The notes: a model not told the origin generated them from the sequence alone. Shown: positions 1 through 24,269, numbered from the stretch's first letter. The stretch is DNA of 24,269 nucleotides from Opitutia bacterium (GCA_050506795.1 JBJHCF010000060.1:1-24269), one strand, 5' to 3'. Translations and numbers: made by a program.

Positions 1-63
1 CATGCAGTGGTACACCCCGCTCACCTCCCCCAAAACCTTCAGTCGCCTCCGATTCAATCTCAT
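1..63 (-). mobile_element. 5' end of a probable Y1 (IS200-like / REP-associated tyrosine) transposase, truncated by the window edge
   Basis: Not in the ORF track. The reverse complement from ATG at 63 reads MRLNRRRLKVLGEVSGVYHCM and runs off the window. A basic N-terminus followed by 'YHC(M/V)SR' is the typical start of RAYT/Y1 HUH transposases. Only 21 codons are visible. Confidence 0.6.
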
Positions 64-102
64 GCCAACACCCAATTCCACCAAACCGAAGCCGTCAACT
101 TA

Positions 103-121
103 TATTTTGCCTGGCAAAATA
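103..121. repeat. Perfect 9-bp inverted repeat TATTTTGCC-T-GGCAAAATA
   Basis: Directly visible, 40 nt upstream of the putative transposase ATG and next to a minus-strand TTGACG (98..93). Confidence 0.8.
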
Positions 122-167
122 ACTGATGATTTGAAGTCTGATGAGGGAGCTCTCGGGATGGAGAGGT

Positions 168-728
168 TCAGTTTAGGCTGGGGTCGTCGGGGAAATCGGC
201 GAGGAGTTTCATGTCGAGGCTGAGTTCGCCCATGATGGTTCGCCAGAGGTTGGAGCCGGTTTCGCCGTGCAGGACGTCGCTGTTGATGTTGGCGAGAACC
301 CAGGTGTTGGCGGCAAGTTCTCCTTCGAGCTGTTTTTTGCCCCAACCCGAGTAGCCGAGGAAGGCACGCAGCTCCATGCCTTGCTCGTCGCGCAGAATTT
401 TGGCCTTGTCGGCGTCGATGCCGAAAAACAGGCGGAACACTTTTTTCTCCTCAGACCAGGACCAGGCCGAGAGGATCATCTGGTCTGCCTGGACGGGGCC
501 TCCTTCGTACAGAGGTACGTCCGCCAGTGGACTGTAAACGAGGGCGCCGTCAAACTCCCCCAGGGTCTGATTCAGCGGACGGTTCAAGATCACTCCCATG
601 GCCCCCTCGTCGCCGGAATGCGCGGAGAGCAGGATCACGGCTTTCCGGAAATTTGGATCATCCAATCCGGGGTGCGCCAGAAGGAGAGATCCCACAAGAT
701 TGGACTCTGCGATTCTGGATACGTTCAT
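168..728 (-). CDS. yqgE: YqgE/AlgH family protein (DUF179)
   Basis: Motifs LLLAHPGLDDPNFRKAVILL, GAMGVILNRP, YEGGPV, FLGYSGWGKKQLEGEL, W, and the C-terminal PDDPSLN. ATG at 728. Confidence 0.93.
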   Translation of the reverse strand: MNVSRIAESNLVGSLLLAHPGLDDPNFRKAVILLSAHSGDEGAMGVILNRPLNQTLGEFDGALVYSPLADVPLYEGGPVQADQMILSAWSWSEEKKVFRLFFGIDADKAKILRDEQGMELRAFLGYSGWGKKQLEGELAANTWVLANINSDVLHGETGSNLWRTIMGELSLDMKLLADFPDDPSLN

Positions 729-739
729 CAATATGGACC

Positions 740-768
740 AAGATACTCTTCACCTTGCGACGAATCAA
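740..768 (-). promoter_or_regulatory. Putative sigma70 promoter of yqgE
   Basis: Minus strand TTGATT-17 nt-TATCTT, ending 11 nt before the ATG. Confidence 0.55.
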
Positions 769-801
769 GAGCGCAATTGAAACCATTCCGCAAATACCTG
801 C

Positions 802-1269
802 TCAAAGTTTCATGATGGAAACACCCGCCTCCCCGAGAATTTCCTGAGTCAGCGGGTCGTTATTGTAATCAATGCGGTATTTGATCGCGGCGATACCCGC
901 CCCAGCCAGAATTTTGGCGCAGTTGACACAGGGAAAGTGCGTAACATAGGCGCTGGCTCCTTCCACGCTGCTTCCTCGGCGTGCCGCGTCGACAATGGCA
1001 TTTTGCTCGGCATGGACTGTTCCCTGTTCATGTCCGTCACGAACCCGCGAACTGTGGGGAGTTCCCGGCAGGAATCCGTTATAACCGGCGGCGATGATCC
1101 GGTTCTTATGGGCTCCGCCTGAAACCAGCACACATCCGACATGCAAACGTCCGCAAGCCGAACGCGAGGCAATCAGGAACGCTGTTGCCATGAAATATTC
1201 ATCCCATGAGGGTCGATAGGACAACTCAGAGGTCACCGCTACGATCTGATCAAGGAAACCGTGACTCAT
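802..1269 (-). CDS. dCMP deaminase (ComEB/deoxycytidylate deaminase family)
   Basis: RPSWDEYFM, SRSAC, VGCVLV, AGYNG, and zinc motifs HAEQNA and FPCVNC. Confidence 0.92.
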   Translation of the reverse strand: MSHGFLDQIVAVTSELSYRPSWDEYFMATAFLIASRSACGRLHVGCVLVSGGAHKNRIIAAGYNGFLPGTPHSSRVRDGHEQGTVHAEQNAIVDAARRGSSVEGASAYVTHFPCVNCAKILAGAGIAAIKYRIDYNNDPLTQEILGEAGVSIMKL

Positions 1270-1355
1270 GGGCGCTGTTTAGTGTACTTTATCCGGCCAT
1301 GGCGAGCCTTTAAGGCCGGGTATATGATTGGGGACTCACCTTACCGAACGTTCGT

Positions 1356-1664
1356 TCATCGCTTCTTGCGAACCCGTGCGCTTTGCTTTTTTTTCGGATA
1401 ACCACCCTTCCCTTCCGCGACCTTCAGAGCCCTTTCCCCGCGCGGGGCGTACCGGTGCGTCCTTCCGTCGAGGTTCTTCAGGACCTCCTGCCAGGCCTGC
1501 AGTGTTTTGGTGCTAAGCTCGCCGGTCTCCATTTCATAGGCGAAGGTGGAAACGCAAAACTTCATCAGCGAGTTGCGCGACATGCCGGTTCGCTTCGCCA
1601 CCCGGTCGAGCCGCTCGATTACCTCCGGTGACAACCTCACCGGGATGCTGCGTCCTTCCGCCAT
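1356..1664 (-). CDS. Ribbon-helix-helix (CopG/Arc/MetJ-like) DNA-binding protein, 102 aa
   Basis: From the internal ATG at 1664: MAEGRSIPVRLSPEVIERLDRVAKRTGMSRNSLMKFCV, i.e. strand-helix-turn(G-x-S-R)-helix, then a basic tail. The longer ORF-track start overlaps glpD. Confidence 0.8.
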   Translation of the reverse strand: MAEGRSIPVRLSPEVIERLDRVAKRTGMSRNSLMKFCVSTFAYEMETGELSTKTLQAWQEVLKNLDGRTHRYAPRGERALKVAEGKGGYPKKKQSARVRKKR

Positions 1665-1764
1665 CCATCCGAGCGTGTACAAAAACGCACCGCCTTCAAT
1701 CCCGATATTCGAAAAAATTGCTCGCAGCCGGAATCCAGGCGTTGATTCAATCGATCTTACCGGC

Positions 1765-3342
1765 ATGAATCGCGAGCAAACAATAGACCGCCTGAACCAG
1801 GAGCCCGATCCCTGGGATTTTATCGTCATTGGCGGCGGAGCGACCGGACTCGGAACCGCGGTCGATGCCGCCTCCCGCGGTTACCGTACGCTCCTGATCG
1901 AGCGCGAGGATTTCGCCCACGGCACCTCGAGCCGCAGCACCAAACTCATCCACGGGGGCGTTCGCTATCTGCGCCAGGGCAATCTGTCCCTTGTCATTTC
2001 CGCATTGCGGGAACGCGGTCGCCTGCACGCCAACGCCCCGCATCTGGTGCACCGCCTCGGATTCGTGATTCCGGTCTATCGCTGGCGGGACAAACCATTC
2101 TACGGGATCGGCTTGAAGCTGTATGACCGTCTGGCGGGGAAACTGAGTCTGGGCTCTTCGCAAACCCTTTCGAAGCGGGAAGCCCAGAAACGCCTTCCCA
2201 ACCTGGAAACGAAGGGCCTGACCGGCGGCATTCTTTACTACGATGCTCAATTCGACGACGCCCGACTGGCGGTCAATCTCGCCCAGACCGCAGCGGAACA
2301 TGGGGCGGCCGTGCTCAACCAGGCGGAAGTCACCGGCTTTATCCACGAGGGCGGGCAGGTTGCCGGCGTTCTTCTGCGCGACCGGGAGACGGGAAACGAA
2401 CTGGAGGTTCGCGGCAAAGCCGTGGTCAATGCCACCGGGGTTTTCACCGACTCCGTCCGCCTCCTCGATAATGCCAAGGCGGAACCGCTGCTGGTTTTCA
2501 GTCGAGGTTCCCACCTGGTCCTGCCACGGAAATTCCTGTCCGGACCGGATGCCTTGATGGTGCCGAAGACCGCCGACGGTCGAGTGTTATTCGCCATTCC
2601 CTGGCATGACCGGGTTATCGTCGGGACCACCGACGTCCCGGTACCCTCGGCGGATCGCGAACCGGCGCCCCGGAAGGACGAACTTCAATTCCTCCTGGAG
2701 CACGCCGCCAAGTACCTCCAAACAGACCCGCAAACCGGCGATGTTCTGAGCGTATTCTCCGGTCTTCGGCCGCTGATTTCGCGCAAGGGCGGTCATGGCA
2801 CAGCCGGATTGTCGCGGGACCACACCATCGTAGTCTCCCCCACCAGGCTCCTTACCGTCACCGGCGGCAAATGGACCACCTATCGCAAAATGGCGGAGGA
2901 CGTGGTGAACCGGGGGGAGCAGGTTGCCGGATTCTCATCTCGCCGCTGCCCCACGGCCCATCTGCCGCTGCACGGAGGCGCTTTCGAAGAAACCCCGTCC
3001 GGTCCGTTGGCCGTTTACGGGACCGACAGTCCGGCCATTGAAGCCCTGAAAAAAGAATTCCCGGACCTGGCGGAAACGATCCATCCCCGCCTGCCGATCA
3101 GCAAAGCGGAAATCGTTTGGGCGGCGCGGCACGAAATGGCCCGCACGGTCTATGATGTGCTCGCCCGCCGCACCCGCTCCCTGATCCTGGACGCCGCTGC
3201 CAGTATGGACGCGGCGCCGGAGGTCGCCCGCCTGGTGGCCAAAGAAATCAATCGCGATGATTCCTCATGGCAGCAGGAACAGGTAGCAAGCTTTCAGCGC
3301 ATCGCCGCCACCCACCTGATTGAAAACCAGTGGCAGGTCTGA
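1765..3342 (+). CDS. glpD: FAD-dependent glycerol-3-phosphate dehydrogenase
   Basis: DFIVIGGGATG, GTSSRSTKLIHGGVRYL, QFDDARL, VGTTD, SGLRPL, SRDH, GGKWTTYRKMAE, DVLARRTR. Start taken as ATG 1765. Confidence 0.95.
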   Translation: MNREQTIDRLNQEPDPWDFIVIGGGATGLGTAVDAASRGYRTLLIEREDFAHGTSSRSTKLIHGGVRYLRQGNLSLVISALRERGRLHANAPHLVHRLGFVIPVYRWRDKPFYGIGLKLYDRLAGKLSLGSSQTLSKREAQKRLPNLETKGLTGGILYYDAQFDDARLAVNLAQTAAEHGAAVLNQAEVTGFIHEGGQVAGVLLRDRETGNELEVRGKAVVNATGVFTDSVRLLDNAKAEPLLVFSRGSHLVLPRKFLSGPDALMVPKTADGRVLFAIPWHDRVIVGTTDVPVPSADREPAPRKDELQFLLEHAAKYLQTDPQTGDVLSVFSGLRPLISRKGGHGTAGLSRDHTIVVSPTRLLTVTGGKWTTYRKMAEDVVNRGEQVAGFSSRRCPTAHLPLHGGAFEETPSGPLAVYGTDSPAIEALKKEFPDLAETIHPRLPISKAEIVWAARHEMARTVYDVLARRTRSLILDAAASMDAAPEVARLVAKEINRDDSSWQQEQVASFQRIAATHLIENQWQV

Positions 3343-3398
3343 GCAGGCCCCGTTTCCGCTTGCCGCGCACAGCCGGGTGTCGACTAATATTTCATAAA

Positions 3399-3929
3399 AT
3401 GACCGAAACCTTTGAACATCCCGCAACGATCCGTCGGGATCACATCAAGTACACCCTGATGCGCCTGGGGTTATGGCTGCTGATCGGAATCCCTTTCTGG
3501 ATCTTCGGTATTCTCATGGCGGTGCGCGGCGACGGCTATGCCGGCCTGGTATTTGCCATCGCGTTCACGATCATAAAAACCGGCTTCGAGATCTTTTTTT
3601 ATATTGGTTCCCGCGAGATCCTCTCTCTGGCTGAAAAGCGAATCCGATTCGACGGAGAACGACTGAATCAAATCGGCTCGGACAACACCACTCTGGCAGC
3701 CATCGACCTGGAAAAGCCATTTGAGGTGAGTTTCTCCTTCAACCTTCTCGGCCAGCCGATCTACGCCGTCAGACAAGACGATACCACTCTCAAATTCTCG
3801 TCGCGGCTTGATGGCGCCCAGCGTTTGGTCTGTAAAATCCTCGAAAATCCCGGCCAATGGCCCCCGGAGGTCCCCCAACCCGAGTCCGCCGCATCCCGCT
3901 ATCACCGTCAGGCCGATCCGGAGAAATAA
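3399..3929 (+). CDS. Hypothetical membrane protein: two N-terminal TM helices plus a soluble beta-rich C-terminal domain
   Basis: Hydrophobic segments LGLWLLIGIPFWIFGILMAV and AGLVFAIAFTIIKTGFEIFFYIG. ATG 3399 fills the gap after glpD. Confidence 0.7.
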   Translation: MTETFEHPATIRRDHIKYTLMRLGLWLLIGIPFWIFGILMAVRGDGYAGLVFAIAFTIIKTGFEIFFYIGSREILSLAEKRIRFDGERLNQIGSDNTTLAAIDLEKPFEVSFSFNLLGQPIYAVRQDDTTLKFSSRLDGAQRLVCKILENPGQWPPEVPQPESAASRYHRQADPEK

Positions 3930-4005
3930 TAACGGCGGCGTCGCACTCGATCCCTCCGCCGCGAACCGCGCTAAAGCCGCGCCTCAAGGGCCATCATTTT
4001 TTCGA

Positions 4006-4035
4006 TTGACCTAACGTATACAGCATTTCTACGTT
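4006..4035 (+). promoter_or_regulatory. Putative sigma70 promoter (likely leaderless transcript) with overlapping inverted repeat
   Basis: TTGACC (4006-4011)-18 nt-TACGTT (4030-4035), with the ATG at 4042. AACGTA (4013-4018) and TACGTT form an inverted repeat with an 11-nt spacer. Confidence 0.55.
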
Positions 4036-4041
4036 CTGCTC

Positions 4042-4233
4042 ATGAAGGCAAGATCCATTCCCCTGCGGATCGATGAAAATTTGGCCGAACGCATTTCCCG
4101 AACCGCAAAACGTCTTAATCTCCCGCGCTCGGTCCTGCTGCGGACGGCGATCGAGTTGCAACTCGAACGAATCGAGCGCGGCACGCTGGATCCACGCGAC
4201 GCCGCCCGGACGTCGTCCGGGCGAAAGGACTGA
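4042..4233 (+). CDS. Ribbon-helix-helix DNA-binding protein, 63 aa
   Basis: MKARSIPLRIDENLAERISRTAKRLNLPRSVLLRTAIELQL fits the RHH pattern and is clearly similar to the protein at 1356..1664. Confidence 0.8.
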   Translation: MKARSIPLRIDENLAERISRTAKRLNLPRSVLLRTAIELQLERIERGTLDPRDAARTSSGRKD

Positions 4234-4280
4234 ATTTCCCCACAACCTTCGACCGAACCGGCTGACGACTACCAGAGCAA

Positions 4281-4505
4281 ATGCAAGCTTCCGAACAACC
4301 CGAACCGCCGTCGGTCCCTGAATCGGGAACGGAGTTCCCGGTCGCCGACCCCAGGTCCCGGACGGTCACCGTCTGTGTCTGGTGTCCGGACAAAGACACC
4401 CGGATCAACGATCTGATGTCCCATTTTCCCGGAATGTCGATCAGTCACGGTATTTGCCGCCCCTGCATGGAAAAGGAAATGGCGAAGATTCAAAACCAGT
4501 TTTGA
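4281..4505 (+). CDS. Small putative zinc-binding protein (CxWC...SHGICxxC)
   Basis: VCVWC and ISHGICRPC motifs followed by an amphipathic helix. Confidence 0.7.
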   Translation: MQASEQPEPPSVPESGTEFPVADPRSRTVTVCVWCPDKDTRINDLMSHFPGMSISHGICRPCMEKEMAKIQNQF

Positions 4506-4576
4506 AATCCTCCCATAGATAGATATAAAACAGGCTTTATGCTGCGGCCGGTTTCGCCTTACGGTGATCGCGGACT

Positions 4577-5899
4577 ATGATTTGGGCCTACCGTATTGTC
4601 TTTCTTCCTTTGTTGTTGATTCTTCTGCCGCGCTACCTGCTGCGTATGAAAAAAAGGGGGGGCTACCGCGATGGGTTTTTGACCCGCCTGGGAATCATCA
4701 ACGGCCTGCCGCCCAAGAAGACAGGGGTTCAACGAGTCTGGATTCAGGCGGTCAGCGTGGGGGAAATCCTCGGGGTCGTTCCCATCCTGCGGGCCCTGGC
4801 GGCGCGACCGGACTACGAGGTTTTTCTCACCACCACCACCAGCACCGGCTACGCCCTGGCCCGCGAACGTTACCGCGAACAGTTGATTGGCCTGGCCTAC
4901 TTTCCGCTCGACTTCTGGCCTTTCAGCCGGCGCTCCTGGAATCGGGTTCAGCCGGACCTCTGTCTGTTAATGGAATCCGAGCTCTGGCCGGAACACCTCC
5001 ATCAGGCCGCGGTGAGAAGCGTACCGCTGCTGCTGATCAACGGTCGCATATCCGATCGCTCCTTCGGGCGTCTATCAGCCCTGACATTCCTCACTCCCCG
5101 CCTTCTGGGGAAGTTCTCCCGGATTCTGGCCGCATCCGAGGACGACGCAAAAAGGTTCGCCGAACTCGGCGCCACCGCCGATGCCGTGACGGTCAGCGGC
5201 AACCTCAAACTCGACGTCAACCTGGAACCCATCCTGAACGACGCCCAAAAGGACGCCCTCCTCCGCGAATTGGGGTTATCCGGACCGGCGAAAGCCTCCC
5301 CGCCTCCCATTCTCCTGCTCGGATCATCCACCTGGCCGGGAGAGGAAGAAATGCTCCTGCGCGTGCTCGGCCGCGCGCGGGAGGCAGGACTAAACTGCCG
5401 GTTGCTCCTGGTTCCCCGTCACATGGAACGCCGGGTTGAGGTCCGCCGTACCCTGGAAGGGTTCCCATTCAGTTTCCATTTTCGCAGTCAGGGTGCGGCC
5501 ACCGAAGTCGTCGACGTGGCGGTGGCCGACACCACCGGCGAACTGCTAAGGCTCACACAACTCGCCGACCTGGTCTTTGTCGGGAAAAGCCTCCCGCCTA
5601 ATCATGGCGGACAAACGCCGATCGAAGCCGCCGCTTTCGGCAAACCGCTGCTCTACGGTCCACACATGACCAACTTTCGCCTGATCGCGCGCCAACTGGT
5701 GGATGCGGGCGCGGCGGTGGTGGTGGGCGACGAGACCGATCTCATAGATCAGGCCTTGCCATTGCTCTCCAGTCCGGAAGAACGGGCCCGGATGGCGGCA
5801 CGGGCCCGCGAATGGCACACCGCCAATCGGGGAGCCGTTCAAAAAACCCTGGAAACCATCGAAGAAACGGCCGCCAGCAACCGCATAGCGCACCCGTGA
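4577..5899 (+). CDS. waaA: 3-deoxy-D-manno-octulosonic acid (Kdo) transferase
   Basis: N-terminal TM, WIQAVSVGE, TTTTSTG, YFPLD, ESELWP, NGRISDRS, GNLKLD, LVPRHMER, DTTGEL, GGQTPIEAA, GPHMTNF. Confidence 0.95.
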   Translation: MIWAYRIVFLPLLLILLPRYLLRMKKRGGYRDGFLTRLGIINGLPPKKTGVQRVWIQAVSVGEILGVVPILRALAARPDYEVFLTTTTSTGYALARERYREQLIGLAYFPLDFWPFSRRSWNRVQPDLCLLMESELWPEHLHQAAVRSVPLLLINGRISDRSFGRLSALTFLTPRLLGKFSRILAASEDDAKRFAELGATADAVTVSGNLKLDVNLEPILNDAQKDALLRELGLSGPAKASPPPILLLGSSTWPGEEEMLLRVLGRAREAGLNCRLLLVPRHMERRVEVRRTLEGFPFSFHFRSQGAATEVVDVAVADTTGELLRLTQLADLVFVGKSLPPNHGGQTPIEAAAFGKPLLYGPHMTNFRLIARQLVDAGAAVVVGDETDLIDQALPLLSSPEERARMAARAREWHTANRGAVQKTLETIEETAASNRIAHP

Positions 5900-6564
5900 C
5901 ACCCTTTCCGAAACACCGCGAGGTCCAGCCGGAAATTCTCGATTCGCTTCCGCAGGACCACCCCGACGCCCTGGGCAACCGGCGTGACCTGCGCCTGATC
6001 AATTTCCTCATGGGCAATTTTCGCTGGATCGGGCGGAATTTGGCGAAAGTCGTAAACCCAACAGACACCGGACTGGAAATCGGGGCCGGCGACGGCTGGT
6101 TGGGGCACCATCTCGGGAAACGAAATCGGCTTCCGGCCACGGTTCGTATCGATGGTCTGGATTTGTGGCAACGCCCTTCCCTTTGGCCCGAATCGTGGGG
6201 CTGGCGCCGCGAGGATATCACCGCATTTTCGGACTTCGGCCGGTACAATTTTGTTCTGGCCAACCTCATTCTACACCAATTCGAAGACCGGGAACTGCGC
6301 GAAATCGGACGCCGTCTTCGCAACGGTCCCCGCCTTATTCTGGCCTGCGAACCGCGCCGGCACCCGCTTCACCTCAAGCAGTTTCAACTCCTCAAACCAT
6401 TCCGCCTGAATCGGGTGAGCTGGCATGACGGTGAGGTCAGCATTCGGGCCGGCTTCCGAGACAACGAGTTGCCTCGCCTCCTCGGCCTCGAGGAAGACCG
6501 ATGGAAGATCCGCTGCCGTAACAGCTTTCTTGGAGCCTGTCGCATGGTGGCGGTGCGGCGCTGA
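5896..6564 (+). CDS. Class I SAM-dependent methyltransferase-domain protein
   Basis: The GTG start overlaps the waaA stop (GTGA). Motifs EILD...DLRLINFLMG, LEIGAGDG, GLDL, ANLILHQF, HDGEVSIRAGF. Confidence 0.8.
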   Translation: MTPFPKHREVQPEILDSLPQDHPDALGNRRDLRLINFLMGNFRWIGRNLAKVVNPTDTGLEIGAGDGWLGHHLGKRNRLPATVRIDGLDLWQRPSLWPESWGWRREDITAFSDFGRYNFVLANLILHQFEDRELREIGRRLRNGPRLILACEPRRHPLHLKQFQLLKPFRLNRVSWHDGEVSIRAGFRDNELPRLLGLEEDRWKIRCRNSFLGACRMVAVRR

Positions 6565-6668
6565 ACACTTGAAGGAAAATTCAGCAAAACATTCCCCAAA
6601 ACCACGTGTCCAAAGACCTTGACCACGACCCGCGAAGGGCGTTTCTAATTTCAACATCGGTGTCGCTC

Positions 6669-7805
6669 ATGAATTTGTTTCACCACCCCCACCCGGCTCG
6701 ACCGGCCCTTCTCCTGACAGGCGTCCTTCTGACCTTCCTCGGCGCGCCGGGCTGGGCGCAGTCCGATTCCAGTCCGCTTACCGCCGCCATCTTCGTGCAG
6801 AATCGAGCCGGACCGGAGTTCGAGGATAAAGCGGGTCTGCTGGAAGATCTCATCACCTCGCGAGTCACCGAACTCGGCTACTCGGTAATGAGCCGCGAAC
6901 TCTTGCTGGACGCCGTTGCCGCCGACCCGGAACGCGACCTCGACGCCCTGCTTTCCAGCCGCACCTCCGCCGCCGGCCTGGCGAGAAACCTTGACGCCGA
7001 CGCCATTCTGGCGGTGACGATTTCCTCGTTCGGCCGCAATCTCCGCCATTACCAGGGACACGGAGTCGATGTGGTCAGCACCGAACACGTATTGCGGGCC
7101 ACCTATCGTCTGTTCGACGGATGGGAGGGCGGAAGCCTCCTCGCCGACACGGTGCGGGTCACCCATAACGAGCGGACCAGTCCGAACCTCAGTCGTCAGA
7201 CCAACGACCTCCCCAACGACTTGCTCGACCGAGCTTCCGCTCAATTGGCCTTAGGGCTGGCGACGCGCACCGTGGAAGGCCCCCCTGCCGTTTTCGCGGA
7301 ACGCCCGTCCAAAGTCCCTTTTCAGGTCGATATCTCCCTGCGAAACCTGCGCATTCCCCACGTCAATGTCTCCCGTGACGGCGTGGTCACGCTGAGCAAC
7401 ACCGATCATGAGATGGTCCCGCAATCGGTGACCGTGGAACTCGACGGCATCGTGGTCGGCAGCGCCCCCGGAGCCCTGCAAGGCCGTCCCGGTCTGCAGC
7501 GGATGCGGCTGAGTCGCGACGGCTTTGCCGACTGGGAACGGATGGTAAACCTGTACCCGGATTTCCACCTCAATGTTGCCCTGGAACCCTCCGCCGAGGG
7601 CGTAGAGCGCTGGCGGGAGTACACGGAATTTCTCAATGAACTGCAAACCGGAGCCCGTCTGACGGAGGCCGAAATCGAAGTGCTCCGCGGGCACGCCGAA
7701 CAGCTGAGGCAGAGCGGTTTCCTCATCGACATCCGGGTGGATACCGAAGAAGGTCTCACGATCGAAAACCGGTATCCCCGTCTCTTTCCACAACTCGGAC
7801 GCTGA
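6669..7805 (+). CDS. Secreted protein: N-terminal CsgG/TolB-N-like alpha/beta domain plus PEGA domain
   Basis: Signal peptide ending GWA-Q. AAIFVQN...LEDLITSRVTELGYSVMSRE...ARNLDADAILAVTI. PEGA-like VTVELDGIVVGSAP...PGLQRMRLSRDGFADWERMV. Confidence 0.75.
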   Translation: MNLFHHPHPARPALLLTGVLLTFLGAPGWAQSDSSPLTAAIFVQNRAGPEFEDKAGLLEDLITSRVTELGYSVMSRELLLDAVAADPERDLDALLSSRTSAAGLARNLDADAILAVTISSFGRNLRHYQGHGVDVVSTEHVLRATYRLFDGWEGGSLLADTVRVTHNERTSPNLSRQTNDLPNDLLDRASAQLALGLATRTVEGPPAVFAERPSKVPFQVDISLRNLRIPHVNVSRDGVVTLSNTDHEMVPQSVTVELDGIVVGSAPGALQGRPGLQRMRLSRDGFADWERMVNLYPDFHLNVALEPSAEGVERWREYTEFLNELQTGARLTEAEIEVLRGHAEQLRQSGFLIDIRVDTEEGLTIENRYPRLFPQLGR

Positions 7806-7829
7806 AAAAGCCAAAGCTTATCTAATGCC

Positions 7830-8732
7830 ATGAAAAAACCGATACATTACTTTCCCCTCCTCTTTTTCGCCTTTGCGGCTGCCACGGTCGCTTCGTTGTC
7901 GGCCCAGCAACTCGACACCCTCGGCATCAGCGACGTGCAGGTCAACCCGGCGGTACGCGAGTCCGTCGGTCAGGCCGGAAAAACGAATGCGATGAACCGC
8001 GTGCTGGAAGCACTCGACGGCCAACTGATCGATCGCATCAACAACACCCGCAAGTTCCAGATCGTCGGCCGCAGCGACCTGCCCGCCATACTGCGGGAGC
8101 AGGACCTGGCGGAATCCGGCTTGATCGCCGAACGTCCGGCCGACGCGCCCGAACTGCGCGTATCCGGAGTCAACTACATCCTGGTCCCGGTTGTGGACGA
8201 CTTTCAAGACTACGTCGAGACGGCGGAGTTCGAAGCAATCGGTCAACGCGCCCAACGACGAATCGTACGCTTCTCCACGGTGGCGCGCGTTTACAACGCC
8301 GCCGACGGACGGTTGCTCGAATCGGCCAACTTTCAAATCAGCAACCGGGATGTGGCCGAACAGGCCGGCCATGTATCGCGAGATGGCGATTTGAGCGATA
8401 GAATGCTGGTCGCCATCACCCGCGAGATGGCCGAGCGGATTGCCCTGCGGGTGATCGATGTCACCCACCCGGCGACCGTGCTCGCCAAGACAGGCAACCA
8501 GGTGACAATCAACCGCGGCGACGGCGCCGGCATGGTTCCGGGCGAAACCTGGGAGGTGTTTGCGATCGGCGAGGAGTTGATCGATCCCGGCACCGGTATT
8601 TCGCTTGGACGGGAAGAGGTCCCGGTCGGTGAAGTGGTGATAAACCGGGTAAATCCGCTGGTCTCCACCGCCCTGATCGAGGAGGATTACGGGATTGAAC
8701 GCCTCCATGTATTGCGGCGTAAGAACCCGTAA
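7830..8732 (+). CDS. Secreted CsgG/HfaB-family protein with FlgT-C-like C-terminal beta domain
   Basis: Signal peptide LSA-Q. NTRKFQIVGRSDLPAILREQDL, ARVYNAADGRLLES. C-terminal VTINRGDGAGM.PG..WEVF..GEELIDP.TG..LG.EE..VG. Confidence 0.82.
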   Translation: MKKPIHYFPLLFFAFAAATVASLSAQQLDTLGISDVQVNPAVRESVGQAGKTNAMNRVLEALDGQLIDRINNTRKFQIVGRSDLPAILREQDLAESGLIAERPADAPELRVSGVNYILVPVVDDFQDYVETAEFEAIGQRAQRRIVRFSTVARVYNAADGRLLESANFQISNRDVAEQAGHVSRDGDLSDRMLVAITREMAERIALRVIDVTHPATVLAKTGNQVTINRGDGAGMVPGETWEVFAIGEELIDPGTGISLGREEVPVGEVVINRVNPLVSTALIEEDYGIERLHVLRRKNP

Positions 8733-8748
8733 GCCGCCGCCGGCCGCT

Positions 8749-10185
8749 TTGTCCGTCGCGCCAAGTCGTCCCGAAAACCCCATCCTTTTCGGCGCGGCCC
8801 TGTTGGTGCTGGTTTTCCTGGTCAACGGGTGCGCCTCGTATTCCCACAATGTCTCCAGCCTGAATACCGCCTGGGAATCCGCCGATATCGAGCGGGCGGT
8901 GAGGCTGACCTCCGAGGCCGCGGACCGCAGCGACGGGGGCCGCAACGCCGTTCTATGGCACCTGGAACTCGGGGCCGCGCTGCGTATGGCGGGAGAATAC
9001 GAGGAGAGCAACCACGCCTTCGACGCCGCCGCCCAGCGCATCAACGAATTCGAGGAACGTGCCCGGGTGCGCCTCGGCATATCCGCGGCGGCGGCGATCA
9101 CCAACCTCAACGCACTGCCTTACGAGGGTTATGCCTATGACGCCATCATGCTGCACACCTACAAGGCCCTCAACTACATGGCGCTCGGCGACCTCGAGAA
9201 CGCACGGGTGGAACTCAACCGGTCGTTTCTGCGCCAGCGCGACGCGGTTCAGAACAATGCCCGCAGAATCGAACAGGCCCGGCAGGAAGCCCGGGAGGAA
9301 GCCGGCAAGGACGGCGTCGACGTCGACCGTTCGATGACCGACGAACGATTCCGGAGTCAGTTGAACGAAACCTACGCGCACCTCGAGGCGCTGCACGCCT
9401 ACGCGGACTACGTCAATCCCTTTGCGGTTTACCTGGAGGCCTTGTATTTTATGGCTCACCCCTGGAGTCTGGGCAGCGAACTCGAACGCGCCCGACTTTC
9501 GTTCGAAAGGGTCGGCGCCATGATCAGGGAGAACGAATATGTTATCCAGGATATCGCCTTGATCCACGAGATCCTGATGGGACGTCCGACCCCGGCCACC
9601 ACCTATGTGCTCTTTGAAACCGGACGTGGCCCGGTGCGGGAGGAAGTCCGCATCGATCTGGCGATCTGGGGACTGTCCCGGGATGTTCCCTACATCGGGG
9701 CGGCCTTTCCCGACCTTCGTTTCCGGGGACGGCACGACGCTCCGCTCACGGTGACGACCTCGGATGGCGTCCACCGGTCGGCCCGTCTGGCGAGCATGGA
9801 CAGTATCGTGGCGCAGGAATTCCAGAATGAAATGCCGATCGTAATCACCAAGACCCTCCTGTCGACCGCGGCCAAAGCCGCCGCCCAATACGCGGTGTCG
9901 GAGGCCACCCGTGACAGCGGCATCCTTGGCGCCCTGGTTTACCTCGGTGGAATCGTTTACCAGATTGCGATGAACCAGGCCGACACCCGGATGTGGCAAA
10001 CGCTTCCCAAGGAGTTTCACCTCTGCCGCATTCCCACCCCGGAAGACCGTCGCCTGACGCTGAGCACCGCCGGCTCCCTATCGAACATTGAGGTTGAGAT
10101 CGAGCCGGGAATCGTTAATGTAATCTACGTTAAATCGATCTCGCGCGGCACGCCCCTGGTCGTCCATCAGTTCACATTACAATGA
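8749..10185 (+). CDS. COG3014-like TPR lipoprotein
   Basis: Lipobox LVNG-C. LWHLELG, YEGYAYD..MLHTYKALNY, ARVELNR, YVNPF..YL, ADTRMWQTLP. The start is uncertain (TTG 8749 or ATG 8707). Confidence 0.8.
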   Translation: MSVAPSRPENPILFGAALLVLVFLVNGCASYSHNVSSLNTAWESADIERAVRLTSEAADRSDGGRNAVLWHLELGAALRMAGEYEESNHAFDAAAQRINEFEERARVRLGISAAAAITNLNALPYEGYAYDAIMLHTYKALNYMALGDLENARVELNRSFLRQRDAVQNNARRIEQARQEAREEAGKDGVDVDRSMTDERFRSQLNETYAHLEALHAYADYVNPFAVYLEALYFMAHPWSLGSELERARLSFERVGAMIRENEYVIQDIALIHEILMGRPTPATTYVLFETGRGPVREEVRIDLAIWGLSRDVPYIGAAFPDLRFRGRHDAPLTVTTSDGVHRSARLASMDSIVAQEFQNEMPIVITKTLLSTAAKAAAQYAVSEATRDSGILGALVYLGGIVYQIAMNQADTRMWQTLPKEFHLCRIPTPEDRRLTLSTAGSLSNIEVEIEPGIVNVIYVKSISRGTPLVVHQFTLQ

Positions 10186-10622
10186 AAGCACCCAATCTTC
10201 TTCGCCTTGCCATCACACTACCGGCCGCGGCTCTGCTGCTGGCGGGCGCCGCCTGCCAGACCTCCACCGTCGACACGGTGCAACCCGCCGAGTGGCGCGG
10301 CCAGCCCAACGTGGTGGAGGATGAACGCATCACCACCGACCGACGCCTGGCCCGCATAATCGAAGTGCGCGGTGTCAACGAGGCAACTGTAAGCAACGAT
10401 CTTCTGCGCGTTCAGGTGGAACTCCGCAACACCCGTCAGGGACTGCGGCGGTTCAACTACCAGTTCCAGTGGTATGACGACGAGGGAATGATCGTGCAGC
10501 AGGCCACCACCCCCTGGCGCACGCTGCAGATGGAGGGCGGTGAAATTGTTTCCATAACGGGGGTGGCGCCCAATCCGCGGGTGACCGATTTTCGACTCAA
10601 CCTAATGAACTCGACCCGATAA
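10182..10622 (+). CDS. ycfL: YcfL family (DUF1425) lipoprotein
   Basis: Lipobox GAA-C. LRVQVELRN, FNYQFQWYDDEG, PWRTL, ITGVAPNPRVTDFRL. ATGA overlap with the upstream stop. Confidence 0.88.
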   Translation: MKAPNLLRLAITLPAAALLLAGAACQTSTVDTVQPAEWRGQPNVVEDERITTDRRLARIIEVRGVNEATVSNDLLRVQVELRNTRQGLRRFNYQFQWYDDEGMIVQQATTPWRTLQMEGGEIVSITGVAPNPRVTDFRLNLMNSTR

Positions 10623-10656
10623 CGCACACGTACTTCCGGTCAATTTTCACTAAAGC

Positions 10657-10684
10657 GGGACCCGTCCGTGTTTCAGACGGTCCC
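10657..10684 (+). other. Intergenic GC-rich stem-loop between ycfL and lpoB
   Basis: GGGACCCGTC (10657-10666) pairs with GACGGTCCC (10676-10684) with one bulged C. There is no U-tract. Confidence 0.55.
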
Positions 10685-10717
10685 AATCGCTAACCGAACC
10701 ACAAACTTTATTCCGTC

Positions 10718-11353
10718 ATGAAGCAATCCGCCGTCCAACCCGAAAGCCGTTTTCGTTTGCGAGCCCTTGCCTCGCTGGCCGTCGCCGGTCTCTGCCTGAC
10801 CCTGATCGGGGCCGGTTGCCGCTCGGCGGCCTACGTCGACCCCGCGGGTCCGCGCACCATTGTCACCCTGGATGACATCAACATCCAGGACTGGAACGAA
10901 GCGGCCGACCGCATGATCGATTCACTCCTGACCTCGGGAGTCCTCGAACGGGCTCCAGAGCAACCGTCGGTGATGGCGGTCAGCCGAATCTCCAACCACA
11001 CGAGCATTCAGGTGGACACGAACATGCTCACGGGAAAAATCCGCCGCGATCTCAATCAGAGCGGAAAAGTCCTCACCACGACCACCATCGGCCTGGGCGG
11101 ACGGGTGGAAGATCCACTGGCGCAGACGGAACGGGAGTTCCAGGAATTCATGGAAGACCGTCCGAGCGAACAGCGCCGGCCCTATTTCAGCCTGTCGGGC
11201 CGTATCATGGAAGATCAGGTTCAGGCCGGGAGGACCCGGCAGGCGACCTACATCTTTCAACTGGCCATGACGGAAATCACCAGCGGTCTGGCGGTCTGGG
11301 AGGACGAAGTGATGATCACCAAACAAGGTACCCGGCCGGCCATCGGGTGGTAA
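10718..11353 (+). CDS. lpoB: LpoB-family lipoprotein (penicillin-binding protein activator)
   Basis: Lipobox GAG-C. D...A..MIDSLL, ISNHTSIQVDT.MLT.KIR..L..SGK, LSGRI, YIFQLAMTEITSGLAVWEDE..I.K. Located downstream of ycfL. Confidence 0.88.
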   Translation: MKQSAVQPESRFRLRALASLAVAGLCLTLIGAGCRSAAYVDPAGPRTIVTLDDINIQDWNEAADRMIDSLLTSGVLERAPEQPSVMAVSRISNHTSIQVDTNMLTGKIRRDLNQSGKVLTTTTIGLGGRVEDPLAQTEREFQEFMEDRPSEQRRPYFSLSGRIMEDQVQAGRTRQATYIFQLAMTEITSGLAVWEDEVMITKQGTRPAIGW

Positions 11354-11357
11354 GCTA

Positions 11358-11576
11358 ATGGCGCTGGTAAGATCGGAAACGGATCGTATTCTGGCCGGCG
11401 TATGCGGCGGTTTGGCCGCCTACCTTGGCTGGGACCCGACGCTGGTGCGGGTGATTTACGCGCTTCTGACCGTCTTCAGCGCCGCGTTCCCGGGGATCAT
11501 TGTTTACCTGATCCTCTGGATCCTCATGCCGCCCTCCGGAAAAAATCCGGGACTGACCAACCTGGAATTGAAGTAA
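11358..11576 (+). CDS. pspC: PspC domain membrane protein
   Basis: LVRSETDRILAGVCGGLAAYLGWDPTLVRV...YLILWILMP. Confidence 0.92.
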   Translation: MALVRSETDRILAGVCGGLAAYLGWDPTLVRVIYALLTVFSAAFPGIIVYLILWILMPPSGKNPGLTNLELK

Positions 11577-11597
11577 ACTCCGGGACGCGAAGCACCC

Positions 11598-12653
11598 TCA
11601 AGGCGCAACTTCGGCATCCTCGAACGGTTCCCAGGACGGATCCATACGGAAGGCGGAATTTCCGTCCGGCACCACCCCGGCCGGATCGTAGCGGGCGGCG
11701 AAAGCGATCATGGCCGCGTTGTCTCCCGAGTGTTCCGGCCGGGCCGCGTAAAAGGGAATATCCCGTTCCCCGGCCAGCCGGCTCAAACGCTCGCGCAACG
11801 AACGGTTATTGGCCACGCCCCCGGAAAGCCCCAGGCTGGCCACCTGGGCGGATTCCAGGACCTGGTTCGTTTTGGAAACCAAGGCTTCCACCACCGCCTC
11901 CTGATAACTGGCGCACAAATCGGCCCGCCGGGCGATGATCTCGTTTTCCGGCATTTCGGCCAGACGATACCGCAAGCTCGTTTTCAGACCGGAGAAGCTG
12001 AACTTCAGCGTTCGCTGTCCGGAAAACGCCCGGGGAAAGGCGAACGCGCGGGAATCCCCCTCGCGAGCGAGCTTTTCGATCTCCGGTCCGCCCGGATACG
12101 GTAAACCCAACAGTTTGGCGCCCTTGTCGAGCGCCTCGCCCGCCGCATCGTCAACCGTTCCCCCCAGCAACTTCGGGTGCAGATCGCGGTCGATATGCAC
12201 CAGAAGCGTATTTCCGCCGGAGACCAGCAATCCCAGGTGGGGCATCAAGCTCCGCAACCGAACCTCGAAGTTCTCTGGATCGTCCTCATGCAGCGGAATA
12301 AACGGGGAAAAGACATGGGCCCGCAAATGGTTCACCCCCACCAACGGCACCTGCGAGGAAAGTTGAAGGCTGCGAGCGAGCGCAATTCCCATTGCCAGGC
12401 ACCCCGCAAGACCCGGTCCCAGGGTGACGGAGATACGATCGTATTCCGCGCCGTTGGCATCGGCCTCCATCCGACGCAAGAGCTCGGGAAAGTTCTGCAG
12501 GTGCTCACGACTGGCCAGGTCGGGAACCACCCCGCCGTATTCGCGGTGCAGGGAGATCTGACTGGAAATCCATTGCCCCGCGACTCCCGACCGGTCGTCG
12601 AACAGCGCCAGCGCCGATTCGTCGCAGGAACTCTCAATCCCGAGTATCCTCAC
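11598..12653 (-). CDS. tsaD: tRNA N6-adenosine threonylcarbamoyltransferase
   Basis: ILGIESSCDE, YGGVVPDLASREH, GPGL, VNHxxxH, LLVSGGNT, DDAAGEALDK, FSFSGLKT, GGVANN, DNAAMIA. The GTG start overlaps the upstream stop. Confidence 0.95.
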   Translation of the reverse strand: MRILGIESSCDESALALFDDRSGVAGQWISSQISLHREYGGVVPDLASREHLQNFPELLRRMEADANGAEYDRISVTLGPGLAGCLAMGIALARSLQLSSQVPLVGVNHLRAHVFSPFIPLHEDDPENFEVRLRSLMPHLGLLVSGGNTLLVHIDRDLHPKLLGGTVDDAAGEALDKGAKLLGLPYPGGPEIEKLAREGDSRAFAFPRAFSGQRTLKFSFSGLKTSLRYRLAEMPENEIIARRADLCASYQEAVVEALVSKTNQVLESAQVASLGLSGGVANNRSLRERLSRLAGERDIPFYAARPEHSGDNAAMIAFAARYDPAGVVPDGNSAFRMDPSWEPFEDAEVAP

Positions 12654-13927
12654 ATCCCCGACAACCGGCCCAGATCGGCGTAGAGAAAAATCCCTTTGAG
12701 CACATCGATCGCCGCGGTCAACTGCTTGTCCTCGATGGGCGCGAAACCGAAACGTTCCTCGAACTCCTCCGGGGTCAGATCGGGACGGCTGCGCTGTTGC
12801 AGCAGTCTGGCTTCCTCTTCGATCGGAAGGTCTATCAGGATGTCGGGAGCGACTCCTCTTTCATGAATGGTCACCCCGGCCGGGGTGTAGTACCGAGCGG
12901 ACGTGTAGCGCAACGCGTCGCCGTTACGCAGGGGTTCGACGCTTTGCACCGATCCCTTGCCAAACGAGGTTTCGCCCACGATCACCGCGCGTCTGGTGTC
13001 ACGCAGCGCGCCCGCCACGATTTCCGACGCACTGGCGGATCCGGAATTTATCAAAACCACGATCGGGTACTCGCGCTCGCGGGCGGCGGTACGCGAACGG
13101 ATTTCCCGACGTGATTCCCGGTCGCGGCCCTGGGTGTAAACCACCATTTCACCACGATCGAAGAAAACCCCGGCCACATCGACCGAAGCGGACAAGAGTC
13201 CCCCTGGGTTATTGCGCAGGTCAATGATCAGACCGCGCATGCCGTCGTTCTCCAGACGCTCCACGGCGCCGGCGAACTCGGCCCCCGTGCGCTCGCCGAA
13301 CTGGGTGACCCTGATGTAGCCGATTCCTTCGTCGAGCAACGCGACATCGCGGACACTTTCCAGCGCGATGATCTCCCGAACGATGGTCATTTCCAACAAC
13401 TCCTCCGTTTTCGGCCGGTAGAGAGTCAACCGCACCGATTCACCCGGCGCGCCGCGCAGCAGTTCCACCATCCGATCACTGGTATAACCTTCCGTGTTCT
13501 CGCCGTTGACACGAACAATCTGATCCCCCGGCAGAATGCCGGCAGCCTCGCCCGGAGTGTTGGCGATGGGAGAAACCACCGTCACGCGACCGTCACGATT
13601 CTCGATTTGGATACCGATACCGCCATATTGCTGCTGAGTCTCCTCCTGCAGCGCGGTAAACTTCTCGCGCGAAAGGTACTGGGAATGGGGATCGAGCGAA
13701 CTCAACATGCCTTCCAGCGCCGAGTTGATCAGAGTATCGTAGTCGACCGCGTCCTCGTCCACGTAGTTCTCGTGAATGATTCTAAGCACCTGACCGAAGT
13801 GGGATAAACTTGAATAGTACTCCCCGCTGAAAGACGTTGTCCTGCGTTGCGACAACTGATAGGCGCCGAATATGATATTCGCCAGGACCAGGAAGAGAAC
13901 GAAGAAAAACAAATTGCGCTTGAACAT
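12650..13927 (-). CDS. ctpA: S41 family carboxy-terminal processing protease (PDZ plus catalytic domain)
   Basis: N-terminal TM, LDPHSQY, GGIGI, PDZ domain, IGYIRVTQF, IIDLRNNPGGLL, SASASEIVAG (Ser), SFGKGSVQ (Lys), ARYYTP.G..I...GV.PD. Start ATG 13927. Confidence 0.93.
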   Translation of the reverse strand: MFKRNLFFFVLFLVLANIIFGAYQLSQRRTTSFSGEYYSSLSHFGQVLRIIHENYVDEDAVDYDTLINSALEGMLSSLDPHSQYLSREKFTALQEETQQQYGGIGIQIENRDGRVTVVSPIANTPGEAAGILPGDQIVRVNGENTEGYTSDRMVELLRGAPGESVRLTLYRPKTEELLEMTIVREIIALESVRDVALLDEGIGYIRVTQFGERTGAEFAGAVERLENDGMRGLIIDLRNNPGGLLSASVDVAGVFFDRGEMVVYTQGRDRESRREIRSRTAAREREYPIVVLINSGSASASEIVAGALRDTRRAVIVGETSFGKGSVQSVEPLRNGDALRYTSARYYTPAGVTIHERGVAPDILIDLPIEEEARLLQQRSRPDLTPEEFEERFGFAPIEDKQLTAAIDVLKGIFLYADLGRLSGM

Positions 13928-13977
13928 GGTGGCTGCGGGGATGATTCGAATAGTTTTACCCGGATGACGCAAACCAC

Positions 13978-14005
13978 ATATTGTGCTGAAAAGTCGATCT
14001 GTCAA
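13978..14005 (-). promoter_or_regulatory. Putative sigma70 promoter of ctpA-tsaD
   Basis: Minus strand TTGACA-16 nt-CAATAT in the divergent intergenic region. Confidence 0.45.
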
Positions 14006-14009
14006 AGCC

Positions 14010-15017
14010 ATGGATAAAGAACCCGGACACCGGTCGACGCCTCTCGCCTCCCGAATCACCCGGCAAATTCGCTCTTCGGGCGCGATTACCTTCGCGGAAT
14101 TCATGCGGATCGCTCTCTACGACGAAGACGGCGGCTATTACCGTCGCGAACGGGACCGCATCGGAACACGCCCCGGCACCGATTTTGTCACCGCCTATTC
14201 CGCCGGGAACGTTTTCGCCGACCTGGTATCGACCGCCGCCACGAACCTCCTGGGCGTCGAGACGGCGGCGGGGCACGTCTGGGTCGAGCTTGGGGTCGAC
14301 CGGAACGGATCGCTGTGGGAGACCAAACCCATGCCGTATCGAGACCTGATCGTCCGCGGTTACGGTCAAACGGGACCCATGCCTCAGTCGGCGGTCCTTT
14401 TTTCCAATGAATTGTTCGACGCCCAGCCCTTCCACCGGGTGCGATTTCATAGGGGTTCGTGGCGCGAAGCCGGCATCACGACCGGCGCCGAACCCGGTGA
14501 ATTCCGGGAAACCCTGCTTGAGCAAATGTCGCCGCCCTGCGCCGCCTGGAGCCACCATCTGCCGGACGACGCCCCGGAAAACCACACCCTCGATCTCCCC
14601 ATCGGCGCCGTCGACCTCCTGGAGAGCCTCGTCGCCCCGACCTGGAACGGCCTTTTCCTGGCCTTCGACTACGGGAAAAGCTGGGAACAGTTGCTGCACG
14701 AACAGCCGCACGGAACCCTGCGCGGCTACTCCCGTCACCGGCAAACAACCTCGATTCTGGATAATCCGGGGGAGCAGGACATCACCGGACACGTCTGCTG
14801 GGACTGGATGCGCGAAATCCTCGAACGGCACGGATTTACCGACATCGCTTTGCTCGGACAGGAAGCGTTTTTCGTTCGCCACGCCGCCGGCGCCATCGAA
14901 AGAATCATCACCCGCAACCCCGGCCGCCCGGATCCCGATCGTCAACGCCTGCACCAGTTGATTCATCCGGGGAACATGGGCCAGAAATTCCAGGTTCTCG
15001 CGGCTCGGCGAAAATAG
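14010..15017 (+). CDS. SAM-dependent methyltransferase, MidA/NDUFAF7 family
   Basis: ITFAEFMRIALY...GYY, DFVTA, SNELFDAQP, FDYG, GTLRGY, PGEQDITGHV, MGQKFQVL. Confidence 0.9.
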   Translation: MDKEPGHRSTPLASRITRQIRSSGAITFAEFMRIALYDEDGGYYRRERDRIGTRPGTDFVTAYSAGNVFADLVSTAATNLLGVETAAGHVWVELGVDRNGSLWETKPMPYRDLIVRGYGQTGPMPQSAVLFSNELFDAQPFHRVRFHRGSWREAGITTGAEPGEFRETLLEQMSPPCAAWSHHLPDDAPENHTLDLPIGAVDLLESLVAPTWNGLFLAFDYGKSWEQLLHEQPHGTLRGYSRHRQTTSILDNPGEQDITGHVCWDWMREILERHGFTDIALLGQEAFFVRHAAGAIERIITRNPGRPDPDRQRLHQLIHPGNMGQKFQVLAARRK

Positions 15018-15098
15018 CCTTCCTTCCCCTCACCGCCTTTACATCGAAGGCCACATCTGGTTGGCTGACAACCCTTCAGGGAGAATAAACCTTTCACC

Positions 15099-17039
15099 AT
15101 GCCCAAGACCCGACGCAAGACCACGGCCAAACCCGATCCATCCCGCTTCTGGATCAGCCGGGACGGCATTATCACCGCCCAGGAAATCAAGGATAGCGAT
15201 ACCCTTCGCCTGGAAGTGGAATTTTCCGTACCCGATCCCGGGGAACGGGCGTTTCTCGCCGAACGCCTCGAACGGCTTCAGTTCAGCGAACGTTCCCGTC
15301 TGGCGCGTGTCGGCACGGAAATCCTGCTCAAGTCGGAACCCGAGATCATCGGCCGCACCATCCGGGTCGTTTGCGAGGCGTTTGTCATTGATCCGCGCTT
15401 TCCCACCAGCGATTGTTTCATGCGCCTGCTCACACCCGGCATCCGGGTCGGCCGCCTTTTCCTGGCGCCGGAGCAATCCAAGCTGACCTCCAATGAAATC
15501 TGGGAGGCCGTGCACGAGAACCGTATCAAACTTCCCAACACGGTATCCATCGACCGTTTGGGCCAGGTTTACTTCACCCCCCATCGGGCATCCTATTCCA
15601 TTCCCTCGGGAATCGCCGAACGCGAATTGGCCGCCTTGATATCCGGCGACCGTCCCCGCTCCTACCTCGATAAGATTCAGCTTCGCGAGCCGGTTGAAAA
15701 CCTGGCCATTCCTCCGGATTCCGGAATTCTCACCAGTTGCTCGATGTATCTTCCCGAACACTACGCGGTACTGCGACGGAACAGCGACCACTTCGGGGTA
15801 CACACTGGGGCGGTGCTGCTGGACCCGGTGAAAACCTTCGGCACCAACGTGATGCTCGAGATCTACAACGCCAGCGATCAAACGGTGGTTAACCCGGTGG
15901 TTTCTCTCGACATCTACCACGCTCCCAAACCCAGCCGCGTCGAAACCGATTCCCTACGGGCAAAACGGGTCTCCTTCCAGCGCGACCTCAAGTCGGTCTA
16001 CGAAGGACTGGCGGAGCCCCCCATCGAAAGCGACAAACGCGTCCGGCCGCGAGCGAACATCGAGCTCAAAGGACAAAGCCCCTGGGACGTCAACGAAAGC
16101 CTGGTGCTGCCCCTCGCCAACAAAACCATCCGGCGACGGACCCTGCGCGAGGAGGTGCGGGGTTATCAAACGCTTTCCCAGGCACTGTCCCAGGCAGACG
16201 GCGAGGCGGACACTCTGGTGATGCAGACCTTTCCCAATCTGTCGGAACACATCGAAATCCTCGCCCGCGGCAAATCCCTGCACCTGAAACGCCTGATTTT
16301 CCGCAACGCATCCCGTACCCATGCCTTTTTCCTGCCTGAGCGCGCCCAGGCTCAGTTGGAAACCTACCGTGAAATGGGCCTGGAGGTGTACTGGTACAAC
16401 GAGCAGTTCGACACGCTGTTCGTGCACACCTACAAAAAAGATCGCGGCTTTTTCATCCGGGAAGAGCACCTCCGGCAATTTCAGGCTTCGACCATCCTGG
16501 CGTTCTATGGATCCGGCGAAACCCTGACCGCGGAGGTCAAATCCAATATGGAGAATCTGCTCACCACCCTGGTGGAGTTTTTCGGACGACGGGTCGGCGT
16601 ATTGACCGGAGGGGGCGGCGGGATAATGGAACACGCCACCGAGACCGCCCGCACACAAGGGTGCCTGCGTGGGGCCTGCTTTCTCGAGTTGGAAGCGGTG
16701 GAGGACGTTCTCGAGGTCGATTTCTTCAACACCTTCCAGGAAACCGCCCGGCACAACCGTCAGAAGTGGTTTGAACTGGCGGACTTCTGTATCTTCAACG
16801 TCGGCGGAGTCGGCACCCTGGAGGAGATTGGCATCGAACTCTGCAACCTGAAGCTGGGAATTCGGCCGTGCGCCCCGATGGTTTTTTTTAGCAGCCAACA
16901 TTGGGATTCGCTCCGCGGTCAGGTCGAAAAAATGGTCGAAACCGGGCGCACTCCCGCATGGATGCTGGATTACCTGCTTTTCACCGCCAGCCCGACCGAA
17001 GTGGTGCGCTTTTACCAGAAAAAACTGGAATTGCTTTAA
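15099..17039 (+). CDS. Large LOG/SLOG-family protein (putative nucleotide monophosphate nucleosidase) with ~460-aa N-terminal extension
   Basis: The C-terminal ~180 aa carry ILAFYGS, VLTGGGGGIME, R.K.F...D..IF.VGGVGTLEEI, P.VFF...HW. The N-terminal part has dCTP-deaminase-like motifs (see findings). Confidence 0.85.
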   Translation: MPKTRRKTTAKPDPSRFWISRDGIITAQEIKDSDTLRLEVEFSVPDPGERAFLAERLERLQFSERSRLARVGTEILLKSEPEIIGRTIRVVCEAFVIDPRFPTSDCFMRLLTPGIRVGRLFLAPEQSKLTSNEIWEAVHENRIKLPNTVSIDRLGQVYFTPHRASYSIPSGIAERELAALISGDRPRSYLDKIQLREPVENLAIPPDSGILTSCSMYLPEHYAVLRRNSDHFGVHTGAVLLDPVKTFGTNVMLEIYNASDQTVVNPVVSLDIYHAPKPSRVETDSLRAKRVSFQRDLKSVYEGLAEPPIESDKRVRPRANIELKGQSPWDVNESLVLPLANKTIRRRTLREEVRGYQTLSQALSQADGEADTLVMQTFPNLSEHIEILARGKSLHLKRLIFRNASRTHAFFLPERAQAQLETYREMGLEVYWYNEQFDTLFVHTYKKDRGFFIREEHLRQFQASTILAFYGSGETLTAEVKSNMENLLTTLVEFFGRRVGVLTGGGGGIMEHATETARTQGCLRGACFLELEAVEDVLEVDFFNTFQETARHNRQKWFELADFCIFNVGGVGTLEEIGIELCNLKLGIRPCAPMVFFSSQHWDSLRGQVEKMVETGRTPAWMLDYLLFTASPTEVVRFYQKKLELL

Positions 17040-17049
17040 CCGTGCGCAC

Positions 17050-17907
17050 TCACTCAAGGATCTCCACCACAACCGCCGTGGTGTTGTCCCGGCCCGAGCC
17101 CAGAACACTTTCCCGAACCAGGCTTTCGGCACAGCTCCACTGACGGACCCGCTCGGGCCGGTCGCGGATCAGGTGGTCGATTCCGTTGGGAGAAAGTCCG
17201 TCAATCAAACCGTCGGTACACAGAACAAACCGATCGCCCGCCTCGTAACCGACCGCTCCCTGCTGGGGATCGATGCGCTGGTGCCCTGCCGCCAGGGCCT
17301 GGCTGAGCTGATTGCGCCCCGGGTGAAACCGGGCCTGGGTTTCCGTAATCTGACCGGTCCGCAGGAGCCAGCCGACGTGGGTGTGGTCGTGGGTCAGCTG
17401 TTTGATCCCTCCCGCCTTGGGAAGATAATATATGCGGCTGTCGCCGACATGACAAAAATTCATCCACTCCGGCTGAAACCAGCACATGCTGAGAGTCGTC
17501 CCCATGTCCCGACACTCCTCATACGCCCGGCCCATGGCGATGATCGCCTGGTGAATCTCGCTAAAAAGATGATCCAGCAAATCAGCCGATCCGCGGCGCA
17601 ATCCCATGGCGTCCATGCGGAAGACCGAAGGGGCCAGCTCGGTGATCTTCTCCACCGCGATCCGGCTGGCGAACTCGCCCGCCTTGTGGCCCCCCATTCC
17701 GTCACTGACGGCGAACACAAAATCCCCGCGCTCAAAATCCGACTCACCCACTTTTCCCAGCCGGGTGACTTCCCTCGCGTTAAGAGTCAACGCCAGAAAG
17801 GCATCCTCGTTGTTCTTGCGAAACCGCCCCACATCGGTCAACCCAGACCAGTTCAGGCGAGCATTCAGGGGGGCTTTGCTTTCCGTTCCGGATTCAATTT
17901 CTGACAT
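17050..17907 (-). CDS. PP2C/PPM-family Ser/Thr protein phosphatase
   Basis: TDVGRFRKNNEDA, VSDGMGGH, MGTT, HVGDSRIY, LTHDH, LCTDGL, GRDNTT. Confidence 0.93.
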   Translation of the reverse strand: MSEIESGTESKAPLNARLNWSGLTDVGRFRKNNEDAFLALTLNAREVTRLGKVGESDFERGDFVFAVSDGMGGHKAGEFASRIAVEKITELAPSVFRMDAMGLRRGSADLLDHLFSEIHQAIIAMGRAYEECRDMGTTLSMCWFQPEWMNFCHVGDSRIYYLPKAGGIKQLTHDHTHVGWLLRTGQITETQARFHPGRNQLSQALAAGHQRIDPQQGAVGYEAGDRFVLCTDGLIDGLSPNGIDHLIRDRPERVRQWSCAESLVRESVLGSGRDNTTAVVVEILE

Positions 17908-17922
17908 AGAGGGAGTTTTTTC

Positions 17923-18363
17923 TCATTCGGACTTTTCAGCTTCGTCACGCTGCGACGATTCCACATCCTTAAGCAGCAAACCCTCACCGGTTTCGGTGAT
18001 CAAGGCGAATTCAAAATCGATGACGCAGAACCTCCCGGTCTGCGGATTGTAGGTGATATTACGCGCCGCCCGATCGTCGTGCTGCACCCCGAACCCCAGC
18101 AATTCGTCGAACAGCTCGTTCACCTTCTCCTCGCTGATCCGCGAGACAATGCGGCCCGCGTTCGAGGTCACCAGGTAAAGATCCTCCGGATGCTCCTCCA
18201 CCACCCGCGGAACGAAATCGCACCCCTTCTCTTCCAGATAGCGCAAAATCCGAAGTTCGTTCTCGTAACGCTCTTTCGCTTTCGGCCCCCGGTAACGCTT
18301 GTGAACCAGCCCATCGTATCCGATGCGAACGGTGGCCACCGCCGAATCCTTCATTTCCCTCAT
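17923..18363 (-). CDS. Minimal protein-kinase-like (RIO/Kdo/APH-type fold) protein, 146 aa
   Basis: VHK (beta3 Lys), ENE (helix C Glu), VPRV, catalytic loop HDDRAARN (HxDxxxxN), IDFE (DFG equivalent). Confidence 0.82.
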   Translation of the reverse strand: MREMKDSAVATVRIGYDGLVHKRYRGPKAKERYENELRILRYLEEKGCDFVPRVVEEHPEDLYLVTSNAGRIVSRISEEKVNELFDELLGFGVQHDDRAARNITYNPQTGRFCVIDFEFALITETGEGLLLKDVESSQRDEAEKSE

Positions 18364-18444
18364 GAATCCAATTTTTCGCTATGATGAATAAAATGCATCA
18401 CATCCGCTGATCAAAAGTGACCAATTTGATTTGTTTTTTCTTCT

Positions 18445-18460
18445 TGGCACAACACCTGCT
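18445..18460 (+). promoter_or_regulatory. Sigma54 (-24/-12) promoter of glutamine synthetase
   Basis: TGGCACAACACCTGCT matches TGGCAC-N5-TTGCW with exact GG-N10-GC spacing, is preceded by a T-tract, and lies ~100 nt upstream of the GS start. Confidence 0.8.
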
Positions 18461-18558
18461 GAATGCATGGATGAGTCAACTAATCTCGTCCTCTCAAGGG
18501 GTTTTGCAAGCGGGATTCTCAAACTGATTCTCAACTCTCAGACAACAACACCAAAACT

Positions 18559-19575
18559 ATGGCTAAATACAAGCTCGAATACATCTGGCTCGATGGATAT
18601 CAGCCGGTACCCAATCTTCGCGGGAAAACCCGCATCGCCACCGAGGCGCCCAAATCAGTCGACGACTGTCCACTGTGGGGGTTCGACGGCAGTTCAACTC
18701 AGCAGGCCGAGGGGCACAGCTCCGACTGCATGCTCAAACCGGTCGCCCTCTATCCGGATGCCAGCCGCGGAGACAACGCGTTCCTCGTCCTGTGCGAGGT
18801 CATGATGCCCGACGGCGAAACACCGCATCCGTCGAATATGCGGGCCACCATTGAAGACGACCCGAAGGCCTGGTTCGGATTCGAGCAGGAGTATTTCCTG
18901 TTCCGCGACAAGCGGCCGCTTGGCTGGCCCACCGACGGCTATCCGAATCCGCAGGGGGAATACTACACCGGCGTCGGCTACGCCAACGTAGGTGACACCG
19001 CCCGTGAGCTCGTCGACAAGCACCTGGATCTCTGCCTCGCCGCCGGCATCAACCACGAAGGAATCAATGCCGAGGTGGCCAAGGGGCAGTGGGAGTTTCA
19101 AATCTTCGCCAAGGGGTCGAGAAAGTGCGCTGACGATATCTGGATCGCCCGTTACATCCTCCTGCGTCTCTGCGAGAAGTACGGGGTCGACGTTGAATGG
19201 CATTGCAAACCCTTCCTGGGGGACTGGAACGGTTCCGGCATGCACTGCAACTTCTCCACCGAGTACATGCGCGAGGTCGGGGGCGAGGCCTACTTCAAGA
19301 AACTGATGGAGGCCTTCGAGCGGAACAAGGACGAACATATCGCCGCCTACGGTCCGGACAACCATCTGCGCCTGACCGGACTCCACGAGACCCAGTCAAT
19401 CGACAAGTTCTCCTGGGGAGTGGCCGATCGCGGGGCTTCCATCCGGGTTCCGCACAGCTTCGTCAACAACGGCTACAAAGGCTACCTGGAAGACCGGCGT
19501 CCGAACTCGCAGGGCGACCCCTACCAGATCGCGGCCCGTATTCTGCGGACCGTAAACGAAGTTCCGACTTCGTAA
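18559..19575 (+). CDS. glnII: Glutamine synthetase type II (eukaryote-like GSII), 338 aa
   Basis: LEYIWLDG, LRGKT, WGFDGSSTQQAEG, WFGFEQEY, QGEYY.GVG, INAEVAKGQWEFQ, DWNGSGMHCNFS, RLTGLHET, RGASIRVP, GYLEDRRP. The length is typical of GSII. Confidence 0.95.
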   Translation: MAKYKLEYIWLDGYQPVPNLRGKTRIATEAPKSVDDCPLWGFDGSSTQQAEGHSSDCMLKPVALYPDASRGDNAFLVLCEVMMPDGETPHPSNMRATIEDDPKAWFGFEQEYFLFRDKRPLGWPTDGYPNPQGEYYTGVGYANVGDTARELVDKHLDLCLAAGINHEGINAEVAKGQWEFQIFAKGSRKCADDIWIARYILLRLCEKYGVDVEWHCKPFLGDWNGSGMHCNFSTEYMREVGGEAYFKKLMEAFERNKDEHIAAYGPDNHLRLTGLHETQSIDKFSWGVADRGASIRVPHSFVNNGYKGYLEDRRPNSQGDPYQIAARILRTVNEVPTS

Positions 19576-19590
19576 GGAACTTACGGGTTT

Positions 19591-19629
19591 ACAAAAAAAC
19601 GGCCGGGGAAATCCCGGCCGTTTTTTTGT
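19591..19629. terminator. Bidirectional rho-independent terminator
   Basis: ACAAAAAAACGGCCGGG-GAAAT-CCCGGCCGTTTTTTTGT: perfect 17-bp arms with 7-nt A and T tracts, between the convergent glnII and SLT genes. Confidence 0.92.
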
Positions 19630-19649
19630 TTGGACGAACGCTATTCGTG

Positions 19650-20222
19650 CTAGTCCCCCGGCAAAGCTACCGGCGCGATATTTCCGGCGAAAATCGCGCG
19701 ATAGACCTCGTTTCTGGGTGCCGGCATGCGTTCGATATCAAAGTCCGCCCTGGCGAACGCGTTGTGACCGTAACGATAGGAAACCGCCAGGTTGGGATAG
19801 GAGAAGGCATCCCTCTCCTCCAAAAAATCCCGGAGATACGCCAGGTAGGCGATTCCCTGATCCACATTCACCCGCCAACGCCAGGCGTGACGAAAAGGCC
19901 GATCGGTCACCATCTCCCAGGCCGGATAGCGAAGCTGCATCAAACCTCGCGCTCCGTCATTGGACGCATTAGCGTTAAACGTGCTCTCCGCTTTGATAAT
20001 GGCAAAAACGAACGCCGGGTCCAACTCGTATTCCGACGCGGTTTCGCGCACGTGGGCCCAGACCCGTTCCCGGGGAATATAATCCGGGGGTCGCGTAATC
20101 CAGTTCCAGAGCAACGACAACGCCATCAGGACCACGGCGCCCCCGACGATCCAGCAATCCGGCCGGCGGCGCCAACGGGTTACTCCGTCCAATCTCTCAA
20201 ATAACGCTGTGGTAACACTCAC
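19650..20222 (-). CDS. Membrane-anchored lytic transglycosylase (SLT domain)
   Basis: N-terminal TM, LDPAFVFAIIKAES (catalytic Glu), GARGLMQL, NVDQGIAYL. The start is uncertain. Confidence 0.85.
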   Translation of the reverse strand: MSVTTALFERLDGVTRWRRRPDCWIVGGAVVLMALSLLWNWITRPPDYIPRERVWAHVRETASEYELDPAFVFAIIKAESTFNANASNDGARGLMQLRYPAWEMVTDRPFRHAWRWRVNVDQGIAYLAYLRDFLEERDAFSYPNLAVSYRYGHNAFARADFDIERMPAPRNEVYRAIFAGNIAPVALPGD

Positions 20223-20250
20223 CCTTTCCCCGGTTAACGACCCAACACTC

Positions 20251-20541
20251 TTAGGTCAGCATGGCATCCACGATGGCGTGCCATTCCTCTTCCAACGAAA
20301 CCGCCGGCATTTTGCGCCCCGCCCGGGAATACCAGTAGGAAGCGTTGCCCTCGTCTCCTTCCTTCCGGTGCAAGTAAGCGTGCACCCAGGCCCCGTCGGA
20401 ACCCTCGTCCTCCTGGCAAGCCTGATGCGCACGATCCCAATCCCCTTTGCCGTCCCACCACAAAGCGCGCAGCGGCCCGCTCAAATCAGGCGACGGTTTG
20501 GGATCGTTCTCGATCGAATGGATAAATTCGGCTGAAGTCAT
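20251..20541 (-). CDS. Conserved small helical hypothetical protein
   Basis: LRALWWD.KGDWDRAH...Q...AWVHAYLHRKEGD..NA.YWY..AG is a pattern I recognise from a widespread family of unknown function. Confidence 0.85.
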   Translation of the reverse strand: MTSAEFIHSIENDPKPSPDLSGPLRALWWDGKGDWDRAHQACQEDEGSDGAWVHAYLHRKEGDEGNASYWYSRAGRKMPAVSLEEEWHAIVDAMLT

Positions 20542-20547
20542 GCCGTC

Positions 20548-20578
20548 ATAGGCTGCCTATTCCGGCTGCCGATGTCAA
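20548..20578 (-). promoter_or_regulatory. Putative sigma70 promoter with overlapping palindrome
   Basis: Minus strand TTGACA-17 nt-CAGCCT, ending 8 nt before the ATG at 20541. The palindrome ATAGGC-T-GCCTAT (20548-20560) covers the -10 box. Confidence 0.55.
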
Positions 20579-20597
20579 AAACCTAAATCATCTCCAT

Positions 20598-23500
20598 TCA
20601 AGGCGGCGTAAGCTCGCGAAGAGCGGGAAACCAGTCCGCCATTCTTTCGCGCACCGCATCCGGAATCCCGGCGGGTTCCAACTCCCGCCATTTTGTCAGG
20701 TAACCCTCGTTCTCGGATAGCTGATACGCGATCACCTCAAAAACCCGGCGACCCCAATCGTCTGGATGCGATCGACTCCAGTCGTCGGCCTTCCGGCGCA
20801 GGCGGTCGGCCCCGTCCGGTTCCCCAAGCAAGGGCTCCAGCATTTCCAGCAATGGCGCTTCGAGTTCACCGTCCTGGTTGCGACGACCGGCCTGGAGCCA
20901 ACGCGGCACGGTGGAGGCGAAAGGTTGCACAAACCACATGCCATACTCAAACGACGGACGATCTCTGAACAGATAATCCTCCAACAGGCGGAAATACTCC
21001 TCAAAGCTCTCCTGCTCCCACGACAACCCGGCCAACTGGATTCGCATCGTTTCGGTGAATCTGACCGGATTGATCCGGATTCCGGTTTGCCAGGCCCTGA
21101 TGGCGGATTCCGTTTGGCCCTGTCGCCGCAAGCGGAGTCCGATTTCCTCCATGATGTGATTGGTTGGCTGAATGCCATAATATTCGTCCATCGAACGGGC
21201 CTCCGGAGCCTCCCACTGCTCGAACCACCGGACGAGTTGTTCCATCTCTCCGGCCTCCTCGTACAGGGACAACGTGGCATTCAGGTTGAAAAACACCTCA
21301 GGATCACCGGTTCGAAGCAGAGCGTCAACAACCTCCACCGCCTCCGCACTGTATCCGTTCGCACTCAACCAGAGCGCGTAATCCATTCGGGTATCGAAAT
21401 CATGGTGACGCAAAGCCGCGGCCTCGTCGACCAAGGCCTTTTGCCGTTCCCTCGAATCTTCGGAATCGGCAACCCCATGGCTTTCGGCTTCCAACAGGAG
21501 GAGGCGGAAAGAACCGGGGAAGTCAGCTCTGATCGCCTGCAGGTAACCCCGGTATTCCTCCAATCCGTCCGTCTCCTCCAGAACCTCCAACGCCTCCCGC
21601 CGAAGCCCGGCTGGTGTTGGATCGATCGATTCCGCCCGCTCCTTCAGCAACACCGAACGCGCCGCTTCGACCAACCGATCGGCATCGCCCGTCGCTCGCG
21701 AGGACGCGATAAGAGCCTGGGTGAAACGTTCGCGCCCACGAAAATCCAGCGAGGCAAAATCGATCGCATCGAGGAGCGCCAGGCTTTCCGGGGCATGCCC
21801 TTCATTCACCAGCAATACGGCCCAGGCCGCGGCCTCGCCGGGGGCCGCGATCCCGGGTGTCATAGACCGGGCCGCGCGCGCCATGGCAGGCTCGTCTCCC
21901 AGGTCTCTCGCCAGCAGGAAACGCATGCCGGCCAGCCTAAACTCCAGCCTTTCATCGCCGTCGAGCCCGGCCAGCAGGTTTTCGGTCTGCTCGGGTCTCA
22001 GGTCCCGCGCAAAGAGAAACGCCGCCAGGTACCGCAGGTACGGTTCGTCGGTCTCGCTGACGGCGGTCGCGAGCCGGAGCCGAGCGGTCATGATGTCCCC
22101 CCGCCACCAATGGAGGCATACCTCGAGGAAGCGCAAAGCACCCAATCGCTCTCCGCCGCTGTCGGAAGCGACCGTTTCCATTGCCTCCCGAACCACCGGA
22201 AAGGCGTCCTGGGCAAGGAATGGCTGTAGCGCCTGATACGCTCCTTCCAATTCATGCCCTGAAAAATAAGGGTTGTCCGGTGGAAAGTGGGCGGATCCCC
22301 ACCATTCGAGAACCGGGAAATAAAACTCCGGGCCCGGCGCGGTTTCATCGGCGCCCGGGATCAACCGGTCGAAATAGCCGGACAAATGCTCCGCCAGCGC
22401 CGCGCCGTCGGCCTCCTCGCGCCAGCGCCACGCGGCCAGCTCGTTTCGCATGGCATCAAGCCGTCCCGGGCCGAAGGACGCCCGCCCCGCTTCGGTCGCG
22501 ATCAACTGATCGAATGCATCCTGCACCGCTTCCCGGTCCTGTACATTGTAGGCCAGATTCAATCGTTCCCACAGGCGGCTCAGGTCTTCCCGGTCGTCCA
22601 TATCCTCCATGCGCGAGCGAATCAAACCGCTCGCCCGCTCCCGATCCCCCAGGCGATGCAGCAGGTTCATCCGTTCCTGAAACATTTCCTCGTTCTGACG
22701 ATCGAGCGCTTCTCCTCCGGCCAGCCGATCAAAAATTCTGTCCACCGCCTCGATCATCCGGGGGCGCAGATGCGGAAAGGCCTCGAGCGAAGCGACGTAG
22801 CGATTGATCGCCCGGATCACAAAACGATCGGTCGCCTCATCCGGCGCGCCGCCCTCCAGGTACCGGTAGACCGCATCCATCATGGCTTCCGTAAACCCGG
22901 CGTTCGCCAGGGCGAGCACCCGTTCACCATGCGGAATCGAATCCACGTCCAATTCAGCGGTCAGGTTCCGCCGAAAGGTCCGCGGTTCTCCCCGGTCCAA
23001 CGCGTCATGTTTCCAATACAGGATCGCGGCATCACGGGCCTGCTCACGGGTTTCGATTTCAAAAAGCTCACGCATTCCGAAAAAGGCGTAGGCAACATGG
23101 GCGTCGGACCCATAGGTTCCCAGTCCAAAGGCCCGGTTGCGCAGGACCACGTAACGATCGAAAAACGCCTGATTCAAACGCGGAAATCCCTGTACAAGGC
23201 CGGTTCCACCGTCCCCCGGAAACCTGTCTCCAGCAAGATCTCGAAAATACTCCCGTGAACGGTCGGCGTTTCCGCGAAACAGCCAGTATTCCCCCAGGGC
23301 AAACCAGGCCGGCCAATCCGCATCCTCCTCCGCGGCCCGCACCAGTCCATCCAGCAAGTCCAGTTTCCCCAGGCCAAGCAATTCGGGAAACAGCGAGCGG
23401 ATGGTGAAAAGCGTTTCGGCGTGAGCCTCCAGGTCACGGACAAATTCCTCATCGCGATCCAGCCGGAGCAGGAATCGCCAATGATCCATCCGGTGTACCC

Positions 23501-23999
23501 GATCCTCGGATACGTTCGCCAACTTTCGACTGAAGCGCAGTATTCCCTCCTCGTCTTCAACCTCGATCGCCAGATCCCAAAGCCGGTCGAGCAGTTCAAT
23601 GTCGTCCGCGCCGTGGCGCCACATCTCTTGCCGCGCGGCGTATTCCGCCTGCCGGTCGCCCAGGGCGACGCACAGATCCGCCTCCAGGGCAAACCGCAGC
23701 CAGGGGCGTTCGGAATCCGCGACCTCGTCAAACAAGGCCGGCAGTTCGTGGAATTCTCCTCGCGCCAAATGGGTTCGCGCCAACTCGGGCACCAGGGATC
23801 GTCGCTCCATATCGCCATCGGCCGCGCGAAAGGCCGCACGACCCGCGTCCGGCCGGGGCAGAAGCGTTTCTCCGGCTTGCCGGCGAATCTCCTCCGCCGC
23901 CCCCAATCCGGCTCCGGTGAGGACCAGAAGGAGCAGTCCCAGCGGAAACCCCGCGATATTCAGTATCCGGTTCCGGGAGCGCCGGCTTGAAAAAAACAT
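20598..23999 (-). CDS. Large secreted alpha-helical/TPR-like protein (~1130 aa)
   Basis: Long ORF with a signal peptide (FPLGLLLLVLTGAGLGA-A) and repeated TPR-like helices (WFALGEYWLFRGNADRSREYF; YALWLSANGYSAEAVEVV; IGLRLRRQGQTESAIRAWQTGIRINP). Start ATG 23999 or GTG 24017. Confidence 0.8.
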   Translation of the reverse strand: MFFSSRRSRNRILNIAGFPLGLLLLVLTGAGLGAAEEIRRQAGETLLPRPDAGRAAFRAADGDMERRSLVPELARTHLARGEFHELPALFDEVADSERPWLRFALEADLCVALGDRQAEYAARQEMWRHGADDIELLDRLWDLAIEVEDEEGILRFSRKLANVSEDRVHRMDHWRFLLRLDRDEEFVRDLEAHAETLFTIRSLFPELLGLGKLDLLDGLVRAAEEDADWPAWFALGEYWLFRGNADRSREYFRDLAGDRFPGDGGTGLVQGFPRLNQAFFDRYVVLRNRAFGLGTYGSDAHVAYAFFGMRELFEIETREQARDAAILYWKHDALDRGEPRTFRRNLTAELDVDSIPHGERVLALANAGFTEAMMDAVYRYLEGGAPDEATDRFVIRAINRYVASLEAFPHLRPRMIEAVDRIFDRLAGGEALDRQNEEMFQERMNLLHRLGDRERASGLIRSRMEDMDDREDLSRLWERLNLAYNVQDREAVQDAFDQLIATEAGRASFGPGRLDAMRNELAAWRWREEADGAALAEHLSGYFDRLIPGADETAPGPEFYFPVLEWWGSAHFPPDNPYFSGHELEGAYQALQPFLAQDAFPVVREAMETVASDSGGERLGALRFLEVCLHWWRGDIMTARLRLATAVSETDEPYLRYLAAFLFARDLRPEQTENLLAGLDGDERLEFRLAGMRFLLARDLGDEPAMARAARSMTPGIAAPGEAAAWAVLLVNEGHAPESLALLDAIDFASLDFRGRERFTQALIASSRATGDADRLVEAARSVLLKERAESIDPTPAGLRREALEVLEETDGLEEYRGYLQAIRADFPGSFRLLLLEAESHGVADSEDSRERQKALVDEAAALRHHDFDTRMDYALWLSANGYSAEAVEVVDALLRTGDPEVFFNLNATLSLYEEAGEMEQLVRWFEQWEAPEARSMDEYYGIQPTNHIMEEIGLRLRRQGQTESAIRAWQTGIRINPVRFTETMRIQLAGLSWEQESFEEYFRLLEDYLFRDRPSFEYGMWFVQPFASTVPRWLQAGRRNQDGELEAPLLEMLEPLLGEPDGADRLRRKADDWSRSHPDDWGRRVFEVIAYQLSENEGYLTKWRELEPAGIPDAVRERMADWFPALRELTPP

Positions 24000-24244
24000 A
24001 TGCAGCACAGCCACCACACTCTCCGAAGACGGCCGGCAAAAGCAAGCCGTCAGTTGTGGCGGCTCAAGTCATTTTCACCCCCCAACCCGGCGGAGCCGAT
24101 ACCAATAAGGAGTTACAGAATTAAGGGACTACCGGGAACGCCACTCGGTTAAGGCCGTTGATCGAAACAGCGCAGTCCTGCTTTGGCAAGTTCACCAAAA
24201 ACCACGCCCGGTTTTAAAGCATTGCTGAACTGTGAAGGTTCTCA

Positions 24245-24259
24245 CACGGAGGCACGGAG
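24245..24259 (+). repeat. Short tandem CACGGAG x2 (8-nt period) near the window end
   Basis: TCTCA-CACGGAG-G-CACGGAG-A is directly visible. Confidence 0.45.
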
Positions 24260-24269
24260 AGTTCAATCG

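What the first reader, a model, noticed from the sequence alone, without database searches (positions are those of the whole stretch)
15099..17039. LOG/SLOG nucleosidase fused to degenerate dCTP-deaminase/dUTPase-like modules
Seen: residues ~128-275 echo Dcd in order: KLTSNEIWEAVHENRIKLP (cf. LSD.EI...I..G.I.I.P), LAIPPDSGILTS...LPEHY (cf. L.PGEFVL..T...LP), and GVHTGAVLLDP..FGTNVMLEIYN (cf. VH.TA..IDPGF.G.ITLE..N). The RSS motif of this unit is degenerate (RRNSDHFG). Residues 65-122 carry RSRLARVG, IDPRF and LTPGIRVGRLF, resembling Dcd RSSLARLG, IDPGF and L.PGMRIGQL.F, though with atypical spacing. The C-terminus is a clear LOG domain. Known: LOG/PpnN enzymes cleave NMPs to base plus ribose-5-phosphate, and PpnN is allosterically controlled through accessory domains. 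Inference: an undescribed multidomain enzyme that senses or processes (d)NTPs and feeds or gates a nucleosidase, for nucleotide-pool control or nucleotide-depletion defence.
Basis: partly seen in the sequence, partly recalled or inferred. Interest (0 to 1): 0.75.

Follow-up and report, generated by a model that had tools for sequence, protein, structure and literature searches.

The report
Split deaminase-like head on nucleotide nucleosidase
This gene encodes a conserved, unstudied enzyme in which a nucleotide-cleaving LOG domain is joined to two diverged dCTP-deaminase-like units that each keep only half of the deaminase's active-site residues, so it probably deaminates (or senses) and then breaks down cytosine nucleotides as part of ordinary metabolism rather than phage defence.

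Summary
The 646-aa ORF is real. Its C-terminal LOG domain keeps the catalytic Arg554 and GGxGTxEE. Full-length homologues fall in three clades: Opitutales, scattered other bacteria, and a Woesearchaeota-type group, down to about 20% identity. The Dcd resemblance is partly right. The 'IDPRF' motif is not conserved. Unit 1 keeps Dcd's Arg110/Ser111/Arg115 and motif IV; unit 2 keeps His121/Ala124/Asp128/Glu138 and has lost RSS. Ser66, Arg70 and Glu254 are invariant in 41 of 41 sequences. This complementary loss fits one composite active site, as in monomeric herpesviral dUTPases. Fold support is sequence-only and moderate: hhalign probability 7-81%, blind PDB searches negative, no structure model available. 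Best reading (0.5): a housekeeping cytidine-nucleotide deaminase coupled to an NMP nucleosidase. An allosteric-sensor role is the main rival (0.25). Defence is unlikely: single copy in 15 of 15 genomes of one family, usually next to purD, no PADLOC, phage or plasmid hit. It does not replace Dcd/Dut, since most Opitutales lack both. No paper describing it turned up in eight searches, but this scan reported the same family on other DNA at least three times.

The parts
15099..17039 (+). Whole gene, 646-aa four-module protein (P0001)
   Evidence: 779 homologues among 8000 candidates scored, the 120 listed covering 98-100% of the query
15138..15476 (+). Unit 1 (residues 14-126): compact Dcd/dUTPase-like unit that keeps motif II (R65, S66, R70), motif IV (G114, G118, R119) and a tentative motif-I Asp (D22); motif III lost
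   Evidence: hhalign against Dcd profiles 20-81%, E 1e-5 to 1e-3; 0 of 60 block shuffles and 0 of 60 decoy families reach it; conservation
15291..15314 (+). RSRLARVG (65-72), equivalent to E. coli Dcd R110-S111...R115-L-G117
   Evidence: S66 and R70 in 41 of 41, R65 in 40 of 41
15477..15932 (+). Unit 2 (residues 127-278): Dcd-like unit that keeps the base-binding hairpin and the catalytic Glu; RSS lost
   Evidence: hhalign against Dcd 68%, E 4.8e-5, 126 columns, but 7-9% with other alignments and 2 of 60 decoys as good
15801..15869 (+). H235-x2-A238-x3-D242-P243 ... E254-x2-N257, equivalent to Dcd H121, A124, D128, P129, E138, N141
   Evidence: E254 in 41 of 41, H235 in 40 of 41, D242 in 33 of 33 bacterial rows and absent from the archaeal-type clade
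15933..16148 (+). Variable linker (279-350)
   Evidence: column conservation 0.29 in distant members against 0.44-0.59 for the domains
16149..16484 (+). Conserved middle domain (351-462), FPNxxEH motif; weakly resembles the second half of the cytidine/dCMP deaminase fold without the zinc ligands (lead only)
   Evidence: hhalign 1.5-4.5%, E 0.01-0.035; no deaminase among PDB hits
16485..17036 (+). LOG/SLOG phosphoribohydrolase domain (463-646) with M510, R554, T573, E575, E576
   Evidence: conservation
16803..16826 (+). GGVGTLEE (569-576), the LOG nucleotide-binding motif; the leading Pro is replaced by Val

Best explanation
A housekeeping nucleotide-catabolic enzyme. SHOWN (sequence): an intact LOG domain; two N-terminal units that keep complementary halves of the Dcd active site; full-length conservation across three clades. 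INFERRED (1): units 1 and 2 fold as two Dcd-type beta-barrels and pack like two neighbouring subunits of a Dcd trimer, giving one active site. Unit 1 supplies R65/S66/R70 and motif IV; unit 2 supplies H235/A238/D242/E254. INFERRED (2): the site deaminates a cytosine nucleotide with E254 as general base. The substrate is more likely a ribo- and/or monophosphate nucleotide (CMP or a modified CMP) than dCTP, because the aromatic deoxyribose gate and the C-terminal lid seem to be gone. INFERRED (3): the LOG domain then cleaves the monophosphate to free base plus ribose-5-phosphate, so one chain runs CMP to UMP to uracil + R5P. The zinc-less middle domain is structural or regulatory. My odds: about 0.75 for the split-site architecture, about 0.5 for the whole account.
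For: In a 41-sequence, three-clade alignment the only strictly invariant N-terminal residues are S66, R70, G118, E254 and P266. Six of the nine well-conserved polar residues map onto Dcd R110, S111, R115, H121, D128 and E138. E138 and H121 are the residues substituted in E. coli Dcd crystal variants. The pattern repeats in 79 metagenome genes fetched afterwards: R65, S66, R70 in 65 of 65 covering rows, E254 in 70 of 70. [quoted passage not shown] The archaeal-type clade has the exact E. coli spacing H-x2-A-x13-E. P0215 and P0230 both end right after unit 2, which suggests the two units form a module. LOG catalytic Arg/Glu are kept and align with PpnN R241/E264. Housekeeping signs: one copy in 15 of 15 genomes of family f4; purD starts within 300 nt downstream in 44 of 78 Opitutales loci.
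Against: No structure model was available. Blind profile searches of PDB sequences found no Dcd, and the language-model search of residues 12-280 gave no usable hit. Profile scores depend on the alignment (unit 2: 7-68%); the archaeal-type clade alone scores 7.9% and 0.4%. The same residues also bind the base, so they could be kept for binding alone. H235 is Asn in 44 of 69 metagenome genes, although real Dcds also vary there. The gate argument is soft: F247, next to the gate position, is aromatic in the Opitutales clade but Arg in distant bacteria. The window's genome has no detectable upp, cdd or codA, so a route for reusing uracil is not evident there, and three f4 genomes with the fusion also have cdd and upp. 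purD is a purine gene, and distant members share no functional neighbourhood. The Lys after the LOG Arg, essential in CgLOGII, is Gln here, although PpnN also lacks it.
Confidence: 0.5

Rival explanations
1. PpnN-like regulation: the split Dcd-type site binds a pyrimidine nucleotide (dTTP, dCTP, CTP, UTP) without turnover and switches the LOG nucleosidase, which cleaves purine or pyrimidine NMPs to balance pools.
For: PpnN is controlled through accessory domains (bioRxiv 10.1101/2025.04.13.648610, passages). The H-x-x-A peptide is the dTTP-sensing allosteric loop of Dcd (PMC4827122, passages). Co-location with purD suits purine/pyrimidine balancing. The middle domain looks catalytically dead.
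Against: E254 is invariant, and its position is not Glu in dUTPases, which bind uracil nucleotides without it. Two proteins appear to be the head alone, without LOG (P0215, P0230), although their contigs could not be inspected.
Confidence: 0.25
2. The N-terminal half is not of the Dcd/dUTPase fold; the motif matches are convergent or chance, and the protein is a LOG enzyme with novel accessory domains.
For: No family-model hit, no PDB Dcd hit, no atlas hit; the two units do not match each other (2%); 2 of 60 decoys equal unit 2.
Against: Both units independently score above all block shuffles; pattern rarity; the invariant residues coincide with the catalytic set in the right order.
Confidence: 0.12
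3. It replaces the missing Dcd/dUTPase and supplies dUMP or removes dUTP.
For: The 97.8%-complete genome has neither Dcd nor trimeric dUTPase; 14 of 15 f4 genomes have no TIGR02274 match.
Against: 57 of 61 genomes of the order lack PF00692, while only 5 of the same 61 carry the fusion. The genome has a dCMP deaminase-like gene (window 802-1269) and an all-alpha dUTPase-family gene, found in 5 of 5 genomes tested. Coupling to a nucleosidase would destroy dUMP.
Confidence: 0.08
4. Anti-phage nucleotide depletion.
For: SLOG domains and cytosine-nucleotide deamination both occur in defence (recalled). The distribution is patchy outside f4: 5 of 11 in the window's own family. An earlier unchecked note describes a hypervariable relative (e1-3306682).
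Against: Single copy in 15 of 15 f4 genomes; housekeeping neighbours; no PADLOC hit for 5 of 5 family members; no match in 50,697 phage or 72,556 plasmid records; no full-length match in three viral-contig scans.
Confidence: 0.05

Closest known systems
Homotrimeric dCTP deaminase (E. coli Dcd, PDB 1XS1/1XS4) and bifunctional Dcd:Dut
   Same: R110/S111/R115, H121/A124/D128/E138/N141 and motif IV equivalents are all present and conserved.
   Different: They are divided over two dissimilar units of one chain; there is no conserved counterpart of the C-terminal Y171/K178/Y179/Q182 segment or of W131; the protein is fused to LOG; it scores below every family model.
Monomeric herpesviral dUTPase (EBV, PDB 2BSY)
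   Same: Two fused barrels, one active site, motif III from one domain and motifs I, II, IV from the other (PMC12524310).
   Different: Domain order is reversed (I-II-IV first, III second); Dcd-type rather than dUTPase residues; no motif V; cellular; no sequence relationship was tested.
Type-II LOG phosphoribohydrolases (C. glutamicum Cg1261, 5WQ3; T. thermophilus TT1465, 1WEK)
   Same: Best credible PDB matches; catalytic Arg and Glu, Thr, GGxGTxxE.
   Different: Lys after the Arg is Gln, the motif Pro is V/I/M, and there is a 460-residue N-terminal extension. The genome has a separate ordinary LOG.
E. coli PpnN
   Same: LOG core inside a multidomain NMP nucleosidase; M190, R241, T261, E263, E264 align.
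   Different: No DUF4478/DUF3412 domain is detected; no evidence for (p)ppGpp control.
Tandem DCD proteins (PF06559; PDB 2R9Q)
   Same: Two Dcd-like domains in one chain (recalled; 2R9Q is listed as a 370-aa Dcd relative).
   Different: PF06559 does not match this gene; no LOG fusion known to me; I could not compare its residue split.

Membership tests
LOG/SLOG phosphoribohydrolase | Pfam PF03641 above its gathering cut-off | tested here: met
   33.2 bits against 27; 25 of 37 members match, many of the rest being fragments
LOG/SLOG phosphoribohydrolase | Catalytic Arg and Glu with GGxGTxxE | tested here: met
   R554, T573, E575, E576; R554, E575, E576 in 79 of 79, position 573 is Thr or Ser in 78 of 79
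LOG/SLOG phosphoribohydrolase | Leading Pro of PGGxGTxxE and Lys after the catalytic Arg | tested here: not met
   V/I/M at 568 and Gln at 555; PpnN also lacks the Lys
Cytokinin-type LOG equivalog (NF058542, TIGR00730) | NCBIfam cut-off | tested here: not met
   16.1 against 300 and 39.2 against 96.35 bits
LOG/SLOG phosphoribohydrolase | NMP cleavage to base plus ribose-5-phosphate | not testable with these tools
   needs an assay
PpnN | PAG1 (DUF4478) and PAG2 (DUF3412) domains | tested here: not met
   no such Pfam hit in P0001 or in 37 members
dCTP deaminase (Dcd) | Match to TIGR02274, PF06559 or PF00692 | tested here: not met
dCTP deaminase (Dcd) | Complete motif set within one domain | tested here: not met
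   motifs II and IV only in unit 1; hairpin and Glu only in unit 2
dCTP deaminase (Dcd) | Catalytic residues S111, R115, A124, E138 present in the protein | tested here: met
   S66, R70, A238, E254, by profile alignment and conservation
dCTP deaminase (Dcd) | Aromatic deoxyribose gate and conserved C-terminal segment | tested here: inconclusive
   K245/T246 sit at W131, but F247 is aromatic in Opitutales; nothing is conserved across clades between P266 and F378
dCTP deaminase (Dcd) | Beta-clip fold and homotrimer | not testable with these tools
   no structure model was available
Trimeric dUTPase | [quoted passage not shown] | tested here: not met
   hhalign 0.4-1.5% for the bacterial units; no conserved Gly-rich motif V after either unit
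Zinc cytidine/dCMP deaminase (PF00383) | HxE and PCxxC zinc ligands | tested here: not met
   the middle domain has FPNxxE(H) and no HxE
Zinc cytidine/dCMP deaminase (PF00383) | Deaminase alpha/beta fold | tested here: inconclusive
   E 0.01-0.035; 0 of 50 shuffles for the broad profile but 3 of 50 for the dCMP subset; 1 of 60 decoys better
Anti-phage defence system | PADLOC model, mobile or defence-island location | tested here: not met

The most novel reading that the evidence does not exclude
A Dcd-fold enzyme that works on ribonucleoside monophosphates: a cellular, herpesvirus-style single-site tandem that deaminates CMP (or a modified CMP from RNA turnover) and hands the product to its own LOG domain, giving uracil plus ribose-5-phosphate in one polypeptide. 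A third, zinc-less deaminase-fold domain would serve as a nucleotide sensor. It would be an unrecognised pyrimidine-catabolic route present in bacteria and in Woesearchaeota-type archaea.
Probability: 0.25. Interest if true: 0.75.

Novelty: new variant of a known kind. Interest (0 to 1): 0.55.

Why it matters
The review I read describes single-site, two-domain members of the dUTPase superfamily as found only in herpesviruses (PMC12524310). A cellular Dcd-type counterpart fused to a nucleosidase would be a new architecture and possibly a new activity for the fold (ribo- or monophosphate deamination). It gives a residue-level, testable hypothesis (S66, R70, E254; R554, E576) for a gene present in every sampled genome of one Opitutales family and annotated only as 'LOG family protein' or 'AMP nucleosidase'. 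Cultured carriers exist (Pelagicoccus mobilis, Thermochromatium tepidum).

Tried and rejected
No structure model, fold search or oligomer model was obtained, so the fold is untested. Pfam, NCBIfam, PDB-sequence and atlas searches gave no Dcd hit. The Pizza and TAL-repeat PDB hits are sums of tiny repeat scores and were rejected. 'IDPRF' as a Dcd motif was rejected. Unit 1 against unit 2 showed no detectable repeat similarity. The middle domain against LOG, Dcd or dUTPase gave nothing, and its DsbC hit (E 0.2) was rejected. The idea that the gene replaces Dcd/Dut was rejected by the order-wide profile. A Streptomyces plasmid Dcd pair is not this family. RNA runs: no RNA holder listed. The promoter/terminator scan was uninformative. 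The tree is the quick version only. Literature: eight searches, judged from listings, showed no paper on this fusion. The 2015 SLOG survey (recalled) was not held under the id I tried; its text or supplements may list the architecture. No supplements were read. PMC10733785 had no passage on the residues sought.

Full report
Observation. It starts 81 nt after a PF02636 methyltransferase gene and ends 10 nt before a convergent PP2C gene. Pfam finds only the LOG domain (PF03641, 33.2 bits, cut-off 27), and NCBIfam LOG models stay below their cut-offs. The best credible PDB matches are type-II LOG proteins. Residues 1-460 hit no library model in this protein, and no Dcd or dUTPase model in any of 37 diverse members.

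Family. 779 homologues were found among 8000 candidates scored; the 120 listed cover 98-100% of the query, and the named ones are Opitutales. A search with residues 1-454 alone returned 116 representatives, many of them partial or frameshifted. Three clades emerge (quick tree): Opitutales; other bacteria, with source names Myxococcota, Planctomycetota and Chromatiaceae and an atlas cluster in Thermodesulfobacteriota; and a group at 18-23% identity whose one organism-named member is a Woesearchaeota archaeon. In 201 genomes of the phylum, full-length matches occur in the window's genome and in 15 of 15 genomes of family f4, one copy each; the other 25 matches cover the LOG part only. I infer from the record titles that f4 is Opitutaceae. 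In the window's own family 5 of 11 genomes carry it.

Are the N-terminal units Dcd-like? I built Dcd and dUTPase profiles from E. coli Dcd and from genome loci. Unit 1 (12-126) scored 81% (E 1.3e-5) against a 6-sequence Dcd profile, and 34%, 40% and 20% in later runs. Unit 2 (126-280) scored 9%, 68% (E 4.8e-5 over 126 columns), 7% and 9% in the same four runs. dUTPase scores were 0.4-1.5% for these units. No block shuffle of 60 reached either score. Against 60 real decoy families, none beat Dcd for unit 1 and two short matches did for unit 2. Two patterns that fit 14 of 14 and 12 of 14 real Dcds occur in order in 1 of 10,377 genome ORFs and in 2 of 100,000 shuffles; 25 of 43 family members carry both (patterns written after seeing the protein; three membrane-tailed Dcd-like sequences were left out of the 17 when counting). 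Against this: profile searches of each unit against PDB sequences found no Dcd at E<=10, the atlas gave no usable hit, and the archaeal-type clade alone scores 7.9% and 0.4%. No structure model was available. The fold assignment is probable, not shown.

The split site. In a 41-sequence, three-clade alignment the strictly invariant N-terminal residues are S66, R70, G118, E254 and P266. R65 (40 of 41), H235 (40 of 41), A238 (38 of 41, the rest Ser), D22 (39 of 40) and, in bacteria, D242 (33 of 33) follow. hhalign places them on E. coli Dcd R110, S111, R115, H121, A124, D128 and E138. E138 and H121 are the residues substituted in deposited Dcd variants. That S111, R115, A124 and E138 form the catalytic set I recall from the primary structure paper, which I did not read; passages of PMC4827122 confirm the role of the HVTA peptide and its Ala. 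[quoted passage not shown] The complementary loss here matches that division. It is reproduced in 79 metagenome genes fetched later: R65, S66, R70 in 65 of 65 covering rows, E254 in 70 of 70, but His235 is Asn in 44 of 69. The idea of a shared site first reached me through an earlier scan note; the tests are my own.

Substrate clues (inference). A conserved aromatic residue in motif III excludes ribose (PMC12524310). Here K245 or T246 stands at W131, although F247 is aromatic in Opitutales. The C-terminal Dcd residues that are invariant in my alignment (Y171, K178, Y179, Q182) have no conserved counterpart: nothing is conserved across clades between P266 and F378. Both points argue against dCTP and towards a ribo- or monophosphate nucleotide, the substrate class of LOG.

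LOG domain. R554, T573, E575, E576 and M510 align with PpnN R241, T261, E263, E264 and M190, which passages of bioRxiv 10.1101/2025.04.13.648610 show to be needed for full activity. They also match CgLOGII R155, T175 and E178 (PMC5379747, passages). The Lys after the Arg, essential in CgLOGII, is Gln throughout the bacterial clades; PpnN lacks it too. The domain is probably active, with altered specificity. A second, ordinary LOG is encoded elsewhere in the genome.

Middle domain. Residues 351-462 are as conserved as unit 2. By eye they resemble the second half of the cytidine/dCMP deaminase fold with PCxxC changed to PNxxE (note). The test is weak: E 0.01-0.035, above 50 of 50 shuffles for a broad profile but matched by 3 of 50 for the dCMP subset, and beaten by 1 of 60 decoys. 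It remains a lead. Two earlier scan notes say the same, which is not independent evidence.

Context. In Opitutales loci purD begins within 300 nt downstream on the same strand in 44 of 78 loci with room. An LMW phosphatase (42 of 81 loci) and glyA (38 of 81) follow, and an FKBP gene lies divergently upstream (58 of 81). The window's arrangement differs: its neighbours recur in at most 3 of 164 loci, all close relatives, and its purD is on another contig. Distant members sit among unrelated metabolic genes. There is no PADLOC, phage, plasmid or full-length viral match. The genome lacks Dcd and trimeric dUTPase, but 57 of 61 genomes of the order lack PF00692, of which only 5 carry the fusion. 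A dCMP deaminase-like gene and an all-alpha dUTPase-family gene can cover those roles. upp, cdd and codA were not found in this genome, while upp and cdd are present in three f4 carriers, so the metabolic purpose stays open.

Verdict. A real, conserved, uncharacterised four-module enzyme. It is a LOG-superfamily member, but not a PpnN and not a member of the Dcd or dUTPase families as defined. It most likely works like a single-site Dcd coupled to a nucleosidase (0.5); sensor 0.25, not Dcd-fold 0.12, Dcd/Dut replacement 0.08, defence 0.05. Eight literature searches (listings only) showed no description; supplements and the 2015 SLOG survey were not seen. The scan has reported this family on other DNA at least three times. 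New variant of a known kind; interest 0.55.

Noticed in passing
P0215 (282 aa) and P0230 (294 aa): Two proteins, 43% identical to each other, consist of units 1 and 2 only and end at the same boundary; possibly stand-alone heads without LOG. Their contigs could not be read.
   Followed up: partly
P0237, P0242-P0248: A deep clade, one member named Woesearchaeota, with the same layout; it keeps Ser/Arg/His/Glu but lacks the motif-III Asp-Pro.
   Followed up: partly
L242:941-3450 (Streptomyces sp. F12 plasmid pFRL6): A kinase-like gene, two adjacent Dcd-like genes with differently eroded motifs (one keeps the Glu, the other the Asp), a cytidine deaminase and a methyltransferase; a separate-gene parallel, perhaps for nucleoside modification.
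   Followed up: partly
L105:1078-2043, L118:1027-2127, L107:1120-1944: Dcd-like domains with eroded motifs fused to C-terminal hydrophobic, membrane-like segments in three Verrucomicrobiota genomes.
   Followed up: no
order-wide: Most Opitutales lack trimeric dUTPase and Dcd; the five genomes tested carry a short all-alpha dUTPase-family gene instead.
   Followed up: partly
G000: upp, cytidine deaminase and cytosine deaminase were not found in the 97.8%-complete genome.
   Followed up: partly
window 802-1269 (-): dCMP deaminase-like gene (PF00383) with intact zinc motifs on the same contig.
   Followed up: partly
window 17050-18363 (-): A PP2C phosphatase with a small APH-like kinase, convergent on the gene; kept only in the closest relatives L003, L004 and L238.
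   Followed up: partly
window 13983-15017 (+): PF02636 SAM methyltransferase directly upstream on the same strand; beside the gene in only 1 of 164 loci.
   Followed up: partly
window 6606-11353 (+): A run of five exported or lipoprotein-like ORFs; by eye a CsgG/TPR/YcfL/LpoB-type cluster (labels recalled, not tested).
   Followed up: no
window 18559-19575 (+): A 338-aa glutamine synthetase (Pfam Gln-synt_N/C); its short length suggests type II (recalled).
   Followed up: no
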